Assembly: GCA_021513695.1 (NCBI GenBank)
Contig: CP084166.1
Coordinates: 2,080,001 to 2,144,000 of the forward strand
Reading direction: 5' to 3'
Length of the DNA stretch: 64,000 nucleotides
DNA from: Candidatus Heimdallarchaeum aukensis
Lineage (GTDB): Archaea > Asgardarchaeota > Heimdallarchaeia > Heimdallarchaeales > Heimdallarchaeaceae
Numbering within the stretch: position 1 is the first letter of the stretch; each line of letters begins with the position of its first letter. Made by a program: the position numbers and the translations under genes. Of the stretch, positions 1 through 64,000 are shown piece after piece. Below the pieces are notes generated by a model. The model was not told where the DNA came from and did not search any database. It worked only from the letters and a program-made list of their open reading frames with translations.

Positions 1-1
1 T

Positions 2-835
2 TCTTTAGCTGAGCGAATAGATTTTTCTTCTCTCCCTGATTATTTTGAACATCTTAAGAAAGCTAGTATTATTTTATCTACTGCTAGAGATACTGAACCT
101 GCTTTACGTAATGGTTTACACTTTATTCTTTACGAGTTAGAGCATCAAGCTAGTTCTGTTTCTGAGGCTAAGGAACTTGTTTCTTCTCTTTCCCAGAAAT
201 ACGTTGAGATGTTGAAGGATTCTAAAAGGAAAGTTATCTCTTATGGAGCTCACCGGATTCGTGATAATAGTGTTATTATGACTCATTGTCATTCTTCCTT
301 GTCTACTGGTATAATTATTGAGGCTCACCGTCAGGGTAAAAACATTGAGGTTTTTCTTACTGAGACTCGTCCTAAGTGGCAGGGTCGTATTACTGCTAAG
401 GAGATGGTTGATGCTGAGATTCCTACTACTATGGTTGTTGATAGTGCTATGCGTTACGTAATCAACAGACATAATGTTGATATTGTTATTACCGGTGCTG
501 ATGCAATTACTAGCCAAGGTACTGTTATTAATAAGATTGGTACTCGTCTTTTAGCTTTGGCTGCTAGGGAAATGGATGTTCCTTTTTATACCGCTATCAA
601 CTTGTTGAAGTATGATGCTTCCACTACTATTGGCAAGTTATCTGCGATTGAATTTCGCCCTTCTTCTGAAGTTTGGGAAGATCCTCCTAAAGGTTTGAAA
701 ATTCTTAATCCTGCATTTGAGACAGTTTCTCGTGATCTTATTGATGGTGTAATCACTGAAGCTGGTATTTTTGCTCCTTCCTTGGTTTACATGATTATTA
801 AAGAGCGTTATCCCTTTATGCTCTTAAACGAATGA
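2..835 (+). CDS. ribose-1,5-bisphosphate isomerase (eIF-2B alpha/beta/delta-like, e2b2 family); 5' end lies outside the window
   Basis: The ORF-track protein 209..835 carries the eIF-2B-like/R15P isomerase signature (HRIRDNSVIMTHCHSS, GADAITSQGTVINKIGT). The same frame stays open back to nt 2 with no stop codon. It lies directly upstream of RuBisCO, as in archaeal AMP-salvage loci. Confidence 0.6.
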   Translation, partial: SLAERIDFSSLPDYFEHLKKASIILSTARDTEPALRNGLHFILYELEHQASSVSEAKELVSSLSQKYVEMLKDSKRKVISYGAHRIRDNSVIMTHCHSSLSTGIIIEAHRQGKNIEVFLTETRPKWQGRITAKEMVDAEIPTTMVVDSAMRYVINRHNVDIVITGADAITSQGTVINKIGTRLLALAAREMDVPFYTAINLLKYDASTTIGKLSAIEFRPSSEVWEDPPKGLKILNPAFETVSRDLIDGVITEAGIFAPSLVYMIIKERYPFMLLNE

Positions 836-995
836 ATTTTATGAGCCAACTTTCTTTTCTTTCTTTTTTCTTTCTTTTTCTTCTATTGATTTTTTGCTTG
901 ATTTTTTCTCTAATACATTTATAATTTTTTTTAATAACTAGTAAAGAGTTTTTTTAATTTTCATTTTTTCTGATTAATAAATTTGAACAAAACAG

Positions 996-1006
996 ACCAT
1001 TTAAAA
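996..1006 (+). promoter_or_regulatory. candidate archaeal TATA box (ATTTAAAAG) about 27 nt upstream of the rbcL ATG, implying a leaderless transcript
   Basis: An AT-rich TATA-like octamer sits at the expected spacing from the start codon, and no Shine-Dalgarno sequence is present. Confidence 0.3.
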
Positions 1007-1028
1007 GTTCATTTGCTATTTTTATTTT

Positions 1029-2276
1029 ATGAATAACGCATATAAAGATTTAGTAGTTGCTCGCTATTACGTTGAGCATAAAAGCGTGGAAAAAGCCGCA
1101 GAAGAAATCTGTGATGAAGAAAGTGTTGGCACTTGGACAGACTTACGTACTACAGAGGGTAAGCCTCACGTTGCTAAACTTAGAGCTGAAGTTTTGGACA
1201 CTAAAGTTTTTTCTGAGAAGGATGGTTATCAAACTGGTGAAGTATTAATTGGCTTTAAAACTGAGACTTTTGACTTAGAAGCTGGTATTACTAGTATCCT
1301 CTCTATGCTTGCCGGAAATCTCTTTGGTCTCGGTGCTTTAAGAAACATACGTTGGTTAGACGTTGAGTTTCCTAGAGTCATTGCTGAAACTTATCCTGGT
1401 CCTAAATTTGGTATCGAAGGTGTAAGAAAGATAATAGGGACTGATAAAGGCGAATTTCCTAATCGGCCACATATCGGAACAATAGTCAAACCCAAAATGG
1501 GCTTAACCGCTCAAGAGTGGGCTGATGTAGCCTATGAAGCAGCTATAGGTGGTGTTGATTTCATCAAAGATGATGAAAATTTGTCTGATCAGTCCTTCTG
1601 CAGGTTAGAAGATCGAGTTGTAAAAGTACTTGAAAAATTAGATCAGGTTAAAGAGGAAACCGGTCGCACTGTTTTACATGCTGTAAATGTTACTGCTAAG
1701 CATGATGTTATGTGGAAAAGAATAGAAATGGCTTTAGATAACGGGGCAAAGTGTTTAATGATTGATGTAATATTAACTGGTTTCCAAGAACTTGCTCAAA
1801 TGGCTGAAGATCCAGCAGTTAATGTTCCCATACATGTTCATAGAACAATGCATGCCGCTTTCACTCGAAACCCACTTCATGGAATTTCTATGCTACCTAT
1901 TGCAAAAATAGTTCGCATGTCTGGTGGAGACCAATTGCATATTGGCTCATATGGACAAGGTAAGATGGACACTGATAAAGAACTAGAATTACAAATAAAA
2001 GATACCCTCACTCATCCAATGTATGAATTTAAGCCCACATTTCCTGTAGCTTCCGGAGGATTACATCCCGGAAAAATACCCAACCTAGTAAAATATGGCG
2101 GAAATAATATCATTATTCAAGCAGGTGGAGGTATACACGGTCATCCTGATGGAACAAGGAAAGGGGCAACAGCAATGAAGCAAGCACTAGAAGCAACATT
2201 AAAAGGTATCCCATTAGACGAGTATGCAAAAGAGCATGAAGAATTAGCCAAAGCTTTAACGAAATGGGGTAAGTAG
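1029..2276 (+). CDS. rbcL: ribulose-1,5-bisphosphate carboxylase/oxygenase large subunit, archaeal form III
   Basis: RuBisCO active-site motifs are conserved: KPKMGL, GGVDFIKDDENL (carbamylated Lys), HVHRTMHAAF, GGDQLHIGSYGQGKM and QAGGGIHGHPDGTRKGA. The protein is 415 aa. Confidence 0.85.
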   Translation: MNNAYKDLVVARYYVEHKSVEKAAEEICDEESVGTWTDLRTTEGKPHVAKLRAEVLDTKVFSEKDGYQTGEVLIGFKTETFDLEAGITSILSMLAGNLFGLGALRNIRWLDVEFPRVIAETYPGPKFGIEGVRKIIGTDKGEFPNRPHIGTIVKPKMGLTAQEWADVAYEAAIGGVDFIKDDENLSDQSFCRLEDRVVKVLEKLDQVKEETGRTVLHAVNVTAKHDVMWKRIEMALDNGAKCLMIDVILTGFQELAQMAEDPAVNVPIHVHRTMHAAFTRNPLHGISMLPIAKIVRMSGGDQLHIGSYGQGKMDTDKELELQIKDTLTHPMYEFKPTFPVASGGLHPGKIPNLVKYGGNNIIIQAGGGIHGHPDGTRKGATAMKQALEATLKGIPLDEYAKEHEELAKALTKWGK

Positions 2277-2295
2277 TCAATTAATGCAACTTGAC

Positions 2296-2340
2296 TTTTA
2301 CTAATTTTTTCTTTTTTTTCGTTTTTTTCTTGTTTCTTCT
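2296..2340 (+). terminator. oligo-T tracts downstream of rbcL (archaeal intrinsic terminator candidate)
   Basis: Successive T5-T8 runs begin right after the stop codon at 2276. Confidence 0.3.
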
Positions 2341-2499
2341 TATTGGCTTGAACCTTTTTTTCTAATTAGTTGATTATTGGAATAAATAAAAAGAAAATTT
2401 AAAATTAGTGGCTAATACTTAAAACAGAGGAAAGGAAAATAAACAATCTACTTTACAATACTAATCGAAAAAAGAAATATTTATATTAACAGTATAAAC

Positions 2500-2757
2500 T
2501 TGAGGAACGAGAGAATTGGAGTAATGACAATGAGTAAGACACAAAAACCAATGGACCTGTTGAATAACGCTAGAGAAAAAACAGTGTTGATAAGGCTAAG
2601 AGGAAATAGACGAATGAGAGGAACACTAAAAGCTTACGACGTGCACCTCAACCTAATACTAGAAAATGCAGAAGAAATAGGAGAGGAAGGACTTATACCT
2701 CTAGGAGACATAATACTAAGAGGAGACAATGTGATAATGGTCTCTCCAGTGATATAA
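2500..2757 (+). CDS. Sm-like archaeal protein (LSm/SmAP); true start probably the internal ATG at about 2524, which follows a GGAG
   Basis: Sm1/Sm2 fold signature: VLIRLRGNRRMRGTLKAYDVHLNLIL ... GDIILRGDNVIMV. A TTTATATT TATA-like element lies about 40 nt upstream. Confidence 0.8.
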   Translation: MRNERIGVMTMSKTQKPMDLLNNAREKTVLIRLRGNRRMRGTLKAYDVHLNLILENAEEIGEEGLIPLGDIILRGDNVIMVSPVI

Positions 2758-2781
2758 TAATAAAGTAGAAAAGGGATAAAA

Positions 2782-2946
2782 ATGACTAAAGGAACACCAT
2801 CATTCGGAAGACATAATAAAGCAGCAACACACATGATCTGCAGAAGATGTGGAAAAAGATCATATCATCGAACAAAAAAAGTTTGTGCATCATGTGGATA
2901 TGGAAGAACAGCAAAAATAAGAAGTTATGCATGGCATAAACACTAA
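2782..2946 (+). CDS. rpl37e: 50S ribosomal protein L37e (54 aa; not in ORF track because it is under 60 aa)
   Basis: Translation gives [54 protein letters not shown], which has the C4 zinc-ribbon typical of L37e. An Sm-L37e gene pair is a conserved archaeal arrangement. Confidence 0.8.
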
Positions 2947-3024
2947 AAGGTTAGATTTTACTAACCTAAAAAAATTTATAAAAGAAGAAAATCACAATTG
3001 CCATAAATTGTGAAAAAACATTGT

Positions 3025-3135
3025 GGGCTGGTAGTTCAGAGGAAGAACGCTTCCTTGGCATGGAAGAGGCCGGGGGTTCAATTGATTTTTCGTGCGCTGT
3101 GTGCGCCGAATCTGAAAATCCCCCCCAGTCCACCA
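3025..3135 (+). tRNA. tRNA-Ala (anticodon GGC) with a roughly 36-nt intron inside the T-loop (non-canonical position); CCA is encoded
   Basis: A hand-folded cloverleaf gives acceptor GGGCTGG/CCAGTCC with the G3:U70 alanine identity pair. D-stem is GTTC/GAAC. Anticodon arm is CTTCC-TTGGCAT-GGAAG. T-stem is GGGGG/CCCCC, with the TTCAA..AT loop interrupted at 3082..3117. Confidence 0.75.
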
Positions 3136-3287
3136 TTACTTTTTTAGTAATCAGTTATTGGTTTTGATTTGTTTTCTTTTTTTTACTTTAATTTCCATTA
3201 TTGGATTTTCTTTTAACCACAAAGTTTTTTTTATATTAGTTCCTTTTTTATACTTATGGGATTAATATATAATAGAAGGTAGAAATT

Positions 3288-5027
3288 ATGTCTGGTGAAA
3301 GAACAAGTTATGATGGTGATCTCGCTCGTTTAATGTCTGAAGCTCGTGATCTTTTTAAATCTGCCAATTATTCACAGGCAGCTAATAAGTATCTTAAAGC
3401 TGCTGAAGTTCAGCATGAGACCTTAGGATTAGAACAAGCTCGTGATTTATATAATGAGGCTATTCAGAATTTTTTACGTGCTTCTGAGGATTACAAAGAA
3501 AAAAAGCAATACCGTACTAGTGCTCAAAACCTCTACCAAATTGCTCTTATTTATAAAAAATTAAATGATAAAGAAAATTGGTCTGCTGCTATGCGGGCTG
3601 TCATTGATGACCTTTTAGCTGCAGCTCAAGATTATTTACAATTATGGAACGAGTATGAGCGAGCTATTACTTTGGTTTCTGCTTCTTGTTTTCTGTTATT
3701 CTCTTTAGAAGATTTTAGTCTTGCTGAGCAATATTACAATCAATATATTGCTCAAATTCAGAATGATCCAGGTTTTACTGTGGCTCAGCAAGTTCTTTAT
3801 GCAGCTGGGTATGCTATTAAAGCAGTTAAGGATTTAGACGCAAAGGCTCTTCTTAGTGCTCAACAACTTGTTGGGAGTCATCTAAAACCCCATCTTTCTC
3901 AGATGATGGATTCTTCTTTTGTGGATGCTATCGATCGTTCTCTTGACGATGTTGTTCGCATCTTTCGTTCCAAAATCAAACTTCCTAAAATTATCCCCGA
4001 GCTTAATTTCTCTCGTGATCTTGTTTTAAATGAACCCAGTACTCTAAAAGTTGTCTTAGAGAATGAAGGTGAAGGAGACGCTTTTAATATTGATTTTCAA
4101 CTTTATATTCCTGATGAGGTTGAAATTTTAGATGGACAGAAACAATTTATCGTCCCTGAATTATCTTCTGGACAAAAACATGAGCATTCTCTTACTTTTC
4201 GTTGTATGTCAGCTACTGGGGAAGTTACTCATGAGGTTAGTGGTAAGGTAACCTTCTATGACCAACTTCAAACCAAGCAAACAATGATGATTGGACCTTA
4301 TGATCTTATCTTTCGTGAAGTTAGTTTGTCAAAAGAACTGGGAGGAAAATTAGCTGATTTTGAAGCAAGGTGTAATAATTATAAAGAATCGTTGAAGAAC
4401 TCTTTAATTCTTCCAGACGAAGTGGTTGAAAAAACTATTTCTTTGATTCGTGATATCATACGTGCCGCAGAAGAAGATATAAGTAAAGAGGAGTTTAAAA
4501 GTGTTGAATCTAGCATATTGAGTATCTCCAAAGCCTTTAATTTCTTTGATGATATAACCTCACCTGATTTTGTACAAAAGATAAAGGAAGAGCGTGATAG
4601 AGAAATCCAAGAGAAAATTGATGCTGCAGTAGAGAAAGTAAAACTTGAACTACAGGAAGAATTTGCAAAAGAGAAGCAAGAGTTGTCTACCCGCCATCAA
4701 GAAGAATTAACCAATCTCGAAAATGAGTTACGTCAGAAGTTTGAGGAAGAGAAGGCTACTATTATTGAACAAACTAAAGCTGAAGTTAGTGAAACACATA
4801 AACAAGAAATAGAAGAACTTATGAATGAATTAAACAGCCAGCATAAGAAGGAGATCGAAGAGCTCAAGTTGGAAGCTGAAGAAGAAAAAAACCGAGCTTT
4901 AGCAGAACTTCGTGCTCAGATGGAAGAAGAGAAAAAGAAAGCGCTTGAAGAACAAGAATCACTTCTTCAAGAAGAGTTTCAGAAACGTCTATCTCAACTT
5001 CAAAATAGTTCAAAAAAGAAAGATTAA
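3288..5027 (+). CDS. hypothetical protein with an N-terminal alpha-helical (TPR/MIT-like) region, a central beta-rich region and a roughly 150-aa E/K/Q-rich C-terminal coiled coil
   Basis: 579-aa ORF with T-ending codon bias. The C-terminus shows heptad-like EEL/KQE periodicity. No recognizable catalytic motif. Confidence 0.5.
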   Translation: MSGERTSYDGDLARLMSEARDLFKSANYSQAANKYLKAAEVQHETLGLEQARDLYNEAIQNFLRASEDYKEKKQYRTSAQNLYQIALIYKKLNDKENWSAAMRAVIDDLLAAAQDYLQLWNEYERAITLVSASCFLLFSLEDFSLAEQYYNQYIAQIQNDPGFTVAQQVLYAAGYAIKAVKDLDAKALLSAQQLVGSHLKPHLSQMMDSSFVDAIDRSLDDVVRIFRSKIKLPKIIPELNFSRDLVLNEPSTLKVVLENEGEGDAFNIDFQLYIPDEVEILDGQKQFIVPELSSGQKHEHSLTFRCMSATGEVTHEVSGKVTFYDQLQTKQTMMIGPYDLIFREVSLSKELGGKLADFEARCNNYKESLKNSLILPDEVVEKTISLIRDIIRAAEEDISKEEFKSVESSILSISKAFNFFDDITSPDFVQKIKEERDREIQEKIDAAVEKVKLELQEEFAKEKQELSTRHQEELTNLENELRQKFEEEKATIIEQTKAEVSETHKQEIEELMNELNSQHKKEIEELKLEAEEEKNRALAELRAQMEEEKKKALEEQESLLQEEFQKRLSQLQNSSKKKD

Positions 5028-5038
5028 ACCTTTTTATT

Positions 5039-5455
5039 TTAGCTATTACTTTTTTTGTCTATCGTTAATGTTCTTCTTTCAGGGTCAATTGATATTATAT
5101 CTCCCGTGGACACTATTTTTGTGATGTCTCTATTTTCTACTTCAAAGAAAGGGATTTCTGCTAAAATTGCTCCTGCAATAACAATTGTTTCAGCGTGATT
5201 TGTTACTAAAGCTAGAGGACTAACGTTATTTACCTTTAAACTGTATATTACATAAGATCCTACTGTGGAACCCACACTTTCAGGAAAGACAAATATCTTA
5301 TCTTTAATTGATTTTCCGTGTAGTTCGCTTTGTATGTCTGCAATTATACCTTTTTTTCCATCTACTCCTCCAAGAAAAGAAATAGGTTTTTTAGAAACAA
5401 TTGCTTCTCCTCTAACACTACCTGTTACAATTACCTTTACTTCTACTTCTTTCAT
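5039..5455 (-). CDS. aconitase X small (swivel) subunit, DUF126 family; likely mevalonate-5-phosphate dehydratase small subunit
   Basis: DUF126 signature: ISFLGGVDGKKGII ... GKSIKDKIFVFPESVGSTVGSYVIY ... AGAILAEIPF. It overlaps the downstream large subunit by 4 nt. Confidence 0.75.
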   Translation of the reverse strand: MKEVEVKVIVTGSVRGEAIVSKKPISFLGGVDGKKGIIADIQSELHGKSIKDKIFVFPESVGSTVGSYVIYSLKVNNVSPLALVTNHAETIVIAGAILAEIPFFEVENRDITKIVSTGDIISIDPERRTLTIDKKSNS

Positions 5456-6648
5456 CTTAGAGTTCTCCTTAAAATATTTTCAAGTGTATCAAGGAAAACA
5501 TTAGTTTCTTTGTTTTTACTTAAATAAAAAACTGCTTTAGAAGAGTTAGTTATAATATTTCTGTAATTTTGTCTAGTCACAGGAGAGACAACCATACATG
5601 TATCAGCATAAACCTTTATACCCTTTTTAGTCAATTCTTTTACTATTGAAACTGTCTCAATATCAGTTAGAACTTTCCTTGAAGTAAAAATCATTATATC
5701 TACATCAGATTTTTTTTGTTTGCTCTTAACAACGTTATAAATCATTTTTATTTCTTTTTTTGAAGCGTGGGGGCAACCTATTGCAATCAAATCAATATTA
5801 TCTTGTTCTTTAAATCTTTCATAGATTGCTTTTTTTTCTTCTTCAGTAAAGTGAATTGTTTCTGTTAAATCCTCTTTTTTAATTTTCTTATATTCTGGTG
5901 TGAAGTGTTCTACATGATACATTGCTACGCTTCCTGATGCAGCCATTGCTGCAGATAGACTCTTTGCTTTTTCTATAGACAGTTGTTTTATACCCCTAAA
6001 GAAAGGTATTTTTCCTCCTTGATTCTCTCCAAACCAAAACCCTAAAACTGAAAAATCTGCGAAGGACTCTAATGCTGCATCTACTTCTATTAATACCTCT
6101 GGTTTACGATTTTCTGGTAAATGTAATCCATATTCTGCAGTAAGCCCTGTTAACGCTGAAGCTAAAGATGAGGGCCCTCCTTCACGATTTGTTCTTGCTC
6201 CAAAATAACTATTAGCCATTGAAACAGCAGAACTCTCACTCCAAGCAACATGTTCTCCAAATTTTGGTTCGTGCCCTACTAAATAGGGCGTGCATGTTAA
6301 AGTATCTTTTATCCCTAGCTTTCTATACTCTTCAATAATCTGTATTTGCTTTTTAGAAAATAAACTATCAATGCCCATCTCTTTGTATCTGCCCATGTCC
6401 ATTCCTGCTGGATTTAACCACGAAGGGATCTTAACTTTCAAATTGTCTTTATTTATCATGTCAAAAAAAGAAAATATTGCATCACCTACAGTTAAATAAG
6501 AGACTCCTGCAATTTGAGCACTATTTACAGAAATAAGCTTCTCTGCACCATTTACTTCTCCAATCTTAACTATTAGCTGCAGCATTTTAGAAAGAGCTTC
6601 CCCTTTTTCTCCTTCTAAAATTCTTTCTTGTTCTTTGGTTAGATACAT
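5452..6648 (-). CDS. aconitase X catalytic (large) subunit, DUF521 family
   Basis: 398-aa protein with an AcnX large-subunit-like sequence. It is translationally coupled to the DUF126 gene. Confidence 0.7.
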   Translation of the reverse strand: MYLTKEQERILEGEKGEALSKMLQLIVKIGEVNGAEKLISVNSAQIAGVSYLTVGDAIFSFFDMINKDNLKVKIPSWLNPAGMDMGRYKEMGIDSLFSKKQIQIIEEYRKLGIKDTLTCTPYLVGHEPKFGEHVAWSESSAVSMANSYFGARTNREGGPSSLASALTGLTAEYGLHLPENRKPEVLIEVDAALESFADFSVLGFWFGENQGGKIPFFRGIKQLSIEKAKSLSAAMAASGSVAMYHVEHFTPEYKKIKKEDLTETIHFTEEEKKAIYERFKEQDNIDLIAIGCPHASKKEIKMIYNVVKSKQKKSDVDIMIFTSRKVLTDIETVSIVKELTKKGIKVYADTCMVVSPVTRQNYRNIITNSSKAVFYLSKNKETNVFLDTLENILRRTLR

Positions 6649-6701
6649 TACTTCTAACTTTTCTTATTTTTATTTAAACGCTTTCAATTGTCTATTCTTG
6701 G

Positions 6702-7331
6702 TTAATAAACCACTAATTTTTCACATATGTCGTTGAGAGGACATTTATCACATTTAGGACTTTTTTTTGAACATGTCTCTTTTGCATGTTTAACTAATAG
6801 TGCATGAAGTTCCTTGTATAATTCTACATCTTCAGGTATATTTTGTGATACTAGTTTTTGTAATTCGTTATAATCAAATTTCTCTTTATTATAAATCCCC
6901 AATCTTTTAAAAATTCTGAAAGTATAAGCATCGACTACGAAAAAGGGTTTTTCAAATAAATAGTTTAAAATAGAATCTGCAGTCTCGAAACCAATTCCTT
7001 TAACACTTAAAAGCTCTTCCCGCGTAGGTTTAGTTTTTTCTGCAAGTAAATTAATCAAATTACGCAACCGAATGGCCTTCAATCTGTAATAACCTGATGG
7101 ACGAATCAATTCTTCGAGTTTACTTAATTCGATTGATTGTAAGCATTTAATTGACAAACAATTTGCTTTTCTGAGGTTATTTAACGCTATTTCAACATTA
7201 TTCCATGATGTTTGTTGAGTAAGTACTGCACCTATAGCTATCTCTATTCCTTCTCCTGGCCACCAGTTTTGCCTTCCATAAAATTCTAATAGTTTTTGAT
7301 AAGTAAACTGTAGTTTTTCGCTTAAATCCAT
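6702..7331 (-). CDS. endonuclease III-like HhH-GPD DNA glycosylase with a 4Fe-4S cluster loop
   Basis: An HhH motif (LLSVKGIGFETADSIL) is present. The C-terminal C-x6-C-x2-C-x5-C pattern (CSKKSPKCDKCPLNDIC) is typical of the Nth family. Confidence 0.75.
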   Translation of the reverse strand: MDLSEKLQFTYQKLLEFYGRQNWWPGEGIEIAIGAVLTQQTSWNNVEIALNNLRKANCLSIKCLQSIELSKLEELIRPSGYYRLKAIRLRNLINLLAEKTKPTREELLSVKGIGFETADSILNYLFEKPFFVVDAYTFRIFKRLGIYNKEKFDYNELQKLVSQNIPEDVELYKELHALLVKHAKETCSKKSPKCDKCPLNDICEKLVVY

Positions 7332-7404
7332 TGATTGTACAAAATTGGACTAATAAATTAATTTTTGTTTACTTAACTATTTATTCCGAAGTTTTATATT
7401 AACA

Positions 7405-8028
7405 TTGGTAAATGTCGTCACGCAAATGACAATCGAAGACATTGATGCTTCAGAATTTGATATTACTTGTCCATCTTGTAAAAGTAACGATGTTGAGGTC
7501 TCTCAGAAGATTCTAGATATTCCCCATTTTTCAAAGGTTTGGTTGTATAACATTAAATGCAATAATTGTGGTTACAAACATAATGATATGTTAAACCTTG
7601 AATCTAAGGAAGCGACGAGATATATTTATAAAGTAGAAAACGCCAAAGATTATACTTCTAAAATAGTTCGCTCTGCCAATGGGACAGTGAGAATCCCTGA
7701 ATTAGGCGTTATAATAGAACCAGGACCAAGTTCAACTGGCTTTATCAATAATATAGAAGGTGTACTGCAAGATGTGAAAGAAAAAGTCCTATTTTTACTT
7801 AAGAATGCACAAAGCGAAGGTGAACGAGAAAAAATTATCCAATATATTAACCAGTTAAATAGTTATATAGAAAGAAGTTTACCTCTTACATTTATTATTG
7901 AAGATCCACTAGGAAATAGTTTAATTGTCCCATATGATGAAGAAAAACTAACTGTTGAAATATTAACCGAGGAAGAAGCATCAAATCTAAAAACCGGGTA
8001 TTTAATTTTCTCAACAAAAAAAAGTTAA
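7405..8028 (+). CDS. ZPR1-type zinc-finger protein (archaeal Zpr1 homolog)
   Basis: Two cysteine pairs, C-x2-C ... C-x2-C-G-Y (ITCPSCKSNDVEV ... IPHFSKVWLYNIKCNNCGYKHND), are followed by a beta-rich domain as in the zf-ZPR1 family. Confidence 0.65.
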   Translation: MVNVVTQMTIEDIDASEFDITCPSCKSNDVEVSQKILDIPHFSKVWLYNIKCNNCGYKHNDMLNLESKEATRYIYKVENAKDYTSKIVRSANGTVRIPELGVIIEPGPSSTGFINNIEGVLQDVKEKVLFLLKNAQSEGEREKIIQYINQLNSYIERSLPLTFIIEDPLGNSLIVPYDEEKLTVEILTEEEASNLKTGYLIFSTKKS

Positions 8029-8043
8029 AGATGAGTTGATTTT

Positions 8044-9294
8044 TTGAAGCAGATAGTTGACTTTCATATCCATAGTCCTTTCTCGCGTGGTGTATCAAAA
8101 AACATGCAGATTTCTATTTTAGCTGCAGAAGCAAGAAAAAAAGGACTTGATATAATCGGAACCGGAGATGTTTTCCACAAACAATGGAATAAATACCTCC
8201 AAGAAAATTTGTCTTATGAAGTTGATGGATTATACAGCCCTTCAAAGAAAGAATATAATACATTGTTTATTGCTACAGGAGAAGTTGAGGATAACGAACA
8301 TATTCATCATTTAGTTATAGTTCCTAGTTTAAAAACTGGTATCGAGATAGCAATAGAGTTTGAAAAAAGGAACAAAATAAAGCTATCTCGCTATGGTGGG
8401 AGACCTAGAGTGGACATGGATGCTTCTCAACTTGTAGATTTGGTAAAAGAGTATAACTGTTTAATTGGTCCTGCACATATATTTACTCCTTTTACTTCAA
8501 TTTTTAGAGAAAATAAATATTCATCACTAAAAGACTGTTTTAAAGAATCAACTGTTAAGGTTGACTTTGTAGAGCTCGGCCTTTCTGCAAATTCTGCGAT
8601 GGCCGATAAAATAAAAGAACTTTGGGGGTATACTTTTTTAAGCAATTCAGATAGCCATTCTCCTAAATCATCGAAAATAGGACGAGAAGCAAATGTGATA
8701 GAGGTTGATGATGTATCTTTCAGTTCAATCCAAAAGTCATTAGAAAAAGGAAAGGAGTCCAAGATTATTTTGAATGTTGGATTAGATCCTCGTTTGGGCA
8801 AATATCATTTGTCTTTTTGCTATAAATGTAGAAGAAGGATAGTATATATTCATAATCCTTCAAAAATTTATGATGAAAAGTTCATTTATTTTGAAAAAGA
8901 AAATGAGAAACAATTCATGATTTCAATATCAGCTAGAAAACTACGTTGTCCTGCATGTAATGGTTTACTTAAATTAGGCGTAAATGACAGGGTAGAGTTA
9001 TTAGCAACTACAAATAAAAAGAACACAAAACGTCCTCCTTATTTTGATAGTGTGCCTCTCGTGTCACTTATTTCTAAAGGACTTAAAATAAAGAACCCTG
9101 ATTCAAAAACGGTGATAAAAGAGTATAACCGTTTAATAGCTACATTTGAAAATGAATACAATATTTTACTTAATGCATCAATAGAAGAAATTAGAAAAGA
9201 GAATGATTATATTGGTAAAAAAATAGAGTTGATGAGAGAAAATAAATTGGAAATCATTCCTGGTGGAGGGGGAAACTATGGGGAATTGGTTTAA
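8044..9294 (+). CDS. PHP-domain metal-dependent phosphoesterase with a C-terminal Cys4 zinc ribbon
   Basis: The N-terminus has a PHP signature (DFHIHSPFSRG ... GTGDVFH). Zinc-ribbon cysteines follow (CYKCRRR ... CPACNG). Confidence 0.55.
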   Translation: MKQIVDFHIHSPFSRGVSKNMQISILAAEARKKGLDIIGTGDVFHKQWNKYLQENLSYEVDGLYSPSKKEYNTLFIATGEVEDNEHIHHLVIVPSLKTGIEIAIEFEKRNKIKLSRYGGRPRVDMDASQLVDLVKEYNCLIGPAHIFTPFTSIFRENKYSSLKDCFKESTVKVDFVELGLSANSAMADKIKELWGYTFLSNSDSHSPKSSKIGREANVIEVDDVSFSSIQKSLEKGKESKIILNVGLDPRLGKYHLSFCYKCRRRIVYIHNPSKIYDEKFIYFEKENEKQFMISISARKLRCPACNGLLKLGVNDRVELLATTNKKNTKRPPYFDSVPLVSLISKGLKIKNPDSKTVIKEYNRLIATFENEYNILLNASIEEIRKENDYIGKKIELMRENKLEIIPGGGGNYGELV

Positions 9295-10058
9295 TTTATA
9301 TCGCGAATAAACGCTATGATTTCTTTAAACGCTAATTCTCTATTTTCATCCACTGTAAGAATATGATCTCCTTGTGGTATTTTTACAAGTTTCTTTTTAC
9401 ATTGTAGTTTCTTGTATATTTTTTCAGCGTTTTTAGGGTTAACTGTCTGATCTGATTGACTTTGGGTTAAAAGAACAGGATTATTAATTCTCTTAATGCT
9501 TTTGTGTAATTTTCTATGGAATTTTAAAATTTGATAAGCTCCGTAAGTAGAATCATATGAATATGAAAAAAGATTGTGTTCAATATACCATTTAATACGT
9601 TGTTCACTCCTTGGAATATGTTTCTTGAATATAGCTAATAATGGAGTAATAATTTTGTGTAAAGGTTTGAATTCATAAAAGGCATTTATGGTAAAGATCC
9701 CGTCAACATGGAATAAGCTTCCAAAGTATAAAGAAAGAGCTCCGCCTAATGATACCCCCCCAATAATTACTTTGTCATATTTTTTTGAATATTTGTCATA
9801 AGCATCTTTGATATCATTGATCCAATCTGTCCATTTTATTTTATCTAAATCTTTGGAGGAAGATCCATGACCTGATAGTAAAATACCGTAGCAATCATAT
9901 CCTTCTCTAACTAAAAATTCAGCTAAAGGACGTGTTTCTGTACACGACGCACCAAAACCATGTACTAGTAAAATCAAAGTATTTGTTTCTTTTTTTTCGG
10001 CTTTTAAGAAAAATGGTTGCGCCAACTCTTTTAATTTATCCTGATTCATTTTATTCAT
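9291..10058 (-). CDS. alpha/beta-hydrolase fold esterase/lipase
   Basis: HG oxyanion motif (LILLVHGFG) and the GxSxG nucleophile elbow (GGVSLGG). Confidence 0.7.
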   Translation of the reverse strand: MNKMNQDKLKELAQPFFLKAEKKETNTLILLVHGFGASCTETRPLAEFLVREGYDCYGILLSGHGSSSKDLDKIKWTDWINDIKDAYDKYSKKYDKVIIGGVSLGGALSLYFGSLFHVDGIFTINAFYEFKPLHKIITPLLAIFKKHIPRSEQRIKWYIEHNLFSYSYDSTYGAYQILKFHRKLHKSIKRINNPVLLTQSQSDQTVNPKNAEKIYKKLQCKKKLVKIPQGDHILTVDENRELAFKEIIAFIRDIN

Positions 10059-10175
10059 AATTTTGACCCTGAAACATTATTTTTTTGATTTCAAATTCAG
10101 AAATCACAAAATTTCAACACATATAAATATTATTCTACTAATATATATAATAGAACTTTTTAGGGTAGAATCTAA

Positions 10176-12419
10176 ATGACAAAAGAAAAAGAAATTTTAG
10201 AACAGGATGAGAAAAAGAAAAAGTGGAGTTTTCTAGGTTGGGGGTTGCTGTTTCTTCTAATTTGGACAATAGCTCTTATGTTTATTCTCGAGGTAGCTCT
10301 GCATCCTGCAGATAGTATTATAGCGACAATTGTTGCTTATGCTCTAGGATTACTAGGCCTAGGTGTTTTCGCAGGGTTGACTCGAAGTAAATGGAAAGTT
10401 TTGGTAACCTTTCCCTTAGCAATACTAATTATCTTTGGTGCAGGTTACCTGCTACACTTAGTTAACGCTCCTATATATAATCCATTAGCTCCCGTTTCAG
10501 AAAGAGTTTTTGTGATTGTAGATGAACTAGATAGTATTGCTAATACTTCTATAGCTGACAATATTCCCGCAGATCTATTGAATAATATGGAATCTATCAA
10601 ACAATATGCTGATTTTGCATTTGTAGTTGATTTAATTATTAGTTTACCGATATTTATCCTTGGTACGTTATCTGTGACGTGGATAGTTCAGATATTTACT
10701 CAGAAACCTAAATGGTGGGTGATTTTCTCTGCGTTTTTTGCTTTAATATTTTTCATGATAGGAATGATTATGACTCCCTTTGTTCACTTAGTTATTGCGG
10801 GCGTTGTTGACCTAGGAACTAATATGAGCATCGGAGCTTTATATATGGTAAATGGACTTTCATACCTACAAGATTTACAGAATGCAGATCAAGCAGATAT
10901 TAATGAAGCAGTAGCTAATCTGAATTTAGCTTCAGAATGGTTTCAAAAAGGAGGAGAAGATATAAAGGTATTCCTAGGCGCGCTTTCTATGTCACCTTAT
11001 TTAGGAGATGCAGCCGATGACTTTAATCACCTGTTCCAAGCAGCATTCATACTCTTAGGTGGAGCAGGAACGTTTGTTAATGGGTCATATCAACTATTCA
11101 AAGGATTTGATCTGATTTCAAAAGCTCTGAATACAAGCTCTGGGTCATTAACTATGCAAGATGATCAAGTTAAACAAGCAATAGACGACGATTTGTTTAA
11201 TCAAGGTATTGACTTTATTAATGAAGGTCTTGAACTATTTGATAATAGTAGCTATGTTTTTGATGATGCTTTAACTGAAATAAAACAAGTTGATTGGCAA
11301 GAAATAAAAACTGAACTTCACGAATTGCCGATAGAAGGGACTGAAGAAATAGATTCAACTTTGGACCAGATGGAAGGTTATCTCAGCATCTTTGAAAATG
11401 CAACAGGATTGATTGATGTACTAATATCAAAACCAACATTTGCTAATGGTAGTCAAAGTAATTATGCAACATTAATTCATTTCTTCTTAGGGGCTTATAA
11501 TATAATGAAAGCTCAAGAAATTATAGGTGATGAAACTAACTTTGCAGGAACAGAAGTTTACTTTAACAGGGCTGGTGAACACTTTAATGTTACATATAAT
11601 GCATTACAAACAAGAACTGTTGCTCAGTTAATACATTCAGACACCCCAATATTAAATGGGACTGTTGCTTTCATTGTTGATATGACCGGATTGGCCGCTG
11701 ATTTAAGTTTCTTCGGTGGAGATATGGGGCCAACACTTGTTGGATTAAATAGCACACTTTCAGTTTTGTCTAATGGATATGAAAATGTAACTGATTATGA
11801 CTCAATTAGAGCAGATATTTCTGATAGTATAACAGAATTAGATAACCTAAAGGATACTGCTCATTCGATAGATAATAGGATTTTAGGAATTCAAGAAAAC
11901 GCAACAGCAAACATTTATGGAGAGTTCAGTGAAACAGCAAGTGATTTTGCATCTAATTTCCAGAAATTTAATATTACTTTGAACCTCGAAAATGCTTATT
12001 ATATTGCCCAATCATTCTATTATCTATTTGGTGCTATGAAAGATCTTAAGGACATTAAAGGATATATTGAAACTGGACAAACTGCTTTTGATAATTCAGA
12101 TTATTTGACCGCCTATAATAACTTCTTAGCCGCTAATACATCATTAGATTCATGCATCGATCAGATGTGGAATGCAAGTTACTACTTTAACCAAACTATA
12201 GGCAATGGAATGGGACAGTTAAGTAGTTCTGGTGATGCAATTGCACTAATTTACTTCTCTCTAGTATCTATACAAACTGACATAAACGTTATAACTGGAA
12301 TCGCAGGGGGTGGTAGCCCAACTGAAAGCGAAATTACTGAAGTAAATAATCGCTTAGACCACATTAACACAGTATTAGTGAATGTAAACAATGAACTAGC
12401 ACAAGTAAAAGGACAATAA
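10176..12419 (+). CDS. large membrane-anchored protein with about 6 N-terminal TM helices and a long, predominantly helical extracytoplasmic domain; function unknown
   Basis: 747-aa ORF with hydrophobic segments in the first 200 aa. The remainder is polar with N-glycosylation-like N-x-S/T sequons. Confidence 0.45.
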   Translation: MTKEKEILEQDEKKKKWSFLGWGLLFLLIWTIALMFILEVALHPADSIIATIVAYALGLLGLGVFAGLTRSKWKVLVTFPLAILIIFGAGYLLHLVNAPIYNPLAPVSERVFVIVDELDSIANTSIADNIPADLLNNMESIKQYADFAFVVDLIISLPIFILGTLSVTWIVQIFTQKPKWWVIFSAFFALIFFMIGMIMTPFVHLVIAGVVDLGTNMSIGALYMVNGLSYLQDLQNADQADINEAVANLNLASEWFQKGGEDIKVFLGALSMSPYLGDAADDFNHLFQAAFILLGGAGTFVNGSYQLFKGFDLISKALNTSSGSLTMQDDQVKQAIDDDLFNQGIDFINEGLELFDNSSYVFDDALTEIKQVDWQEIKTELHELPIEGTEEIDSTLDQMEGYLSIFENATGLIDVLISKPTFANGSQSNYATLIHFFLGAYNIMKAQEIIGDETNFAGTEVYFNRAGEHFNVTYNALQTRTVAQLIHSDTPILNGTVAFIVDMTGLAADLSFFGGDMGPTLVGLNSTLSVLSNGYENVTDYDSIRADISDSITELDNLKDTAHSIDNRILGIQENATANIYGEFSETASDFASNFQKFNITLNLENAYYIAQSFYYLFGAMKDLKDIKGYIETGQTAFDNSDYLTAYNNFLAANTSLDSCIDQMWNASYYFNQTIGNGMGQLSSSGDAIALIYFSLVSIQTDINVITGIAGGGSPTESEITEVNNRLDHINTVLVNVNNELAQVKGQ

Positions 12420-12557
12420 TTTTTCTTTTTTTTTACACTATAATCAAAAAATAATTCTCCTTTTTTTATTCTTCTAAACTTTTTGTATTGCCTAGTGGGG
12501 AAATTTTTTAATAACGAATAAATCAATCATAGTATAGTATATCTTTTAGGTGTTAGT

Positions 12558-13052
12558 ATGGAACATGTTTATCTCATTTATGACCACTCTGTAAGAGAAT
12601 TTAAAGAACCTGCAGATCAAAAAAAGTTCAAATCAATAACTCAAGGCTCTCCCGATGAAATAAGTACAAGTTTAGATAGTGTGGGCGTTGATGGTTTGTT
12701 AATATTTAACAGAGAAAGAAATGAATGGAACTTAATATTCGCAAAAAGCTTAGGATTGGTTGCTCAAAGAACGGCAAGAAGGCAAGCAGATACAATAAGC
12801 AGATCAGGATTTTTGTTATCTTCAGGAGAACGGGTGGGGATACGTAGTAGATTACAGCAATTAACAGAAGATAATATAGGGGATTTACATAAAACTGTGC
12901 AGCAAAAATATATTGTTTCTGATTTAGTTGGTCATGTGGGAGATTCAAGAAGTGAACGTTTTCCAGCTAAAGTCTATGCAACAAAAGAATTAGAAGAAAA
13001 AAGAAATGAGGTTGAGAAAGAGCCAAAACAAACTACAAAAGAAAATATATAA
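12558..13052 (+). CDS. hypothetical protein
   Basis: 164-aa ORF with no recognizable motif. Confidence 0.35.
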   Translation: MEHVYLIYDHSVREFKEPADQKKFKSITQGSPDEISTSLDSVGVDGLLIFNRERNEWNLIFAKSLGLVAQRTARRQADTISRSGFLLSSGERVGIRSRLQQLTEDNIGDLHKTVQQKYIVSDLVGHVGDSRSERFPAKVYATKELEEKRNEVEKEPKQTTKENI

Positions 13053-13323
13053 GACGGATAATGTAGAGTAAACACATTGATTACAACCTTTATTTTTTTG
13101 CTTTAAGGCTCCTATCCTATAGCTAAATTCAGTAAAATTAAGAAACCACAGTAATTTCTTCATTGTAAGACTGTTTTAGCATTGAAACTTTTTATTGGTT
13201 TTTCTTTTAATAGATGCCTGTAATAGCATCTGTCCCTTAAGATTTATATATAGTTTAAAAAATAAGATAATCTGTTGAGACACATTTATTAACTAGAACG
13301 AACTTACATTTTTTGGTGTTTAA

Positions 13324-14220
13324 ATGTATCAAACACAAGTAAATCCTTTTGAATTATCAAAAAGAAAGATATCTGAAAGTTCAGGAAAAATAGCTAAATT
13401 GCTTATAGCTGTTGTTGCGCTATTGTTTGTACTAATAATCCTTGTGATGATAATGCTAGCTATAGCAGGAGGAAGTTCTGTTGTTATTGACCCAAGTAAT
13501 CCTTATGCGGCAGTTGGTGCAATGTTTAGTTCCTTTATTGTTCTAGGTATCTTTATTCTTTTAATTGCTTTAGCCTTTATTGTCATTCAAATAATGGTGC
13601 TAGTACAATATTACAAACTTGGACAAGGCTTTTCAGAAGTTGCTAATATGGACCCCTCCCTGCCAAATGCGAAAAATATTAGTTTTGGAATCTATGGCTA
13701 CATCATGGGTTATGTTTTAGGCCTTATTATTCCTGGAACCTTTGGAAAAATAATGGCACTTTTAGGTACTTTCTCATTAGCTGCAGGTTTCTACTTCATT
13801 TATGAAACGTTTGAAGATTTTAGAAAACAAGGTAGATTTGGTAAACCCGCATCTAAAAAATTGTTTATTGCTGTGGCTTTTACACTAATAGGCAATATAA
13901 TGAACTTTGTTAACAGCATTGCTATGATCGGTGTTGGCGGTTTCTTTGGTTTAATTGGTTTTATTCTTTTGATAATTGGATTAAAAGATCTAGAGCGAGA
14001 TATTCTGTTGGTTACACCAACGGAAACAGTTCCTACACAACCACCCACACAAACCCCCTATCAAGCTCCAACTTCTGTACCCACTTCTCCAGCTCCTGAA
14101 CAATCTAATCAATCACCACAGACGCAAGACGCAACCCAAGTAAAGTTTTGTCCCAACTGTGGAACAAAAAATGAATTACAAGATAAGTTTTGCATATCTT
14201 GTGGAACAAAACTAGATTAA
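13324..14220 (+). CDS. polytopic membrane protein with a Pro/Thr-rich linker and a C-terminal double C-x2-C zinc ribbon
   Basis: Multiple TM segments. Linker TPTETVPTQPPTQTPYQAPTSVPTSPAPEQ. C-terminal KFCPNCGTKNELQDKFCISCGTKLD. Confidence 0.5.
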   Translation: MYQTQVNPFELSKRKISESSGKIAKLLIAVVALLFVLIILVMIMLAIAGGSSVVIDPSNPYAAVGAMFSSFIVLGIFILLIALAFIVIQIMVLVQYYKLGQGFSEVANMDPSLPNAKNISFGIYGYIMGYVLGLIIPGTFGKIMALLGTFSLAAGFYFIYETFEDFRKQGRFGKPASKKLFIAVAFTLIGNIMNFVNSIAMIGVGGFFGLIGFILLIIGLKDLERDILLVTPTETVPTQPPTQTPYQAPTSVPTSPAPEQSNQSPQTQDATQVKFCPNCGTKNELQDKFCISCGTKLD

Positions 14221-14280
14221 GTTCCCATCTTTTATTTCTTTTTTTAAAAATAGTTGCTTTTTTAACTTCATTGATTGCTC

Positions 14281-14320
14281 GATAGTGATAGTGCTGATAG
14301 TGATAGTGATAGTGATAGCA
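14281..14320. repeat. (GATAGT)n hexamer microsatellite, about 7 units, ending in AGTGATAGCACT
   Basis: Read directly: gatagtgatagtgctgatagtgatagtgatagtgatagcac. Confidence 0.9.
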
Positions 14321-14467
14321 CTTTTTAAACCAAAATCGAAATGTTTTGAGAAAAAAGTTATTTAAATTAATTTAAGGTTAGTCCTAAAAAAACATACTGA
14401 CAGCTTTTTCGATTATCAACCAAGGATAGAATTTTCTAAATGGGGTGTTTTCTTTTTTTATGGTTTT

Positions 14468-15064
14468 TTATTCTGTATTGCTTTCGCCCATGGCCGCACT
14501 TAAAATTTCTACTTCCTGAGCTACGGACTTGATTTTAGAAGCGATAACTCTCTTCTTTTCTATTTCTTCTTGATCTTTAAGCTCTGGGAGATACTTTCCT
14601 ATAGCCGCAGTTGTTCGTATTCTTACACTATAAGGAAAAATGGTTTTATTACGACTTTTAAGTTCAGCAAGGATGCCCACGGTCCAACGTTCATTCTCTT
14701 CATCTTTGTGAATGTGAAATTTTGTTACATCAACATCACACAGGTTAAGAATTGATGAAAGAAAAGTTTCTATATCCTCATTATTAAATTGACTAATATC
14801 TAAAATCTCTCCTTTTTCAAATTCTTCTTCATGAAAATTGTATATCTGTTTTTTATCATGTATCTGTGAAAAGCGTTTATCTCTCTCGGTTCTTTTTTTA
14901 GCTGGTTGCTTTTTTCCTGTTTCATACTTATTTCTGTTACGAGCGACCCAAACACTAACAGCTTTTCCTGAACCAAGACCTATAATGGGAGCGATTTCTG
15001 AGTATGTATATCCTTGTTTTTTTAGCTCTTCTATCTTATTCCATCGCTCTTGACCTTGTAACAT
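14468..15064 (-). CDS. helix-turn-helix DNA-binding protein (transposase/terminase-small-subunit/sigma-region-4-like N-terminal HTH); role unknown
   Basis: The N-terminus (ERWNKIEELKKQGYTYSEIAPIIGLGSGKAVSVWVARNRNK) is a classic HTH. The gene is flanked by related inverted motifs at 14309-14320 and 15121-15135. Confidence 0.5.
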   Translation of the reverse strand: MLQGQERWNKIEELKKQGYTYSEIAPIIGLGSGKAVSVWVARNRNKYETGKKQPAKKRTERDKRFSQIHDKKQIYNFHEEEFEKGEILDISQFNNEDIETFLSSILNLCDVDVTKFHIHKDEENERWTVGILAELKSRNKTIFPYSVRIRTTAAIGKYLPELKDQEEIEKKRVIASKIKSVAQEVEILSAAMGESNTE

Positions 15065-15626
15065 TATTTTTCATCTTTTTTGGTTTTTTTATTTAGACTA
15101 CCATTCAATTACTATCATTTTTTGATAGTGCTATCACTTTCATATAACATTTTACTTGCAACTATAAAAATTTTTACTAGTTAATAAAATCCTTGCGCAT
15201 AGTATTAGGCTTTTTGTCGGAATATTTTATATATGTCTAGCTAAAGCTACCTAGGCTGCTTCTAAGTTTACATATACTATGACTGTTTGATATTATCCCT
15301 TAAATTCAAGATTTGAATGTTAGTTAAAATGAAATTCTAAATCTTAGTTAATAACGTTGTATTATAAATAGACAAAATAAGCAAAAATAGACCTTTATAA
15401 TCTATATTTTAACCAATTAATCTAAATTCGTTTTGTTATACGTTTAATTATATTATTCCAAGTTTTCTATAACGCCTATTTCTCGATGAAAGTTAAATAT
15501 TAAACGTAAAAGGACTTTTATTATTAGGCTTTTAATGTAGACTTTTTACTTTTTTGAAAGGAGAAATAATTAAAAAGATGTTACAAACCTATTCTCTATT
15601 AGGAGGTAATTTACATACAGGTAAGT

Positions 15627-16622
15627 TTGGCTATCTTATCTGGTGGTGATTCGAAGCGTTATAAGCAGAAAGGTAAACTTATAGATAAAGCATTAATGGA
15701 AGTAAATACCAAGCCTCTGCTTTTTAAAATAGTTGAAGATGGTCTTAATAATTACGACAATGTTATTGTATCCCTGAACAACAATAAAAGGAAAAAAAAG
15801 TATGAAAGTGTATTAAAACCCCTACTGAAAAGCGATAATGTTGAGTTTGTTGAAGATGATAAAGAAATTAATTTTATTGGAGTAGGAAAGGGAATTGCTT
15901 CTGTACTATTGAAATTATTGCCAAAAACTTCAATCCAATTCATTCCTTGTGATCGCCCTTACCTTGATGTGAAATTACTAAGACAGTTAGAGACAGTAAA
16001 AGAGGGAGTAACAATACTTATTTATCAAAGTGGATTGATTGAGCCACTGCTTGCTCTATATGCTGAAAACTATGCATTTCCTCCACTCTTTGTTTTTTCT
16101 TTTGATCTAAGCAGAGCTGACGTGTTTATCCGCTTAGCTCCTCGAATCAGGCTTTATAATGCAACAGAAATAATTGAGATGAATGATCTCAGATCTAGTT
16201 TTTTCTTAAATGTAAACACTCCAAGGTTAACAGCTTCAGACCTCTCTTTAGAAAAAGAGAAATATTTCTTACCAAAATCTAAAATTGTGGAAAGAAAAAA
16301 TCTTGAACCTCTTGATAGTATCGATTTAGATGGTGATCCTACAGAGAGAATTCACCATTTGATTGAAAGAGAACACTTTTTTTTAGCATTCTTAGTAACA
16401 AAATACCTATTTCGAAGTCAAGTTTTTGACTTTGACCTCTTTTCTTACTATGTCAACTTAACACTAAAGTCAGAGTACGAATATTGGATGGAGAAAAATA
16501 TACCTTTCTTAGGATTACATGCGCTGCAAGATTTATCACATACTTTTCAGAATAATGTGTCTAATGAAATTGACAATGAAATAAAGACTCTAAAAGAAAA
16601 AATAGGTATAAAAAAGAAATAA
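15627..16622 (+). CDS. MobA-like nucleotidyltransferase (molybdenum cofactor guanylyltransferase-like) with a roughly 130-aa C-terminal extension; TTG start
   Basis: The N-terminus (AILSGGDSKRYKQKGKLIDKAL) matches the MobA LAGGxSxRMG..DKAL motif. It is adjacent to the Mo-bisPGD formate dehydrogenase genes. An AGGAGGT lies upstream. Confidence 0.55.
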   Translation: MAILSGGDSKRYKQKGKLIDKALMEVNTKPLLFKIVEDGLNNYDNVIVSLNNNKRKKKYESVLKPLLKSDNVEFVEDDKEINFIGVGKGIASVLLKLLPKTSIQFIPCDRPYLDVKLLRQLETVKEGVTILIYQSGLIEPLLALYAENYAFPPLFVFSFDLSRADVFIRLAPRIRLYNATEIIEMNDLRSSFFLNVNTPRLTASDLSLEKEKYFLPKSKIVERKNLEPLDSIDLDGDPTERIHHLIEREHFFLAFLVTKYLFRSQVFDFDLFSYYVNLTLKSEYEYWMEKNIPFLGLHALQDLSHTFQNNVSNEIDNEIKTLKEKIGIKKK

Positions 16623-16658
16623 AGACTCTAAAAGAAAAAATAGGTATAAAAAAGAAAT
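16583..16658. repeat. perfect 38-nt tandem duplication (2 copies) spanning the stop codon of the MobA-like gene
   Basis: aaagactctaaaagaaaaaataggtataaaaaagaaat occurs twice back to back. The second copy would re-encode KTLKEKIGIKKK after the TAA. Confidence 0.9.
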
Positions 16659-16663
16659 AAAGA

Positions 16664-19375
16664 TTATTCTTTTGTCACTTTTACCGCACAGACTTTAAGT
16701 TCTGGTATTTTTGCAAGAGGATCAAGTGCATCATTTGTTAAGAGGTTAGCAGCTGATTCTTTAAAGTGGAAAGTCATAAAAACAACTCCTTCTTTAATTT
16801 TGTCAGTGACTTTTACTTCTGTTAGTAGTTTACCTCTCCTTGATTCAATGATTACTTTGTCACCCGTTTTTATTCCTAATCTTTTTGCATCTTTGACGTT
16901 TATTTCACTTCTTTCAATTGGTTTACGTTGGTGTATTCCTTCTACCCTACGTGTCATTTCTCCCGTATGGAAATGGAATAAATTGCGACCCGTAGTTAGA
17001 ATTAGGGGATATTCATCATCAGGAAGCTCATCTGGATCCAAGTAATCAATGGCATGGAATTTTCCTTTCCCTCTAGAGAATTTATCCTTATGTAAAATTG
17101 GAGTACCAGGATGGTCATCAGATGGACATGGCCACTGTAAACCTCCATTTTCTACTCTCTTATAACTTATTCCTCCATAGATTGGGGTCACCTGAGCTAT
17201 TTCATCCATTATTTCACTGGGAGAGTTATAGTGTTTTTCAATTCCAAAACGATTAAGCATAATCTCTAAGATTTTCCAATCAGGTAATCTGCTTCCATCT
17301 GTTTCTATAGCTTTTCTAACTCTCTGTACCCTTCTTTCAGTATTGGTGTAAGTACCATCTTTTTCTGCAAATGATTGTCCAGGGAGAATAACATCTGCAT
17401 ATTTTGCAGTTTCAGTAATAAATAAATCTTGAACAACTAAGAACTCCACCTTCTCAAGAGCTTCTCTAACATGGTTAATATTTGGGTCGCTAATAACAGG
17501 ATTTTCACCCATGATGTAGATCCCTCTAATGTTTCCTTTATGGGCTTCGTTCATTATTTCAACAACAGTCAACCCCGCTTTGTCATCAAGTTTATCTACT
17601 CCCCAGAACTCTTTGAATTTCTTGATGTTTTTTTCATCAGTTACTTTTTGATAACCTGGGAAAACATCAGGTAAACCACCTAGATCACAAGCTCCTTGAA
17701 CATTGTTTTGACCACGTAGTGGATTAACTCCAGTACCTGGTTTTCCAACATTTCCAGTTAACATAGCCAAATTAGCTAAACTTAGAACATTATCTGTCCC
17801 AGTAGTATGTTGAGTAATACCCATGGCATAAACTATAGCAGCAGTTTTTGCAGTAGCGTAAAGTGAAGCAGCTTTTTTCACATCTTCCTCATCAACATTC
17901 GCAATCTTACACAGTGAAGAAAAGTCTATCTTACTTATCTTTTCTTTCAATTTCTCAAAGTCTTCTGTCCTATTCTCAATAAACTCTTTATCATATAATT
18001 CTTCGTCAATAATGTACTTAATCATAGCATTAATGAGGGCAACATCGCTACCTGGTCTCTGAGACATATAAATTTCAGCATAATCTGCTAATTCAATTCT
18101 ACGAGGATCTGCAACAATCAATTTTGTTTTGCCTTTTCTAACAGCTTGCTTAATTTTTATTCCTATTACGGGATGCGCCTCTGTTGTATTGCTCCCAATA
18201 ATAAATATAACTTCAGCATTATTAGTTAAATCTGAGACACTGTTTGTCATTGCTCCTGAACCAAAAGCTTTGACAAGTCCTGTGACTGTTGAGGCATGAC
18301 AAAGTCGAGCACAGTGGTCAACGTTATTCGTTCCAATAGCTGCACGGGAAAGTTTTTGCATCAGATAATTCTCTTCATTTGTACATTTAGCAGAAGTAAG
18401 GAAAGCAAGAGAATCAGGGCCCGTTTCACTGATAATTTCCTTAAATCGTTTTTCAATAAGATCGAAAGCTTCTTCCCAGCTTACCTCTACGAAATTTCCA
18501 TTTTTCTTGATTAGTGGAGTATTCACTCTATCATGATGATGGACATATTCCCACCCATATCTCCCTTTTACACAAAGTGACAATCCATTAATACTATCTC
18601 TATGTGATTGGACATCTACGATTCTATTTTGTTTTGGATCAACCAATAGTTCTAGTTGACAACCAACTCCACAGTAGGTACATGTTGTTACTGTTTTCTT
18701 TAATTCATAAGACCGACTTTTTGTAGTTTTGATAGATTTGCTAACTAATGCTCCAACTGGACAGACTTCTACACAGTTCCCACAAGCAACACAACCTGCT
18801 TCTTCAAAACTTCTACCAAAACCAGCACTAGGATAGATGTCAAAACCTCTGTCTTGCATGGAAAGAACATTACATACTTGTATCTCATCTGTAACACGAA
18901 CACAAAGCTGACAACGGATACAGGCGGAATAATTGAGTACAAAAAATTCATTCACTTCTACTAGGTCTGTAGTTGGTTTTTTACCCTCTAGTTTACTTAA
19001 GCGGCTCTTTGGAACATACTGATAGGCTAGTTTTTGTAGAGTGCAAACACCATTTTTATTACACACTATACAGTTTAATGGGTGAGAACGAAGAAGTAAT
19101 TCAATATTAGTTTGACGAGCACGATGAATTCGTTCATTATAGGTGGTAACCACCGCATTAGGACGAACAGGTGTAACACAAGCGGCAACTAAATTAGGAG
19201 CTCCTTCAACTTCAATAACACAAATACGACAAGCACCAGACGGTTTTAATTCTTCCATATGACACAAAGTAGGGATCTCTATTCCAGCACGAGTGATAGC
19301 TGAAAGATATGTGTCATCCTTTTTACATAAGATTTTTTGACCATCAACAATAATAGAAATTTTTTCTTCTGACAT
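16664..19375 (-). CDS. fdhA: formate dehydrogenase catalytic subunit (molybdopterin/tungstopterin oxidoreductase with N-terminal 2Fe-2S and 4Fe-4S domains), Cys-type, no selenocysteine
   Basis: N-terminal plant-type ferredoxin (CRICVIEVEG) and NuoG-like Fe-S cysteines. The MopB domain has the FDH active-site context VDHCARLCHAS. There is no in-frame TGA. Confidence 0.8.
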   Translation of the reverse strand: MSEEKISIIVDGQKILCKKDDTYLSAITRAGIEIPTLCHMEELKPSGACRICVIEVEGAPNLVAACVTPVRPNAVVTTYNERIHRARQTNIELLLRSHPLNCIVCNKNGVCTLQKLAYQYVPKSRLSKLEGKKPTTDLVEVNEFFVLNYSACIRCQLCVRVTDEIQVCNVLSMQDRGFDIYPSAGFGRSFEEAGCVACGNCVEVCPVGALVSKSIKTTKSRSYELKKTVTTCTYCGVGCQLELLVDPKQNRIVDVQSHRDSINGLSLCVKGRYGWEYVHHHDRVNTPLIKKNGNFVEVSWEEAFDLIEKRFKEIISETGPDSLAFLTSAKCTNEENYLMQKLSRAAIGTNNVDHCARLCHASTVTGLVKAFGSGAMTNSVSDLTNNAEVIFIIGSNTTEAHPVIGIKIKQAVRKGKTKLIVADPRRIELADYAEIYMSQRPGSDVALINAMIKYIIDEELYDKEFIENRTEDFEKLKEKISKIDFSSLCKIANVDEEDVKKAASLYATAKTAAIVYAMGITQHTTGTDNVLSLANLAMLTGNVGKPGTGVNPLRGQNNVQGACDLGGLPDVFPGYQKVTDEKNIKKFKEFWGVDKLDDKAGLTVVEIMNEAHKGNIRGIYIMGENPVISDPNINHVREALEKVEFLVVQDLFITETAKYADVILPGQSFAEKDGTYTNTERRVQRVRKAIETDGSRLPDWKILEIMLNRFGIEKHYNSPSEIMDEIAQVTPIYGGISYKRVENGGLQWPCPSDDHPGTPILHKDKFSRGKGKFHAIDYLDPDELPDDEYPLILTTGRNLFHFHTGEMTRRVEGIHQRKPIERSEINVKDAKRLGIKTGDKVIIESRRGKLLTEVKVTDKIKEGVVFMTFHFKESAANLLTNDALDPLAKIPELKVCAVKVTKE

Positions 19376-19376
19376 T

Positions 19377-21317
19377 TTAATTCACCTTCTCAATTGCTTT
19401 CTTTGGACAACGCTCAAAACATGCATTGCAAGAGATACATAGACGATTCTCAATGAAAAAACCCGTCTCCTTAGAACCAAAAACAGCATCAACTGGGCAA
19501 ACATTTTGGCACACACCACATTTAATGCAAAGGTCATCATTAATAACATAATTGAATAATCCTGGACAAACCTTTGCTCGACATACTTTTTGTTCAATGT
19601 GCTCAATATATTCTTCTCTGAAGTATTTAAGAGTAGACAAAATAGGATTAGGAGCCGTTTGACCTAAGCCACAGAGAGCAGTATCTTTGATAACAAATGA
19701 TAATTGCTCTAAATCAGTAAGAATGTCTAGTGTAGCATCACCAGATGTGATTTTCTCAAGCATTTCTAATGCGCGAACTGTTCCTTCTCGACAAGGAGTG
19801 CATTTTCCACAAGATTCAGATGCGATAAATGTCATAAAATAACGAGCTAAATCAACCATACAAGTGGACTCACTACAGACAATCATGCCTCCGGACCCCA
19901 TAATAGAACCAAGTTTCTTAAGAGAAGCAAAGTCAACTGGTGTATCAATTAGCGAAAAAGGAATACAACCACCAGAAGGACCCCCTGTCTGAACTGCTTT
20001 AAACTGTTTATCCCCTTTGACACCGCCACCGATATCGAAAATGATTTCACGAAGAGTTGTACCCATAGGAACTTCAACTAAACCAGAATTTTTAACATCC
20101 CCAGTAAGAGCAAAAACAGCTGTACCTTTAGTGTCCTCTGTTCCAATGCTACTAAACCATTTAGCGCCATTAAGAAGAATAACAGGAACTGTGACAAGAG
20201 TCTTGACATTGTTGATAATTGTTGGTTTTTCCCATAATCCGGAAACAGCAGGATAAGGAGGACGGGGGCGAGGTTCACCACGTAATCCCATTATAGAATT
20301 TATTAAAGCTGTTTCTTCTCCACAAACAAAAGCACCAGCTCCTTTTCTGATTTCAATAGAAAAATGAAAATCAGTACCAAAGATGTTATCTCCAAGAAAA
20401 TGGTTTTCGTAAGCTTGTTTTAGTGCAATCTCTAAACGCTTAATAGCAAGTGGATATTCAGCTCGGATGTAAATAAATCCCTTATTTGCTCCAATGGCAT
20501 ACGCAGCAATAGTCAATCCTTCAATTACACTATGAGGGTCTCCTTCAATCAAAGATCTGTCCATGAAAGCTCCAGGGTCGCCTTCATCAGCATTGCAGAC
20601 AACATATTTTTCAGTTTTTTCAATACTATCCTCGGTCGTTTTTGAAAGTTCTGCATTATATGCAAATTCCCATTTCACGCCAGTGGGAAAACCAGCACCA
20701 CCACGACCACGAAGGCCAGAAGATTTGATTTCATCAATAACCTCTTTGGGAGAAAGAGTAGTTAGAGTTTTGTAAAGGGCTTGGTAGCCACCTCTAGCAA
20801 GGTAATCGTTGATGTTTTCAGGGTCAATTATCCCAACATTTCTTAACGTTATTCTCTTTTGTTTCTTTAACATTGGCAAGGATTTGAAAGTTGGTAGTCC
20901 AGAGTAAATCTGTGGAATATTATATTTCCATGACTCTTGGTATTGAATAATATTTTCTTGTTCATCAAACATGCAGAAAACTTTTTCTTTTTTGAGATCT
21001 CCTCCAAAGTGTTTATCTATTATTTCTTTTACTTCTTCAGGCTTAACATTTTTATAAGAAACTCTGGGTGAGTTAGCTAGTTCAATATCCATTAAAGGCT
21101 CATAAGAACAACAACCTATACATCCTGTTTTTTCTATAATGACATCGTCTATTTTTAACTCATGAAGCACTTGTTGCACTTCTTTCAGAACTTCTTCTGC
21201 ACCTGCAGCAATACCACAAGTCCCATAGCCTATAATAATCCTATTTTTATTATGCTTCTCCTTGCTATGTAAAATCGCTTCTTCAGTTATATAATGAAAA
21301 TGATTGGATTTATTCAT
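19377..21317 (-). CDS. NuoF-like NAD(H)-binding flavoprotein subunit (FdsB/HoxF type) with an extra N-terminal thioredoxin-like 2Fe-2S domain and a C-terminal 2x[4Fe-4S] ferredoxin
   Basis: FMN/NADH motif GLRGRGGAGFPTGVKWEF. The C-terminus has CIKCGVCQNVCP ... CISCNACFERCP. The N-terminus has IIGYGTCGIAAGAEEV ... GCIGCCSYEP. Confidence 0.8.
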   Translation of the reverse strand: MNKSNHFHYITEEAILHSKEKHNKNRIIIGYGTCGIAAGAEEVLKEVQQVLHELKIDDVIIEKTGCIGCCSYEPLMDIELANSPRVSYKNVKPEEVKEIIDKHFGGDLKKEKVFCMFDEQENIIQYQESWKYNIPQIYSGLPTFKSLPMLKKQKRITLRNVGIIDPENINDYLARGGYQALYKTLTTLSPKEVIDEIKSSGLRGRGGAGFPTGVKWEFAYNAELSKTTEDSIEKTEKYVVCNADEGDPGAFMDRSLIEGDPHSVIEGLTIAAYAIGANKGFIYIRAEYPLAIKRLEIALKQAYENHFLGDNIFGTDFHFSIEIRKGAGAFVCGEETALINSIMGLRGEPRPRPPYPAVSGLWEKPTIINNVKTLVTVPVILLNGAKWFSSIGTEDTKGTAVFALTGDVKNSGLVEVPMGTTLREIIFDIGGGVKGDKQFKAVQTGGPSGGCIPFSLIDTPVDFASLKKLGSIMGSGGMIVCSESTCMVDLARYFMTFIASESCGKCTPCREGTVRALEMLEKITSGDATLDILTDLEQLSFVIKDTALCGLGQTAPNPILSTLKYFREEYIEHIEQKVCRAKVCPGLFNYVINDDLCIKCGVCQNVCPVDAVFGSKETGFFIENRLCISCNACFERCPKKAIEKVN

Positions 21318-21783
21318 TTTTTTCGCCCTCCTCTAATCCCGAAAGTAGCTTATCTATTGTTTTTACTGTATTTCTGCCGTAAACTTTTCCGTTGATAACA
21401 ATAGTTGGAGCTAAAGCACATGAACCAATACAAGCTACAGTCTCAAGAGAATATTTTCCATCAGGAGAATGCTCTCCTGCTTTTAGATTTAACTTTGATT
21501 CAATGTAATCAAGATTGCGTTTTGCTCCTGAAACATGACATGCTGTGCCTTGACAAACTGTTATGTTATATTTGGCAGGAGGTTTAAGTTTAAATAAGGC
21601 ATAAAAAGATATTACACCCCACATTTTACTTAAAGGGACTTCAATTTTTTGTGAAATGTCCTCTAAGACTTCACGTGGCAGATAACCATATTTATCTTGA
21701 GCATCGGACAAAATCTGAATTAGAGCGCTAGAATCAAAATTATAACGCGCTAGGATGGAATCAATATTAAAATCTGCATTCAT
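21310..21783 (-). CDS. NuoE-like thioredoxin-fold 2Fe-2S subunit (FdsG/HoxE type)
   Basis: CQGTACHVSGA ... VACIGSCALAP cysteine pattern. It overlaps the NuoF-like gene by 8 nt. Confidence 0.75.
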   Translation of the reverse strand: MNADFNIDSILARYNFDSSALIQILSDAQDKYGYLPREVLEDISQKIEVPLSKMWGVISFYALFKLKPPAKYNITVCQGTACHVSGAKRNLDYIESKLNLKAGEHSPDGKYSLETVACIGSCALAPTIVINGKVYGRNTVKTIDKLLSGLEEGEKNE

Positions 21784-21918
21784 AAAGAAAAAAAAATGAT
21801 TGTACCTATTAAATTTTATGTGACTGTGTGCAAAAAAATACTAAGTGAAAAACACTATGAATTAAAAAATAAGAAAAAACAAAGAAGTGTGAAGTAATAT
21901 GTTGCTCAAAAACAACTA

Positions 21919-22767
21919 TTATACTTCTAAATACTCCTTACCCAATCTATCCATGAATTCTCTAATCTTCTTCCTGTGTTCAGATCTTGTTCCCTTCTTG
22001 TCTACCATGGCAGCAAAAGGGTTCTCAATAGTCTTTTTAAAAGCTTGCTTGACTATCTCGTAATTGATATGATCTAAAACATATTTGGGAGCTATGTGAC
22101 CAATCAGAATGCTTTCTTCACTATACAACTTTTTTTCAAAACGGTAAGCATAATGATTTCCACCAAAACCAACATAAACGGATTCTCCATTTTCTCGGTT
22201 TTTTGCCTTTAAATATTCCTCTGCAGTCTTGATTATAGCTTTTGCAACTCCCTCAGCTCCTCGCTTATCTGTCCAATATTTTTCACTACTTCCTAATTCC
22301 ATGAAACATAAGGGAGTACTCATATTAGTAGGACCATGGTGAGTGACTTCTATCCCAACTCTGTATTCTTCAAGTTTTAAATCGTCTTTGAAAAATCTCA
22401 AGTTCTTTAAACCGATCTTGATGGCTAAAGCAGAAGAATAAGCAAGCTCGTTACTATTACCCCCCAATCTAGCTTCGCCCCAATTACCAGGAGTGTGAAT
22501 AAGTAAAGCAGGAAAACCAGATTCAGCACTATGTCTACTAGCAAAAATAAACAAATCGGTATCAATTATATCTTCTAAATTAGAAATATTCACACCGTCG
22601 TTATCAACATGAATAGCTTTAACATCATTAGGAAACTTAGTATAAGCATAAATCTCTTGGTCATAATCTAATTTCTTGAAAAGAGAAGATTCTTCAATTA
22701 TATCCCACATTGCTGATGCAGCTTGATCTCTTTTAGGAAAAACAATAACTACTTTGGACTTAATCAA
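21919..22767 (-). CDS. archaeal-type D-aminoacyl-tRNA deacylase (DTD2/DtdA family), tentative
   Basis: The roughly 280-aa size and the ASRHSAESGFPALLIHTPGNWG stretch match my recollection of DTD2 conserved blocks. This could not be verified by search. Confidence 0.45.
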   Translation of the reverse strand: MIKSKVVIVFPKRDQAASAMWDIIEESSLFKKLDYDQEIYAYTKFPNDVKAIHVDNDGVNISNLEDIIDTDLFIFASRHSAESGFPALLIHTPGNWGEARLGGNSNELAYSSALAIKIGLKNLRFFKDDLKLEEYRVGIEVTHHGPTNMSTPLCFMELGSSEKYWTDKRGAEGVAKAIIKTAEEYLKAKNRENGESVYVGFGGNHYAYRFEKKLYSEESILIGHIAPKYVLDHINYEIVKQAFKKTIENPFAAMVDKKGTRSEHRKKIREFMDRLGKEYLEV

Positions 22768-22887
22768 AGTTACTCATCCTTTTTTAGACTTTTCAAAAAT
22801 TTATTTTTTATTAAGTTAGTTATTAAGACAAATCTGTCGTACTTCGTAAACAATAACAAGAAGGAACGGAACTTAAAAAAATAAGGC

Positions 22888-22965
22888 TGGTGGGGTAGAC
22901 AGGATTTGAACCTGTGACATCCTCCACGTCAAGGAGGTATCATAGCCGGGCTAGATCACTACCCC
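22888..22965 (-). tRNA. tRNA-Val (anticodon GAC), no intron, CCA encoded; D-arm unusually long
   Basis: The minus-strand fold gives acceptor GGGGTAG/CTACCCC, anticodon arm CCTCC-TTGACGT-GGAGG and T-arm ACAGG-TTCAAAT-CCTGT, with discriminator A and CCA. Confidence 0.7.
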
Positions 22966-23564
22966 AATATTATTAAGGTCTACTGCTTTTTTTTTTCCTC
23001 TGTTTAAATATTTTTTGTTGAGTTATTTTTCTTCAACTGTATCTCATTTAAGTAAGTTTGATTATTAAAATTATTAATGAGTTCTTAGGCTGTTTTTAGA
23101 AAAAATAATTACTAAAGTTTTTTCTTATAGACTCTGACTTCTAGGGAAAAAATACTATCCTGTCATTTGTTATTCTTATAACCTTGCTTTTACATCAAAA
23201 AAGTTCAAACTTCAAAAATGGAATAAAAAAGTGAATAGTTTGGATTTTATACTACACATTTTCTTTGTGTAAGGTATATTGAAGTTTGAGTTAATTCTTC
23301 ACGTCTTGTTCTTTTTTGTACTGGTCTTGATTTCCAGTATTTTTCTGTTCTTCCTGTTTTTCTTTCTGCCATTTTTATCACTGTATACATAATGTCCCCT
23401 TATTTATTAAGCACTTTTAAAATCAACAGTTGTAACGCTTCTAATTGTTGGTTTTATCCTCTTTTCTTTTAATTAAGCTTCAAAAGAGAATCATTTATCT
23501 GATAAACCAAAAGGTTAAAGAGGAAATATAGAAGTGAACCACTTTTTATTACTTTTAGTGGCCA

Positions 23565-24437
23565 TTAATTAACTGTTTTACTAACGTTTGTTTGACTTTT
23601 CATCTCTTTTACTTCTCTTTTTTCAGTCGATCTACTTTCTTCTAGTTTACGTGAAAAAAAATTACTTAGTTCTACTTTTAGTTGTGGGCTGAGCCTTGTT
23701 AATTTTTCTACTATTCCGTAAACCTTTGGGTAATATAATTCTTTTTTCTTATTTAACATTAATTTTACTATTTTTTTTGCTAGATCTTCTTTTCTGTATG
23801 TTTTGAACGTTTTTGTGTTTATATTTGCTTTTTCACAGAATGGTGTATCATGTAGTGCTGGATAAACTGTGCTTATTTTTATTCCGCTTTTTTTTAACTC
23901 GTTTCTTATACTTTCGCTTAATATTTTAACTGCACCCTTTGTTATACAGTAAGTTGTGAACCTGTAGGTTGGTACTGCTGCTATTGCTGAAGACATGTTT
24001 ATAATCTGCCCTTCTCCTTGTTTTTTCATTATGTTTGCCACTTTTTTTGTTAATTTTATTAGTCCTATTACGTTTGTTTCTATCATTTCTTCTATATCTT
24101 CATCACTCTGCTCTAGGAAGTCTATATTTTTTCCATATCCTGCATTGTTTAGCAGTACATCTATCTTTCCGTATTTTTTTAACGTTTCATCTACAAGTTT
24201 TCTAATGTCTTCGTTGTTCTTTATATCTCCTACTATCTTTAATGTGCTGATGTTGTTTCTTTTTAGTTCTTCTTCTACTTTACTTAGCTTTTCTTCTCTC
24301 CTTGCAAAAATTACTACTTTTGCGTTGTACTTTATTAGTTCTTTTGCTACTTGTTTTCCTATCCCTGAAGATGCTCCTGTTATTATTACTACTTTTTCTC
24401 TCAATTTTTCTGAATTTTTCTTCTTCAATTTTTTCAT
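23565..24437 (-). CDS. short-chain dehydrogenase/reductase (SDR) family oxidoreductase
   Basis: TGASSGIG Rossmann motif. A YxxxK catalytic region is consistent with SDR (CITKGAVKIL). Confidence 0.75.
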   Translation of the reverse strand: MKKLKKKNSEKLREKVVIITGASSGIGKQVAKELIKYNAKVVIFARREEKLSKVEEELKRNNISTLKIVGDIKNNEDIRKLVDETLKKYGKIDVLLNNAGYGKNIDFLEQSDEDIEEMIETNVIGLIKLTKKVANIMKKQGEGQIINMSSAIAAVPTYRFTTYCITKGAVKILSESIRNELKKSGIKISTVYPALHDTPFCEKANINTKTFKTYRKEDLAKKIVKLMLNKKKELYYPKVYGIVEKLTRLSPQLKVELSNFFSRKLEESRSTEKREVKEMKSQTNVSKTVN

Positions 24438-24671
24438 CGAGTTGTTTACCCTATTATCTTATTTAAACAGCAAAAAAGTTCTTTCTTGATTTTCTTACTC
24501 TCTGCTTCTTTTTCTTCTTTTTGTACTTTTTTTAATTATCATTTTCTTTTGTTTAGTTTTTTGTCTGAACTTATCATCTAATTTCTTTAGAAAAAACTTA
24601 TAAAAATATCAACAATTGGTGAGTTAAAGAAAAGAATATTATTCTTTAAGATAAAATTAAATTAGTCAGAG

Positions 24672-26393
24672 TTGATCGACTTGAAAGCAATTGCAATCGG
24701 ATTGAAAGTATTAGGTTTTATCTTAATATTTACCACGGCCTTTGTGCCTATCTACAAGATTTATTATGATGCTACTCCACTGAGTGAGCATGACAAGTAT
24801 ACACAAGATTCACTTTTAATTAGTATATTTGGTTCGAGAGTTGAATATAATACTATAGGATATGATTACAATAACAATATCACGAAGGTGTATACGGAGT
24901 TACAAATTCCTAGTAATATAGTCCTACTGTCTGCAGCGCTATGGTTTTTGTTATTCTTTAGTGTTCTCGCTGCTGCTTTAGGTCAAGTATTTCAGTCAGG
25001 AGGAGTGAAAAAGAGAGGTAATATGGCAGACATAATGGCTGCATTATTCCTGTTAGTCTCTTTGATTGTTCTCATAATTGCTATTAATCGGACTTTGAAC
25101 TTCACTGCGAGTGAATACAAAGCGGTATTGTCTGGACAGACTGCTACTCCTTCATCTGCAGTAACTTTCAATCCCAATGATAGTAATCCTTCTTATTTCT
25201 TAATTAGCTTACGTGGAAAAATGACCTTCATGTTTTATATTTATATTATTGGTGTTCTTCTCACTCTAACAGGTTTATTCTTACCTGTTGATTGGACAAA
25301 ACCAAGTGAGGGAACATTCAGTAAAAAATTCGCTAGTTCTAAACCCATTTCCTTTATTAAACAAATAGCTACAATGAGGTTGACCATCTATATTCTTCGC
25401 CGACTTCTTACACTCATCCCCTTGTTCATTGCCATTATGGTTATGACCTTTGTAATGGTTTCTGGGTTGGGAGACCCTGTCGCATTGTTACTCTTGGGTA
25501 AGATTAACGTTACCGAGGAAGACAAAATTAACCTTACTAGATCTCTTGGATTGGATCAACCTGTTTATGCTCGATTTGTTATTTGGTTCTATAACTTCCT
25601 TCATGGTAATATGGGTGAAAGTTATCGTGGTGGTCGTTCTATTAACACCATGATTGGTGAACTTGTTTGGGAAACACTAAAACTTCAGCTTGCTTCTTTT
25701 GTTTTAGCTTTACTCATAGCTATTCCTCTAGGTGTGGTCGCAGCTAAGAATCAGAATACTTGGATTGATTCAACTGCAAGCACTATCGCTCTTCTTGGTT
25801 TGTCCATGCCTATTTTCGTTTTTGGTTTAATGCTTATTTATATCTTCAGTGGATATGGTTTAGGCTGGCTACCAGCAGCTAAAGCACATTCCATTCCAAC
25901 TCCTGTTGTTGATTGGTCCGCACTCCGGGCAGGAGACTGGGGTACGTGGTGGTCCTCGCTGATGGCGCGTACGGGAGATTCAATAATTCACATGATCCTT
26001 CCAACTACTGCTTTGACCTTCGCTTCTCTTGCTACCTATACTCGTTTAGTCAGAACAACAATGTTAGAAGTTCTTCGCCAAGATTATATTTTAGCAGCTC
26101 GAGCTAATGGTCTTTCTGAACGAGTTATTACTTGGAAACATGCTTGGAGAAACGTTCTTATTCCTGTAGTTACTTATGTTGGTCTATTTTTAGCTTCGGC
26201 TTTAGCTGGTGCTCCTATTACAGAAACGCTTTTCACTTGGCCTGGTTTAGGTTATAGGTATGTTGTTGCTGTGGGTCTTTTGGATTTTCCGATGATTTTG
26301 GGTACAACTGCTATTCTTACTATTTTGATCCTTTTAGGAAATTTAGTTACTGATATTGTTTACGTCGCTGTTGACCCGAGAATTGAATTGTAG
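24672..26393 (+). CDS. Opp/Dpp-type ABC transporter permease (OppB-like) with a roughly 237-aa N-terminal 4-TM extension; the permease proper may start at internal ATG 25383
   Basis: The C-terminal 330 aa have the OppB-like start MRLTIYILRRLLTLIPLF and an EAA-like loop. The upstream in-frame segment is hydrophobic and unrelated. The annotated start is TTG. Confidence 0.7.
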   Translation: MIDLKAIAIGLKVLGFILIFTTAFVPIYKIYYDATPLSEHDKYTQDSLLISIFGSRVEYNTIGYDYNNNITKVYTELQIPSNIVLLSAALWFLLFFSVLAAALGQVFQSGGVKKRGNMADIMAALFLLVSLIVLIIAINRTLNFTASEYKAVLSGQTATPSSAVTFNPNDSNPSYFLISLRGKMTFMFYIYIIGVLLTLTGLFLPVDWTKPSEGTFSKKFASSKPISFIKQIATMRLTIYILRRLLTLIPLFIAIMVMTFVMVSGLGDPVALLLLGKINVTEEDKINLTRSLGLDQPVYARFVIWFYNFLHGNMGESYRGGRSINTMIGELVWETLKLQLASFVLALLIAIPLGVVAAKNQNTWIDSTASTIALLGLSMPIFVFGLMLIYIFSGYGLGWLPAAKAHSIPTPVVDWSALRAGDWGTWWSSLMARTGDSIIHMILPTTALTFASLATYTRLVRTTMLEVLRQDYILAARANGLSERVITWKHAWRNVLIPVVTYVGLFLASALAGAPITETLFTWPGLGYRYVVAVGLLDFPMILGTTAILTILILLGNLVTDIVYVAVDPRIEL

Positions 26394-26403
26394 GTGAAAA
26401 AAA

Positions 26404-27636
26404 ATGTTACGAGTGGCTCGTGAAAAAAGAAAAACAGTGTTTGAAAATAACGTTAAAGCTTATATGGAAGAGCATCGCCTTCCTCCATCAATGTCTTGGG
26501 TAGCAAAATTAGCTATTGCTTGGAGACATTATAGTGTTGATATAGCTGTACAGAGTTTGGCTATCTTTACTTTTCTCCTTATCTTTTTATCAATAACCTG
26601 GGATACTAGTTTTGCCCGGATTCTCATATGGTCTCTAATTGTTGCAGGAGTCTGGGGTGTAGTTAGATTTTCTATTCGTCTCTATAAACAAACTGCTATG
26701 CAAAAAGAACTTATTATTGCCAAAGATGGAACGTTAAGAGAACGTAGTCCTTCTAATTGGAGTCTTATCTGGAGACGATATAAGAAAAACAAGGTTTCTC
26801 TTTTGTCTGGAAGTGTGGTCGCAATCGTTACCTTAATTGCTATAATTTATCCTATTCTTTTACCCTTTAACCCTGTACAACAAGTTCCTCTATTTGATGC
26901 TTGGAATGGCGGTGGTTCAATCGCCCGACCTAATTTGAAGTATCCTGCTGGTACAGATATTCTCGGTAGAGATGAATTCTCAAGAGTACTTGCTGGTTCT
27001 GAGGTTTCTTTAACTGTTGGAGTATTTTCAACTGTCTTATCAGTTTTTATTGGTGTGTCCTTAGGAGCTATCGCTGGATATTATCGAGGTTGGTCAGAAG
27101 AAATTATTATGAGAATCACAGATATGTTCCTATCCCTACCTTTCTTAGTTATTGCTATTCTTGCTGTAGCCTTTATTAGGAGAGGAAGGATAGCTTTCTT
27201 GAAACAAATTCCTCAGTCTATGGTTATTATTCTTGTACTGGGAATATTTGGTTGGGGTGGACTGTGCAGGTTAGTAACTGCAAATACAAAGCAGATCTAT
27301 AGGTTAGATTATGTTAATGCTGCACGAGTATTAGGGGCCAGTAATCGTCGAATAATTCTATTGCATATTTTACCTAATATTTTAGCTCCTATAATTGTTA
27401 TAGCAACATTGTCTGTTGCAGGAGGAATATTGTCAGAAGCAGGATTGACTTTCCTAGGTTTGGGTAGTCCAACAACTATTTCGTGGGGACAAATGGTAAA
27501 TGAAGCCCAAACAGTTTTCAGATCCAATCCTGAACTCGCATTCATACCTGGTTTTGCAATATTTTTTGTTGTATTAGCTTTTAACTTACTAGGTGATGCC
27601 CTGAGGGACGCAATGGATCCAAGACTAAAGGAGTAA
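26404..27636 (+). CDS. Opp/Dpp-type ABC transporter permease (OppC-like)
   Basis: Six TM segments and an OppC-type N-terminal extension. Follows the OppB-like gene. Confidence 0.7.
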   Translation: MLRVAREKRKTVFENNVKAYMEEHRLPPSMSWVAKLAIAWRHYSVDIAVQSLAIFTFLLIFLSITWDTSFARILIWSLIVAGVWGVVRFSIRLYKQTAMQKELIIAKDGTLRERSPSNWSLIWRRYKKNKVSLLSGSVVAIVTLIAIIYPILLPFNPVQQVPLFDAWNGGGSIARPNLKYPAGTDILGRDEFSRVLAGSEVSLTVGVFSTVLSVFIGVSLGAIAGYYRGWSEEIIMRITDMFLSLPFLVIAILAVAFIRRGRIAFLKQIPQSMVIILVLGIFGWGGLCRLVTANTKQIYRLDYVNAARVLGASNRRIILLHILPNILAPIIVIATLSVAGGILSEAGLTFLGLGSPTTISWGQMVNEAQTVFRSNPELAFIPGFAIFFVVLAFNLLGDALRDAMDPRLKE

Positions 27637-28694
27637 TGAGAATAATGAAGAAAATAGAACCTATACTAGATGTGAAAAATCTTTACACCCGCTTTTATAC
27701 AGAAAGTGGTGTAGTAGAAGCACTTGATGGTGTTAACTTTGATGTAGGTTACGGAGAACCTGTTGGAATTGTAGGTGAAAGCGGGTGCGGAAAAACTGTA
27801 ACAAGTCATAGTGTGCTAAGAATTTTACCTAAAAATGGACGAATACTACAACCTCCAAGTGAAATATACTATAAAGGAGTTAATCTCTTAGACTTAACAG
27901 ATGAACAGATGCGACATGTTAGAGGAAAAGAAGCTGCAATGATATTTCAAGATCCGATGACTAGTCTTAATCCCATTTTCAAAATAAGTGACCAGATGAT
28001 TGAAGTTATCCAGTTACACAGAAAGGTAAACAAAAATGAAGCAAGGGATATAGCTATTGAGATGATGGAAGCAGTAGGTATCCCTGATTCCGCGGAAAGA
28101 ATTGACAATTATCCTCATCAATTCAGTGGAGGAATGAGACAAAGAATTCTAATTGCTAGAGCATTGGCATTACAACCAAGTTTGTTAATTGCTGATGAGC
28201 CTACTACAGCATTAGATGTAACCATTCAAGCTCAAGTTCTTGAAATAATCAAAGAAATGCAAAAGCAATTTGGTTTAGCTCTGATGCTAATCACTCATAA
28301 TCTAGGTGTGGTAGCTGAAATAACAAAAAGAGTACATATATTCTACGGTGGAAGAGTAGTGGAATCAGGTCCAACAGAGGAAATATTCGTTAATCCTTTC
28401 CACCCATATACAAAAGCACTTTTTGATAGTATCCCCTCACTAGAACAAGATAAAACAAGATTAGCAACAATACCTGGAACAGTACCTCAACTTATTAACC
28501 CACCGCAAGGTTGTAGATTTCATCCAAGATGTAAATATGCAACAGAAATATGTCGAAGGGCTCGTCCTCCAGATATGTGGGTAACAGAAACAAGACGTGT
28601 ACAGTGTCACCACTGGGAAGAATTAGATCTTACAATCGATAAAGAAAAAGTGAAAGAAGTGAGAAAAACAGCTGTTTCCGTGGAAGGTGTGTAA
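27636..28694 (+). CDS. Opp/Dpp-type ABC transporter ATP-binding protein (OppD-like)
   Basis: Walker A GESGCGKT, signature FSGGMRQR, Walker B LLIADEPT. The C-terminal oligopeptide-ABC Cys-rich tail is present. Confidence 0.85.
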   Translation: MRIMKKIEPILDVKNLYTRFYTESGVVEALDGVNFDVGYGEPVGIVGESGCGKTVTSHSVLRILPKNGRILQPPSEIYYKGVNLLDLTDEQMRHVRGKEAAMIFQDPMTSLNPIFKISDQMIEVIQLHRKVNKNEARDIAIEMMEAVGIPDSAERIDNYPHQFSGGMRQRILIARALALQPSLLIADEPTTALDVTIQAQVLEIIKEMQKQFGLALMLITHNLGVVAEITKRVHIFYGGRVVESGPTEEIFVNPFHPYTKALFDSIPSLEQDKTRLATIPGTVPQLINPPQGCRFHPRCKYATEICRRARPPDMWVTETRRVQCHHWEELDLTIDKEKVKEVRKTAVSVEGV

Positions 28695-28696
28695 AA

Positions 28697-29749
28697 GTGG
28701 CAAGCATGAGATCATTTGAAGAATACGAAGTAATAGACACAGACTTGTTTTCAGCATGGGACCCAAATAAATTCCCTATTCTTGAAACAAAAAATTTGAA
28801 GAAATGGTTTCCAGTAGCTGAACAATCATTACTCTATTCAAAAACAGTAAACTTCATAAAAGCAGTAGATGGAGTAAATCTCTTTTTGAATAAAGGTGAA
28901 ACACTTGGACTAGTAGGAGAAAGTGGGTGTGGAAAGAGTACAACATCAAAAACAATAATTAAATTGGAAGAACCAACAGAAGGGTCTGTTTACTTTAAAG
29001 GAATAGATATGTTTCAACCAATGACAAGAGTTGAAGAGTTAGCAATAAAAAGACAGATACAAATGGTTTTCCAGGACCCATATGCAAGCCTAAACCCGAG
29101 AAGAATGGTTTTAGATATTATAAAAGAACCATTCGATATACATTTCGCTGATATGCCTTATGAAGAAAAAGAAGCAAGAGTACTGGAAATTCTAAGTAAA
29201 GTTGGTCTTGAAGATTATCATGCATTAAGATATCCACATGAATTCTCAGGAGGCCAAAGACAAAGAATAGGAATAGCAAGAGCTTTAGCTATGAATCCAG
29301 AAGTCATTCTGTTAGACGAACCAGTATCTGCATTAGATGTATCAGTTCAAGCTCAAATACTAAATCTATTACATGACTTGCAAATAGATTTCAAATTAAC
29401 ATATATGTTTATAGCACACGATCTAAGTGTAATTAAGCATGTATCAGATAGAGTAGCAGTGATGTATCTAGGAAAAATAATGGAAATGGCACCAACAGGA
29501 GAATTGTTCAGAAACACAGCTCATCCATATACAATAGCTTTATTGTCTGCTATACCGAGACCAGATCCAAGAATAAAAATGGATAGAATAATATTAGAAG
29601 GAGACCCACCAAGTCCAATTAATACTCCAAGCGGTTGTCCTTTTCATCCTCGTTGTTGGAAAGCTAAAGAAGTTTGTTCTCAAAAACAGCCTCCTTTGGA
29701 AGAAGTTAAACCTAATCATTATGTCAGTTGTTGGTTCCCTGAAATATAA
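28697..29749 (+). CDS. Opp/Dpp-type ABC transporter ATP-binding protein (OppF-like)
   Basis: Walker A GESGCGKST, signature FSGGQRQR, Walker B ILLDEPVSALD. Confidence 0.85.
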   Translation: MASMRSFEEYEVIDTDLFSAWDPNKFPILETKNLKKWFPVAEQSLLYSKTVNFIKAVDGVNLFLNKGETLGLVGESGCGKSTTSKTIIKLEEPTEGSVYFKGIDMFQPMTRVEELAIKRQIQMVFQDPYASLNPRRMVLDIIKEPFDIHFADMPYEEKEARVLEILSKVGLEDYHALRYPHEFSGGQRQRIGIARALAMNPEVILLDEPVSALDVSVQAQILNLLHDLQIDFKLTYMFIAHDLSVIKHVSDRVAVMYLGKIMEMAPTGELFRNTAHPYTIALLSAIPRPDPRIKMDRIILEGDPPSPINTPSGCPFHPRCWKAKEVCSQKQPPLEEVKPNHYVSCWFPEI

Positions 29750-29883
29750 AACTGCAGAGAAATTAATCATTTTTTCTTTTTTTAATTTTAAAATTCATTC
29801 TTTTTTTTAAAAAATGATCTGATATTATTTTATACTACCGCTAAAAATAAAAATGATAAGTATCAACTTATCATTGATAGATT

Positions 29884-30822
29884 GTGAATGACAAAGTACT
29901 AAAGGTAGGAAAAGAATCAGTACCCGTAACTATACTTGGGTTAGAAAATGCTGGAAAAACCACTCTAATTGAGAGGTTAAAAACAGGTTCTTTTGTAGAA
30001 GATACAACTCCTACATTAGGTGTAAGCTTTGAATCTTTTAAAGTAGGTGATACTTTATTCAAGATTTTTGATGTTGGGGGACAATTTGTTTATCGAAAAC
30101 AGTTTTGGGTAAATTACGCATCAAATAGCTATGGTATTATCTTTGTATTTGATGCCTCCGATAAAGAAAGAACAACAGAAGGAAAAGAGTGGTTCTGGTA
30201 TCTAATAGACAATATTGAAATTGAAGACCGAATAGTTGTAGCTTTTTTTGCTAATAAAGCCGATTTAGAATGCATGTCAATAGAAGAAATTATTGAAGCG
30301 CTTGAACTCCCAAGGATGAGTGAGCACTCAAAGATTAGTTTCCAAATATTTAAGACAAGTAATAAAACAGGCGAAGGAATAGACGCTGCATTAGATTGGT
30401 TTACAAACAAACTAAAACAAATAGGAAAAGAAAAAATAGTCCATCCAAAAGGTTTGATTATAAGTACAACACTAGGCAGAGTGCAGTTATTCTTAGATCT
30501 TGAAGGATTATCACAACAAATATCGCAAATCAGAGAATTATTAGCTCAAATATTTAAATATGAATCAGCTACGCTCAAAGAAGAAAAATTATCTACTATT
30601 TCAAACGAGAATATAAAACTCGTATGTCACGAAAGAAGTGACGTGATAATAACAATGATCATAAATCCAGAAGAATCTCATGTAGAAGCTCAAAGATATA
30701 TTGAGCAAGTGTATGAATACTTAGAAAAGAAAACAGCAAAAACGAAAGATGAGCTTATAAAAGGAATATTAAACTTACTAAATATTAAAGATGAAAGTAA
30801 AGTTAAGATAATTACAATGTAA
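29884..30822 (+). CDS. Arf-family small GTPase (Asgard ArfR-like) fused to a roughly 130-aa C-terminal alpha/beta domain (possibly roadblock/longin-like); GTG start
   Basis: G1 GLENAGKTT; interswitch TTPTLGVSFESF; G3 DVGGQ; WVNY..GIIFVFDASDKER; G4 NKAD; G5 region KTSNKTGEGIDAALDWF. These match the Arf1 blocks GLDAAGKTT/TIPTIGFNVE/DVGGQ/NKQD/SGDGLYEGLDWL. Confidence 0.7.
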   Translation: MNDKVLKVGKESVPVTILGLENAGKTTLIERLKTGSFVEDTTPTLGVSFESFKVGDTLFKIFDVGGQFVYRKQFWVNYASNSYGIIFVFDASDKERTTEGKEWFWYLIDNIEIEDRIVVAFFANKADLECMSIEEIIEALELPRMSEHSKISFQIFKTSNKTGEGIDAALDWFTNKLKQIGKEKIVHPKGLIISTTLGRVQLFLDLEGLSQQISQIRELLAQIFKYESATLKEEKLSTISNENIKLVCHERSDVIITMIINPEESHVEAQRYIEQVYEYLEKKTAKTKDELIKGILNLLNIKDESKVKIITM

Positions 30823-30910
30823 GAAACTTTTTTTCATTTTCAATTTTTTCTTTTTTATTAGACATCAAAATTATTCTATCTACCCTCACAGTAAATCTCT
30901 AAAAAATAAT

Positions 30911-30987
30911 TGGAGCCCCGGGGGGGACTTGAACCCCCGACCATTTGATTACAAGTCAAACGCTCTACCGAGCTAAGCCACCGAGGC
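30911..30987 (-). tRNA. tRNA-Thr (anticodon TGT), CCA encoded
   Basis: The minus-strand fold gives acceptor GCCTCGG/CCGGGGC (one G-U), D-arm GCTT-AGCTCGGTA-GAGC, anticodon arm TTTGA-CTTGTAA-TCAAA and T-arm GGGGG-TTCAAGT-CCCCC. Confidence 0.8.
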
Positions 30988-31326
30988 CTTTTTATACATA
31001 TTGCTTTTTCTTTTGTTTTTTTGTTTTTCTTTTTCTTTGTGCTAAAAAATTTTTTTATTAGTTACAATTTTCTTTTCTCTTTTCTTCCTTTTTTACTAAT
31101 ATTTTTCTAATAATTATCTGGGTATTACATTTTCTTTTTAATCACTTTTTGCATTGTTTCCGACATAAAACTTCTTAGTTCATTTTTTAAATAAGTATTT
31201 GCGTTTAAGCCCCCTCCCCTTTGTTTCCAATGGAGTGTGCCGTTTTTTGTTATTTTGGCCGCTCTATCGCCTTTTTCTGAAAAATATTTAACCTTATTCT
31301 TTTTTTAATATATTTCCACTGAAACA

Positions 31327-31722
31327 ATGAAAAGGTTTAATATTATATTAGGTTACTTTTTAAATAATAACATCTCAGTTAATATAGTGAAAGCAAAAAC
31401 AGGTGGTATGATGACTACAATCGCACAAGCCCAAGAAAAATTACTTGAACTCATTCATAGTAGAAATAGTATAAAGCAGACTGACACCGTTCGTATCCCC
31501 AAGCTTCCCAGTAGGATAATTGGTGAAAGAATGCTAGATGCTTTTGCCAATCAAATCCAAAATGATGTTGAAGGTTTAGAATCAGATCCATATATTGAAG
31601 ATGAATTAGTTGAAAGTTTATTAAGCACTTTAGCTTTAGCAGGGCTTGTTGGTATTGATCTTGAATCAAAATTGGAAGAGATTCTATCTTTAATGGAAAT
31701 TGTAACAGCTGATAGTTCTTAA
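31327..31722 (+). CDS. hypothetical small acidic protein (likely starts at the internal Met MMTTIAQ)
   Basis: ORF only; no motif recognized. Confidence 0.3.
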   Translation: MKRFNIILGYFLNNNISVNIVKAKTGGMMTTIAQAQEKLLELIHSRNSIKQTDTVRIPKLPSRIIGERMLDAFANQIQNDVEGLESDPYIEDELVESLLSTLALAGLVGIDLESKLEEILSLMEIVTADSS

Positions 31723-31924
31723 ATAACAGTTGCTTGTTTTACTCTTTATATGCCTCTTTTATCTAATTTGTGCTTTTTATTAATACTAGGTACTTTTTTA
31801 TATACCTTCATTTGTGATTCTTTTGAAATGGGGTATTTTGTAACCTTTTCTTACTGATATCTAATTATATTCAATAATTAAAAATATAAACAACCTAAAA
31901 AAATTAAAACTAGAGTATCTAAGA

Positions 31925-33148
31925 GTGATTTATTCGATGTCTAAATTCAGGAAAAAATGTAATCGCTATTATAAATTTGGCGCTCCTACTATGGCTAAGA
32001 AAATTGGTGTTTATCCTTATTTTATGCACATCAATTCTGAACAAAATCCGGTTGTTGAAATGGATGGAAAACCTACTATTATGCTCGGTAGTAATAACTA
32101 CCTCGGAATGACTAGTCACCCAAAAGTTAAGGAAAAAGCTATTGAGACAATTGAAGAATTTGGTGTGGGTACTACTGGCTCTCGACTGCTAAATGGGACA
32201 ATGGAACTTCATGTAGAGTTAGAGCAGCGTTTAGCTAATTTTCTGGGTATGGAAGATTGTGTTGTTTTTTCAACTGGAATGCTTGCAAATTTTGGCTCTA
32301 TTTCTGCTCTATTGTCTGAGGAGGATGAATGGGTTCTATCAGATCAATATAATCATGCTTCAATAATTGATGGCATTAGGTTGGGACGTTTTAATCAAGA
32401 AAATAAGTATATTTTCAAACATAATGATATGGATGATCTGGAAAAGGGTTTACGCTCCGTACCTAAAGGTAAAGGTATGATCATTACTGATGGTGTTTTT
32501 TCAATGGAGGGAGATATTGCTCCTTTAGATCATCTTGTAGATTTAGCTGAAGATTATGATGCTTTTGTGTACATAGATGATGCTCATGGCGTTGGTGTTT
32601 TAGGCTCCCATGGTAGAGGCACCTCTAACTATTTCGGTGTTACAGATAAAATTGATTTAATTATGGGGACATTTTCTAAGAGTTTTGCTTCTGTTGGAGG
32701 ATATATCGCAGCCAGTAAGGAGGTCTGTAACTGGATTCGTCATAAGTCTCGTCCATTTATTTTCACCGCGAGCCCTCCACCTTCTACTTGTGCAACTGTT
32801 CTAGCTATTCTTGACATTATTGAAAAAGATGATTCTTATCAGAAAAACCTTTTAGATATGACTCTAAAAATGAAGACTGGTCTAAGTGATGCGGGTTTTG
32901 AGGTAACAGATAGTCATACAGCAATTATCCCTCTAATTGTGGGGTCAGAAAAAAAGATGCTAAAATTCTTTCATGAACTTTATAAACATGAACCAAAAGG
33001 CGTTTTTACTAATCCTGTACGTTTTCCAGCTACTCCTAAAGGTCGTGAATTGTTACGTACTTCTTATATGGCTTCAATGAACGCTGACCTTATAGATGAA
33101 GCTTTAGAGATTATAACTAAAGTCGGAAAGAAGGTTAAAGTTATCTAA
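31925..33148 (+). CDS. class-II PLP-dependent alpha-oxoamine synthase family acyltransferase (Kbl/BioF/serine-palmitoyltransferase-like); start probably near 31991 (MAKKIG)
   Basis: AONS-family blocks: LGSNNYLGMTSHPKV, GVGTTGSRLLNGT, DDAHGVGVLG, and the PLP-lysine region GTFSKSF. Confidence 0.7.
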   Translation: MIYSMSKFRKKCNRYYKFGAPTMAKKIGVYPYFMHINSEQNPVVEMDGKPTIMLGSNNYLGMTSHPKVKEKAIETIEEFGVGTTGSRLLNGTMELHVELEQRLANFLGMEDCVVFSTGMLANFGSISALLSEEDEWVLSDQYNHASIIDGIRLGRFNQENKYIFKHNDMDDLEKGLRSVPKGKGMIITDGVFSMEGDIAPLDHLVDLAEDYDAFVYIDDAHGVGVLGSHGRGTSNYFGVTDKIDLIMGTFSKSFASVGGYIAASKEVCNWIRHKSRPFIFTASPPPSTCATVLAILDIIEKDDSYQKNLLDMTLKMKTGLSDAGFEVTDSHTAIIPLIVGSEKKMLKFFHELYKHEPKGVFTNPVRFPATPKGRELLRTSYMASMNADLIDEALEIITKVGKKVKVI

Positions 33149-33234
33149 ATGGTCAAGTTTATTTTTCTTTATTCCTAAATTTTTTTATTAACTGGAGTAT
33201 TCAAACAGTGAAATCGAACATTTTTTAAGGTTAT

Positions 33235-34188
33235 ATGATTTCAAGTGAATCGGTGAGTCTCATGGACCTCAAAGAACGTAATTTGTTAACTTTAGCTGAT
33301 TTCACTCCTGAAGAGATCCGATTTCTCTTAGATGAATCAAAGAAATTGAAAAAGCAATTTAAGGCTTACGAGCGAACTAAACCTTTGAAAGGTTTAACAC
33401 TTGCAATGATTTTCCAGAAACGTTCCACTCGTACTCGTGTTTCAACAGAAACAGCTATGTACTTTTTGGGTGGTCATGCTATATTCCTAAGTGCTGATGA
33501 TATTCAGTTAGGAGCTGGTGAAACCATACAAGATACTGCTCGTGTTTTATCGCGTTTCAATGATGGTATTTTAGCTCGCGTGTATGCTCATTCTGATGTA
33601 GAAAAATTAGCTGAATATGCAAGTATTCCAGTCATAAATGCTCTCTCAGATAAATTCCATCCTTTACAAATATTAGCTGACCTATTAACTATTGAAGAAC
33701 ACAAAGGAAAACTCAAAGGATTAAAACTAGCTTGGGTTGGAGATGGTAATAATGTTGCTAACTCTTTACTAATCGGTTGTTCTAAAATGGGTATCGATAT
33801 GTATGTTGCTACTCCAAAGGGTTATGAAATCCCTGAAGATGTAGTACAAATGTGCGAGGAATTTGCCGAAGAAAGTGGTGCAAAATTAGTTATGACACAT
33901 GATCCTGTTGAAGCTGTAAAGGATGCTGATGTCGTAGTGACAGATACTTTTGTTTCTATGGGTGAAGAAGCTGAAGCTAAGAAAAAACTCGAAGCTTTCA
34001 AGAATTATGTTGTTACAGAAGAATTAGTTGCAAACGCAAAGCCTGATTATATATTTATGCACTGCCTTCCATATAAACACAAAGAAGCAGAAGAAAGTGT
34101 ATTTGAGTCAGAGAATTCTGTGGTTTTTGATGAAGCAGAAAATAGACTACACACAACTATGGCAGTCTTAAAGAATCTAATGGGTTAA
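33235..34188 (+). CDS. argF: ornithine carbamoyltransferase
   Basis: STRTR carbamoyl-phosphate motif, DTFVSMG and HCLP motifs. True start probably MDLKERN. Confidence 0.75.
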   Translation: MISSESVSLMDLKERNLLTLADFTPEEIRFLLDESKKLKKQFKAYERTKPLKGLTLAMIFQKRSTRTRVSTETAMYFLGGHAIFLSADDIQLGAGETIQDTARVLSRFNDGILARVYAHSDVEKLAEYASIPVINALSDKFHPLQILADLLTIEEHKGKLKGLKLAWVGDGNNVANSLLIGCSKMGIDMYVATPKGYEIPEDVVQMCEEFAEESGAKLVMTHDPVEAVKDADVVVTDTFVSMGEEAEAKKKLEAFKNYVVTEELVANAKPDYIFMHCLPYKHKEAEESVFESENSVVFDEAENRLHTTMAVLKNLMG

Positions 34189-35179
34189 CGAATATTTTTT
34201 CTTTTTCTTTTTTACAAATAATTTCTTCTAATACCTCTCTTGACAACTTTCCTCCAGAAATAATTAAAACTACTGTTTTATTGGCAAATTTTTCTTGTTC
34301 TTTCAAAAGAGACGCAACTGATAATACTCCTGCTCCTTCTGCTATCATGAAATGTTTATCATATATTATCTCTATAGCTTCTTTTATCTCCTCTTCTGAT
34401 ACGATAACAAAATCGTCGACGTACTTTGAACAAAAATCGAGAGTGATTGATCCTTTTTCTATTCCTCCCGCACTTGCATCAGAAATGGTAGGGCTGACAT
34501 CATAATCTATTATCTTACCCGCTTCTACTGACTTGCTCATCACAGGAGAATTTCTAGGTTGACAACCGAAAATAGATATGTTCTTTGTTCTTTTATTTTC
34601 TTTTAAATATCCTGCAATACCTGAAATCAACCCTCCTCCTCCTACAGGAACAAAAACACAATCGATATTAGTTTCTTGTGTTTCAATTTCACGCGCAATA
34701 GTTCCTTGACCAGCAATAATATGAATATCATTGTATGGACTAACATAATGTGCTTTTTCTTCTTTTGCTTTTTTTTGGGCATAAAGTTCTGTTTGGAGGC
34801 AATCATATCCATAAAATTCTATGGTTACATTATATTCTTCAAGAGATTCCACTTTGTTTTTTTTGGTAGTGAATGGAAGATAAATTGTACCCTCTAAACC
34901 AAGTTTATCTAGTGCATAAGCCACAGCAAGACCATGATTTCCAGTGGATGCAGTAATAATGTTAGAATGTATACCTTGATTTTTTAAGTAAATTAGCTTG
35001 TTAAAAGCCCCCCTTACTTTGAAAGAGTTTGTAACTTGTATGTTTTCTAATTTTAAGAAAACCCTTGAATCCGTTATTCTGCTAAGATAAGGAGAAAATT
35101 CAAGGGGTGTTTTTCTTATACATTGTTTAATTCTCTCTTCTGCTTCAATAACTTCTTTTAGTACATCCATTTTTTTCAC
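34157..35179 (-). CDS. PLP-dependent threonine/serine dehydratase (fold type II), catabolic-type without ACT domains
   Basis: PLP lysine motif NSFKVRGAFNK, then STGNHGLAVAYA and a GGGGLISG glycine loop. Confidence 0.7.
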   Translation of the reverse strand: MKKMDVLKEVIEAEERIKQCIRKTPLEFSPYLSRITDSRVFLKLENIQVTNSFKVRGAFNKLIYLKNQGIHSNIITASTGNHGLAVAYALDKLGLEGTIYLPFTTKKNKVESLEEYNVTIEFYGYDCLQTELYAQKKAKEEKAHYVSPYNDIHIIAGQGTIAREIETQETNIDCVFVPVGGGGLISGIAGYLKENKRTKNISIFGCQPRNSPVMSKSVEAGKIIDYDVSPTISDASAGGIEKGSITLDFCSKYVDDFVIVSEEEIKEAIEIIYDKHFMIAEGAGVLSVASLLKEQEKFANKTVVLIISGGKLSREVLEEIICKKEKEKIFVNPLDSLRLP

Positions 35180-35701
35180 TTAAGTCTCATTTTGATTTAC
35201 TATTTTAGCAATATATAACTCATTGCCATTTTGTATCATATCAATTTCTATTGTTTCGGGAAACTGATTGTTAGGAATCAAAATATTTGTTAACATAAAA
35301 AAGTCACTTGGTATAATATCTCTTTTCATATTTCTAATTTCTTCCTCTGAAAACCATGAAAGATTTCCTTCGTCTGTTTCTTTTACTTTTCCAGCTTTTA
35401 CTGTTGTCTCAGCCAAGAAAATAAGAAATTGTTTTAGTTGTTTCTTTGTATTATGATCAATTAAACGTTCGTTTATTATAGCTGTCTGTTTTTCCCATTT
35501 TACTCTCAAATTAGTTTCTTCTAAAACTTCTCGTAAACATGCTTCTTTAATTGTTTCTCCAAATTCTAACTTTCCTCCTACTAGGGCCCATTTTCCGATA
35601 TAATCTCCTCTCTCTCGACGAATCAATAGCCATTTATTTTCTACTGTGTCACGTATTCCTGCTACTACAACGTTTAAAATTCTACTTTTAGTTTCGCTCA
35701 T
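35180..35701 (-). CDS. NUDIX hydrolase
   Basis: Nudix box GGKLEFGETIKEACLREVLEETNL. Confidence 0.8.
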   Translation of the reverse strand: MSETKSRILNVVVAGIRDTVENKWLLIRRERGDYIGKWALVGGKLEFGETIKEACLREVLEETNLRVKWEKQTAIINERLIDHNTKKQLKQFLIFLAETTVKAGKVKETDEGNLSWFSEEEIRNMKRDIIPSDFFMLTNILIPNNQFPETIEIDMIQNGNELYIAKIVNQNET

Positions 35702-35789
35702 ATCTTCTTATTATGTTTATATCATTAATTATTTTTCCTTCGAAATGAAATCCTTATAAACATTTATTATTTCTCGAAATCAAGAGACA

Positions 35790-36389
35790 ATGTCCAACAG
35801 AATGAATCAATTATTGCTCTCAATCCGAAGACGATTGGGAAAGCCAGAAGTTTCTATATTGATTATGGGAAATGATACTCCAGCAGCTAGGAACAGAGTA
35901 AAACTATTGAATGCAGAAATCTCAATTGATGATTTTCTCTTAGATGACTATCTTTCTAAGCTTCCAGTTGAAGACAAGTTTAAGTTTAAACCTAAACTTT
36001 TCGAATCATTTGAGGGGATTTTGTACCTTATCGATGCTACAAAAGAAGATATGATTAAGCATGAGCGAGCTTTCTTCTGGGAAAAAATCGTTTGGAACGA
36101 GGATATAAGAGAGAAGCCAATTGCAATTTGTGCTTATAATAGTAATTTACAAGGCTCTTTAACCAGTGGAGAACTCATAGAGAATCTGTCACTTGTTAGA
36201 TTAACAGATAGGGTTTGGAAGTTATTTGAGGTTGGAGACGTTAACGACTTATTAAGCGCATTAAACTGGCTTAAGGAAGCGATATGGATGGGTTGGACAT
36301 TAGATTGGGAAAGAAAAGAAAGTCTTAAAACTAAACTTTCTCAAAAAAAGATTGTTATTGTAGATAAGAAAAATGATAATGAATCTTAA
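35790..36389 (+). CDS. Arf-like pseudoGTPase (Arf-type N-terminal amphipathic helix and C-terminal blocks retained; P-loop, switch II and NKxD degenerate)
   Basis: Manual alignment to Arf1: [14 protein letters not shown] vs RILMVGLDAAGKTT (Lys lost); [12 protein letters not shown] vs [22 protein letters not shown] vs [31 protein letters not shown] vs [34 protein letters not shown] vs GDGLYEGLDWL. Confidence 0.55.
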   Translation: [199 protein letters not shown]

Positions 36390-36427
36390 ATCTTTACTAT
36401 TGAAAGAATGATAAATGGTGCATTTAA

Positions 36428-37981
36428 ATGGTCAATACAGTTGAGGAATTAATAAAAACTGGCTATAAAGGGTATTCAGTTAGGCATATATTAATGAATA
36501 ACGAATTTAGAAAACGTGTAATCAATGATCCAAGTGTTAGAGGAAATGAAGACGCAAAGAATTTAGTCATGGATAAGCTTGCTGTCGGAGGAAAAGTACT
36601 TATCACAGGTCCTACAGGAGAAGCTAAAACGCTATTCAGTCGTATTCTCCTAGATCACATAGTTCGAGAAATTAATGATCATAAGTATCATATTGATTCC
36701 TGTCCTTTCCTTGAGGACGCAGGATACATTATTGATGTTATCGAGCAATTTGAAGTTGATCCGTTCAATGGAATAAAGGTTTTACAATCTCTTTGTCCTT
36801 TCTGTAGAGCTAAAATTGAAAATGCTTTGAGTGATGGGAAAGGAGATGTAAAATTAGATAATACAGCAAGTGTTCTTAAAACTAAACCCGTTGAATTCAA
36901 AGAAAAATTATTAAAAATCGGTGTAGAAAAAACTGTTGTACGAAAAGCACAACTTGACCCAAGAACAGACCCTGAAAGTCTCTATATGCTATTAGCTGGT
37001 GTAGAAAATCTAGAAGAACTGTTTGGAAAGGAAACTTCAACAACTTACACTCCAACATCACATAAAGTAGGTGTGCTTAGTAAAGGTTTTATTGTAGTTA
37101 ACGAAATTCAACGTCTTCCCCTATCCTTGCTCGAAGCACTGATGGGCTTTCTTGAAGACACAACTTCAATAAAGTATAATCTTCAAGGAGAACCTGTTTA
37201 TATTGATGGAGCAATGATATTTACTTCTAATGCTCCCTTAACAGTATTTGGAGAAGAATCACAACCTATTATCAATCGTATTCCAGAAGTTCTTTGGCCT
37301 GCAAGATCCGTGGAAAGTAGAAGTCAAATTGTTCGAGATATGTTTAGAGAACAAATTACGCTTTCTAGACAAAAAATAACCGCAAATCCAAGCATTGTTC
37401 AGTTGTATGATCGAGAAAAAAGCTCGAAGGATTATGTGAGTAAATTAGCCATAGATTTCCTCGCATTCATTGGAAATAACTCTTTACCAGAAGCTCTTAA
37501 AAAAGGACGAATTCGTTCTGAAAGTAGAGTTCAAAGATTAGACTTTTACGCAGGATTAGATGAAATCCATGATCCTCAAAGAAATCCACATATCGATTTA
37601 CGTACAACATCAAACATTGTGGGTAGCGTGTTGCTCAATAGAGAACGAGAACTTCAAGACGAAGAATATAATGTTGTTACAATAGAACATGTAAGAAAAG
37701 TATTAAACGATTACGATATTCCTTTAGCAATGATAAATGATGCACTACAGGAAATAAAAATAAAACTTAGATCCAACCTTAAAAGCGCGGGAATGGCTGT
37801 AAAAGCAGAAGATATAAGTGAAGATATATCAAAGATGAAGGCATTAAGTGACGAAGAATTATCCGAATTGATTATCAATTACGAAAAACTAGAACGATAC
37901 TATGAATCAGATGTTTTACCTAAAATCGTTGAACAACTCAAACCGAGTTATGAAGCTCTATTGAAGGTAGACTATATCTAA
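36428..37981 (+). CDS. MoxR-family AAA+ ATPase-like protein with Walker B Asp replaced by Asn and a roughly 100-aa Cys-containing insertion between Walker A and B
   Basis: Walker A GPTGEAKT matches the MoxR pattern GxPGxAKT. Walker B and sensor region FIVVNEIQRLPLSLLEALMGFLED matches MoxR LLADEINRAPPKTQSALLEAMQE. Inserted cysteines are SCPF ... CPFC. Confidence 0.55.
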   Translation: MVNTVEELIKTGYKGYSVRHILMNNEFRKRVINDPSVRGNEDAKNLVMDKLAVGGKVLITGPTGEAKTLFSRILLDHIVREINDHKYHIDSCPFLEDAGYIIDVIEQFEVDPFNGIKVLQSLCPFCRAKIENALSDGKGDVKLDNTASVLKTKPVEFKEKLLKIGVEKTVVRKAQLDPRTDPESLYMLLAGVENLEELFGKETSTTYTPTSHKVGVLSKGFIVVNEIQRLPLSLLEALMGFLEDTTSIKYNLQGEPVYIDGAMIFTSNAPLTVFGEESQPIINRIPEVLWPARSVESRSQIVRDMFREQITLSRQKITANPSIVQLYDREKSSKDYVSKLAIDFLAFIGNNSLPEALKKGRIRSESRVQRLDFYAGLDEIHDPQRNPHIDLRTTSNIVGSVLLNRERELQDEEYNVVTIEHVRKVLNDYDIPLAMINDALQEIKIKLRSNLKSAGMAVKAEDISEDISKMKALSDEELSELIINYEKLERYYESDVLPKIVEQLKPSYEALLKVDYI

Positions 37982-38006
37982 AATTTGGTGAAGGTGGCAA
38001 AAACTA

Positions 38007-39392
38007 ATGCCCCATCGAATTTTTTTACTTACGGAATCAGAGTTTAGAGACCCTCTACAAAATTACGGCGATGCTGAGTTTATATTAGACTTTGAAGGTG
38101 CTGCTGAATTATTAAAACTTTGGCGTAATCCTCACCTAGGTAGGAGCTCTAGAGAAGGAGCTGTACTATCTTTAGGTGCAAAAAACGCTGTTGCAATCCA
38201 AAACATACTCCAAAAAATAATGACAACATATCTTACTGAAGCAGAAGAAGAGAGACTAATTAATGAACTAAAAATATTACAGTTTATTGGAGATAGAGTC
38301 CTCCCTGATGTTCTAGAACGTGTAAACAAGAACGAACTTCAAACAGTGGACGATATTATTCGATACATCCAGAATTTACTACGAGAACTGAAGTATGAGG
38401 GAACAGTTGATCTTAACCTTCTTGCAGATAAGTTGAACTCTCTTAAAGACATTGTTGATTTAGAAATTACAGATGCATACGGAAGAAAGAAGAGGATAAA
38501 ACGAGAAGAAGTGATGGATGTTTTAGGTAACATCCTTGGGCATTACCTTTTAAAGCAAATCAATGTTCTTCCTATTGATGAAGTTCAAAAACGCCCAAGA
38601 GGAACAATTAGACTTCGAGAAACCTATAAAAGTGCAGTGCTTAGTTCGCAATCAATTCCTCCAACGCGCGTAAAACAAGAAGATATTATCCGTGTGAAAA
38701 AAGATAGAAGAAGTTTAGTATATTTCTTAGTGGATTTAAGCCAATCAATGCAAAAAGAAGTGTTTGAGGGGGGAATGACAAGGTTAGATGGAGCTCTATT
38801 AACTGCTCTAAGTCTATATTACTACTTTAAAACCGCCAATAGGAGAAAAAGAAAGAGATACGATATGTTTCAACTTGCAGTAGTCCCTATTGTTCGAAAC
38901 CCCTTTGTAGTAGATGATGATACAAAAATGGAAGATCTTTTATTGAATGCTAAAGCCAAAGGAAAGACACATACTGTAAGCAGTGTTTTGAAAGCTATTG
39001 AGCATGCTAAAGCACAGTATAAGCATAAAAATATTGATGTTCAACTTACAATTGTAACGGATGGTATGCCAAACATACCTGTTTATCCATTTAATTACAA
39101 AATTAGTTCTTCATTAAAGAATTATTTCAATTCAATCGATACTAAAACCAGTCCAGAGACAATAGAGTGCTTGTTACAACTTAATGCCATATTTAAACAC
39201 TTAAAATCAGATCCTAATAGAAATTGGAACATAAGTTACTTTTTGATGGGTACAGAAGCTTTGAGAAAAAAGGAAATTTATAGTCATACGTATCAAATGT
39301 TGAAAGGTATAACTAAACCAATTTTAGTAGATCCTGCACAAATTAACAAACTTGGAGAGCAAGTACTACGGGAGAGTATTCACCATGCATAA
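38007..39392 (+). CDS. von Willebrand factor A (VWA) domain protein with a MIDAS motif
   Basis: The C-terminal half has LVYFLVDLSQSM (DxSxS MIDAS) and a downstream IVTDGMPN. A helical N-terminal half precedes it. It lies 25 nt after the AAA+ gene. Confidence 0.65.
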   Translation: MPHRIFLLTESEFRDPLQNYGDAEFILDFEGAAELLKLWRNPHLGRSSREGAVLSLGAKNAVAIQNILQKIMTTYLTEAEEERLINELKILQFIGDRVLPDVLERVNKNELQTVDDIIRYIQNLLRELKYEGTVDLNLLADKLNSLKDIVDLEITDAYGRKKRIKREEVMDVLGNILGHYLLKQINVLPIDEVQKRPRGTIRLRETYKSAVLSSQSIPPTRVKQEDIIRVKKDRRSLVYFLVDLSQSMQKEVFEGGMTRLDGALLTALSLYYYFKTANRRKRKRYDMFQLAVVPIVRNPFVVDDDTKMEDLLLNAKAKGKTHTVSSVLKAIEHAKAQYKHKNIDVQLTIVTDGMPNIPVYPFNYKISSSLKNYFNSIDTKTSPETIECLLQLNAIFKHLKSDPNRNWNISYFLMGTEALRKKEIYSHTYQMLKGITKPILVDPAQINKLGEQVLRESIHHA

Positions 39393-40977
39393 AGAAGAAT
39401 TAGCTGACATCATTGATGTGTATCTGCAAGCAAGAAAAGATTTCTTAGAACTGGTAGGTGAAACACCAGAGAATTATAGAATACTTATTTTTCTTAACCC
39501 TGATTTACATATTTCTGTTAACAGGGTGATTGAAAGTGCAGGAACTCCCCAGGCAATCTTAACTGCTGAAGAAGTTGTTCATCTACAATCAGCAAGAAAT
39601 AATGAATATATGCCGTTAGGGAAAGAAACAGTTTTTAACAGCATACCCACACTAATTTATCTTTCAACACCTCGTTATGAATTGACAGAGGAAGAGAAAA
39701 TAACTTTGAGAATAATGATAGTTCATGCTTTTGCTCATGCCTATATGAATGAAAAAACAGAATCCAATAATCCTAAACAGTTATCTCGCATATACCAACT
39801 AGATGTAATTTTAAAAGAATTATTCCAAAATAATGCTTACAAAATTAACGAAGAAACAAACAAACAGTTGATGTGGACTTGGCAGTACTATCAAGATCTA
39901 ATAAGCGTTATACGATTGTTTGTTGAGGCTGGAGTACAAGACTTTTATTCTCCTCCTGAAGAAGCAAGAAAATACACTTTATTCAACAACTTTTCAATTG
40001 AGGTTATTAAGGTTCTAAAGGAAAGAGCAAAAGAATCAAGAAAGAAACATCTCCACGATTTAATCGATGAAGGATTTGCATTCTATATTCAAAGGATGCA
40101 TTTAGATTATTTGAATAAAAATAAACAAGTCCCCAAGAATCTTCCTAAAGAACTTAAACCCTTTATGGCTCCCCCTGTTGGAAAAATAAGTTTGTTCTTA
40201 GTTGATAAACTAAAATTGGCTATAAGCGAACAAATAGAAAAGGAGAAAAAGGAGAGCCTTTCGTCAGAAGAAATTGAAAAAAGATTGTTTGATAAACTGT
40301 TTAGCTTTAGGACTGATTTAGAATTTCTTGAGACTTTTGATTGGCAAGAGCTAAAAAATTGGGTGTCTGAACAAAAAAGAGCTCATTCAGAAAAAGTGTT
40401 AAAGGATTGGCATGTAACAACTACCAATTTCACTGATATTTGGTCTGTTTATGCTTATGGTTGGACACAACTGGAAAATTACATCAAAAAGATATATAGA
40501 AAGAAATACAGTACTTTTGGACAATTGATGGATGATAACCCAAAAATAGAATTCAAGGGATATTTAACTGTTGATGAAAAGAAAGTTTATGTCTTTGAAA
40601 TCAATAACGAAGGTGTGGGACTAGATCAATTGGTTATTTTGCATAATCACATGGCTTTATATCGTGAAGATTTTGCTACCATACTTCCTGCTTTTGCAGA
40701 CATTATCGCTTTCAAAAAAATCAGAGGTATGCACGTTGCAACTTTGTTTGCTGTCCATAAAATTAGTAGAAAACAACCAATTAGTCCCTATAACTTGCCT
40801 ATTGTGACTAGAGCTGTTCAAGTAACGAAAAGAAAGGATGCATACAAAACTGAACTCGATGAAGAAAAAGAGAAAATGGAAGTTGAACGAGTAGACTATA
40901 CACATTTGAAGAAACTCTCTCAACCTCAAAGAAACGCTATAAGTTATCTAATAAAGGAAGGAATGTACTATGTTTAA
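39352..40977 (+). CDS. hypothetical 541-aa mostly alpha-helical protein in the AAA+/VWA operon
   Basis: ORF overlapping the neighbours on both sides. No recognizable catalytic motif. Confidence 0.4.
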   Translation: MESKYYGRVFTMHKEELADIIDVYLQARKDFLELVGETPENYRILIFLNPDLHISVNRVIESAGTPQAILTAEEVVHLQSARNNEYMPLGKETVFNSIPTLIYLSTPRYELTEEEKITLRIMIVHAFAHAYMNEKTESNNPKQLSRIYQLDVILKELFQNNAYKINEETNKQLMWTWQYYQDLISVIRLFVEAGVQDFYSPPEEARKYTLFNNFSIEVIKVLKERAKESRKKHLHDLIDEGFAFYIQRMHLDYLNKNKQVPKNLPKELKPFMAPPVGKISLFLVDKLKLAISEQIEKEKKESLSSEEIEKRLFDKLFSFRTDLEFLETFDWQELKNWVSEQKRAHSEKVLKDWHVTTTNFTDIWSVYAYGWTQLENYIKKIYRKKYSTFGQLMDDNPKIEFKGYLTVDEKKVYVFEINNEGVGLDQLVILHNHMALYREDFATILPAFADIIAFKKIRGMHVATLFAVHKISRKQPISPYNLPIVTRAVQVTKRKDAYKTELDEEKEKMEVERVDYTHLKKLSQPQRNAISYLIKEGMYYV

Positions 40978-41719
40978 AAGATGGTTAATGATAAAAAAAT
41001 TAGGAAGCGAAATAGACTTAGATAGACTAAAAGCTGTTCTTTTTTTAAGAAAGAAAGGGAAAGACAAGGACATCAATAATCTTTTGCCACTTTTAAGTGA
41101 CAAGGATTGGAATGTAAGAAACGCTACAGCATTGACTATAATTAAACTCGTTAATCTTTATCCAGAAAAAAAAGAGGAAATCCTACTAAAGCTTCATCAA
41201 TTACTTGAAAAGAGATCCTTAGCTACAAAACTGTCTGTATTGGAAATCCTGGGACAGTTAAGAGACTATTCCTCGAAAGATTTTATCAAAAAAATTATTG
41301 AAGAAAGTGATTATGATTTACAATATGCAGCTATTAGAGCAATAGGTTATCTTGATGACGTTGACATTTTATCTTCTTTGAAAGAAGTGGTTTACTCAAA
41401 AGATTACATCACACGAAGAGCAGTGATCTTTTCAATATTGCGAATAGTTAATTCAGTTGAAGAAGAAAAGAAAGTTGAACTCCTAACTCCTCACATCCAC
41501 TTATTAATTCAAGTTTATTTAGAGTTAAATGAATTGGGCGAGGTAATCTATAAAATCCTAGATTACGGAGATCCAGAGCAATTTCCAGGAATGAAACCGT
41601 ATTCAGAATTTGAGATAATCAGATTAACTTCATTAATTGAACAATACGATTATCGAGTTCCAGTCTATAAGAACTTTGCAAAAATAATTTATCCTCTTTA
41701 TTTTCCTTTAAATAGTTGA
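40970..41719 (+). CDS. HEAT/PBS-lyase-like repeat protein
   Basis: Repeated roughly 30-aa units of the form LLxLLxDxDWxVRxxAxxAL (LLPLLSDKDWNVRNATALTIIKL; AAIRAIGYLDDVDILSSL; RRAVIFSILRIV). Confidence 0.55.
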   Translation: MFKRWLMIKKLGSEIDLDRLKAVLFLRKKGKDKDINNLLPLLSDKDWNVRNATALTIIKLVNLYPEKKEEILLKLHQLLEKRSLATKLSVLEILGQLRDYSSKDFIKKIIEESDYDLQYAAIRAIGYLDDVDILSSLKEVVYSKDYITRRAVIFSILRIVNSVEEEKKVELLTPHIHLLIQVYLELNELGEVIYKILDYGDPEQFPGMKPYSEFEIIRLTSLIEQYDYRVPVYKNFAKIIYPLYFPLNS

Positions 41720-41751
41720 ATTTAATCACCATCTATTTTTTACTTCTTGTC

Positions 41752-41898
41752 TACTGCAATTTCACTGCAACTTTTTTTGATATTTTATAAATCAAGATGT
41801 GCATTTATACTTTTGACCTTTATTCTTGCATTATTTCTTTTTTACTGCAATTTCTCTGCAGATTTAATGCAATTTCCACTGCAATTTTACTGCAATGT
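41752..41898. repeat. array of at least 7 copies of a CTGCAAT(T)T motif phased at 11-12 bp, in two clusters (41752-41770 and 41843-41898)
   Basis: The copies read actgcaatttcactgcaact, then actgcaatttctctgcagatttaatgcaatttccactgcaattttactgcaatg. They sit in a 509-nt intergenic region. Confidence 0.85.
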
Positions 41899-42228
41899 TT
41901 GAATTTATTTTATAAAATGTTATATTCTTGAATAATATAGCTTATAACTCCTAATTTTATTATGGATGTCTAATATACGTTATTGAAAGGTGGTATATTA
42001 TTATTTGTTACTTTCTTATTGTAAAGAACCCCTTATTAGATGGTGATTGTTTTATTTCCACTGGAACGAGTTATTAAGCTGAATGGTTAAAACTGCAACT
42101 ATACCCTGAAATGAGTGTTTATAGGCACTTTCTCTTTCTAGCACTTTCACTAACTTAAATAGAATGTTTGTATTAGTTTTTTTCTAATTGCTCAAAAATG
42201 TTCTCCTAGCTTAAACGTAATAATATTT

Positions 42229-42675
42229 TCATGTCTTATTTTTATGTGCAAGGATCTCTTTAATTAGCAGTAAAAGTAGAATAGGAAACAGAGAACCAAT
42301 ACAGAAAGGTATCAATTTAACGAGTAATAGCTGTATTGTTCTTAAATTTCCACATCCTTTACTATGCCAAATAAGATAAATTAATGTTAAAGTTAGACTA
42401 GTAACAAAATTAATTATTCTTAGGATGAACATGTTTGATACGATTTTACTAAATTTCCAAAGGTAGATAGTGATATTATAGGTATTAAACAGAGCTAATA
42501 GTGTTGTAATAGAAAAGAGTAAGATATAAGTTATTCCTATTGGGTATATAATGCATAATACAGTGGGAGTATATCTGATGTACAAAAACAAATATAATCC
42601 AATTAAGGTAATTGTCAAAATCCCCTCAAGAGAAAGAAAAATCGTTTCATCCCGATTGTTATTACCCAAACTCAC
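42229..42675 (-). CDS. small polytopic membrane protein, function unknown
   Basis: 148 aa with about 4 hydrophobic helices. Confidence 0.4.
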   Translation of the reverse strand: MSLGNNNRDETIFLSLEGILTITLIGLYLFLYIRYTPTVLCIIYPIGITYILLFSITTLLALFNTYNITIYLWKFSKIVSNMFILRIINFVTSLTLTLIYLIWHSKGCGNLRTIQLLLVKLIPFCIGSLFPILLLLLIKEILAHKNKT

Positions 42676-42815
42676 ATTTTAGACATGTACTCTAATTTAT
42701 ATTAATTTTATTATCTTTTGGGCTAATTATGGTAAATCCACATAAATTAGTTTATAATGTAAATAATTCTGAATCAATAAATATATTTTTCAAATAAATA
42801 GAGATGATAATATAG

Positions 42816-44798
42816 ATGCCATTAAACATCGAAACTCCTTTTACTCCTAAAGGAGACCAACCTAAAGCTATTGAACAATTAGTGGAAGGAATAAAAAAAG
42901 GGTATAAACTACAGACACTTTTAGGGACTACGGGAAGCGGGAAAACTGACAGCATAGCATGGGTCATTGACCGTCTTAAACTTCCCACTTTGGTTATTGC
43001 CCCTAACAAAACTCTCGCTGCTCAACTTTATGGTGAGTTTAAAGTTCTTTTTCCTTCAGCTCGTGTTGAGTATTTTGTTAGTTTTTATGATTATTATCAA
43101 CCTGAAGCTTATCTTCCTTCCAAGGATCTTCTTATTGAGAAAGATTTTGATATTAACGAAGAAATTGAACGCTTACGCCATTCTGCCACCGAAGCATTAG
43201 CTACTCGCGATGACGTGATAGTTGTTGCTTCTGTTAGTTGTATTTATGGCATTGGAGACCCTGCAATCTATCGAGCAAAGCGTTTAGAGCTTGTTGTTGG
43301 ACAAGAATTTGATAGAGAAGAGTTAATGACACAACTCATCAATAACCGATATGAACGTAACGATATTAATCTAACTAGAGGAAAGTTTAGGGTTCGGGGA
43401 GACACTATCGATATTTTTCCTCAGTATGGAGATTATATTTATCGTGTAGAATTTTTCGGAGATGAAATAGAAAGATTAACTTCCAGAGATCCTGTTACAT
43501 ATAACCAAGTTCGTGAATTCCAAGAACTCACCTTTTATCCTGGAACACATTATCTTACTCGTGATAATTTATTTGACCAAGCTTTAGCTGATATAGAACA
43601 AGAGCTGGAAGAACGATTGGCTGAATTAAAAAGTCAAGGTAAACTTGTTGAATATCAAAGGCTCAAACAACGGACGAAATATGATCTAGAATTACTAAGA
43701 GAGACAAAATATTGTCCTGGAATTGAAAATTATTCTCGTCATTTAGACAGAAGAAAAAAAGGAGAACCTCCTTATACTCTGATGGATCATATGCCTGATG
43801 ATTTTCTTTTGGTAATTGATGAGAGTCATCTTACTATTCCACAAATAAAAGGAATGTTTGGTGGAGACTATTCTCGAAAAAAGAATCTAGTAGATTATGG
43901 TTTTAGATTACCTAGCGCTTTTGATAATAGACCTTTAAAATTTGATGAATTTAAGAAATATATGAAAAAAGTCATCTTTACTAGTGCAACTCCTGGGCCT
44001 TATGAAATTGAGCACTCTGAACAGATAGTGGAGCAGATTATTAGACCTACAGGGCTTGTAGATCCTAAAATTGAAGTAAGAAAAACAGAAGGGCAAATTG
44101 ATGACCTATTAGGAGAAATAAAAAAACAAGTTAGGAAGGGTGGTAGAGTACTTGTTACCACATTAACAAAAGACAACGCTGAGATGCTTTCGGATTATTT
44201 AATTGATAACGGAATCAACTCTGTCTATTTACATCATGAAGTAGATACATTAGACAGAATAAACATATTAAGGGACTTAAGAATCGGAAAATATGATGTC
44301 ATAGTTGGGATTAATCTTCTTCGTGAAGGACTAGACCTTCCAGAAGTAGGGTTAGTCGCTATTCTTGATGCAGATAAAGAAGGTTTTCTAAGATCTAAAA
44401 GCTCTCTAATTCAATTAATGGGTAGAGCAAGTAGAAACGTTAGCGGGAGTGTTATTTTGTATGCTGATAAAATTACAGATTCTATGAAAGAAGCTATATT
44501 TGAGAATAACAGACGAAGAAGAATACAGATAGAATATAATCGAAAACATGGAATTAACCCTCAAACAATAAAGAAAGAAGTGAAATCCATAGTAGAAACT
44601 TTAATGCAAGTGTCTCAAAAGGAGGAAGAGGAAGAGATAACTATTGATAGAAGTGAACTCACAGTAGAAAAGATAATGGCTATTATCAATGAACTAAAAG
44701 AGAAAATGGCAGAAGCTGCTGCCAACCTAGAATTTGAAAAAGCTGCTATTTACAGAGATAAAATACGTGAAATTGAGAAGCAGGTAGATACTAAATGA
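42816..44798 (+). CDS. uvrB: excinuclease ABC subunit B
   Basis: UvrB N-terminal signature (TPFTPKGDQPKAIEQLVEGI), helicase Walker A GTTGSGKT, and a C-terminal UvrB/UvrC-interaction helix (ANLEFEKAAIYRDKIREIE). Confidence 0.9.
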   Translation: MPLNIETPFTPKGDQPKAIEQLVEGIKKGYKLQTLLGTTGSGKTDSIAWVIDRLKLPTLVIAPNKTLAAQLYGEFKVLFPSARVEYFVSFYDYYQPEAYLPSKDLLIEKDFDINEEIERLRHSATEALATRDDVIVVASVSCIYGIGDPAIYRAKRLELVVGQEFDREELMTQLINNRYERNDINLTRGKFRVRGDTIDIFPQYGDYIYRVEFFGDEIERLTSRDPVTYNQVREFQELTFYPGTHYLTRDNLFDQALADIEQELEERLAELKSQGKLVEYQRLKQRTKYDLELLRETKYCPGIENYSRHLDRRKKGEPPYTLMDHMPDDFLLVIDESHLTIPQIKGMFGGDYSRKKNLVDYGFRLPSAFDNRPLKFDEFKKYMKKVIFTSATPGPYEIEHSEQIVEQIIRPTGLVDPKIEVRKTEGQIDDLLGEIKKQVRKGGRVLVTTLTKDNAEMLSDYLIDNGINSVYLHHEVDTLDRINILRDLRIGKYDVIVGINLLREGLDLPEVGLVAILDADKEGFLRSKSSLIQLMGRASRNVSGSVILYADKITDSMKEAIFENNRRRRIQIEYNRKHGINPQTIKKEVKSIVETLMQVSQKEEEEEITIDRSELTVEKIMAIINELKEKMAEAAANLEFEKAAIYRDKIREIEKQVDTK

Positions 44799-46606
44799 AT
44801 ATTGTTTCTGATATAGAAAGATTACCTACTGGTCCTGGAGTATATTTGATCAAAGATTCAGAGGGAAATGTAATCTATATCGGAAAAGCTAAAAATCTAA
44901 AAGATAGAGTTAAACAACATTTTTCTGAAACATCTTCAGAAATAAAGAAAGAACGAGCTATTCAAGAACAAGCTTACAATATAGATTTCTTAGAAACAAG
45001 AACAGAAACAGAAGCAATATTGCTTGAAAGAAGATTGATTAAAGATATTAAACCTAAACTAAATGTTAGAAGTAAGGATGATAAATCCTCTCTTCTTATC
45101 CGTATTAGTAAAGAAGAACCATTTCCTCAATTATATGTAGTAAGAGAAACAGATCCTCACGTAGAAGGGAGCATCTATTTTGGTCCTTATGGGTACGACA
45201 GGAAACTAAGGGATACAGTAAAACTAGTTTTGAAACTATTCCCTATAGCTAATTGTGGTGAAAAATTATACAAATATAGAGAAAAGAAAAGTGTAAACCG
45301 ATGTATGCGTAAAAGAATAGGTCAATGTATTGCTTGTGATAAGAGCGTGAGTCCAGAGAAATATAATCAGATAGTTGAAAATGTGATAAACTTTTTAGAA
45401 GGAAATGTGGGCGCACTTCTAGATTCCTTGGAAAAAGAAATGTGGGAAGAAGGAAAAAAAGAAAATTTTGAACGTGCTGCAGTTCTACGCGATCTAATAA
45501 ATTCTGTTAGAAAAATAGTCTCCATTCAGAAAGAAAACAATTTTGACGTAGATGATATAGTTGTAATAGCAACCAGAGAAGAGCAAGAAGTATTATCCTT
45601 CTGTAAAATTGAAATTAAAAATAAAAGAATCAATCGTATAATTTCAGATTCTATCGTTCTTGAAACAAAAAGTGAAAATTTTACTCTCTCTAATTTATTG
45701 TCTTTAATAGGTACTAATCCTTCTGAAATAGACCATTTAGTTGTAGATGAGGTTTTTATTAAAAAAATCCAAAATGATCTAAAAGTTAAACTAATTACCC
45801 CTGATAGTAAAATATTGAAAGATGTATTCACTATAGCAAAAAGGAACGCTTTTAACGAGCTTGCACGTTATTTTAGCTCAAAAACACGTGAGAAAAACAT
45901 CAAAAAAGTATTAGAAGATATGAAAGTAATTCTAAAACTCCCTAAGCTCCCTATAATTATACACGGATATGACATTTCTACTCTTGGAGGAAAACACTCA
46001 ACAGGCTCATGTGTTGTGTTCAAGAACGGGAAACCTGAAAAAAGATATTATAAACAATTTAAAATAAGACAAGAATATTCTGACCCAAATGACTACGCTA
46101 TGATGCGTGAAGTGTTAAGAAGACATTATTCAAATTACAATGATTTTGATGAACCCCAACCTGATCTAATTTTACTTGATGGAGGAAAAGGTCAACTTAA
46201 TGTTGCAGTTAAAGTATTAAAAGAATTAAAGTTGGACTTGCCTTTAGTTTCAATAGCAAAAAAAGAGGAAGAACTTTTTGTTCCATGGGATACAAATCCT
46301 GTAGTCCTTCCAAGAGAATCTGAAGTGTTGAAACTTCTTCAACAAATAAGAGATGAAGCTCACCGTTTTGCCATTCAATACTCAAAACAACTGAGAACAA
46401 GAAAATTAGGTCGTTCTACTTTTGAAAAAATAAAAGGAATAGGACCAAAAAAAGCTGTATTGTTGAACACCTATTTTGATAATTTACAGGATATAGGAAG
46501 TGCCTCTGTTGCTGAAATAATGAAATTAATTAAAGTAGATGAGCAAACAGCGGTTCAAGTTTTAAATTTAGCAAAAAACTTGACAAATTCAGTTTCTTTT
46601 GAATAA
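44795..46606 (+). CDS. uvrC: excinuclease ABC subunit C
   Basis: GIY-YIG N-terminus (GPGVYLIKDSEGNVIYIGKAKNLKDRVKQHF), a UvrBC-binding region and a C-terminal HhH. It overlaps uvrB by 4 nt. Confidence 0.85.
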   Translation: MNIVSDIERLPTGPGVYLIKDSEGNVIYIGKAKNLKDRVKQHFSETSSEIKKERAIQEQAYNIDFLETRTETEAILLERRLIKDIKPKLNVRSKDDKSSLLIRISKEEPFPQLYVVRETDPHVEGSIYFGPYGYDRKLRDTVKLVLKLFPIANCGEKLYKYREKKSVNRCMRKRIGQCIACDKSVSPEKYNQIVENVINFLEGNVGALLDSLEKEMWEEGKKENFERAAVLRDLINSVRKIVSIQKENNFDVDDIVVIATREEQEVLSFCKIEIKNKRINRIISDSIVLETKSENFTLSNLLSLIGTNPSEIDHLVVDEVFIKKIQNDLKVKLITPDSKILKDVFTIAKRNAFNELARYFSSKTREKNIKKVLEDMKVILKLPKLPIIIHGYDISTLGGKHSTGSCVVFKNGKPEKRYYKQFKIRQEYSDPNDYAMMREVLRRHYSNYNDFDEPQPDLILLDGGKGQLNVAVKVLKELKLDLPLVSIAKKEEELFVPWDTNPVVLPRESEVLKLLQQIRDEAHRFAIQYSKQLRTRKLGRSTFEKIKGIGPKKAVLLNTYFDNLQDIGSASVAEIMKLIKVDEQTAVQVLNLAKNLTNSVSFE

Positions 46607-46644
46607 ATATCTTTTTAATTAGTTATTTACATAAATATAAAATA

Positions 46645-47547
46645 GTGATTAGAATGGAAAAAAAATATCTATTTATGGTTTTATTTATTCTTACTTTAAG
46701 TCCACTCGTTATTAATCCCGCAAGTGCAGCAGCAACTTGGGGTGTAGAAGTAGATAAAGAATATAATTTCGAACTCTTAAATTTCAGTATCGCTGATACA
46801 GATTATACCAAATTTGTAAAAGCACAATTTAATGTCTACGTAAAATTCACAGAATTGAATGATACTGGTTACACTTACAATGTTTATAATGCTACAAACG
46901 ATGAATTGTTATCCACAAACTCGACAAATTTTGAGGTAACGACTAATGAAAATGGTACATTTATTCTTCCCGTTGGATTACCTGTTGCTTTACCTCTTCA
47001 ATTTGATTCAACAGACTATCTAAATTATCTAGGTGAATTGGTGAATCAAACTTTTACAATGCTTGGTGACTTTGACGAACTCTTGAATATGACCTCTATG
47101 AGTAATGACACAACTCTTGCAATTTATTCACTTTTAGATACCGAACTTCTCTCTCTAAAAATTGATTTATATACCCCAAAAGTAGAAGAAGAACTAATAA
47201 CGCAACTAACTGGTTCGCTTGGAAGTGAAATGGGTTTTCCAATGCAATTACCAACAAATCTTACTGACTTTAAATTAAATCTTACATTATCATTTGATGC
47301 AGAAGTAGGTATATTTAATGCTTTAATCTTAAAAATACGCTCAATAGCTACAGATGATTTTGGCTATCAAAGTCCATTTAACGTTGATATAAAATATGCA
47401 TGGGATAAACCTAGTGAAGTAACACCTACACCAACCCCCACATCAACTTCAACCCCAACTGAAACTCCATATCCCTGGGGAATTGCTATTATAGCTCCAA
47501 TTCTCGTTACAGGTTTGTTGTTAGTCAATAAGAAGCGAAAAAGGTAG
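46645..47547 (+). CDS. secreted/cell-surface protein with an N-terminal signal peptide, a Thr/Pro-rich linker and a C-terminal TM anchor plus basic tail
   Basis: N-terminal MEKKYLFMVLFILTLSPLVINPASA. Many N-x-S/T sequons. C-terminal PTPTPTSTSTPTETPYPWGIAIIAPILVTGLLLVNKKRKR. Confidence 0.55.
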   Translation: MIRMEKKYLFMVLFILTLSPLVINPASAAATWGVEVDKEYNFELLNFSIADTDYTKFVKAQFNVYVKFTELNDTGYTYNVYNATNDELLSTNSTNFEVTTNENGTFILPVGLPVALPLQFDSTDYLNYLGELVNQTFTMLGDFDELLNMTSMSNDTTLAIYSLLDTELLSLKIDLYTPKVEEELITQLTGSLGSEMGFPMQLPTNLTDFKLNLTLSFDAEVGIFNALILKIRSIATDDFGYQSPFNVDIKYAWDKPSEVTPTPTPTSTSTPTETPYPWGIAIIAPILVTGLLLVNKKRKR

Positions 47548-47657
47548 ATTAATTATCTATCTTTCTTTTTTTATTTTTATAAATTAACTCCGTTCAAATT
47601 TTTTTTTGTCCGACAATAATCTTTTATAGTGCTCTATTTCTTTAGTTTCTGATACCA

Positions 47658-49448
47658 ATGAATCAAAATGAAATAGCTTGGGATTTAACAGAATTATTTA
47701 GTTCTGCAGAAGATCCGACTCTCAAGGAGAGAGTTGAATGGTTACACAAGACAGTGGATGAAATTGAACAAAAATATAAAGGAAAAATAAATTCATCTGA
47801 TTTCACAGAAGATCAACTCTTAGAGTTATTACGTGACATAGAAGAATTAATGATGAATCTAAGTGAATATGCTCAATTTGCAGGTCTAACTTTTTCTGCA
47901 AATATGACCACCATTGAAAATCAAAAATTGTTTAATGAAATGAGGGAAATAACCTCTGAAATAGAAAAAAAACTTGCTTTTGTGGACATCGAACTAGGTA
48001 AACTTCTCTTAGCAAATGAAAGTTTAATTGATTCTCCTGTGTTAAAAGAATACTCACATTATTTAGAAAAGGTAAAACGTCGTGCACCTCATATGCTTTC
48101 TGAAGCAGAAGAAAAGATCATTATTGAAAAAGATAAATATGGTGTAAGTGGGTGGTCTCAACTTCAATCTCAATGGCTGAATACTCGTTTCTTTGAAGTA
48201 GAAGTTTTGGGCGAAAAAAAGAAACTTACTTATGGAGAAGCAAATGGATTGTTAACCCACCCAGATCAAAAAACAAGAGAATCAGCTTATAGAGCTATCT
48301 ATGGTGGATTAGGAAAAGATGAAATTATTTTTTCTAGTGCACTGAGAAATATCTGTGCAGATTGGGTACAAGTGTCAAAAATGCGTAAATATGATTCGCC
48401 AATGCATCAAAGTCTAATCGTAAATGACGTAGACCAAGAAATTATAGATAATTTAATGAAAGCAATAGAAAAAAACACTTCACTCTATCAACGATATCTA
48501 AAACTAAAAGCTAAAATTATGGGACAAGAAGCTCCTCTAAAAAATTGGGACGTTGTTGCCCCTATTTCTACGATGGTTAAAGAATATAATTGGGAAGAAG
48601 CTCGTGATCTAGTAATCAAAGCTTATCAGCAATTCGACGAAGAGTATGCAACAGCAACAAAAGAGATGTTTGAAAAAAATCATATTGATGCTAGTCCCAG
48701 ATTCGGAAAAAGAAATGGAGCTTTTTGCAGCGGGGTATATAAGAAAAAGAATTCCTACATCTTGCAAACATTCAGTAAATCGTTAAGAGACATATATACT
48801 CTAGCTCATGAATTGGGGCATGCCACACATAACTACTACGCTTTCAGAAATCAAACAATACTTAATTCAAGAGCTCCGATGGTTACAGCAGAAACAGCAT
48901 CAATATTTGGGGAGTTACTTTTAACTGACATGTTACTAAAAGAGATAGAAGATAAAGAAATGAAAAAAGAAATCCTAGCACGAGTATTAGATGGAGCTGG
49001 AATGGCAATATTTCAAGTGAGTGCAAGAGTTTTCTTCGAGAAAGACCTTTATGAAGCTGTAGAAAGAGGAGAGTTCTTGAATGGTGAGACAATAGCGAAA
49101 TACTGGGTAAAAGGGAGAGATAAAATATATGGTGACGCTATGGAATGGTTTGATGAAATGAAGTGGGAGTGGTGTATGAAACCTCATTACTTCATGGCTA
49201 ATTTCAGATTCTATAACTATCCCTATGTTTTTGCACAACTTTTCGTCTATAGCCTTTATCAAAAATATCTAGAAGAAGGAAAAGAATTCATTCCTAAATT
49301 CAAACAACTATTGTCCCTAGGAGGAAGTAAATCTCCAAAAGAACTTGGAGAAATTATGGGTGTAGATATTACAAAACCTGAGTTTTGGGATTTAGGTATG
49401 AAACAATATGAACATTTTGTCAATGAATTAGAAAAACTGATTGAATAA
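47658..49448 (+). CDS. pepF: oligoendopeptidase F (M3B metallopeptidase)
   Basis: HExxH zinc motif LAHELGHATH, with M3 family length and context. Confidence 0.8.
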   Translation: MNQNEIAWDLTELFSSAEDPTLKERVEWLHKTVDEIEQKYKGKINSSDFTEDQLLELLRDIEELMMNLSEYAQFAGLTFSANMTTIENQKLFNEMREITSEIEKKLAFVDIELGKLLLANESLIDSPVLKEYSHYLEKVKRRAPHMLSEAEEKIIIEKDKYGVSGWSQLQSQWLNTRFFEVEVLGEKKKLTYGEANGLLTHPDQKTRESAYRAIYGGLGKDEIIFSSALRNICADWVQVSKMRKYDSPMHQSLIVNDVDQEIIDNLMKAIEKNTSLYQRYLKLKAKIMGQEAPLKNWDVVAPISTMVKEYNWEEARDLVIKAYQQFDEEYATATKEMFEKNHIDASPRFGKRNGAFCSGVYKKKNSYILQTFSKSLRDIYTLAHELGHATHNYYAFRNQTILNSRAPMVTAETASIFGELLLTDMLLKEIEDKEMKKEILARVLDGAGMAIFQVSARVFFEKDLYEAVERGEFLNGETIAKYWVKGRDKIYGDAMEWFDEMKWEWCMKPHYFMANFRFYNYPYVFAQLFVYSLYQKYLEEGKEFIPKFKQLLSLGGSKSPKELGEIMGVDITKPEFWDLGMKQYEHFVNELEKLIE

Positions 49449-49480
49449 CTTTTTTCATTTTTTGTTTTTAGTTCAGTATT

Positions 49481-50599
49481 TCAAAATTTTTTGTTGTTTT
49501 TCATTTTTTTTGGGTAATAGTAATTTTTTTCATCAAGAATAAATCCCTTTAAAGTCTCTCCTACTTGTGTTTCTTTTGGAATTTTACCCCTTGGTTCCTC
49601 AAAATTTTCATAAGTATCCATTGTCATTATGCGGATACTATCTCCCTCATCGGATAAATACATATATTCTCTTTCAAAAACTTCATCATTTCTTTTTTTT
49701 GCAGTTTTCTCAAACTTTTTTCTATTGATTTTCCTTTCTCTATGATCTTCTAGTGAAAGCAGTGTTACTTCCTCTGCTTTTGTATTGGTTACAAGCCATA
49801 TTTTACCTTCAAAGTTAACTATATCTCCTTTTATAAACTCAGGAAGTTTTACAAGGTAGGTATTTCTATATACATCTTGTTTATCTCTAGTTTGTGTGAC
49901 TAAAGTATAAGCAACAGAGTATCTCGCAGCCATTTTTTCTTTTATTTTTTTTGCTAATTCTTCTGCAAAGAGTTTTGTGCTCACATTGGCTGTGATACCG
50001 TCTTTATCAATTTGAATATCTGTGAGGTAATTTGAGTTAGATGAGCTATTTTCTAACTCTTGCTGTAGGAGATCCTCAACTTCTTTTTCCTCTGATTCCC
50101 GAAGTTTTCTATTTGTCCCCCTAACTTGAAGAACAGCTTCATGATATCCTGTTTTATATCTTATACACTGCTCACAAGTAGCTTTTCTAATTTTAATTTC
50201 AATTTCAAACTCTTTTTCTATTTCTCTAAATTGAATTTCTGGTTTAAAATAAAAAATTATACTTATTTTGAAATTTTTGTATCCTTGATTTATTTTTTCC
50301 AAGGAAATATCATCTTCCTTGAACTCGTATCGAAAAGGAATATCGCTCTTAACATTTTCTGTAATCTTACTTCTAGCTAACTCGCGAAGAACTATGTCAA
50401 AATCTTGTTCAACTGAAAAAGGGTTTACACTCATTCCTGCTATACTAATTGTACCACAATAGGGACATACATTAAAAGTGAGCTGTTTTGGTAGTTTAAT
50501 GTTGATAGTATACTCTTTAAAATAGCACTCCTCGCATAAGTTTTTAACAAAAGGTCCTTCTGTAGTTCCACAAATAGCGCAAAATCTTCCTTTAGTCAT
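49481..50599 (-). CDS. NMD3-family 60S ribosomal subunit export/biogenesis factor homolog
   Basis: The N-terminus has four C-x2-C zinc motifs: CAICGTTEG ... CEECYFKEY ... CPYCG ... CEQC. The roughly 370-aa size is typical of archaeal NMD3. Confidence 0.7.
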   Translation of the reverse strand: MTKGRFCAICGTTEGPFVKNLCEECYFKEYTINIKLPKQLTFNVCPYCGTISIAGMSVNPFSVEQDFDIVLRELARSKITENVKSDIPFRYEFKEDDISLEKINQGYKNFKISIIFYFKPEIQFREIEKEFEIEIKIRKATCEQCIRYKTGYHEAVLQVRGTNRKLRESEEKEVEDLLQQELENSSSNSNYLTDIQIDKDGITANVSTKLFAEELAKKIKEKMAARYSVAYTLVTQTRDKQDVYRNTYLVKLPEFIKGDIVNFEGKIWLVTNTKAEEVTLLSLEDHRERKINRKKFEKTAKKRNDEVFEREYMYLSDEGDSIRIMTMDTYENFEEPRGKIPKETQVGETLKGFILDEKNYYYPKKMKNNKKF

Positions 50600-50637
50600 C
50601 TATGGTCACTATACTCTTCTAATATATTTACTCTGCT

Positions 50638-51030
50638 TTATTTGATTAATATTGCATGGCCTATTTTCTTTTTTGATTTATCAGGATGGTCAATCCATAA
50701 AATTGCTTCCTTGTGAATAAATTTGTGTTTAATAAGGAGATCAATGATTCTTCTCCCAATAACATTTGCTGAAGTACATTCCTTTAATGCGGTAAGAACC
50801 TCTGCTTCAGTTACTAACTGTTCACCATAGAACTTTTTAGTAGGTTTTATTTTTACTCCTCTGGACTCTAAAGATAACTCCATTATATCCTCATCACAAA
50901 TTGCTACAAGTCTCTCTGTTTGATGAGAATAAATCTTGATGTAATAATTTGTAGAATCCATAAAAAAACCAAATCCTTGAAAAAATGAAATTATTTTCTT
51001 AATGGTTTTACTGCTGTTGTTGCTCCGCAT
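50638..51030 (-). CDS. DUF424-family protein (conserved archaeal protein usually next to aIF2-beta); real start probably internal Met near 50961
   Basis: IKIYSHQTERLVAICDEDIMEL ... ILWIDHPDKSKKKIGHAILIK resembles the DUF424 consensus. The annotated start overlaps aIF2-beta by 40 nt. Confidence 0.55.
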   Translation of the reverse strand: MRSNNSSKTIKKIISFFQGFGFFMDSTNYYIKIYSHQTERLVAICDEDIMELSLESRGVKIKPTKKFYGEQLVTEAEVLTALKECTSANVIGRRIIDLLIKHKFIHKEAILWIDHPDKSKKKIGHAILIK

Positions 51031-51401
51031 GCTTCACATCGTTTGTAAAGGATTCTTGAAATAGTCTCAAAATGAGTATCATATTTGTGACATTCTCCAC
51101 ATCGAACATACTCTTCTAGATACTTCTCTAATAATTTCTGTAAATTGTATCTTGAGTGTTTTCCTGCGAAAACAGCTCTATTTCCTTCTATTGTTGCTGA
51201 TGTGGCAAGTTCTCCAGCTAAATACTTTAATAAGTGATTCTCGTCTCTATTAATTGTTGTAGCTATTTGCTTGAAATTGGTAACTATACTCTTGTTTCCT
51301 TCAATAACAGCTTGCACAGTTGGAATCTTGAAACGATCTTCTTCGAACACTTTTTCTGGTAATTGTTTTCGTGCTCTTTTCAATAATTCATCATAACTCA
51401 T
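50991..51401 (-). CDS. eif2b: translation initiation factor 2 subunit beta (aIF2-beta)
   Basis: Conserved core KIPTVQAVIEGNKSIVTNFKQIA ... LLKYLAGELATSA, and a C-terminal C-x2-C-x19-C-x2-C zinc ribbon. Confidence 0.85.
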   Translation of the reverse strand: MSYDELLKRARKQLPEKVFEEDRFKIPTVQAVIEGNKSIVTNFKQIATTINRDENHLLKYLAGELATSATIEGNRAVFAGKHSRYNLQKLLEKYLEEYVRCGECHKYDTHFETISRILYKRCEACGATTAVKPLRK

Positions 51402-51546
51402 TATAATCTCCTTAAAAAGAAGTTTACCTTTGCCTTTTTTTCTGTTTCGTTAATAGTTTATACTAAATCAAAATCTAGATAAAACAAAAACAATTTAAAT
51501 TGAATATAAAATATTATATTACTGAAAACTTTCAGAGGAAATAAAA

Positions 51547-51888
51547 GTGAATAAAAAAAGTAAAAGTAAAAGTGGGGCTTGGGAAGTAGAATCATCAGAT
51601 GCAATTAGAGCAAGGTTACCCGAAGAAGGAGAAGTATTTGGCGTAGTTGTCCAAATTCTTGGGGCAGGTATTCTATTAGTTCGTTGTTTAGATGGTAATA
51701 CTCGACAAGTAAGAATACCTGGAAAATATAGAAAAAGAATGTGGTGTAGAATAGGAGATCTTATTGTTGTAATGCCCCTATATGGAATGAACCCTGATGA
51801 AAAAGGAGAGTTAGTTTATCGATACAAGAATAATGAGGTATCGTGGTTAATAAAAAATGGGTATGTTCCTGAAGATTTTGTGAGTTAG
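51547..51888 (+). CDS. eif1a: translation initiation factor 1A (aIF1A)
   Basis: S1-like OB fold: LPEEGEVFGVVVQILGAGILLVRCLDGNTRQVRIPGKYRKRMWCRIGDLIVV. Confidence 0.85.
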   Translation: MNKKSKSKSGAWEVESSDAIRARLPEEGEVFGVVVQILGAGILLVRCLDGNTRQVRIPGKYRKRMWCRIGDLIVVMPLYGMNPDEKGELVYRYKNNEVSWLIKNGYVPEDFVS

Positions 51889-52088
51889 ATAATATTAGAA
51901 TAAATATTTTAATACTATTTTAAGATAATAAAATGAAATTTTGTACAACAAAAACTGAGATAAACGCTAAACAACAATTTTATTTAGCTTTAAAATCTCC
52001 TTGAATTATAGCTAATAAATCAGTGAAAATCACTTCCATTGCCAACAAAATCTTTGTTAGTAAAACTAATGAAAAAGGATAGATAAAT

Positions 52089-52901
52089 ATGAATAGAGCA
52101 GAAAAGTATGATATTAGTCATTTAGACGATAAAATAGACAAATCTCGCATTCGTACTAAAGATGAAAAAGCGATACAAGTAATTGAAAGTGTTTTTGACG
52201 AACAAACAGCTTTACTTATTGTATCTCTAATGAATAAAGGTATTATTAAAGAAATAAGTCACGTTGTTTCTACTGGCAAAGAAGCAAATGTTTATCATGC
52301 ATATGGTGAAAATGGAAAAGAATTAGCAATTAAGATATATCGAACAACAACTAATATTTTTAAGCAAAATTGGAGATACTTAGAAGGAGATCCTCGTTTC
52401 AAACGATATAAAAAGGGGACTTACTCTTTCATTTACCTTTGGGCAAAAAAGGAGTTTAAGAATCTTCAAAGAATGAGTTCAATAAAAATACCAGTCCCTT
52501 CTCCAATAATTGTTAGAAAGAATGTCTTAGTTATGGACTTTATAGGAAAAAAGAGAGAAGCTGCTCCTTTAATAAAGGATGTAAAAATACGAAATAAAAG
52601 AAAAGGAAAAATATATAGTAAAGTGATTGATTATATTTTCAAGATATATAATGAAGGAAAAATGGTTCATGCTGACCTAAGCGAATATAACATTCTTTAT
52701 TTCAATAAAGAGCCTGTGATAATTGATGTATCACAAGCAGTTCTTCTTGATCATCCAAATGCTTACTTTTTCTTGTATCGTGATATTTCAAATATCAACC
52801 GTTTTTTTGGTTCCATAGGTGTAGATGTTCTCGAAAATGATGAATTGTTTGAACAAGTGACTGGATTCAAACCTGATCCAAAAATTAAAATTGAGTTATG
52901 A
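52089..52901 (+). CDS. rio1: RIO-type serine/threonine protein kinase Rio1
   Basis: STGKEANVY (ATP loop), IKIYRTT, HADLSEYNILY (catalytic loop) and IIDVSQAV. Confidence 0.85.
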   Translation: MNRAEKYDISHLDDKIDKSRIRTKDEKAIQVIESVFDEQTALLIVSLMNKGIIKEISHVVSTGKEANVYHAYGENGKELAIKIYRTTTNIFKQNWRYLEGDPRFKRYKKGTYSFIYLWAKKEFKNLQRMSSIKIPVPSPIIVRKNVLVMDFIGKKREAAPLIKDVKIRNKRKGKIYSKVIDYIFKIYNEGKMVHADLSEYNILYFNKEPVIIDVSQAVLLDHPNAYFFLYRDISNINRFFGSIGVDVLENDELFEQVTGFKPDPKIKIEL

Positions 52902-53565
52902 AGTGAAGAAAATGTCAGGAGAATTTTTAGTAAGATTACCTCTTGAACGTGTAGCCGTTCTTATAGGGCCGAAGGGTTCCACAAAGAAACATATTGAAGA
53001 TTTAACTGGGTGTATATTGAAAATTGATAGTAATAACGGTGATGTTATTATCCTTGCTGAAGAAGAGCTTGATGATCCAATCAATTTATGGAAAGCTAGA
53101 GACATTGTTAAAGCAATTGGACGTGGTTTTAGTCCTCAAAGAGCATATGCAATCATGAAACCAAACTATATTTTTGAGATTATTAGTTTAAGAGAGATCG
53201 TTGGGACATCTCCCAATGCATTGAGGAACGTCCGGTCGCGTGTAATCGGTAGAAGAGGAAGTACAAGAAATTTTATTGAACAAGCAACACGGACATATAT
53301 TTCAGTTTATCATAACACAGTTGGAATAATTGGAGAATTAAGACACGTGGACATAGCAAGAACGGCTGTGATAAGGCTTATAAATGGTGCAAAGCACAGT
53401 TCAGTATATAATTTTATAGAACGTAAGATGAGAGAATTAAGCGAACATAAAGCTGCTATTTGGTCATCTCGAAGTGCTGGAGACTATTCTCAGATTACTG
53501 ATCTAGACGAGCTCGAACGCCTTGTATTCGAAGAAGAAAAGAAGAAGAAAGAAGAAAGCAGCTAA
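52891..53565 (+). CDS. KH-domain RNA-binding protein (archaeal Dim2/Pno1 homolog)
   Basis: Two KH GxxG loops (IGPKGSTKKHIE; IGRRGSTRNFIE). It sits immediately downstream of rio1, a conserved aIF1A-Rio1-Dim2 arrangement. Confidence 0.75.
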   Translation: MSYEVKKMSGEFLVRLPLERVAVLIGPKGSTKKHIEDLTGCILKIDSNNGDVIILAEEELDDPINLWKARDIVKAIGRGFSPQRAYAIMKPNYIFEIISLREIVGTSPNALRNVRSRVIGRRGSTRNFIEQATRTYISVYHNTVGIIGELRHVDIARTAVIRLINGAKHSSVYNFIERKMRELSEHKAAIWSSRSAGDYSQITDLDELERLVFEEEKKKKEESS

Positions 53566-53567
53566 CG

Positions 53568-54248
53568 GTGAAAAAGTTGGTTATTAACCCTAAGCGACTA
53601 GATAAAGAGTATAAACTCTTTGATCTGCATGTTCACAGTTTTTATTCCTATGACTGTAAGAGTAATCCAAAGGATATAATCAAACATGCTGAAAAAATAG
53701 GATTAAACGGTTTAGCAATAACAGACCATAACACTGTGTCCTTTCATAAAAATAAAGATGTAGAGACAAATTTGCTAATTATTCCTGGGATAGAAATCTC
53801 AACGTCTAATGGACATTTAATAGGTCTAGGAGTGTCTGAAACAATAGAAAAAAACAAATCTGTTGCAGAAACAATAGAAATAATACGTGATTACGGGGGA
53901 GAAATTATTGTTCCTCATCTGTTTGACTTTTTGAGAAAAGGAATAGGAAGAAAGATCGCAAAAGTAAATTTTTCTGATCTCGCCATTGAAACAGTAAATG
54001 CTTCATGTTTAACCAAACTCTTTAATGACAAAGCAAGAAATTTTGCAGAAAAAAATTCGTTAGCACAAACAGGAGGCAGTGATAGTCACAGAGTTAAAGA
54101 CTTAGGGCTAGCTTATACACTTATCCCAAAAGATGTAGAAACAGTTGATGATGTGCTAGAATCAGTTCGAAAAAAGGAGACGCTAGGAGAAGGAACTATT
54201 TTATCTATATATGAAAAAGTAATTAGATCATTTCAAATCCACTTCTAA
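53568..54248 (+). CDS. PHP-domain metal-dependent phosphoesterase
   Basis: HVHSFYSYDC ... ITDHNT ... GGSDSHR histidine/aspartate motifs. Confidence 0.65.
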   Translation: MKKLVINPKRLDKEYKLFDLHVHSFYSYDCKSNPKDIIKHAEKIGLNGLAITDHNTVSFHKNKDVETNLLIIPGIEISTSNGHLIGLGVSETIEKNKSVAETIEIIRDYGGEIIVPHLFDFLRKGIGRKIAKVNFSDLAIETVNASCLTKLFNDKARNFAEKNSLAQTGGSDSHRVKDLGLAYTLIPKDVETVDDVLESVRKKETLGEGTILSIYEKVIRSFQIHF

Positions 54249-54304
54249 TTTTTCTTTTTTCAAGAAAATAAAAGTGGCATTCGAGAAAAATAAAAATCAT
54301 ATGT

Positions 54305-54526
54305 TTAGTATGCGTTGTCTTTAATGGATCCGTTATATACATTCTTCTGTTGTCCCCAAAACTCCTCTTTAAGCAAATCCCGAATAGCCACTCTAATTAT
54401 TTCACTCCTGTTTGGATATCGCTTTTGGCGAACAAGCTCATCCAAACTATTAAGAAATTCAGATGGTAAATGAACAGTCACGAGTTTAATTCTTATCACC
54501 TTTGATATTTCATCTGTAGGTGACAT
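54305..54526 (-). CDS. ribbon-helix-helix (CopG/NikR-N-like) transcriptional regulator
   Basis: The beta-strand-helix-helix pattern VTVHLPSEFLNSLDELV ... RSEIIRVAIRDLL is typical of RHH. Confidence 0.65.
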   Translation of the reverse strand: MSPTDEISKVIRIKLVTVHLPSEFLNSLDELVRQKRYPNRSEIIRVAIRDLLKEEFWGQQKNVYNGSIKDNAY

Positions 54527-54641
54527 TTAAATCCCATGTAATACTTGAAAAACACCCACACATGTATTCACATGTCCTTCTCGGTTTACGTGGGTAATAT
54601 AATTTTATTTATTGTGAGTTATCTTTTAGAATTTAGATAAA

Positions 54642-54700
54642 ATAAAAAAAGAGAAGAGAAGAAAAGAGAAGAGAAGAAAAGAGAAGAGAAGAGAAAAGTT
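54642..54700. repeat. GA-rich tandem repeat (about 3.5 copies of AGAGAAGAGAAGAAA)
   Basis: Read directly: agagaagagaagaaaagagaagagaagaaaagagaagagaagagaaaag. Confidence 0.85.
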
Positions 54701-54908
54701 TGCACACCCTCTACAGAGCCACCCTCTGTGACTGTTGTGCGAACTTCTAGCTATGTGTGATGACATTTTGGTGGTAGTATGTTTTTACTCCACACGAATT
54801 CATATACTGAATATGAAATTCGTAGCTAATAGTAAAAAAGAGAAAATAGTATATAAACTCAGCAATAAATAAGGGCAATCTTTGGAGAAAAAAATAAAAT
54901 TGGAAGAA

Positions 54909-55634
54909 CTATTTCCAGAATTGCCACCATTTTTTCTTTTTAGAAGAATCTTCTTTCTTATCGTCATTTCTTAGTTCTAGTGCAGCATCTCTCCAAGCCA
55001 TTTTTGTGATCATATCTCTGAATCCTTCTGGTTCGTCACCTTCTTCAATAACATATACAATGGGTATTCTCTTACGTTCAACTTCTAGTTGTCTAGCTAT
55101 TTTTCCTGCTTCATATTTTTCTTTAACTTGACAATCTTTACCTATCCATATGTAAATCTCATCATAAAAGTCTAGAACAAAGGCATCATCGGACTCAAAT
55201 AATTTATACTCAATCGGAATTTCTTTAGTAATTACCTCTCCTTTTTCATTCTGTTCAATATGTAATAGGCGAAAATCCTTCTTTACCTTTATATCTATGT
55301 GCTTAAGAAAACCAGGTGTATCTCCTCTTTTTACTTCAAATTCTATTATATCTAGAAATTCTGGAGGTTCATCACCTTGCATTATTGTTTTGATTTCTAG
55401 TTTTTTGTTTTTTTCTTCAATTACTTTGGCTGCCCAAGCTCCTACAGCTTTGTCGTCAGCATAGCTCCTTTTACCTATCCAAACCCAGAGAATGTTATCG
55501 GTTTCAACAACATAAACATCTCCATCTAAAAAAGTATAAGGAGACTTTAACTCTTTTAATTCTTTTTTAACTACATGATAAACTTGCATATAATTACTAA
55601 TGTATAGTGTAATAAAAGTCTTTTTAAGAGACAA
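54909..55634 (-). CDS. two-domain gelsolin-like actin-binding protein (Asgard 2DGel-like)
   Basis: Two gelsolin-fold repeats are each followed by an acidic EP-F block: YVVETDNILWVWIGKRSYADDKAVGAWAAKVIEE..GDEPPEF and FVLDFYDEIYIWIGKDCQVKEKYEAGKIARQLE..GDEPEGF. Confidence 0.65.
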   Translation of the reverse strand: MSLKKTFITLYISNYMQVYHVVKKELKELKSPYTFLDGDVYVVETDNILWVWIGKRSYADDKAVGAWAAKVIEEKNKKLEIKTIMQGDEPPEFLDIIEFEVKRGDTPGFLKHIDIKVKKDFRLLHIEQNEKGEVITKEIPIEYKLFESDDAFVLDFYDEIYIWIGKDCQVKEKYEAGKIARQLEVERKRIPIVYVIEEGDEPEGFRDMITKMAWRDAALELRNDDKKEDSSKKKKWWQFWK

Positions 55635-55665
55635 ACCTATCCGAAATACTTTTTAGTACAAGCTT

Positions 55666-56256
55666 TTGAAACAATTTATGAGAAGAGTAAGTCTAAATGA
55701 TATAAATCATTTAAACACAGTTATTGTAGTTATTGATGCACAAAAATCAATTATATCTGCAACAAAAGATTGGGAACTTGTTCTTAGTAAAATCGAATTT
55801 TTATTAGATAACGCTAAAGTATTTCATATTCCAGTCTTTTTTACAGAACAATATCCAAAAGGATTGGGTTCTACAATTGAAGAACTAACAGCAATTATGG
55901 AAAACAAAAATGTAGTTATTCAAAAGATGGAATTTAATTGCTTTGATAATGAAGATTTTGTGAAACATATCAACTCTTTTTCTTCTTTAAAATATCTTGT
56001 AATTCTTGGTGTAGAAACTCATATCTGTGTGTTGCAAACAGCTCTTGGGGCTCTTGAACATAACCTCACCCCCGTAATCATCTCTGATGCCACCTCATCA
56101 AGAAAGGAAACTGACTATAAAGCAGCTATAAACTTATTTAATCAATTCAGCATTCCTATCCTTACTACCGAAATATTTAGTTATCTTGTAGTTAAAACAG
56201 CAAAAAGCGATAAGTTTAGAGATTTGCTTAAAAATGTAAAGAAATTTAGCAATTAA
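55666..56256 (+). CDS. isochorismatase-family cysteine hydrolase
   Basis: VIVVIDAQKS (Asp of the catalytic triad) and GVETHICV (Cys nucleophile) motifs. Confidence 0.7.
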   Translation: MKQFMRRVSLNDINHLNTVIVVIDAQKSIISATKDWELVLSKIEFLLDNAKVFHIPVFFTEQYPKGLGSTIEELTAIMENKNVVIQKMEFNCFDNEDFVKHINSFSSLKYLVILGVETHICVLQTALGALEHNLTPVIISDATSSRKETDYKAAINLFNQFSIPILTTEIFSYLVVKTAKSDKFRDLLKNVKKFSN

Positions 56257-56397
56257 GAGGAAGAAAATAATAAGACATTTAAATTTGCTTGCATTTTCCT
56301 ATTTTTTGTTCTTATTTCTCAAAAAAAAACAACAATCATAGAACTTTTTAATTCTTATTTGTTTTTAGTTTTAACTTACATGTGGAGTGGAAATTAA

Positions 56398-57708
<1,311 letters not shown>

Positions 57709-57892
57709 TATTTAGTATTTTTTGCTATAAGACAATTTTAGATTTCATTAAACTGATTGTTGGATCTTTAGATTAAATATTTACTTACTTTAATTTGAAG
57801 TTTTATAGATTGAAATTAAATTTTTGTTCCAAAAAAATTGTACAAAAATGTATATCGGTATAGTGAAAGTTGAAATATTGAACTGTGTCAGC

Positions 57893-57947
57893 AATTACGT
57901 AATTTTTGTACTCAGAACGAGAAGTAAATTACGTAATTTTTGTACAA
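57893..57947. repeat. 19-nt direct repeat AATTACGTAATTTTTGTAC (2 copies, 36 nt apart) containing the TTACGTAA palindrome, plus an inverted partial copy at 57838-57850
   Basis: Read directly in the sequence, 60-170 nt upstream of the WD40 gene start. Confidence 0.85.
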
Positions 57948-58006
57948 ACTATTATTATTTTTGATTTTATGTACTCTTATATGGATAAAATTAATATTTA
58001 TCAAGT

Positions 58007-59383
58007 TTGATTGTTTTAATAATGAGTTCAATAATAGAAAAGAGAATATACCAAATTACAACTTTAAAGCATAAAGATGATGTCAATCGTGTTCTTGTTG
58101 ATGAACAATACATCTATAGTGCTTCTTCTGATAAAACTGTAAAAGTTTGGGATAAATTTACATTTGATGAGGTTGCAATATTATCTCACAAAAAACAAGT
58201 AAATGACATCGCAATAGATGATAACTATGTCTATAGTGCGACCAATGATGCTCGAGTTTCTATTTGGGAAAAAAATAGTTGGGAAAATGTGACCTCCCTC
58301 CCGCATGATGGATTTGTAGAGAGAGTGGTTGTAGATGACAACTTTGTCTATACCTCTTCTGATGATTTTTCTGTTAGAATTTGGGATAAAAAAAATTGGA
58401 AGGTAGTATTAGGGTTAAGGGTATCCGGAGAAGTGAACACTCTTTTTGTAGACAAAGATTTTCTTTATACTGGAAAAGGAACAAAAGTAAAAATCTGGGC
58501 GAAAGATAACTTTGATGTTGTCACAACGATAAAATTACCTATGTTTAGTGCTGTGCGCACGATATATGTTGATGAGGATTTTATTTACATTGGAGGAAGT
58601 GAAAAAAATGTTCGTGTATTTGATAAAAATTCAAAAAAACTTGTAGCTAAACTTCCTCATTCCGCTATTTCAATCGTTTATTCAATATATGGTGATGACC
58701 AATATATTCTTACAGGGTTAAGTGACAATAAAGTTGTAGTGTGGAAAAAAAGCGATTTCTCAAAAGTTACTTTTCTAAGTATTCCAGGACAAGTGAAGTC
58801 GGTGTTCAGTGATGGAATAAGATTTTATTCTGGTAGTTCTGATAAAAAAGTTAGAGTTTTTGAACCAGCAATTTATGAAGAAAAAAGAAAGGAGTATGAA
58901 GCAAAGAGAAAAGAACAAGAATTGAAAAAGAAAAAGGAACTGGAAGAGCAAAAAAAGAAAGAAGAGGAGAAAAGAAAAAAAGAGGAGGAGAAGAAAAAAG
59001 AAAAACTTAGAAAAGAACAAATAAAAAAAGAGAAAGAGGAAGCCAAGGAAAAAGAGAAACGACAGAAAAAAGAAGAAGAAAGAAAGAAAAAAGAAGAAGA
59101 AAAGGAGAAAAAGCGAGAAGAAAGAATTACAACAATAAGAAATATCTTGAAGAAAAGTGATTCAATTGAAATTAATCTACTGATGGAAATTCTAGATTTT
59201 TCAACAAAAGCTGCTCTGCTAAAATTTTTATATAACTTACCAGAAGATTTCCCAATAATAATTAAAGATGATAAAGTGTTTTTCTCCACCCTAAATAAAA
59301 AAGAAAAAGAAGTCCATAAAGCAATAGATGACTTATTGAAAAAATATGAAGAATGGGAGCAGACTGATGTTTTTAAAATATAG
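58007..59383 (+). CDS. WD40-like 7-bladed beta-propeller protein followed by a roughly 100-aa E/K-rich single alpha-helix-type segment and a small C-terminal domain
   Basis: Seven roughly 40-aa repeats end in D-x-x-V-K/R-V/I-W-D/E-K (VYSASSDKTVKVWDK, VYSATNDARVSIWEK, VYTSSDDFSVRIWDK ...). These are followed by KEKE low complexity (EKRKKEEEKKKEKLRKEQIKKEKEE). Confidence 0.6.
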   Translation: MIVLIMSSIIEKRIYQITTLKHKDDVNRVLVDEQYIYSASSDKTVKVWDKFTFDEVAILSHKKQVNDIAIDDNYVYSATNDARVSIWEKNSWENVTSLPHDGFVERVVVDDNFVYTSSDDFSVRIWDKKNWKVVLGLRVSGEVNTLFVDKDFLYTGKGTKVKIWAKDNFDVVTTIKLPMFSAVRTIYVDEDFIYIGGSEKNVRVFDKNSKKLVAKLPHSAISIVYSIYGDDQYILTGLSDNKVVVWKKSDFSKVTFLSIPGQVKSVFSDGIRFYSGSSDKKVRVFEPAIYEEKRKEYEAKRKEQELKKKKELEEQKKKEEEKRKKEEEKKKEKLRKEQIKKEKEEAKEKEKRQKKEEERKKKEEEKEKKREERITTIRNILKKSDSIEINLLMEILDFSTKAALLKFLYNLPEDFPIIIKDDKVFFSTLNKKEKEVHKAIDDLLKKYEEWEQTDVFKI

Positions 59384-59432
59384 TTTAAGTTAACTATCTG
59401 TGTTACACTTTTTTTTAATTTAGAAAAACTCT

Positions 59433-61010
59433 TTACGCACTCCCATAACCTCCTCCACCCGGAGTTTCAATAATTACTATATCTCCTTTCTTAATTTTTC
59501 TAGTAGTCTTTGATGGAAGTATTGAGCGATTATCTGATGAAATAATAATATTTTTGCCTTTTCTCCCAGGCATTCCTCCAAATAATCCAAAAGGAGGATA
59601 ATTTCTTCTCTCGCTTTGAATAGAAAGAGTGGCTTCTTCAGCAAGTAATTTTATTGACCGTCTAATACCGTTGCTACCTGACCATTTCCCTTTTCCTCCA
59701 GTGGACTCTAAAATAGAATATTCAAGGACTCGTAGGGGATAATAAGTCTCCAAAACTTCGATAGGTGTATTGCGAGTATTAGTCATATGGCTATGTTTTG
59801 CACTTGGGGGAGAATAATCCTTTCCTGCTCCAATACCTCCGGCAATAGTTTCATAGTAAGTAAATTGATGACCTTTATGTGTTCCTCCAATAATAATGTT
59901 ATTCATTGTTCCACTACTCGCTGCTGGAATATCATCTGGAAAAATCTGGGAAAAAACACCTAACAAAACATCAACAATTCGTTGGCTAGTTTCAACATTT
60001 CCTGCAGCTACTCCTGCAGGAGGAATAGGATCAACTAATGTTCCTTTTCTAGTGATAACCTTAAGAGGTTCATATAATCCATAATTTGTTGCGTAATCTC
60101 TAGGAACTAAAGCTCGAATAAGATAATAAGTAGCAGAAAGGGTTACTGCCAGTGGAGCGTTGATATTTCCCTCCACTTGTTTAGAACTCTTAGAATAATC
60201 AACAATAAGCTCCTCTCCATACCTTTTAACTTCAGCAGTAATAGGAATAGGCTTATCTGTTACTCCATCATCATCCATATAATCAGTGAAAGAATAGGTC
60301 TCTCCTTCAGGAATACTTTGAATTAAGCGAAGAGAAGCAGAACGAGAACGATTAATTAAAAACTCAATAACCTTTTGAACTCTGGGTAAGGAGTACTTGG
60401 ATAATAAAGATTGAAATTTTTTTTCTCCAATCTTTGTAGAAGCAAGCTGTGCTTGAAGATCTCCTCTACGTTCGTAAGGAACCCTCACATTTTCAAGAAA
60501 AACGTCTAACCATTCTTTATTCATTTTTCCCTTTCTTTCGATAAGTGTGGGTTTAATAACAAAACCTTCTTCGTGAAGAAGATACTTTCCTCCAGGCATA
60601 CTGCCTGGTACAACTCCTCCAACATCTGCATGATGACAACGATTAGCAATATATCCTACAAGCTTTTGTTCAAAAAAGATAGGTTTGACGATCGTTATGT
60701 CAGGTAGATGCGTACCTCCAGAATAAGGGTCATTGGAAATATATATGTCACCATCTTCTATATTGCTCTCACCAAAATGGTCGATAATTGCTTTAACAGA
60801 CTCGGGCATAGCTCCAAGATGAACAGGAATATGTTCTGCCTGAGCAAGAAGTCGACCTTGACTATCCATAATTGCACTGGAAAAATCTAATCTGTCTCGA
60901 ATGTTGGGGCTAAAAGCAGAACGTTGAAGAACTATGCCAGTCTCTATAGCAACGTTACGAAGAGCTTGGTTAATAACCTGAACTTCAATTAAATTAAATT
61001 GATCACTCAT
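59433..61010 (-). CDS. hyuB: hydantoinase B/oxoprolinase family protein (HyuB/OplaH B subunit)
   Basis: N-terminal family signature NVAIETGIVLQRSAFSPNIRDRLDFSSA. It overlaps the upstream hyuA by 4 nt. Confidence 0.75.
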   Translation of the reverse strand: MSDQFNLIEVQVINQALRNVAIETGIVLQRSAFSPNIRDRLDFSSAIMDSQGRLLAQAEHIPVHLGAMPESVKAIIDHFGESNIEDGDIYISNDPYSGGTHLPDITIVKPIFFEQKLVGYIANRCHHADVGGVVPGSMPGGKYLLHEEGFVIKPTLIERKGKMNKEWLDVFLENVRVPYERRGDLQAQLASTKIGEKKFQSLLSKYSLPRVQKVIEFLINRSRSASLRLIQSIPEGETYSFTDYMDDDGVTDKPIPITAEVKRYGEELIVDYSKSSKQVEGNINAPLAVTLSATYYLIRALVPRDYATNYGLYEPLKVITRKGTLVDPIPPAGVAAGNVETSQRIVDVLLGVFSQIFPDDIPAASSGTMNNIIIGGTHKGHQFTYYETIAGGIGAGKDYSPPSAKHSHMTNTRNTPIEVLETYYPLRVLEYSILESTGGKGKWSGSNGIRRSIKLLAEEATLSIQSERRNYPPFGLFGGMPGRKGKNIIISSDNRSILPSKTTRKIKKGDIVIIETPGGGGYGSA

Positions 61011-63079
61011 TTAATCTCCTCCAAAATAATGTAACCTAATCTGTTGATTCTGCCAAAAACACTTGGGGGGATAACCGTAGTAGAATCAAGCTGATCAATA
61101 ATTGCAGGACCCTCAATAATATTGCCGTCTAACAATTTCGATTTATCAAAAACAGGAGTAGAAAAAAGGTCGCCATAAAAGTTGACCTCTCGACTGGATT
61201 TATAAGCTGAATCAGGAGGACGAGAAGAACCTTCAGGAAGTTTAGATAATTTGAGTTTGGGCACTGTCCCTCTGGCTTCAACCTTAACATTAACAACTTC
61301 TACTTGTAAATGCTTGTCATGCCAAGAGTAATTTTGATGATGAAGAGAATGGAAACTGTCAACAGCTTCTGACAAAATAGAACCAGAAATAGGATAATTG
61401 ATAGGAATAGAAAGAGTGTCAGACTGACCTAAATAGCGAAGGTCTAAAGAATATGAAAAGACTTTTTCTTCTTCTTTTACATTTTCAGAAGACAAAATAG
61501 ATGATAACTCTAATTTTAAAGATTCAAGAGTATTGTTAAGATCGAGAAAATCTATGTCCTCAACAAGCTGAAGATAAGACTGGACCTTCTCGTGTTTAAT
61601 ATCACTAGCCAGTAATCCATAAGCCGACCATGCACCTGGAAAAGGAGGAACAATAACACGTTTAATGTCCAACTCTTTAGCTATATCCCAAACTTGCATA
61701 GGACCCGCACCTCCAAAACCAAGGAGAGAAAAATCGCGGGGATCTAAACCACGCTGAACAGTAACAACACGAATAGCTTGTGAAATGTTGTGATTAAGAA
61801 TCTGACGAACAGAAAGAGCTAAAGAAGTAACAGAATCGATTTCATAATCATAGGAGGAATTTCTTATTTCATCAAGTAATGATTGTAAAACAGAAAAGGA
61901 TTTGTTGACGTCAATATCCAAATTACCAGCAAAATTGCTAGGGTGAACATAACCTAAAACCATATTCGCGTCAGTTAAAGTAACTTTGTCTCCACCTAAA
62001 GAATAACATGCAGGACCAGGAAAAGCTCCTTGAGACTCAGGACCAACAGTTAACAATCCATCACTAAACTTAGCAATAGAACCTCCACCACTACCAATAG
62101 TCTCAACATCAGCCATAGGTGAAACAATCGGAAAACCGCCAAAATAGCGAGAGTTTAAAATGATAGGACTATCGATCAAGGCAGAAACATCAGTACTAGT
62201 ACCGCCAATATCTAAAGAAACAAGATGGGAAAGAGAAAGATGGTCAAGAGTCTTAGAAGCAGCAAGAACACCACCAGCAAGACCAGAATAAAGAGTTTGA
62301 ATGCCATTACGAGTGATAGTAGAAACATCACTCATACCAGTGTTAGATTGCATAATCAGAAGAGGAGAAGAAATGCCGATATCAAGAAGCTTGGAACGAA
62401 TAGTGGAAAGATAACGAGAAATAACAGGACTAACTTTAGCATTGATGATAGTAGTAACAGAGCGCTCGTATTCACCAATAGAAGGACAGATCTCAAAAGA
62501 GGGAAAGGAAAGAAAACCATGAGAACTAAGAAGAGAATGAAGATGCTGTTCATGAGAAAAATTGCGAAAAGAAAAAAGAAGAGAAATAGCTAAAACAGAA
62601 ATAGAACGAGAATGAAGGAGAGAAGAAAGAGAGTCTAAATCAAAGGTAAGAGGACGAATTACAGAACCTGAAGAATCAAGGCGCTCATCAATCTCTATTA
62701 ATAAATCAGAAGAAAAATCTAAAGGATAAGATTGAGAAAATTTGAGATTATAAAGATCAGAACGTTGTTGGCGACCAATCTCAATAATATCTTTGAAACC
62801 TTTAGTAGTCAAAAAAGCTATAGGAGGACATTTACCCTCTAAAAAAGCATTAGTACCGATAGTTGTTCCATGAATAAGCAATTCAATGTCAGAAGGACCA
62901 AAATCAAAAAGATGCATAACCTCTTGTAATCCAGAAATGATTCCAATACTAGGGTCATGAGGAGTAGTAGCAGTTTTCCAAGCTCTAATTTGACCATCAC
63001 TAGAAAGTATAATAAAATCAGTAAAAGTACCACCTGTATCGATACCAATACGAATAGGAGGACGAAGAGAAGAAAGCAT
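61007..63079 (-). CDS. hyuA: hydantoinase A/oxoprolinase family protein (HyuA, ASKHA-fold ATPase)
   Basis: The N-terminal IGIDTGGTFTDFIIL is an actin-like ATPase phosphate-1 motif. The 690-aa size fits the family. Confidence 0.75.
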   Translation of the reverse strand: MLSSLRPPIRIGIDTGGTFTDFIILSSDGQIRAWKTATTPHDPSIGIISGLQEVMHLFDFGPSDIELLIHGTTIGTNAFLEGKCPPIAFLTTKGFKDIIEIGRQQRSDLYNLKFSQSYPLDFSSDLLIEIDERLDSSGSVIRPLTFDLDSLSSLLHSRSISVLAISLLFSFRNFSHEQHLHSLLSSHGFLSFPSFEICPSIGEYERSVTTIINAKVSPVISRYLSTIRSKLLDIGISSPLLIMQSNTGMSDVSTITRNGIQTLYSGLAGGVLAASKTLDHLSLSHLVSLDIGGTSTDVSALIDSPIILNSRYFGGFPIVSPMADVETIGSGGGSIAKFSDGLLTVGPESQGAFPGPACYSLGGDKVTLTDANMVLGYVHPSNFAGNLDIDVNKSFSVLQSLLDEIRNSSYDYEIDSVTSLALSVRQILNHNISQAIRVVTVQRGLDPRDFSLLGFGGAGPMQVWDIAKELDIKRVIVPPFPGAWSAYGLLASDIKHEKVQSYLQLVEDIDFLDLNNTLESLKLELSSILSSENVKEEEKVFSYSLDLRYLGQSDTLSIPINYPISGSILSEAVDSFHSLHHQNYSWHDKHLQVEVVNVKVEARGTVPKLKLSKLPEGSSRPPDSAYKSSREVNFYGDLFSTPVFDKSKLLDGNIIEGPAIIDQLDSTTVIPPSVFGRINRLGYIILEEIK

Positions 63080-63233
63080 GTCAAAAAAAAAGAAGAAGAG
63101 AACTTAAAGATTTTCAAAAAATAAGAAAAACCTAAAGAAAAAGAAAAAATTTTTTTATAAATCAGTTTATTAGTTGAAAATCATTTACTAAAAAGAACGG
63201 TTAATTGTTAAAAATACTTTTTATTTGTATAAA

Positions 63234-63336
63234 TGGTGGGGACGGCACGACTTGAACGCGCGACCAACAGGTATCTACGTTTTTTCAAATTATTAAACTC
63301 TGGAGCCTGCCACTCTACCTACTGAGCTACGTCCCC
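63234..63336 (-). tRNA. tRNA-Trp (anticodon CCA) with a roughly 27-nt intron at the canonical 37/38 position; CCA encoded
   Basis: The minus-strand fold gives acceptor GGGGACG/CGTCCCC, D-arm GCTC-AGTAGGTA-GAGT, anticodon stem GCAGG/CCTGT with loop CTCCAG(A) interrupted by GTTTAATAATTTGAAAAAACGTAGAT, and T-arm GCGCG-TTCAAGT-CGTGC. Confidence 0.7.
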
Positions 63337-63731
63337 TATATTAAGGTCTAAAGGCCTTCAATCTTAGTTTTTGTTTTTTTGTGGACACACAGTGATTTGT
63401 ATTTATTGTGTCTGAAATTTCTTTTAAGATTTCATTTTTAAGTTTTCTTGTTATCAACTTGACTTTGAATAGTTTTTGTATGTTGCCTTTGATATAAGAA
63501 ATACTGTTAGAGTTGTGGCTCTACTTTTTTCTTCTTTTTCTCTTTTTTTATATAAAATGAAAACAAACATTCATAAAAAATGCTTTTTTTGTTTACTTGC
63601 TCATTTATCAGTCTCAATTAGTGATTGTCAATAATGAAATTCAATAGGTAGGATGATTTATGATTTCACTCTGGAGCTTTGAATTGGCTTTCACTTGGGA
63701 AAACTGTTGAGCTCCTTTTTCTTTTTTTTCC

Positions 63732-63977
63732 TTATTCTTCTAGCTTTTTTTCCATTTTCCATAAGTGTCTTCTTCCTGCAAATTCTCTTTCTTCGCACAA
63801 TTCTGCTAGTTGCCTATTTGTTTCAAAAGATATATTATAATAGTTATTTGCTCTATATTCTTTCAATTTCTTTATGAATTCGTCAAAATATTTCAATTCT
63901 TTACATTTTAGTGATCTGCATCCTGCATAATTTGGTTCAAAGATGCTCATTACTTTTAATTCTTTTTCATTAAACAA
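63732..63977 (-). CDS. hypothetical small protein (may extend beyond the annotated start)
   Basis: ORF only, at the window edge. Confidence 0.25.
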   Translation of the reverse strand: MFNEKELKVMSIFEPNYAGCRSLKCKELKYFDEFIKKLKEYRANNYYNISFETNRQLAELCEEREFAGRRHLWKMEKKLEE

Positions 63978-64000
63978 TCCTAAAACTAGATTGTTGCTAT

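What the first reader, a model, noticed from the sequence alone, without database searches (positions are those of the whole stretch)
14270..15140. HTH-protein gene bracketed by a (GATAGT)n microsatellite and matching inverted motifs
Downstream of the minus-strand HTH gene lies gatagtgatagtgctgatagtgatagtgatagtgatagcactttt. Upstream, in its promoter region, lies ctatcattttttgatagtgctatcacttt. The segments AGTGATAGCACT (14309-14320) and AGTGCTATCACT (15123-15134) are near-perfect reverse complements of one another. GATAG-TG-CTATC is itself a spaced palindrome. This looks like either a small mobile cassette whose terminal inverted repeats flank a DNA-binding gene, or an autoregulatory operator system with binding sites at both gene ends. 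The flanking intergenic regions are unusually long (about 250 nt and 560 nt).
Basis: seen in the sequence. Interest (0 to 1): 0.5.

Follow-up and report, generated by a model that had tools for sequence, protein, structure and literature searches.

The report
Self-regulated archaeal HTH gene with operator arrays
A small DNA-binding protein gene in an Asgard archaeon is flanked by clusters of the short motif TGATAG that stay in place in related genomes, and these are most likely the protein's own binding sites for repressing its gene, which is an ordinary kind of circuit but in a protein family that has not been described.

Summary
A (GATAGT)n array (14281-14322) and a TGATAGTGCTATCA palindrome plus half-sites (15097-15136) bracket a 198-aa HTH gene (14468-15064, minus strand). 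The window is Ca. Heimdallarchaeum aukensis.

It is not a mobile cassette. The gene stays in the same neighbourhood (MobA-like and FdhA-like genes) in five Heimdallarchaeaceae genomes. The inverted 12-mers do not enclose the promoter, and there is no transposase or target-site duplication.

Comparison supports the operator reading:
- All five orthologous promoters keep an invariant BRE/TATA block (TAGTAAAAATTTTTATA).
- A 26-27 nt variable gap follows.
- Then come TGATAGCACTATCA and further TGATAG half-sites.

The downstream array keeps a 4+2-repeat layout in three Heimdallarchaeum genomes, although neutral sites are only 54-71% identical. It is shorter in L001 and absent in L003.

Distant relatives (about 38% identity, and short HTH-only proteins) carry a co-varying motif, TGATAAC. 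It sits at their promoters and just after the HTH-coding segment, sometimes inside coding sequence as Asp-Asn repeats. The motif clusters nowhere else in any locus examined.

Best reading: an undescribed, Asgard-associated HTH repressor family. The promoter site, at about +4 to +17, autoregulates the gene. The 3' array is an auxiliary site cluster whose role is inferred only. No binding has been demonstrated.

The parts
14468..15064 (-). Gene for a 198-aa protein with three parts: an N-terminal three-helix HTH (aa 1-50), a Lys/Arg-rich linker, and a C-terminal alpha-beta-beta-beta-alpha domain of unknown fold.
   Evidence: ORF. It is 100% identical to a hypothetical protein of Ca. Heimdallarchaeum aukensis. 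No curated family reaches threshold.
15163..15179 (-). Putative core promoter. On the gene strand it reads TAGTAAAAATTTTTATA, i.e. a BRE-like AGTAAAAA followed by the TATA box TTTTTATA (15163-15170).
   Evidence: This 17-nt block is invariant in the three most divergent orthologous promoters and in L007 and L008. Calling it BRE/TATA is an inference from the archaeal promoter consensus; the transcription start site is not mapped.
15123..15136 (.). Primary operator. On the gene strand it reads TGATAGCACTATCA, two inverted TGATAG half-sites separated by 2 nt. It lies 26 nt downstream of the TATA box, at about +4 to +17 by inference.
   Evidence: It is the only exact TGATAGNNCTATCA in the window. 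It is invariant in five orthologous promoters with a fixed 26-27 nt gap from the TATA box.
15111..15117 (-). Additional half-site TGATAGT, 19 nt downstream of the first half-site.
   Evidence: Invariant in all the orthologues. The 18-20 nt spacing also holds in the TGATAAC relatives.
15097..15103 (-). Degenerate half-site TGGTAGT. The same position reads TGATAGC in endolithica and TGATAGT in L008.
14281..14322 (+). Downstream array of six GATAG(T/C) hexamers, arranged 2 + GCT + 4 on the + strand. All of them are inverted relative to the direct half-sites at the promoter. I read it as an auxiliary operator cluster.
   Evidence: The 4+2 layout is conserved in L007 and L008 while the flanks have diverged. 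A shorter homologous cluster is present in L001. The array is absent in L003.
14386..14392 (-). T7 tract on the gene strand (within CAGTATGTTTTTTT). It is the probable terminator of the HTH transcript, which would put the array outside the mRNA.
   Evidence: The tract is conserved between aukensis and endolithica, and partly in L001. Its terminator role is inferred from the known oligo-T termination signals of archaea.
14239..14245 (+). T7 tract after the convergent Zn-ribbon membrane-protein gene (13324-14220), and its probable terminator.
   Evidence: inference.

Best explanation
The gene encodes a member of an undescribed HTH DNA-binding family found in Heimdallarchaeaceae chromosomes and on unassigned metagenome contigs, some of which look like mobile elements. 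Its cognate site is the hexamer (T)GATAG(T/C).

- Promoter site. A dimer binds the inverted pair TGATAG-CA-CTATCA, which lies 26 nt downstream of the TATA box. By the usual archaeal geometry this covers about +4 to +17. Further protein binds the flanking direct half-sites. This would block RNA polymerase recruitment after TBP/TFB binding, giving negative autoregulation.
- Downstream array. The six-hexamer array about 150 nt past the stop codon lies between the probable terminators of two convergent genes. It is a second cluster of the same sites. It most likely acts as an auxiliary operator that holds extra protein and cooperates with the promoter site about 825 bp away, by looping or a higher-order complex. 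It may also block read-through from the convergent gene.

Shown here: the motif, its exclusive clustering at this gene, its conservation, its position, and its co-variation with the protein subfamily. Inferred: that this protein binds it, that the effect is repression, and what the 3' array does.
For: 1. Clustering. GATAG clusters occur only at the two flanks of this gene in the 64-kb window. The same holds for every orthologous locus: L001, L003, L007 and L008.

2. Promoter footprint. In the three most divergent orthologues (63-70% protein identity) the upstream region is conserved in only three islands: TAGTAAAAATTTTTATA, TGATAGCACTATCAA and TGATAGT. The gap between TATA and palindrome is 26-27 nt in all.

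3. Constraint above the neutral rate. Four-fold degenerate sites between aukensis and endolithica are 54-71% identical. The array nevertheless keeps four repeats, a spacer and two repeats in aukensis, endolithica and L008, inside a diverged spacer. It is identical in three aukensis assemblies, so it does not behave like a slipping microsatellite.

4. Co-variation.
- Full-length relatives P0004 and P0005 (38-39% identity) carry TGATAAC, not TGATAG, in the same layout: a TATA box, then a 6-2-6 palindrome, then more sites up to the ATG.
- They have a second cluster about 150-200 nt past the stop codon.
- Short HTH-only relatives P0009, P0010 and P0012 have GATAAC arrays abutting their TATA box and/or just after the HTH-coding segment.
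- Neither motif clusters in the other subfamily's loci.
- The site consensus is aaTGATAGT(G/A) against aaTGATAAC(G/A).
- The predicted recognition helix reads AVSVW in all GATAG loci and AVRVW, AVRVF or ALKVW in the GATAA loci.

5. DNA-binding domain. The N-terminal domain is a confident three-helix HTH.

6. DNA-level rather than RNA-level recognition. In L013 and L015 the arrays lie upstream of the TATA box. RNA folds of the window elements are not significant.
Against: - There is no binding or expression data, and the transcription start site is not mapped.
- Co-variation rests on essentially two or three independent clades.
- The 3' array is absent in L003 and shorter in L001, so it is dispensable and its function is the weakest link.
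- In L001 the array lies upstream of the inverted Zn-ribbon gene, so it may serve a neighbour there.
- A 6-bp repeat period is too short for independent side-by-side HTH binding on one face of the helix, so the occupancy pattern is unknown.
- The whole aukensis genome could not be scanned, so a wider regulon or other arrays are not excluded.
Confidence: 0.7

Rival explanations
1. Module derived from a mobile element and acting in cis. The HTH protein and its hexamer arrays would be a centromere-like or iteron-like unit (a binding protein with its site array next to or inside its own gene, as with sopB-sopC or parS inside parB). The Heimdallarchaeaceae chromosomal copy would be a domesticated version, with the 3' array as the main functional site and promoter binding as secondary.
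For: - Short relatives lie on contigs made of strings of tiny unannotated ORFs, which is typical of viruses or plasmids.
- P0004 lies next to a gene of more than 2,200 aa and a GHKL-ATPase gene.
- In several members the arrays sit directly after, or inside, the gene for the binding protein.
Against: - There is no ParA, other partition NTPase, or replication initiator next to the gene in the window.
- There are no relatives or motif pairs in 2.9 million viral contigs.
- The promoter palindrome is the most conserved element and is present in all the orthologues, whereas the 3' array is lost in L003.
Confidence: 0.12
2. The 3' array is an operator for a neighbouring transcription unit, not for the HTH gene. 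The unit could be the Zn-ribbon membrane-protein gene, or an unannotated + strand transcript starting near 14281 from the TATA-like TTTAAAAATA at 14244-14253.
For: - In L001 the array lies about 130 nt upstream of the orthologous Zn-ribbon gene on the same strand.
- In aukensis and endolithica an A/T-rich element ends 27 nt before the first GATAG on the + strand, the same spacing as at the HTH promoter (my reading).
Against: - In aukensis, endolithica and L008 the Zn-ribbon gene is convergent, so the array lies 3' of it.
- The A/T-rich element doubles as that gene's T-rich terminator and is not conserved in L001.
- A + strand transcript would meet a T5 tract straight after the array.
- The 17-codon ORF across the array has no start codon in L007 or L008.
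- There is no Rfam match.
Confidence: 0.1
3. Small mobile or invertible cassette whose terminal inverted repeats flank the HTH gene.
For: - There is an exact 12-bp inverted repeat, 23 nt at 83%, flanking the gene.
- Gene order around the HTH gene differs between lineages: the Zn-ribbon gene is inverted in L001, and the 760-aa/165-aa block is on the other side in L003.
Against: - The same neighbourhood is kept in five genomes.
- The gene is single-copy.
- There is no recombinase or transposase domain.
- The inverted-repeat arm at 15120-15142 lies between the TATA box and the gene, so the cassette would exclude its own promoter.
- There is no target-site duplication.
- The orientation is the same in three assemblies.
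- The inverted repeat is fully explained by repeated half-sites.
Confidence: 0.03
4. Neutral microsatellite plus a chance palindrome, with no function.
For: The genome is AT-rich and full of short tandem repeats (79 TRF rows). With one mismatch allowed, the 12-mer pair is matched in 7 of 100 shuffles.
Against: - The layout is conserved across species while neutral sites are 54-71% identical.
- The motif clusters only at this gene.
- The motif co-varies with the protein subfamily.
Confidence: 0.02

Closest known systems
Archaeal repressors whose operators lie just downstream of the TATA box and overlap the start site (MDR1 of Archaeoglobus fulgidus, LrpA and Phr of Pyrococcus furiosus). Recalled from the literature, not tested here.
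   Same: The palindromic operator sits immediately downstream of BRE/TATA in the regulator's own promoter. The predicted effect is to block RNA polymerase recruitment, giving negative autoregulation.
   Different: The protein family is unrelated (those are DtxR-, Lrp- and winged-helix-type). Here there are extra direct half-sites and a second array beyond the 3' end of the gene. Binding has not been demonstrated.
Regulators that polymerise on arrays of short repeats: Fur on GATAAT hexamer arrays (the Fur box, or the TGATAAT-N-ATTATCA 7-1-7 form) and the omega repressor of pSM19035 on WATCACW heptad arrays. Recalled, not tested here.
   Same: The sites are arrays of 6-7 bp units in direct and inverted orientation. 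The hexamers GATAGT and GATAAC closely resemble GATAAT, and the CTATCAC repeats contain ATCAC.
   Different: The protein has no similarity to Fur or to ribbon-helix-helix proteins. There is no metal-binding domain. The resemblance is in site architecture only.
Auxiliary operators downstream of the promoter that cooperate by DNA looping or act as roadblocks (lac O2 inside lacZ, gal OI inside galE, and the LacI roadblock at O3, see PMC3711431 listed).
   Same: There is a primary operator at the promoter plus a second cluster of the same sites hundreds of bp downstream. In relatives the second cluster lies inside coding sequence.
   Different: In the window the second cluster is beyond the whole gene, about 825 bp away, and is a six-copy tandem array. 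Neither looping nor a roadblock has been shown.
Pfam HTH_28 / HTH_23 / Terminase_5-type (transposase- or terminase-like) helix-turn-helix domains.
   Same: It is a three-helix HTH of about 50 aa. The best, sub-threshold Pfam matches are Terminase_5 (E = 0.027) and HTH_28 (E = 0.13).
   Different: All scores are below the gathering cut-offs. The C-terminal domain has no match.

Membership tests
Autoregulated HTH repressor with an operator in its own promoter | A sequence-specific DNA-binding domain | tested here: met
   AF2 gives a three-helix HTH for residues 1-50 with pLDDT 79-90. Sub-threshold HTH_28 and Terminase_5 hits cover the same residues.
Autoregulated HTH repressor with an operator in its own promoter | A conserved dyad-symmetric site within the regulator's own core promoter | tested here: met
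   TGATAGCACTATCA is invariant in five orthologous promoters, 26-27 nt after an invariant BRE/TATA block.
Autoregulated HTH repressor with an operator in its own promoter | The site specificity tracks the protein (a cognate pair) | tested here: met
   TGATAG is found with AVSVW helices and TGATAAC with AVRVW-type helices in ten loci. Neither motif clusters in the other group's loci. This amounts to only two or three independent clades.
Autoregulated HTH repressor with an operator in its own promoter | The protein binds the site and lowers transcription | not testable with these tools
   This needs EMSA or footprinting and in vitro transcription or a reporter.
Transposon or insertion sequence with terminal inverted repeats | A transposase or recombinase catalytic domain | tested here: not met
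   No such family was found in Pfam, NCBIfam or PHROGs. There is no DDE-like invariant triad in the alignment.
Transposon or insertion sequence with terminal inverted repeats | Variable location or multiple copies, and a target-site duplication | tested here: not met
   The neighbourhood is syntenic in five genomes. The gene is single-copy in the window. No duplication flanks 14307 and 15142.
Slippage-prone microsatellite | Copy number varies between close strains or species | tested here: not met
   The array is identical in three aukensis assemblies. The same 4+2 layout is present in endolithica and L008, which differ only by point changes and spacer sequence.
Partition centromere with a centromere-binding protein | An adjacent partition NTPase (ParA, ParM or TubZ) | tested here: not met
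   The neighbours are a Zn-ribbon membrane protein, a MobA-like transferase, FdhA-like and NuoF/E-like proteins, and hypothetical proteins.
Archaeal replication origin (ORB elements beside orc1/cdc6) | An adjacent Orc1/Cdc6 gene and ORB-type repeats | tested here: not met
   No AAA+ initiator lies nearby. The repeats are 6-bp units, not ORB-like. The GC-skew sign simply follows the coding strand.
Fur family | A Fur-type winged-helix and metal-binding protein | tested here: not met
   There is no Fur/PF01475 hit at E up to 1.
Any Rfam RNA family | A covariance-model match | tested here: not met
   No match at E up to 1 in 13000-16800.

The most novel reading that the evidence does not exclude
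The HTH domain and its GATA(G/A)(T/C) hexamer arrays form a self-contained module that acts in cis and circulates on Asgard-associated mobile elements. The binding-site array is kept immediately after the HTH-coding segment, and is even written into coding sequence as Asp-Asn(-Val-Ile-Thr) repeats. The Heimdallarchaeaceae chromosomal gene would be a domesticated copy whose 3' array nucleates a higher-order nucleoprotein structure (centromere-, iteron- or boundary-like), not merely assisting repression.
Probability: 0.15. Interest if true: 0.6.

Novelty: new member of a known kind. Interest (0 to 1): 0.4.

Why it matters
To my knowledge, very few transcription factor and operator pairs have been proposed for Asgard archaea, the closest prokaryotic relatives of eukaryotes.

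This locus gives a concrete hypothesis that can be tested cheaply:
- a 198-aa protein;
- a 14-bp palindrome;
- a six-hexamer array;
- a natural specificity swap, TGATAGT against TGATAAC, paired with Ser against Arg in the predicted recognition helix.

The proteins can be made recombinantly even though the organisms are only in enrichment culture.

It also defines a protein family absent from Pfam and NCBIfam. In that family, binding-site arrays recur at a fixed place relative to the gene, including inside coding sequence.

Tried and rejected
- Mobile cassette: rejected on synteny, single copy, no transposase, no target-site duplication, and an inverted repeat that lies inside the promoter.
- Micro-ORF. 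The array reads (M)LDSDSADSDSDSDSTF on the + strand, but there is no start codon in L007 or L008, and L001 has a different 35-aa frame.
- Relic of a paralogous 'HTH-B' gene in the 247-nt spacer: no tblastn or six-frame trace.
- RNA structure: z-scores from -0.1 to -2.4 and no Rfam hit.
- The bacterial promoter and terminator scan is uninformative for an archaeon.
- PDB sequence search. The only hit, 8vd6 'CAP repeat', matches only helices 1-2, once in each of its five repeats, and says nothing about function.
- Wider homologue searches. Word-indexed searches found only 3 and then 2 clusters. A search with the HTH-domain alignment found nothing. Full HMMER found 10 proteins.
- Locus scans. The genome-contig scan found only H. 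endolithica. The metagenome scan found one 1.2-kb contig. Three viral-contig scans found nothing.
- Literature. No paper contains the motif strings, and the genome paper does not discuss this locus.
- Regulon. At up to 2 mismatches the palindrome pattern gives 8 hits against 3.7 expected. By the ORF coordinates, the best of the remaining hits (62161-62174, one mismatch) lies inside an ORF. None of them was examined further, so no regulon is evident in the available DNA.
Full report
**What is in the sequence**

The window is from Ca. Heimdallarchaeum aukensis, an Asgard archaeon. The 198-aa product of the minus-strand ORF 14468-15064 is 100% identical to a hypothetical protein of that genome.

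Downstream of the gene lies an interrupted hexamer array at 14281-14322. It has six GATAG cores in one orientation and ends in GATAGCACT.

Upstream, at 15123-15136, lies TGATAGTGCTATCA. On the gene strand this reads TGATAGCACTATCA, two inverted TGATAG half-sites separated by 2 nt. A further half-site is at 15111-15117 and a degenerate one at 15097-15103.

The 12-mer AGTGATAGCACT occurs exactly twice in 64 kb, at 14311-14322 (+) and 15127-15138 (-).

Several tests show this is more than chance:
- Clusters of at least 3 GATAG occur nowhere else in the window.
- Only 0.7% of Markov simulations gave two such clusters, and none gave a cluster of six.
- GATAGTGATAG at up to 1 mismatch gave 7 matches against 1.16 expected, with 0 of 100 shuffles reaching 7.

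The intergenic spacers are 247 and 562 nt against a median of 45. That is long but not unique.

**The protein**

Residues 1-50 fold as a confident three-helix HTH with pLDDT 79-90. Pfam gives only sub-threshold HTH_28 and Terminase_5 hits, and NCBIfam and PHROGs give nothing significant.

An exhaustive HMMER search of 1.84 billion representatives found only ten proteins:
- the query's own representative, P0001;
- two full-length relatives, P0004 and P0005 (38-39% identity);
- four short HTH-only proteins;
- three proteins with 4-8 tandem copies of the HTH.

**Not mobile**

Orthologues were recovered from two Heimdallarchaeaceae metagenome lineages (L001, 70% identity; L003, 63%), from H. endolithica (L007, 91%) and from a third Heimdallarchaeum-like contig (L008). 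In L001, L003 and L007 the gene lies near the same MobA-like transferase and FdhA-like genes; L008 is too short to show its neighbours. Local rearrangements have occurred.

Other evidence points the same way:
- There is no second copy in the window.
- There is no transposase-like domain and no relative on viral contigs.
- I saw no target-site duplication.
- The upstream arm of the inverted repeat lies between the TATA box and the gene, so an element bounded by the repeats would lack its promoter.

**The promoter footprint**

Aligning the three most divergent upstream regions leaves only three conserved islands: TAGTAAAAATTTTTATA, TGATAGCACTATCAA and TGATAGT. I read the first as BRE plus TATA by comparison with the archaeal consensus, which is an inference.

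The gap between TATA and palindrome is 26-27 nt in all five loci, although its sequence varies. With a TATA box centred near -26/-27, the palindrome falls at about +4 to +17. That is where archaeal repressors such as MDR1, LrpA and Phr are known to block polymerase recruitment (recalled knowledge, not tested here).

One to three further TGATAG half-sites follow. The first of them is always 18-20 nt after the first half-site.

**The 3' array**

The layout is as follows:

| Genome | Array on the gene strand |
|---|---|
| H. aukensis | CTATCA x4, GCA, CTATCA, CTATCG |
| H. endolithica | CTATCA CTATCA CTACCA CTATCA, CAATTA, CTATCA CTATCG |
| L008 | CTATCA x4, CAAGTA, CTATCA CTATCG |

The surrounding spacer is poorly conserved, and four-fold degenerate sites in the three adjacent genes are only 54-71% identical. 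The array is therefore constrained and does not behave like a slipping microsatellite. It is also identical in three aukensis assemblies.

L001 keeps a shorter cluster, GCACTATCACTATCACGATAGCCTATCA, about 95 nt after its stop codon. L003 has none, and an HhH-GPD gene abuts the stop codon there. So the array is old but dispensable.

A conserved T7 tract (14386-14392 on the gene strand) and a T-rich tract after the convergent Zn-ribbon gene suggest that the array lies between two terminators, in DNA that is little transcribed. This is an inference.

**Co-variation across the family**

This is the strongest argument that the motif belongs to this protein.
- P0004 (L009) and P0005 (L012) have TGATAAC, not TGATAG, in the same design: a TATA box, then TGATAA-TG-TTATCA or TGATAACGTTATCA, then further palindromes and direct half-sites up to the ATG.
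- About 200 nt past the P0004 stop codon lies a second cluster of three 33-nt units, each with TGATAACGTTATCA plus TGATAACGC. It lies inside the next gene.
- That next gene encodes a 411-aa paralogue with the same N-terminal HTH. The array is translated as DNVITQNDNANDNVITKNDNANDNVII. L012 begins the same way.
- All five Asp-Asn pairs in that array use GATAAC, against 2 of 16 elsewhere in the locus. Recent tandem duplication could explain this on its own.
- P0009 (L013) has five direct CGATAAC repeats abutting GTTTATAAT upstream, plus four GATAAC repeats in the gene just after the HTH segment.
- P0010 (L015) has the same design with three plus three repeats.
- P0012 (L014) has two TGATAACGTTATCA palindromes plus half-sites in the gene.

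In every locus the motif clusters only at this gene, and neither subfamily's motif clusters in the other's loci.

The compiled sites give aaTGATAGT(G/A) against aaTGATAAC(G/A). The predicted recognition helix reads AVSVW in all the GATAG loci and AVRVW, AVRVF or ALKVW in the GATAA loci. These are only two or three independent clades, so the Ser/Arg to G/A link is a hypothesis.

**Interpretation**

The most likely reading (confidence about 0.7) is an undescribed HTH repressor family with cognate hexamer sites. In the window the promoter palindrome and its half-sites mediate negative autoregulation.

The role of the 3' array is less certain. I favour an auxiliary operator cluster that loads extra protein and cooperates with the promoter site about 825 bp away. 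The distance is about 760-975 bp in the other loci. This would be analogous to lac O2 or gal OI. The array may additionally act as a roadblock to convergent read-through.

Site arrays with 6-bp units recall Fur on GATAAT hexamers and the omega repressor on heptads. That is a resemblance of architecture, not of family membership.

**Rivals**

- An element-derived centromere- or iteron-like module (0.12). The contexts of the relatives look like mobile elements, but there is no partition or replication partner here, and the promoter site is the best-conserved part.
- The array serves a neighbouring transcription unit (0.10). It lies upstream of the inverted Zn-ribbon gene in L001 but 3' of that gene in the three Heimdallarchaeum genomes.
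- A mobile or invertible cassette (0.03).
- A neutral repeat (0.02).

**Limits**

No binding, start-site or expression data exist. The complete genome could not be scanned for further sites because the collection scans were capped. The C-terminal domain remains unassigned.

**Verdict**

This is a new member of a known kind of system, an autoregulated HTH repressor with primary and auxiliary operators. It belongs to a protein family absent from the curated libraries searched here (Pfam, NCBIfam, PHROGs) and so far seen only in Heimdallarchaeaceae genomes and unassigned metagenome contigs, and it comes with a clean natural specificity swap. Interest is 0.4.

Noticed in passing
L009 5644-6879 (array at 5880-5966); L013 3154-3192; L014 3172-3273; L015 1013-1039: In relatives, the putative binding-site arrays lie inside coding sequence, in the linker just after the HTH domain. 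They are translated as Asp-Asn-rich repeats (DNVITQNDNAN..., DNKSDNNDNKSDN). In L009 all five DN pairs in the array use GATAAC, against 2 of 16 elsewhere in the locus. This looks like dual-use DNA serving as both operator and codons.
   Followed up: partly
L009 1-4824 and 5001-6879; L012 841-1747: P0004 and P0005 are each followed, with an overlap of about 40-60 nt, by a second gene that has the same N-terminal HTH. In L009 this paralogue is 411 aa with a C-terminal region that matches no Pfam family; in L012 it is cut off by the contig end. In L009 the pair lies divergent from a gene of more than 2,200 aa and near a GHKL (HATPase_c_3) gene. This may be a mobile element or a defence island.
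   Followed up: partly
window 16578-16663: A perfect 38-nt tandem duplication (2.3 copies, 100% match) spans the last codons and stop of the MobA-like gene (15627-16622) and the spacer before the convergent FdhA-like gene. TRF finds no such repeat in the H. endolithica locus, so it looks like a recent, aukensis-specific duplication.
   Followed up: partly
window 13324-14220 compared with L001 6874-7416: The Zn-ribbon membrane-protein gene next to the array is inverted in L001 relative to the window, and the L001 copy lacks the first 114 residues (42% identity over the rest). In L003 the 760-aa/165-aa gene pair is on the other side of the HTH gene. Rearrangement breakpoints therefore cluster around this gene.
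   Followed up: partly
window 15215-15260 (gene strand, about 40-95 nt upstream of the TATA box); L001 5840-5880; L007 2810-2870: A second set of conserved non-coding blocks (TTCCGACAAAAA[G/A]CCT[A/C]AT and AGCTTTAGCTAGAC-like) lies upstream of the HTH promoter in aukensis, endolithica and L001, but not in L003. These could be a binding site for another factor.
   Followed up: no
window 15480-15626: The 150 nt upstream of the MobA-like TTG start are almost identical between aukensis and endolithica. In aukensis they contain a 23-codon ORF (ATG at 15579) preceded by AAAGGAGAAAT, but endolithica has CTG at that start position.
   Followed up: no
P0006 (1557 aa, L016 2001-6674), P0008 (436 aa), P0011 (393 aa); PDB 8vd6: Some proteins carry 4-8 tandem copies of this HTH-like unit. 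Helices 1-2 of the domain match each repeat of the PDB entry 8vd6 'CAP repeat' (a perfect 33-residue repeat). No GATAG or GATAAC clusters were found around P0006, only one cluster of three GATAA cores near the 3' end of the gene.
   Followed up: partly
window 15123-15136 and 14281-14322: TGATAG fits the eukaryotic GATA-factor consensus WGATAR. The protein is an HTH, not a GATA zinc finger, so I treat this as coincidence.
   Followed up: no
window 62161-62174: TGATAGGACTATCG, one mismatch from the operator pattern TGATAGNNCTATCA. By the ORF coordinates it lies inside the 690-aa ORF 61007-63079. It is probably chance, since 3.7 matches at up to 2 mismatches are expected.
   Followed up: no

What the first reader, a model, noticed from the sequence alone, without database searches (positions are those of the whole stretch)
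29884..30822. Canonical Arf-family small GTPase fused to a roughly 130-aa C-terminal alpha/beta domain
All five G-box motifs are intact and Arf-like: GLENAGKTT, TTPTLGVSFE, DVGGQ, NKAD, and a C-terminal ALDWF block. About 130 further residues (GLIISTTLGRVQLFLDLEGL ... IKLVCHERSDVIITMIINPEESHVEAQRYIEQVYEYLE) have the alternating hydrophobic pattern of a roadblock/LC7/longin-type fold. In eukaryotes and bacteria (MglA/MglB) roadblock domains act as GAP/GEF platforms for small GTPases. A covalent fusion would be a self-regulating switch. It is also a strong eukaryotic signature protein marking an Asgard-like genome.
Basis: partly seen in the sequence, partly recalled or inferred. Interest (0 to 1): 0.75.

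Follow-up and report, generated by a model that had tools for sequence, protein, structure and literature searches.

The report
Arf-type GTPase fused to longin domain

Summary
The ORF at 29884-30822 (+) is real. It has 312 codons, a GTG start, and is under purifying selection. Its product is identical to GenBank UJG40047.1 of Candidatus Heimdallarchaeum aukensis.

Residues 9-176 are an Arf-family G domain (Pfam Arf E=1.4e-35). This domain scores about 100 bits against human Arf1/Arl1 and Asgard HodArfR1, 45-59 bits against ArfL, and about 32 bits against Asgard Rag/Gtr.

The "self-regulating switch" idea is not supported. The GP motif and a conserved arginine of GAP-type longins are absent.

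By sequence, the C-terminal domain is found only attached to Arf-like G domains in Heimdallarchaeota. In about a dozen related genomes, orthologues sit beside same-architecture paralogues, a ~900-aa TPR protein and often a PAS protein. This suggests a Rag-like multi-GTPase module.

GTPase-longin and GTPase-roadblock fusions in Asgard archaea have been published since 2016. Verdict: a new member of a known kind, of moderate interest.

The parts
29884..30822 (+). Whole gene: 312-aa ArfR-type GTPase with a C-terminal longin domain (GTG start, TAA stop)
   Evidence: ORF list and translation. Exact match to UJG40047.1. Purifying selection against the H. endolithica orthologue.
29908..30432 (+). Arf-family G domain (residues ~9-183, including the long C-terminal helix alpha5, 166-183)
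29938..29961 (+). G1 / P-loop GLENAGKT (residues 19-26)
   Evidence: Read from the sequence. G19, G24 and K25 are invariant in 32 relatives.
30004..30033 (+). Switch I / G2, TTPTLGVSFE (residues 41-50), Arf-type 'PTxGf' with T44
   Evidence: T44 is invariant. It aligns to Arf1 'TIPTIGFNVE' and, without a gap, to HodArfR1.
30070..30084 (+). G3 / start of switch II, DVGGQ (residues 63-67), with the catalytic-position Gln67
   Evidence: D63 and G66 are invariant. Position 67 is Q in 4 and H in 17 of 21 orthologues.
30253..30264 (+). G4, NKAD (residues 124-127)
   Evidence: N124, K125 and D127 are invariant. The Asgard RagGtr reference sequences have HKxD here.
30355..30363 (+). G5, TSN (residues 158-160)
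   Evidence: S159 is invariant in all 32 relatives. It aligns to Arl1 'TSA'.
30445..30783 (+). C-terminal longin-fold domain (residues ~188-300): b190-195, b200-205, a209-225, b236-240, b245-251, b254-260, a266-282, a288-298
30784..30819 (+). C-terminal tail (residues 301-312) with a short, low-confidence strand at 308-310
   Evidence: Block pLDDT is 73 and 49. The tail is variable among orthologues.

Best explanation
The gene encodes a soluble two-domain GTP-binding switch. The N-terminal part is an Arf-related (ArfR-type) G domain that should bind and hydrolyse GTP. It is followed, after the long alpha5 helix, by a divergent longin domain.

Shown here: the identity of both domains, that both are conserved, and that the longin domain never occurs without the G domain at HMMER sensitivity.

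Inferred: the longin domain is a constitutive protein-protein platform, mainly a dimerisation module. It would play the role that the C-terminal roadblock domain plays in Rag/Gtr GTPases. The protein would then work as a homodimer, or as a heterodimer with same-architecture paralogues. The nucleotide state of the Arf-type switch regions would control binding of partners. In related genomes the likely partners are the adjacent ~900-aa TPR protein and a PAS protein.

The protein has no N-terminal amphipathic helix, so it probably does not use the classical Arf membrane-insertion mechanism.

My confidence that it is an ArfR-type G domain plus a longin fold is about 0.9. My confidence in the Rag-like dimer/platform mechanism is about 0.4.
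For: G domain:
- Pfam Arf E=1.4e-35.
- PDB best hits are Arf1, Arl1 and HodArfR1.
- blastp gives 102-105 bits to HsArf1, HsArl1 and HodArfR1, against 45-59 for ArfL, 32 for RagGtr and 34-37 for RasL/HRas.
- It aligns without gaps to HodArfR1 across switch I and II, whereas Arf1 needs 1-residue gaps.
- G1-G5 residues are invariant across 32 relatives.

Longin domain:
- Confident AF2 models.

Obligate fusion:
- A profile of the C-terminal domain searched against 1.84 billion representative proteins found only 8 clusters. All are G-domain fusions or fragments of them.

Platform/dimer inference:
- The architecture and size match Rag/Gtr.
- Published AF2 dimer models of MK-D1 longin- and roadblock-GTPases predict typical longin/RB dimer interfaces (PMC10933270 supplement).
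- Orthologues at ~50% identity lie next to a 299-aa paralogue with the same architecture and directly upstream of a ~900-aa TPR protein, in loci from about 10 different MAGs: L003, L005/6, L010-L014, L018, L019, L086.
- Paralogues C and D are adjacent in L037, L039, L040 and L056.

No amphipathic helix: only ~13 residues precede beta1, and the model shows a 4-residue helix there.
Against: - No dimer was modelled or measured here. Model coordinates and PAE were not available, so the position of the longin domain relative to the switch regions is unknown.
- In this window, and in the closest relatives (H. endolithica L008, L001/L002, L009, L015), the gene is solitary. No paralogue or TPR gene lies within +/-8 kb, and the 64-kb window holds no other Arf-like gene. 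The synteny argument is therefore borrowed from more distant orthologues.
- No solved structure, including RagC, Gtr2 and LokiRagO, aligned over both domains at once. A Rag-like relative domain arrangement is therefore not demonstrated.
- The catalytic-position Gln is His in 17 of 21 orthologues, so hydrolysis chemistry may differ within the family.
Confidence: 0.5

Rival explanations
1. Intramolecular effector, like SRbeta-SRX. The fused longin domain docks on the switch face of its own G domain in one nucleotide state and is released in the other. The output would then be exposure or masking of a longin surface (or of the switch face), not dimerisation.
Against: SRX scores well below TRAPP and adaptin longins (9.0 against 13.3). 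The G domain is much closer to Arf than to SRbeta by Pfam (1e-35 against 3e-8). The packing face could not be inspected. Adjacent same-architecture paralogues in relatives fit heteromers better.
Confidence: 0.2
2. Self-regulating switch. The longin domain would act in cis, or in trans within a dimer, as the GAP or GEF of the attached G domain.
For: Longin and roadblock proteins are GEFs (TRAPP, Mon1-Ccz1, DENN) or GAPs (FLCN-FNIP, GATOR1, C9orf72-SMCR8, MglB); this is established knowledge and in PMC12290439. The best structural match is TRAPPC4, a subunit of the TRAPP Rab-GEF core. R271, Q270, E250 and D205 are invariant in the longin domain of orthologues.
Confidence: 0.15
3. It is a divergent member of the Rag/Gtr GTPase family proper, that is, an orthologue of eukaryotic RagA-D.
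For: The overall architecture and length match Rag. Paralogue D and some neighbouring short GTPases give weak Gtr1_RagA Pfam hits.
Confidence: 0.04

Closest known systems
Asgard Arf-related GTPases (ArfR / AArf), e.g. HodArfR1 (PDB 8ouk/8oul) and GerdArfR1 (8oum)
   Same: The G domain has equal similarity to HodArfR1 and to eukaryotic Arf1/Arl1 (~100 bits, 35% identity). It aligns without gaps to HodArfR1 through switch I and II. It has the Arf-type PTxG, DVGGQ, NKxD and alpha5 'LDW' blocks. HodArfR1 is the Foldseek top hit.
   Different: HodArfR1 and GerdArfR1 are single-domain proteins (~180 aa) with a membrane-binding N-terminal amphipathic helix. This protein lacks that helix and carries a 130-aa C-terminal longin domain. 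The Trp before DxGGQ is Phe here.
Lokiarchaeal / MK-D1 small GTPases fused to longin or roadblock domains (Klinger et al. 2016 as summarised in PMC4917890; Tran et al. 2024, PMC10933270: architectures LG, LGR, GXLX, GR, RG)
   Same: The same idea: an Arf/Rag-like G domain covalently joined to a longin/roadblock-superfold domain in an Asgard archaeon. Those proteins are predicted to dimerise through that domain.
   Different: The longin-containing architectures listed there are longin-first (LG, LGR) or GXLX with extra segments. Here the arrangement is a compact G-then-longin protein of 312 aa. Its G domain is clearly of the Arf/ArfR type. Its longin domain belongs to a sequence family confined to Heimdallarchaeota.
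Eukaryotic Rag/Gtr GTPases (RagA-D, Gtr1/Gtr2)
   Same: An N-terminal G domain plus a C-terminal ~130-aa alpha/beta domain of the same superfold, ~310 aa in total. Paralogues are encoded side by side in relatives, reminiscent of obligate heterodimer partners.
   Different: The G domain is not Rag-type: no Gtr1_RagA Pfam hit, NKAD rather than HKxD, and 32 bits to RagGtr. The C-terminal domain is longin (two C-terminal helices), not roadblock. No structure aligns over both domains.
SRbeta-SRalpha(SRX) pair of the eukaryotic SRP receptor
   Different: In eukaryotes they are two polypeptides, and SRbeta has an N-terminal transmembrane anchor. Here they form one chain without an anchor. The similarity to SRX is weaker than to TRAPP or adaptin longins.
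Longin subunits of TRAPP and of adaptor/COPI coats (TRAPPC4, TRAPPC2, AP mu/sigma N-domains, delta/zeta-COP)
   Different: Sequence identity is only 8-16%. There is no Pfam match. None of these proteins is fused to a GTPase.
MglA/MglB of Myxococcus (Ras-like GTPase plus roadblock GAP)
   Same: A small GTPase partnered with a member of the roadblock/longin superfold.

Membership tests
Arf family / Asgard ArfR | Scores above the curated threshold of the Arf profile (PF00025) and better than other small-GTPase profiles | tested here: met
   Arf 122.7 bits (cut-off 22.3), E=1.4e-35. The next best are Ras 49.8, Roc 48.4 and SRPRB 33.9 bits.
Arf family / Asgard ArfR | Intact G1-G5 nucleotide-binding motifs with Arf-type switch I (PTxGf) and DxGGQ | tested here: met
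   GLENAGKT, T44 in TTPTLGVSFE, DVGGQ, NKAD and TSN are all present. K25, T44, D63, G66, N124, K125, D127 and S159 are invariant in 32 relatives.
Arf family / Asgard ArfR | Closer to Arf/ArfR than to the other Asgard small-GTPase groups (ArfL, RagGtr, RasL) | tested here: met
   blastp bit scores: HsArf1 102, HsArl1 105, HodArfR1 105; ArfL 45-59; RagGtr 32; RasL 34; HRas 37. Reference sequences come from Table S3 of the Vargova et al. preprint. These are pairwise scores only, not a tree.
Arf family / Asgard ArfR | Phylogenetic placement inside the ArfR + eukaryotic Arf/SRbeta clade | not tested
   No tree-building tool or full reference set was available. The stored part of the published Table S3 does not contain this family.
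Arf family / Asgard ArfR | N-terminal amphipathic helix used for membrane insertion (classical Arf mechanism) | tested here: not met
   Only ~13 residues (MNDKVLKVGKESV) precede beta1. The AF2 helix covers residues 2-5 only. Published screens require an amphipathic helix of >=18 residues (PMC11914678).
Arf family / Asgard ArfR | Interswitch toggle between GDP and GTP forms | not testable with these tools
   This needs structures or models in both nucleotide states.
Longin domain | beta-beta-alpha-beta-beta-beta-alpha-alpha topology: no N-terminal helix, two C-terminal helices | tested here: met
   DSSP of the AF2 models: E190-195, E200-205, H209-225, E236-240, E245-251, E254-260, H266-282, H288-298. 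The topology definition is from PMC10933270.
Longin domain | Best structural matches are solved longin domains | tested here: met
   [not shown]
Longin domain | Sequence-profile membership in a curated longin family | tested here: not met
   No Pfam or NCBIfam family matches residues 180-312 at E<=1 beyond noise. The domain is a separate, narrow sequence family.
Roadblock/LC7 | alpha-beta-beta-alpha-beta-beta-beta(-alpha) topology with an N-terminal helix, and roadblock proteins as best matches | tested here: not met
   No helix belonging to the domain precedes beta1, and two helices follow beta5. Roadblock matches (MP1/LAMTOR3 9.6, MK-D1 Roadblock2 9.3, RagC CRD 9.2, LokiRagO 8.7) all lie below the longins. 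There is no Robl_LC7 Pfam hit.
Rag/Gtr GTPases | Gtr1_RagA-type G domain (Pfam PF04670; HKxD in G4) | tested here: not met
   No PF04670 hit at E<=1. G4 is NKAD, whereas Asgard RagGtr references have HKYD/HKID. The score to RagGtr is 32 bits.
Rag/Gtr GTPases | C-terminal roadblock domain that mediates obligate (hetero)dimerisation | tested here: inconclusive
   A C-terminal domain of the same superfold is present, but it is longin. Dimerisation could not be modelled. Adjacent same-architecture paralogues exist in relatives but not in this window.
GAP-type longins (FLCN / NPRL2 / SMCR8 / C9orf72) | GP motif at the end of the beta1-beta2 loop and a conserved catalytic arginine next to it | tested here: not met
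   [not shown]

The most novel reading that the evidence does not exclude
The Heimdallarchaeota G-longin paralogues (A, B, C, D) may form Rag-like homo- or heterodimers through their longin domains. Together with the conserved neighbouring ~900-aa TPR protein and a PAS sensor protein, they would make up an archaeal multi-GTPase signalling module. This would be an Arf-lineage counterpart of Rag-Ragulator, or a fused forerunner of the eukaryotic partnerships between Arf-family GTPases and longin domains (SRbeta-SRX, Arf-adaptor/COPI, TRAPP). The solitary Heimdallarchaeum gene in this window would be a reduced, Gln-retaining version of that module.
Probability: 0.2. Interest if true: 0.7.

Novelty: new member of a known kind. 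Interest (0 to 1): 0.35.

Why it matters
Arf-family GTPases and longin-domain proteins are two core building blocks of eukaryotic membrane traffic and nutrient signalling. How they became partners is an open question in eukaryogenesis.

This protein shows the two joined in one chain in Heimdallarchaeaceae, a lineage close to eukaryotes. The G domain is as similar to human Arf1 as to other Asgard ArfRs. The longin domain most resembles TRAPP and adaptor-coat longins.

That makes it a compact, soluble target of 312 aa for testing several questions. Do Asgard Arf-longin pairs dimerise like Rags? Do they act on each other? Do they recruit partners?

The kind of fusion is already in the literature, however, and the protein is already deposited and annotated as Arf-like. 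The gain is therefore incremental: a precise fold assignment, the distribution of the family, and the conserved gene island.

Tried and rejected
- A word-indexed search with the C-terminal 137 aa alone found nothing. The domain is too divergent, so a profile search was used instead.
- The afdb50 library was unavailable. No survey of predicted structures with the same architecture was possible.
- I looked for the protein's published classification. Its accession numbers and family peptide motifs were absent from the stored part of the Vargova et al. supplementary tables. No supplements are held for Zhu et al..
- A profile-profile comparison of the Heimdall C-terminal domain with the C-terminal domain of the pan-Asgard ~315-aa Arf-like family gave only weak support for homology: 42% probability, E=2.6e-4 over 67 columns. 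I do not claim they are one sequence family.
- The Rag/Gtr membership hypothesis was considered and rejected.
- The GAP-longin hypothesis was considered and judged unlikely.
- The neighbouring ~900-aa TPR protein had no PDB sequence match and no DNA tandem repeats.
- The sigma-70 promoter scan is not meaningful for an archaeon and was ignored.
- Model coordinates are not exposed to scripts, so inter-domain contacts could not be analysed.

Full report
**1. Observation**

The ORF at 29884-30822 (+) is present exactly as described: 312 codons plus a stop, with a GTG start. The opposite strand is closed in all the corresponding frames. No other in-frame start codon exists before the first beta-strand (sequence). 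The GTG start is also the one used in GenBank. The translated product is an exact match to UJG40047.1, 'ADP-ribosylation factor-like protein', of Candidatus Heimdallarchaeum aukensis (3.08-Mb genome). It is 93% identical to UJG42565.1 of Ca. H. endolithica PR6.

Against the H. endolithica gene, 91 of 120 nucleotide differences are at third codon positions. 89 codons differ only synonymously and 21 non-synonymously. The ratio is the same in both halves: G domain 51/12, C-terminal domain 38/9. The whole ORF, including the C-terminal extension, is therefore a real coding sequence under purifying selection. The window is 33% G+C and the gene 31%.

**2. The G domain**

Sequence and structure searches all point to the Arf family:
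- Pfam gives Arf (PF00025) at E=1.4e-35 over residues 9-176. Ras, Roc and SRPRB are far behind, and Gtr1_RagA does not appear.
- Sequence search of the PDB returns Arf1, Arl1 and the Asgard ArfR structures 8oul/8ouk/8oun at ~1e-26 to 1e-22.
- The AlphaFold2 model (32-sequence alignment; pLDDT 85.7, pTM 0.86) has HodArfR1-GTP (8ouk) as its best Foldseek PDB hit.

I then compared it with reference sequences of the published Asgard small-GTPase groups, taken from Table S3 of the Vargova et al. preprint. The protein scores 102-105 bits with human Arf1, human Arl1 and HodArfR1. It scores only 45-59 bits with ArfL, 32 with RagGtr and 34-37 with RasL/HRas. It aligns with HodArfR1 without gaps through switch I, the interswitch and switch II, whereas Arf1 needs one-residue gaps.

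The motifs G1 (GLENAGKT), G2 (T44), G3 (DVGGQ), G4 (NKAD) and G5 (TSN) are intact. Their key residues are invariant in 32 relatives.

Two departures from canonical Arfs stand out. First, only ~13 residues precede beta1, and there is no amphipathic helix. Second, the catalytic-position Gln67, kept here, is His in 17 of 21 orthologues.

**3. The C-terminal domain**

No Pfam or NCBIfam family matches residues 180-312. AF2 nonetheless folds them confidently, both within the full-length model and alone (22-sequence alignment; pLDDT 86.0, pTM 0.82). The element order is b-b-a-b-b-b-a-a. That is the longin arrangement: no N-terminal helix and a second C-terminal helix, as defined in PMC10933270.

- AP-3 mu, 12.4
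- AP-2 mu, 11.2
- delta-COP, 11.1
- sigma-adaptins and sedlin, ~10.7
- VAMP7 and Sec22b longins, ~10.5

**4. Distribution**

A profile of the C-terminal domain searched against 1.84 billion representative proteins found only 8 clusters. All are Arf-fused proteins or fragments of them. By sequence the domain is lineage-restricted and never free-standing.

Full-length orthologues (47-99% identity, ~308-328 aa) occur in about two dozen Heimdallarchaeaceae and Heimdallarchaeota MAGs. Paralogues with the same architecture exist: type B of ~299 aa, type C of ~292-312 aa, and type D of ~317 aa.

A separate, very conserved ~315-aa Arf-like family, also with an unannotated ~135-aa C-terminal domain, is found across Hod-, Loki- (Promethearchaeota), Thor-, Hermod- and Heimdallarchaeota. 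Its C-terminal domain is only weakly related to this one by profile-profile comparison (42% probability).

**5. Genomic context**

In the window the gene follows an Opp-type ABC transporter operon after a T-rich 134-bp spacer. It is followed by tRNA-Thr(UGU) on the opposite strand. No other Arf-like gene is present in the 64 kb. The closest relatives are equally solitary: H. endolithica L008, L001/2, L009 and L015.

The ~50%-identity orthologues, which are the His-type, are different. They sit in a conserved island. The A-type gene lies directly upstream of a ~870-930-aa protein with a Lys/Glu-rich N-terminus and C-terminal TPR_12 repeats. A B-type paralogue is adjacent or one gene away, often with a PAS-domain protein between them. 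C/D paralogues and short 184-aa Arf-like GTPases lie nearby. This is seen in loci L003/4, L005-7, L010-L014, L018, L019 and L086/87, from about ten different assemblies. C and D are adjacent in four further loci.

**6. Mechanism**

Shown: an ArfR-type nucleotide switch is covalently and obligatorily attached to a longin domain, and both are conserved.

Inferred: the longin domain is a constitutive interaction and dimerisation platform, as the C-terminal roadblock domain is in Rag/Gtr GTPases. The protein would then act as a homo- or heterodimeric switch whose output is partner binding, not membrane insertion.

Support for this comes from several directions:
- The Rag-like size and architecture.
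- The side-by-side same-architecture paralogues and the TPR neighbour in relatives.
- Published AF2 dimer predictions for MK-D1 longin- and roadblock-GTPases.

This remains unproven, for three reasons:
- No multimer model could be run.
- No solved structure aligns over both domains.

- The GP motif and adjacent conserved arginine that mark GAP longins (PMC12290439) are missing. G198 is followed by R, K or N, and R199 is not conserved.
- GAP longins are poorer structural matches than TRAPP or adaptin longins.

An SRbeta-SRX-like intramolecular effector model cannot be excluded.

**7. Comparison with what is known, and novelty**

Fusions of longin or roadblock domains to Arf-like, Ras-like and Rag-like GTPases were reported for Lokiarchaeum in 2016. 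That report lists five longins fused to Arf-like GTPases, as summarised in PMC4917890. For MK-D1, 26 of 74 small GTPases carry RB or longin domains, in the architectures LG, LGR, GXLX, GR and RG (PMC10933270). AArfs with N-terminal longin domains are described in PMC11914678. [quoted passage not shown]

I found no paper describing this particular Heimdallarchaeaceae G-longin family or its gene island. The protein itself is already deposited and annotated as Arf-like.

It is not a member of the Rag/Gtr family, because its defining G-domain features were tested and not met. It is not a roadblock protein either. It is a member of the Arf/ArfR group by profile, motif and pairwise-score criteria, but it lacks the amphipathic helix, and its phylogenetic placement was not tested.

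**Verdict**

It is a new member of a known kind, with moderate interest (0.35).

Noticed in passing
L003:7058-11700; L005/L006:625-8800; L010-L014, L018, L019; L086:1992-12738; L087:5580-13058: Conserved 'GTPase island' in Heimdallarchaeota. The A-type orthologue of the window gene lies directly upstream of a ~870-930-aa protein (Lys/Glu-rich N-terminus, unknown middle, C-terminal TPR_12). Nearby are a 299-aa same-architecture paralogue, further ~303-317-aa paralogues, short 184-aa Arf-like GTPases and a 427-458-aa PAS protein. The island is absent around the gene in this window and in H. endolithica.
   Followed up: partly
window 30082-30084 (codon 67) and alignment A3: The catalytic-position Gln of DVGGQ is kept in the window protein and its three closest relatives. 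It is His (GGH) in 17 of 21 orthologues. The Gln-type genes are the solitary ones and the His-type genes are the ones inside the island.
   Followed up: partly
L021-L036, L054 (e.g. L023:7977-8924): A separate ~315-aa Arf-like family is very conserved across Hod-, Loki-, Thor-, Hermod- and Heimdallarchaeota. It has an unannotated ~135-aa C-terminal domain with an invariant 'YLYLPTGIPIA' strand-loop-strand block and no Pfam match. It is only weakly related (hhalign 42%) to the C-terminal domain studied here.
   Followed up: partly
P0036 (318 aa, ENA metagenome): This relative has the opposite order: an unannotated ~135-aa N-terminal domain followed by the Arf G domain. It is possibly a longin-first architecture like those published for AArfs.
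   Followed up: no
window 30911-30987 (-): tRNA-Thr (anticodon UGU) lies 89 bp downstream of the gene on the opposite strand. It is followed by a ~340-bp pyrimidine/T-rich intergenic stretch (30988-31326) before the next ORF.
   Followed up: no
window 63237-63336 (-): A tRNA is detected by Rfam (54.4 bits, 100 nt long) but not by ARAGORN. The length suggests an intron-containing archaeal tRNA.
   Followed up: no
[not shown]
   Followed up: partly

What the first reader, a model, noticed from the sequence alone, without database searches (positions are those of the whole stretch)
35790..36389. Arf-fold protein with a dead P-loop: candidate prokaryotic pseudoGTPase
By manual alignment the 199-aa protein tracks human Arf1 block by block. 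An Arf-like amphipathic N-terminal helix of about 17 aa precedes the G domain. The Arf P-loop, interswitch, post-switch II, G4 and C-terminal blocks each have counterparts (listed in the feature entry). But the P-loop Lys/Thr is gone (AARN). The DVGGQ switch II segment is deleted by about 13 aa. NKQD has become NSNL. So the fold is retained while GTP binding and hydrolysis are very likely lost. PseudoGTPases acting as constitutive scaffolds are known in eukaryotes. An Arf-type one in an archaeal operon would be new.
Basis: seen in the sequence. Interest (0 to 1): 0.75.

Follow-up and report, generated by a model that had tools for sequence, protein, structure and literature searches.

The report
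Dead Arf GTPase in Asgard operon
A Heimdallarchaeal (Asgard) gene encodes a well-conserved Arf-type small GTPase that has lost every nucleotide-binding motif, and it heads a conserved five-gene operon with an AAA+-like ATPase, a vWA/MIDAS protein, an unknown protein and a HEAT-repeat protein, which gives an Asgard Arf relative a defined set of likely partners.

The parts
35702..35789 (.). AT-rich intergenic region between the divergent NUDIX gene (35180-35701, minus strand) and the pseudo-Arf gene. It is the presumed promoter region of the five-gene operon.
   Evidence: Sequence read and ORF map. TATA-like TTATAAAC / TTTATTATTT elements lie about 30-40 nt upstream of the ATG, seen by eye. No archaeal promoter tool was available, so this is an inference.
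35790..36389 (+). Pseudo-Arf gene (K9W45_09415), 199 aa. It has an Arf-family G-domain fold with all five G motifs lost.
35793..35834 (+). Residues 2-15, the N-terminal basic helix ([14 protein letters not shown]). It aligns to the Arf N-terminal helix.
   Evidence: Helix in the model, alignment to Arf1 residues 1-17, net charge +4/+5 with weak amphipathicity.
35868..35897 (+). Residues 27-36, the former P-loop [10 protein letters not shown]. G27, P31, A32, R34, N35 and R36 are invariant or nearly so in subfamily 1 only.
   Evidence: The region is not conserved in subfamilies 2 and 3.
36075..36095 (+). Residues 96-102, FWEKIVW on helix alpha3. W97 and W102 are invariant across the subfamilies sampled in alignments A5 and A11.
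36135..36146 (+). Residues 116-119, Y-N-S-N at the position of the G4 motif NKxD.
36153..36218 (+). Residues 122-143, [22 protein letters not shown] (alpha4 to beta6). This Arf-specific block is the most conserved part of the superfamily: L124, E131, S134, L135, R137 and D140 are invariant.
36306..36380 (+). Residues 173-197, a charged C-terminal helix extending beyond the G domain.
   Evidence: Model, with pLDDT falling from about 89 to 55. W173, K176, E177 and L179 are invariant in subfamily 1.
36428..37981 (+). AAA+-like P-loop ATPase, 517 aa. It has Walker A GPTGEAKT (61-68), a Walker B-like VVNE (223-226, with Asn in place of Asp), a TSNAP sensor-1-like motif, NR284 as an Arg-finger candidate, and an invariant H88/C92/C123/C126 cluster in a ~90-aa insert between Walker A and Walker B.
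   Evidence: All 9 members hit Sigma54_activat (best E = 4.5e-5) and AAA_5, and 3 of 9 hit Mg_chelatase, all below gathering scores. No PDB sequence match.
38007..39392 (+). vWA-domain protein, 461 aa. It has a ~230-aa helical N-terminal region followed by a vWA domain with a complete MIDAS signature (D243-x-S245-x-S247, T321, D352).
   Evidence: The ortholog in L012 passes the Pfam VWA_2 gathering score (30.1 against 27).
39385..40977 (+). Conserved protein of unknown fold, about 530 aa ('gene 4'). Its start overlaps the vWA stop by 8 nt.
   Evidence: No Pfam, NCBIfam, PDB or PADLOC match.
40970..41719 (+). HEAT-repeat protein, 249 aa. Its start overlaps the gene 4 stop by 8 nt.
   Evidence: Pfam HEAT_2 scores 48.5 bits against a gathering score of 27.7.

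Best explanation
The gene encodes an Arf-derived pseudoGTPase. It keeps the Arf G-domain core (beta1, alpha1, one interswitch strand, then beta4 to alpha5). Every element that binds or senses guanine nucleotide has been lost or deleted.

Shown:
- Homology and predicted fold are specifically Arf.
- All five G motifs are lost in every relative examined.
- The gene is under strong purifying selection.
- It is the first gene of a tightly packed five-gene cassette, conserved across three pseudo-Arf subfamilies in Heimdallarchaeia.
- The residues conserved across the subfamilies lie on helix alpha3 (W97, W102) and in the alpha4-beta6 block (E131, S134, L135, R137, D140). None lies in the former nucleotide pocket.

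Inferred:
- The protein no longer cycles between GTP and GDP states. It works as a constitutive, nucleotide-independent adaptor or scaffold subunit.
- It uses the alpha3 / alpha4-beta6 surface to dock onto one of its operon partners.
- It uses its basic N-terminus, and possibly the charged C-terminal helix, to bring the complex to an anionic target such as a membrane surface or nucleic acid.
- The engine of the complex is the AAA+-like ATPase working with the vWA/MIDAS protein, in the manner of MoxR-vWA remodelling pairs: the vWA domain captures a substrate peptide through its MIDAS site, and the ATPase drives a conformational change. Gene 4 and the HEAT protein would be further structural or substrate-binding subunits.
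- Position 1 of the cassette is interchangeable (pseudo-Arf, a Zn-ribbon protein, or nothing) while the four-gene core is never broken. The pseudo-Arf is therefore more likely a targeting or regulatory accessory than part of the catalytic core.
For: Arf homology:
- Pfam Arf above its gathering score.
- hhalign 96.8% over the full length against Arf1/Arl1/Arf6.
- 95.2% against the canonical paralog in the window, against 0.1% for H-Ras.

Fold:
- AlphaFold model with pLDDT 91.2 and pTM 0.86.
- The top 50 Foldseek hits are all Arf family, and the best is HodArfR1-GDP (8OUL) at E = 3e-10.

Motif loss: column-by-column comparison and the census of 0 out of 68.

Selection: dN/dS 0.07-0.15 in seven pairs with unsaturated dS.

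Operon:
- Intergenic gaps of 38 and 25 nt, then two 8-nt overlaps.
- The same five genes recur in subfamily 1, subfamily 2 with unrelated flanks and subfamily 3.
- 35 of 44 species-representative loci have the pseudo-Arf directly upstream. The four-gene core is complete in every locus not cut by a contig end.

Accessory status: loss or replacement is clade-specific on the tree of the AAA+ partner.

Partner identities: intact MIDAS, VWA_2 above its gathering score in an ortholog and HEAT_2 above its gathering score, and AAA+ motifs with consistent sub-threshold hits to Sigma54_activat and AAA_5 in all 9 members and to Mg_chelatase in 3 of 9.

Soluble proteins: no TM-like segment in any of the five.

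Precedent for MoxR-vWA action and for inactive NTPases as a third component: PMC7159879.
Against: - No binding or nucleotide assay exists, so 'nucleotide-free' is inferred from sequence alone.
- The confident model used an MSA that included canonical Arf-like sequences, which may pull it towards the Arf fold. The orthologs-only run was poor (pLDDT 45), although its C-terminal secondary structure agreed.
- Model coordinates could not be inspected. Pocket occlusion and the contiguity of the conserved patch are therefore untested.
- The AAA+ partner matches no Pfam family above threshold and no solved structure by sequence. Its Walker B Asp is an invariant Asn, so it may itself be a poor ATPase.
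- The N-helix is not significantly amphipathic in this protein and is missing in subfamily 3. This weakens the membrane-targeting idea.
- Which partner the pseudo-Arf contacts is unknown.
- The biological process served by the cassette is unknown.
Confidence: 0.6

Rival explanations
1. The protein still binds a nucleotide or another phosphorylated or anionic ligand through a rebuilt, non-canonical site. In subfamily 1 this could be the invariant R34-N35-R36 at the former P-loop/alpha1 junction. It would then still act as a ligand-regulated switch.
For: The P-loop keeps its length, and G27, D29, P31, A32, R34, N35 and R36 are invariant or nearly so in subfamily 1. Some proteins called pseudoGTPases do bind nucleotide, for example the N-terminal domain of p190RhoGAP (PMC10211241).
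Against: The RNR motif is not conserved in subfamilies 2 and 3, which carry the same cassette. No residue of the former pocket is invariant across the superfamily. Switch I, switch II, the NKxD Lys/Asp and SAK are all missing, so neither guanine recognition nor gamma-phosphate sensing remains. Pro31 sits inside the loop whose backbone amides normally hold the phosphates.
Confidence: 0.12
2. The pseudo-Arf acts on the canonical Arf-like GTPases of the same cell, as a decoy, heterodimer partner or regulator. It would not be a subunit of the AAA+/vWA cassette. The operon linkage would then reflect co-regulation only.
For: The same window encodes a canonical Arf-like GTPase about 5 kb away (29884-30822; Arf at 122.7 bits). 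It shares the FW-rich alpha3 and the alpha4-beta6 block. G-domain/G-domain pairs exist in eukaryotes, such as Arl13B-Arl3 (PDB 5DI3, among the hits) and the Rag heterodimers.
Against: Across three subfamilies the conserved neighbours are the four cassette genes, with overlapping or near-abutting reading frames. Canonical GTPases are not conserved neighbours. A Zn-ribbon protein can take the pseudo-Arf's place at position 1. That fits an interchangeable subunit of the cassette better than an Arf regulator.
Confidence: 0.1
3. The cassette is an anti-virus or conflict system of the MoxR-vWA 'ternary' type. The inactive NTPase would serve as sensor or threshold component, as in the iSTAND systems.
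For: The architecture resembles MoxR plus vWA plus inactive NTPase (PMC7159879). The HEAT protein gives weak PADLOC hits (E = 2.5e-4 and 1e-3).
Against: There is no effector domain such as a nuclease, protease or TIR. The AAA+ partner is very highly conserved (52-98% identity across the subfamily 1 and 2 loci, lower in subfamily 3) and the gene order is strictly syntenic. The cassette is present in 46 species-representative genomes of one archaeal class, and every contig examined carries a single copy. That is the pattern of a housekeeping complex, not of a patchy, fast-diversifying defence island. No PADLOC hit is significant.
Confidence: 0.05
4. The gene is a decaying relic or an annotation artefact, a degenerating Arf paralog with no function.
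For: All catalytic motifs are lost. The record itself annotates the protein as 'hypothetical protein'.
Against: dN/dS is 0.07-0.15. The ORFs are intact at 167-209 aa in dozens of MAGs. New family-specific residues are invariant. The operon position is conserved.
Confidence: 0.01

Closest known systems
Asgard Arf-family GTPases (ArfR / AArf; e.g. HodArfR1, PDB 8OUL, and GerdArfR1, 8OUN)
   Different: ArfR/AArf proteins have well-conserved G boxes, bind GTP and GDP, and show GTP-dependent membrane association (PMC11914678; bioRxiv 10.1101/2024.02.28.582541). The protein here lacks G1 to G5, switch I, one interswitch strand and switch II, and carries an extra C-terminal helix. The accessions tested are absent from the ArfR survey's supplementary tables.
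Eukaryotic nucleotide-free pseudoGTPases (CENP-M; p190RhoGAP pG1/pG2; the GTPase-like domain of Fbx4)
   Different: Those proteins are eukaryotic and derive from Ras/Rho-like or unassigned G domains, not from Arf. None is encoded in an operon with an AAA+/vWA pair. The present family is archaeal and Arf-specific.
MoxR-vWA chaperone pairs and their 'ternary' variants with an inactive NTPase (iSTAND systems)
   Same: An AAA+ ATPase is encoded next to a vWA/MIDAS protein, together with a catalytically dead P-loop NTPase and extra alpha-helical proteins (PMC7159879).
   Different: The dead NTPase here is an Arf-type small GTPase, not a STAND domain. There are no effector domains. The system is conserved and syntenic within one archaeal class rather than patchy. 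The ATPase is too divergent to be assigned to MoxR proper: Pfam hits are all sub-threshold and the Walker B Asp is Asn.
Dynein light intermediate chain (a Ras-like domain bound to an AAA+ motor)
   Same: It is a degenerate Ras-like G domain serving as an accessory subunit that links an AAA+ machine to cargo-binding elements (PMC4359372, abstract seen). This is an analogy only.
   Different: It is eukaryotic and Ras-like rather than Arf-like, with a different partner architecture. No homology is claimed or tested.

Membership tests
Arf family of small GTPases (Pfam PF00025) | Significant sequence match to the Arf family profile | tested here: met
   28.1 bits against a gathering score of 22.3, but covering only profile positions 78-173. 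hhalign gives 96.8% over the full length. H-Ras control gives 0.1%.
Arf family of small GTPases (Pfam PF00025) | Small-GTPase G-domain fold closest to Arf/Arl/Sar | tested here: met
Arf family of small GTPases (Pfam PF00025) | G1 P-loop GxxxxGK[ST] | tested here: not met
   The loop reads GNDTPAAR. None of 68 relatives has an in-register Walker A.
Arf family of small GTPases (Pfam PF00025) | G2/switch I threonine, and G3 WDxGGQ with the catalytic Gln (switch II) | tested here: not met
   Both segments are deleted, as gaps of about 7 and about 14 alignment columns. The model has no switch II helix.
Arf family of small GTPases (Pfam PF00025) | G4 NKxD and G5 SA[KT] guanine-recognition motifs | tested here: not met
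   YNSN lies at the G4 position, and there is no SAK.
Arf family of small GTPases (Pfam PF00025) | Interswitch beta2-beta3 hairpin (the interswitch toggle) | tested here: not met
   The model shows a single strand (49-56) followed by a non-regular segment (57-75) in place of the hairpin. This rests on the prediction only.
Arf family of small GTPases (Pfam PF00025) | N-terminal amphipathic helix, often myristoylated at Gly2 | tested here: inconclusive
   The helix at 2-15 is predicted and aligned. It is basic, has no Gly2, and has a hydrophobic moment no better than shuffles in this protein (p = 0.1-0.3). 17 of 33 family members reach p < 0.05. It is absent in subfamily 3.
Arf family of small GTPases (Pfam PF00025) | GTP binding and hydrolysis, with nucleotide-dependent effector binding | not testable with these tools
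   Needs recombinant protein.
PseudoGTPases (nucleotide-free class, e.g. CENP-M, p190RhoGAP pG1/pG2) | G-domain fold retained while the motifs needed for nucleotide binding are lost | tested here: met
PseudoGTPases (nucleotide-free class, e.g. CENP-M, p190RhoGAP pG1/pG2) | Maintained by selection, so functional and not a pseudogene | tested here: met
   dN/dS 0.07-0.15. Family-specific invariant residues. Conserved operon position.
PseudoGTPases (nucleotide-free class, e.g. CENP-M, p190RhoGAP pG1/pG2) | Demonstrated absence of nucleotide binding | not testable with these tools
   Needs ITC, DSF or HPLC on purified protein.
MoxR-vWA AAA+ chaperone systems | vWA-domain protein with a MIDAS site encoded next to the ATPase | tested here: met
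   DxSxS...T...D is invariant. VWA_2 is above its gathering score in the L012 ortholog. Adjacency holds in all loci.
MoxR-vWA AAA+ chaperone systems | ATPase belongs to the MoxR / helix-2-insert clade of AAA+ | tested here: inconclusive
   Walker A, a Walker B-like NE, sensor-1-like and Arg-finger-like motifs, and a large insert between Walker A and Walker B. All 9 members hit Sigma54_activat and AAA_5 and 3 of 9 hit Mg_chelatase, but only below gathering scores. No PDB match by sequence.

The most novel reading that the evidence does not exclude
The five-gene cassette encodes a Heimdallarchaeial machine in which an Arf-derived subunit has been frozen into a permanent, nucleotide-independent 'on' adaptor. 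This subunit would tether an AAA+/vWA/HEAT-solenoid complex to a membrane or cargo. That would make it an archaeal analog, or even an evolutionary relative, of eukaryotic assemblies in which Arf-family or Ras-like G domains recruit alpha-solenoid or AAA+ machinery, such as Arf-adaptin/coatomer or dynein-LIC and midasin-type systems. If so, it would be the first Asgard Arf-family protein with a genomically defined effector complex.
Probability: 0.08. Interest if true: 0.9.

Novelty: new variant of a known kind. Interest (0 to 1): 0.68.

Why it matters
Arf-family GTPases of Asgard archaea are currently studied as possible forerunners of eukaryotic membrane trafficking, but their archaeal partners are unknown. 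One reason is that, at least in strain MK-D1, Asgard small-GTPase genes generally do not sit in operons with their candidate regulators (PMC10933270).

This family is an exception. It is an Arf derivative that is strictly operon-linked to four defined proteins across three deep subfamilies. That gives a direct, testable hypothesis about what an Arf-fold protein binds in an archaeon.

As far as the searchable literature shows, it would also be the first prokaryotic Arf-type pseudoGTPase. If so, the conversion of small GTPases into nucleotide-independent scaffolds is not confined to eukaryotes.

The partner proteins are a divergent AAA+ with a Zn-ribbon-like insert and an Asn in Walker B, a MIDAS-vWA protein, an orphan ~520-aa protein and a HEAT protein. 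Together they form an undescribed conserved complex of Heimdallarchaeia.

Tried and rejected
- **AlphaFold on the 33 close orthologs alone.** This gave an unusable model (pLDDT 45). It was solved by adding distant pseudo-Arf subfamilies and Arf-like sequences from the exhaustive profile search.
- **Sequence and profile searches of the AAA+, vWA and gene 4 proteins against PDB.** Nothing meaningful was found.
- **NCBIfam.** No hits for any of the first four cassette proteins; the HEAT protein was not scanned.
- **PADLOC defence models.** Only insignificant hits, so the defence-system reading was rejected, also on conservation grounds.
- **The search for related loci with the broad pseudo-Arf alignment.** This failed for lack of a conserved stretch. 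It was replaced by the AAA+ partner as probe and by a narrower alignment for the metagenome scan.
- **AFDB fold search.** The library was unavailable.
- **Supplementary tables of the ArfR survey.** They do not contain the accessions tested. The AArf paper has no supplements held as text.
- **Literature searches** for archaeal pseudoGTPases and for Asgard MoxR/vWA systems returned nothing relevant.
- **Decaying pseudogene.** Considered and rejected on dN/dS.
- **Membrane protein complex.** Considered and rejected because no TM-like segments were found.
- **Link to the neighbouring UvrB/UvrC genes.** The neighbourhood is not conserved in L008 or in the subfamily 2 and 3 loci.
Full report
**1. 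What is at the coordinates**

ORF 35790-36389 on the + strand (ATG to TAA, 199 aa) is present as described. An exact-sequence look-up identifies it as K9W45_09415 of Candidatus Heimdallarchaeum aukensis, an Asgard archaeon. The record annotates it as a hypothetical protein, and some orthologs are auto-named 'ADP-ribosylation factor-like protein'. The window has about 33% G+C.

**2. Is it an Arf homolog?**

Yes, and specifically Arf.
- Pfam Arf (PF00025) scores 28.1 bits against a gathering score of 22.3, but only over residues 70-164.
- phmmer against PDB gives about 80 matches at E up to 10, and all 60 listed are Arf/Arl chains. The best is Arl1 at E = 1.4e-5, and Asgard Arf structures 8OUL and 8OUK are among them.
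- A profile of 33 orthologs compared by hhalign with Arf1/Arl1/Arf6 gives 96.8% probability and E = 3e-10. It aligns residues 1-163 to Arf1 residues 1-175, so it includes the N-terminal helix and beta1.
- A broader superfamily profile gives 96.9% against the Arf trio. It gives 95.2% against the canonical Arf-like paralog encoded in the same window, and 0.1% against H-Ras.

**3. Structure**

AlphaFold2 on the close orthologs alone was poor, with pLDDT 45. An MSA of 118 sequences, made of three pseudo-Arf subfamilies plus Arf-like hits from the exhaustive search, gave mean pLDDT 91.2 and pTM 0.86.

The predicted elements are:
- helix 2-15
- beta 21-28
- helix 31-43
- a single strand 49-56
- a confidently placed but irregular segment 57-75
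- beta 76-82
- helix 86-101
- beta 111-116
- helix 126-132
- beta 143-148
- helix 151-166
- an extra helix 173-197

Compared with Arf, one interswitch strand and the switch II helix are missing.

There is one caveat. Canonical Arf-like rows in the MSA may bias the model towards Arf. However, the independent profile evidence and the matching C-terminal secondary structure in the first run point the same way.

**4. The G motifs**

In the deep alignment:

| Motif | Canonical Arf | This protein |
|---|---|---|
| G1 | GLDxAGKT | G27-N-D-T-P-A-A-R34 (same loop length; Lys to Ala/Thr, Thr to an Arg invariant in subfamily 1) |
| G2 | switch I PTxGFN | deleted, about 7 residues |
| G3 | WDxGGQ plus switch II | deleted, about 14 residues |
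| G4 | NKQD | Y116-N-S-N119 |
| G5 | SA[KT] | absent |

A regex census was run over the 118 sequences. None of the 68 proteins carrying the family signature (FWE..IW and LSLxRLTDR) has an in-register Walker A or NKxD. Most of the ordinary Arf-like proteins found by the same search have GLxxxGKT, DxxG and NKxD.

**5. The family**

The word-indexed search finds 32 to 46 close orthologs at 53-96% identity, and those that carry a source name are almost all labelled as Heimdallarchaeaceae or Heimdallarchaeota MAGs, apart from one 'Thorarchaeota' bin. The exhaustive profile search of 1.84 billion representatives finds 110 hits. After the family itself come more distant P-loop-less relatives, P0053 to P0065, at 21-27% identity. 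Ordinary Arf-like proteins follow.

Three subfamilies emerge:
- Subfamily 1 is the Heimdallarchaeaceae type, which includes the window.
- Subfamily 2 includes a protein labelled Kariarchaeaceae.
- Subfamily 3 is the P0055 type.

The residues invariant across the subfamilies are W97, W102, L124, E131, S134, L135, R137 and D140. These lie on helix alpha3 and in the Arf-specific alpha4-beta6 block. None lies in the former nucleotide pocket. The R34-N35-R36 motif is invariant only in subfamily 1.

dN/dS between ortholog pairs is 0.07-0.15, so the protein is under strong purifying selection.

**6. N-terminus**

Residues 2-15 are predicted helical and align with the Arf N-helix. The segment is basic (+4 to +5) and has no Gly2. 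In this protein its hydrophobic moment is no greater than that of shuffles (p = 0.1-0.3, against 0.003 for Arf1). Across the family, 17 of 33 members reach p < 0.05, and the median net charge is +4. Subfamily 3 has only a short basic N-terminus. The 'Arf-like amphipathic helix' is therefore only weakly supported.

**7. Genomic context**

In the window the pseudo-Arf gene is followed by four genes:
- after 38 nt, a 517-aa protein
- after 25 nt, a 461-aa protein
- with an 8-nt overlap, a ~530-aa protein
- with an 8-nt overlap, a 249-aa protein

The same five genes, in the same order, occur in every ortholog locus examined:
- subfamily 1: L001-L009
- subfamily 2: L010-L012, with entirely different flanks, FKBP upstream and SHMT or others downstream
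- subfamily 3: L059, L061 and L064

Using the AAA+ partner as a probe against one genome per species gave 46 loci, nearly all labelled Heimdallarchaeota or Kariarchaeota, with a few unclassified archaeal MAGs and one 'Thorarchaeota' bin. An HMM census of these loci shows:
- The four downstream genes are always together. Every incomplete case is cut by a contig end.
- The pseudo-Arf is immediately upstream in 35 of the 44 loci that have upstream sequence.
- It is divergent and 1.8 kb away in one locus, and absent in eight.

Of the eight without it, three carry an unrelated Zn-ribbon protein at position 1. On a tree of the AAA+ partner, absence or replacement is confined to discrete sub-clades, while both deep clades contain the pseudo-Arf. 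This favours ancestral presence followed by loss or replacement.

**8. The partners**

*The 517-aa protein* has an invariant Walker A (GPTGEAKT) and a Walker B-like hhhhNE in which Asn replaces the usual Asp in all nine sequences. It also has sensor-1-like TSNAP, an NR(I/V)P Arg-finger candidate, and an invariant H88/C92/C123/C126 cluster inside a ~90-residue insert between Walker A and Walker B. All nine members hit Sigma54_activat (best E = 4.5e-5) and AAA_5, and three hit Mg_chelatase, all below gathering scores. No solved structure is detectable by sequence. I call it a divergent AAA+-like ATPase, possibly of the MoxR/chelatase/sigma-54 assemblage. Its clade is not established.

*The 461-aa protein* has a complete MIDAS signature, and its L012 ortholog passes the VWA_2 gathering score.

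*The ~530-aa protein* matches nothing.

*The 249-aa protein* is a HEAT-repeat protein, with HEAT_2 at 48.5 bits.

None of the five has a TM-like segment. The AAA+ and vWA partners are far more conserved between subfamilies (52-57% and 44-45% identity) than the pseudo-Arf (about 23%).

**9. Interpretation**

The shown facts are these: an Arf-derived G domain stripped of every nucleotide-binding element, conserved under selection, with conservation moved to alpha3 and alpha4-beta6, and encoded as the first and interchangeable gene of an otherwise invariant AAA+/vWA/unknown/HEAT cassette.

The most economical explanation is a nucleotide-independent adaptor or scaffold subunit of an AAA+/vWA remodelling complex. 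The general MoxR-vWA mechanism, in which the vWA domain captures a peptide through MIDAS and the ATPase remodels it, is described in PMC7159879. So is the precedent of a catalytically dead NTPase as third component (the iSTAND systems).

Three things are inference or unknown: which partner the pseudo-Arf binds, what the basic termini target, and what process the complex serves.

The rivals are given in the structured fields: residual non-canonical ligand binding, regulation of canonical ArfRs, a defence system, and a decaying relic.

**10. Novelty**

Two recent surveys of Asgard Arf proteins describe proteins with intact G boxes and GTP-dependent behaviour (PMC11914678; bioRxiv 10.1101/2024.02.28.582541). 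One mentions unannotated divergent sequences but no pseudoGTPase class. The accessions tested here are not in its held supplements.

Full-text searches for archaeal pseudoGTPases, and for Asgard MoxR/vWA systems, found nothing relevant. The pseudoenzyme review consulted gives only eukaryotic pseudoGTPase examples (PMC10211241).

I rate this a new variant of a known kind: an Arf-type, archaeal, operon-embedded pseudoGTPase. It is of real interest to people working on Asgard cell biology and small GTPases because it offers a defined partner set. Its function remains unknown, and the key biochemical claim is untested.

Noticed in passing
window 29884-30822 (+): A canonical Arf-like GTPase of 312 aa lies about 5 kb upstream of the pseudo-Arf. 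Pfam Arf scores 122.7 bits over the full length, with G1 GLENAGKT, G3 DVGGQ and G4 NKAD. It has a C-terminal extension of about 130 aa with no Pfam match. It shares a WFW-type alpha3 and the alpha4-beta6 block with the pseudo-Arf.
   Followed up: partly
window 63237-63336 (-): Rfam tRNA match (54.4 bits) spanning 100 nt that ARAGORN did not report. It is probably an intron-containing archaeal tRNA.
   Followed up: no
window 36428-37981 (+): In the AAA+-like partner, the Walker B Asp is replaced by an invariant Asn (VVNE). An invariant His/Cys cluster (H88, C92, C123, C126), suggestive of a Zn ribbon, lies inside a ~90-aa insert between Walker A and Walker B. Both P-loop proteins of the operon are therefore atypical.
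   Followed up: partly
L050:5356-5937, L052:5333-5926, L054:2448-3254: In one sub-clade the pseudo-Arf is replaced at position 1 of the cassette by an unrelated 194-269-aa protein. That protein has an N-terminal CxxC...CxxC Zn-ribbon-like motif and a helical C-terminal part.
   Followed up: partly
L010:8191-8778 (-), L011:8131-8760 (-), L012:6721-7314 (+); also L039, L041, L046: An FKBP-type PPIase gene recurs just upstream of the cassette in the Kariarchaeaceae-type loci. In some loci the protein also has a hydrophobic segment and a C-terminal Cys-rich Zn-ribbon-like tail.
   Followed up: no
L011:9584-11088: The AAA+ gene of this locus is split into two ORFs of 198 and 295 aa. This could be a frameshift, an assembly error or a genuine split.
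   Followed up: no
L006:7268-9928: The UvrB ortholog downstream of the cassette carries an intein with a LAGLIDADG endonuclease domain. The window's UvrB (42816-44798) does not.
   Followed up: no
L004 / L031 (GCA_048883065.1, JBHLQZ010000001.1): A MAG labelled 'Candidatus Thorarchaeota' carries the Heimdallarchaeaceae-type cassette and pseudo-Arf at about 70% and 56% identity. The bin is probably mislabelled or mis-binned.
   Followed up: no
window 42816-46606 (+): UvrB and UvrC genes directly follow the cassette in most Heimdallarchaeaceae-type loci. They do not in L008 or in the subfamily 2 and 3 loci, so the neighbourhood is lineage-specific and probably not functional.
   Followed up: partly
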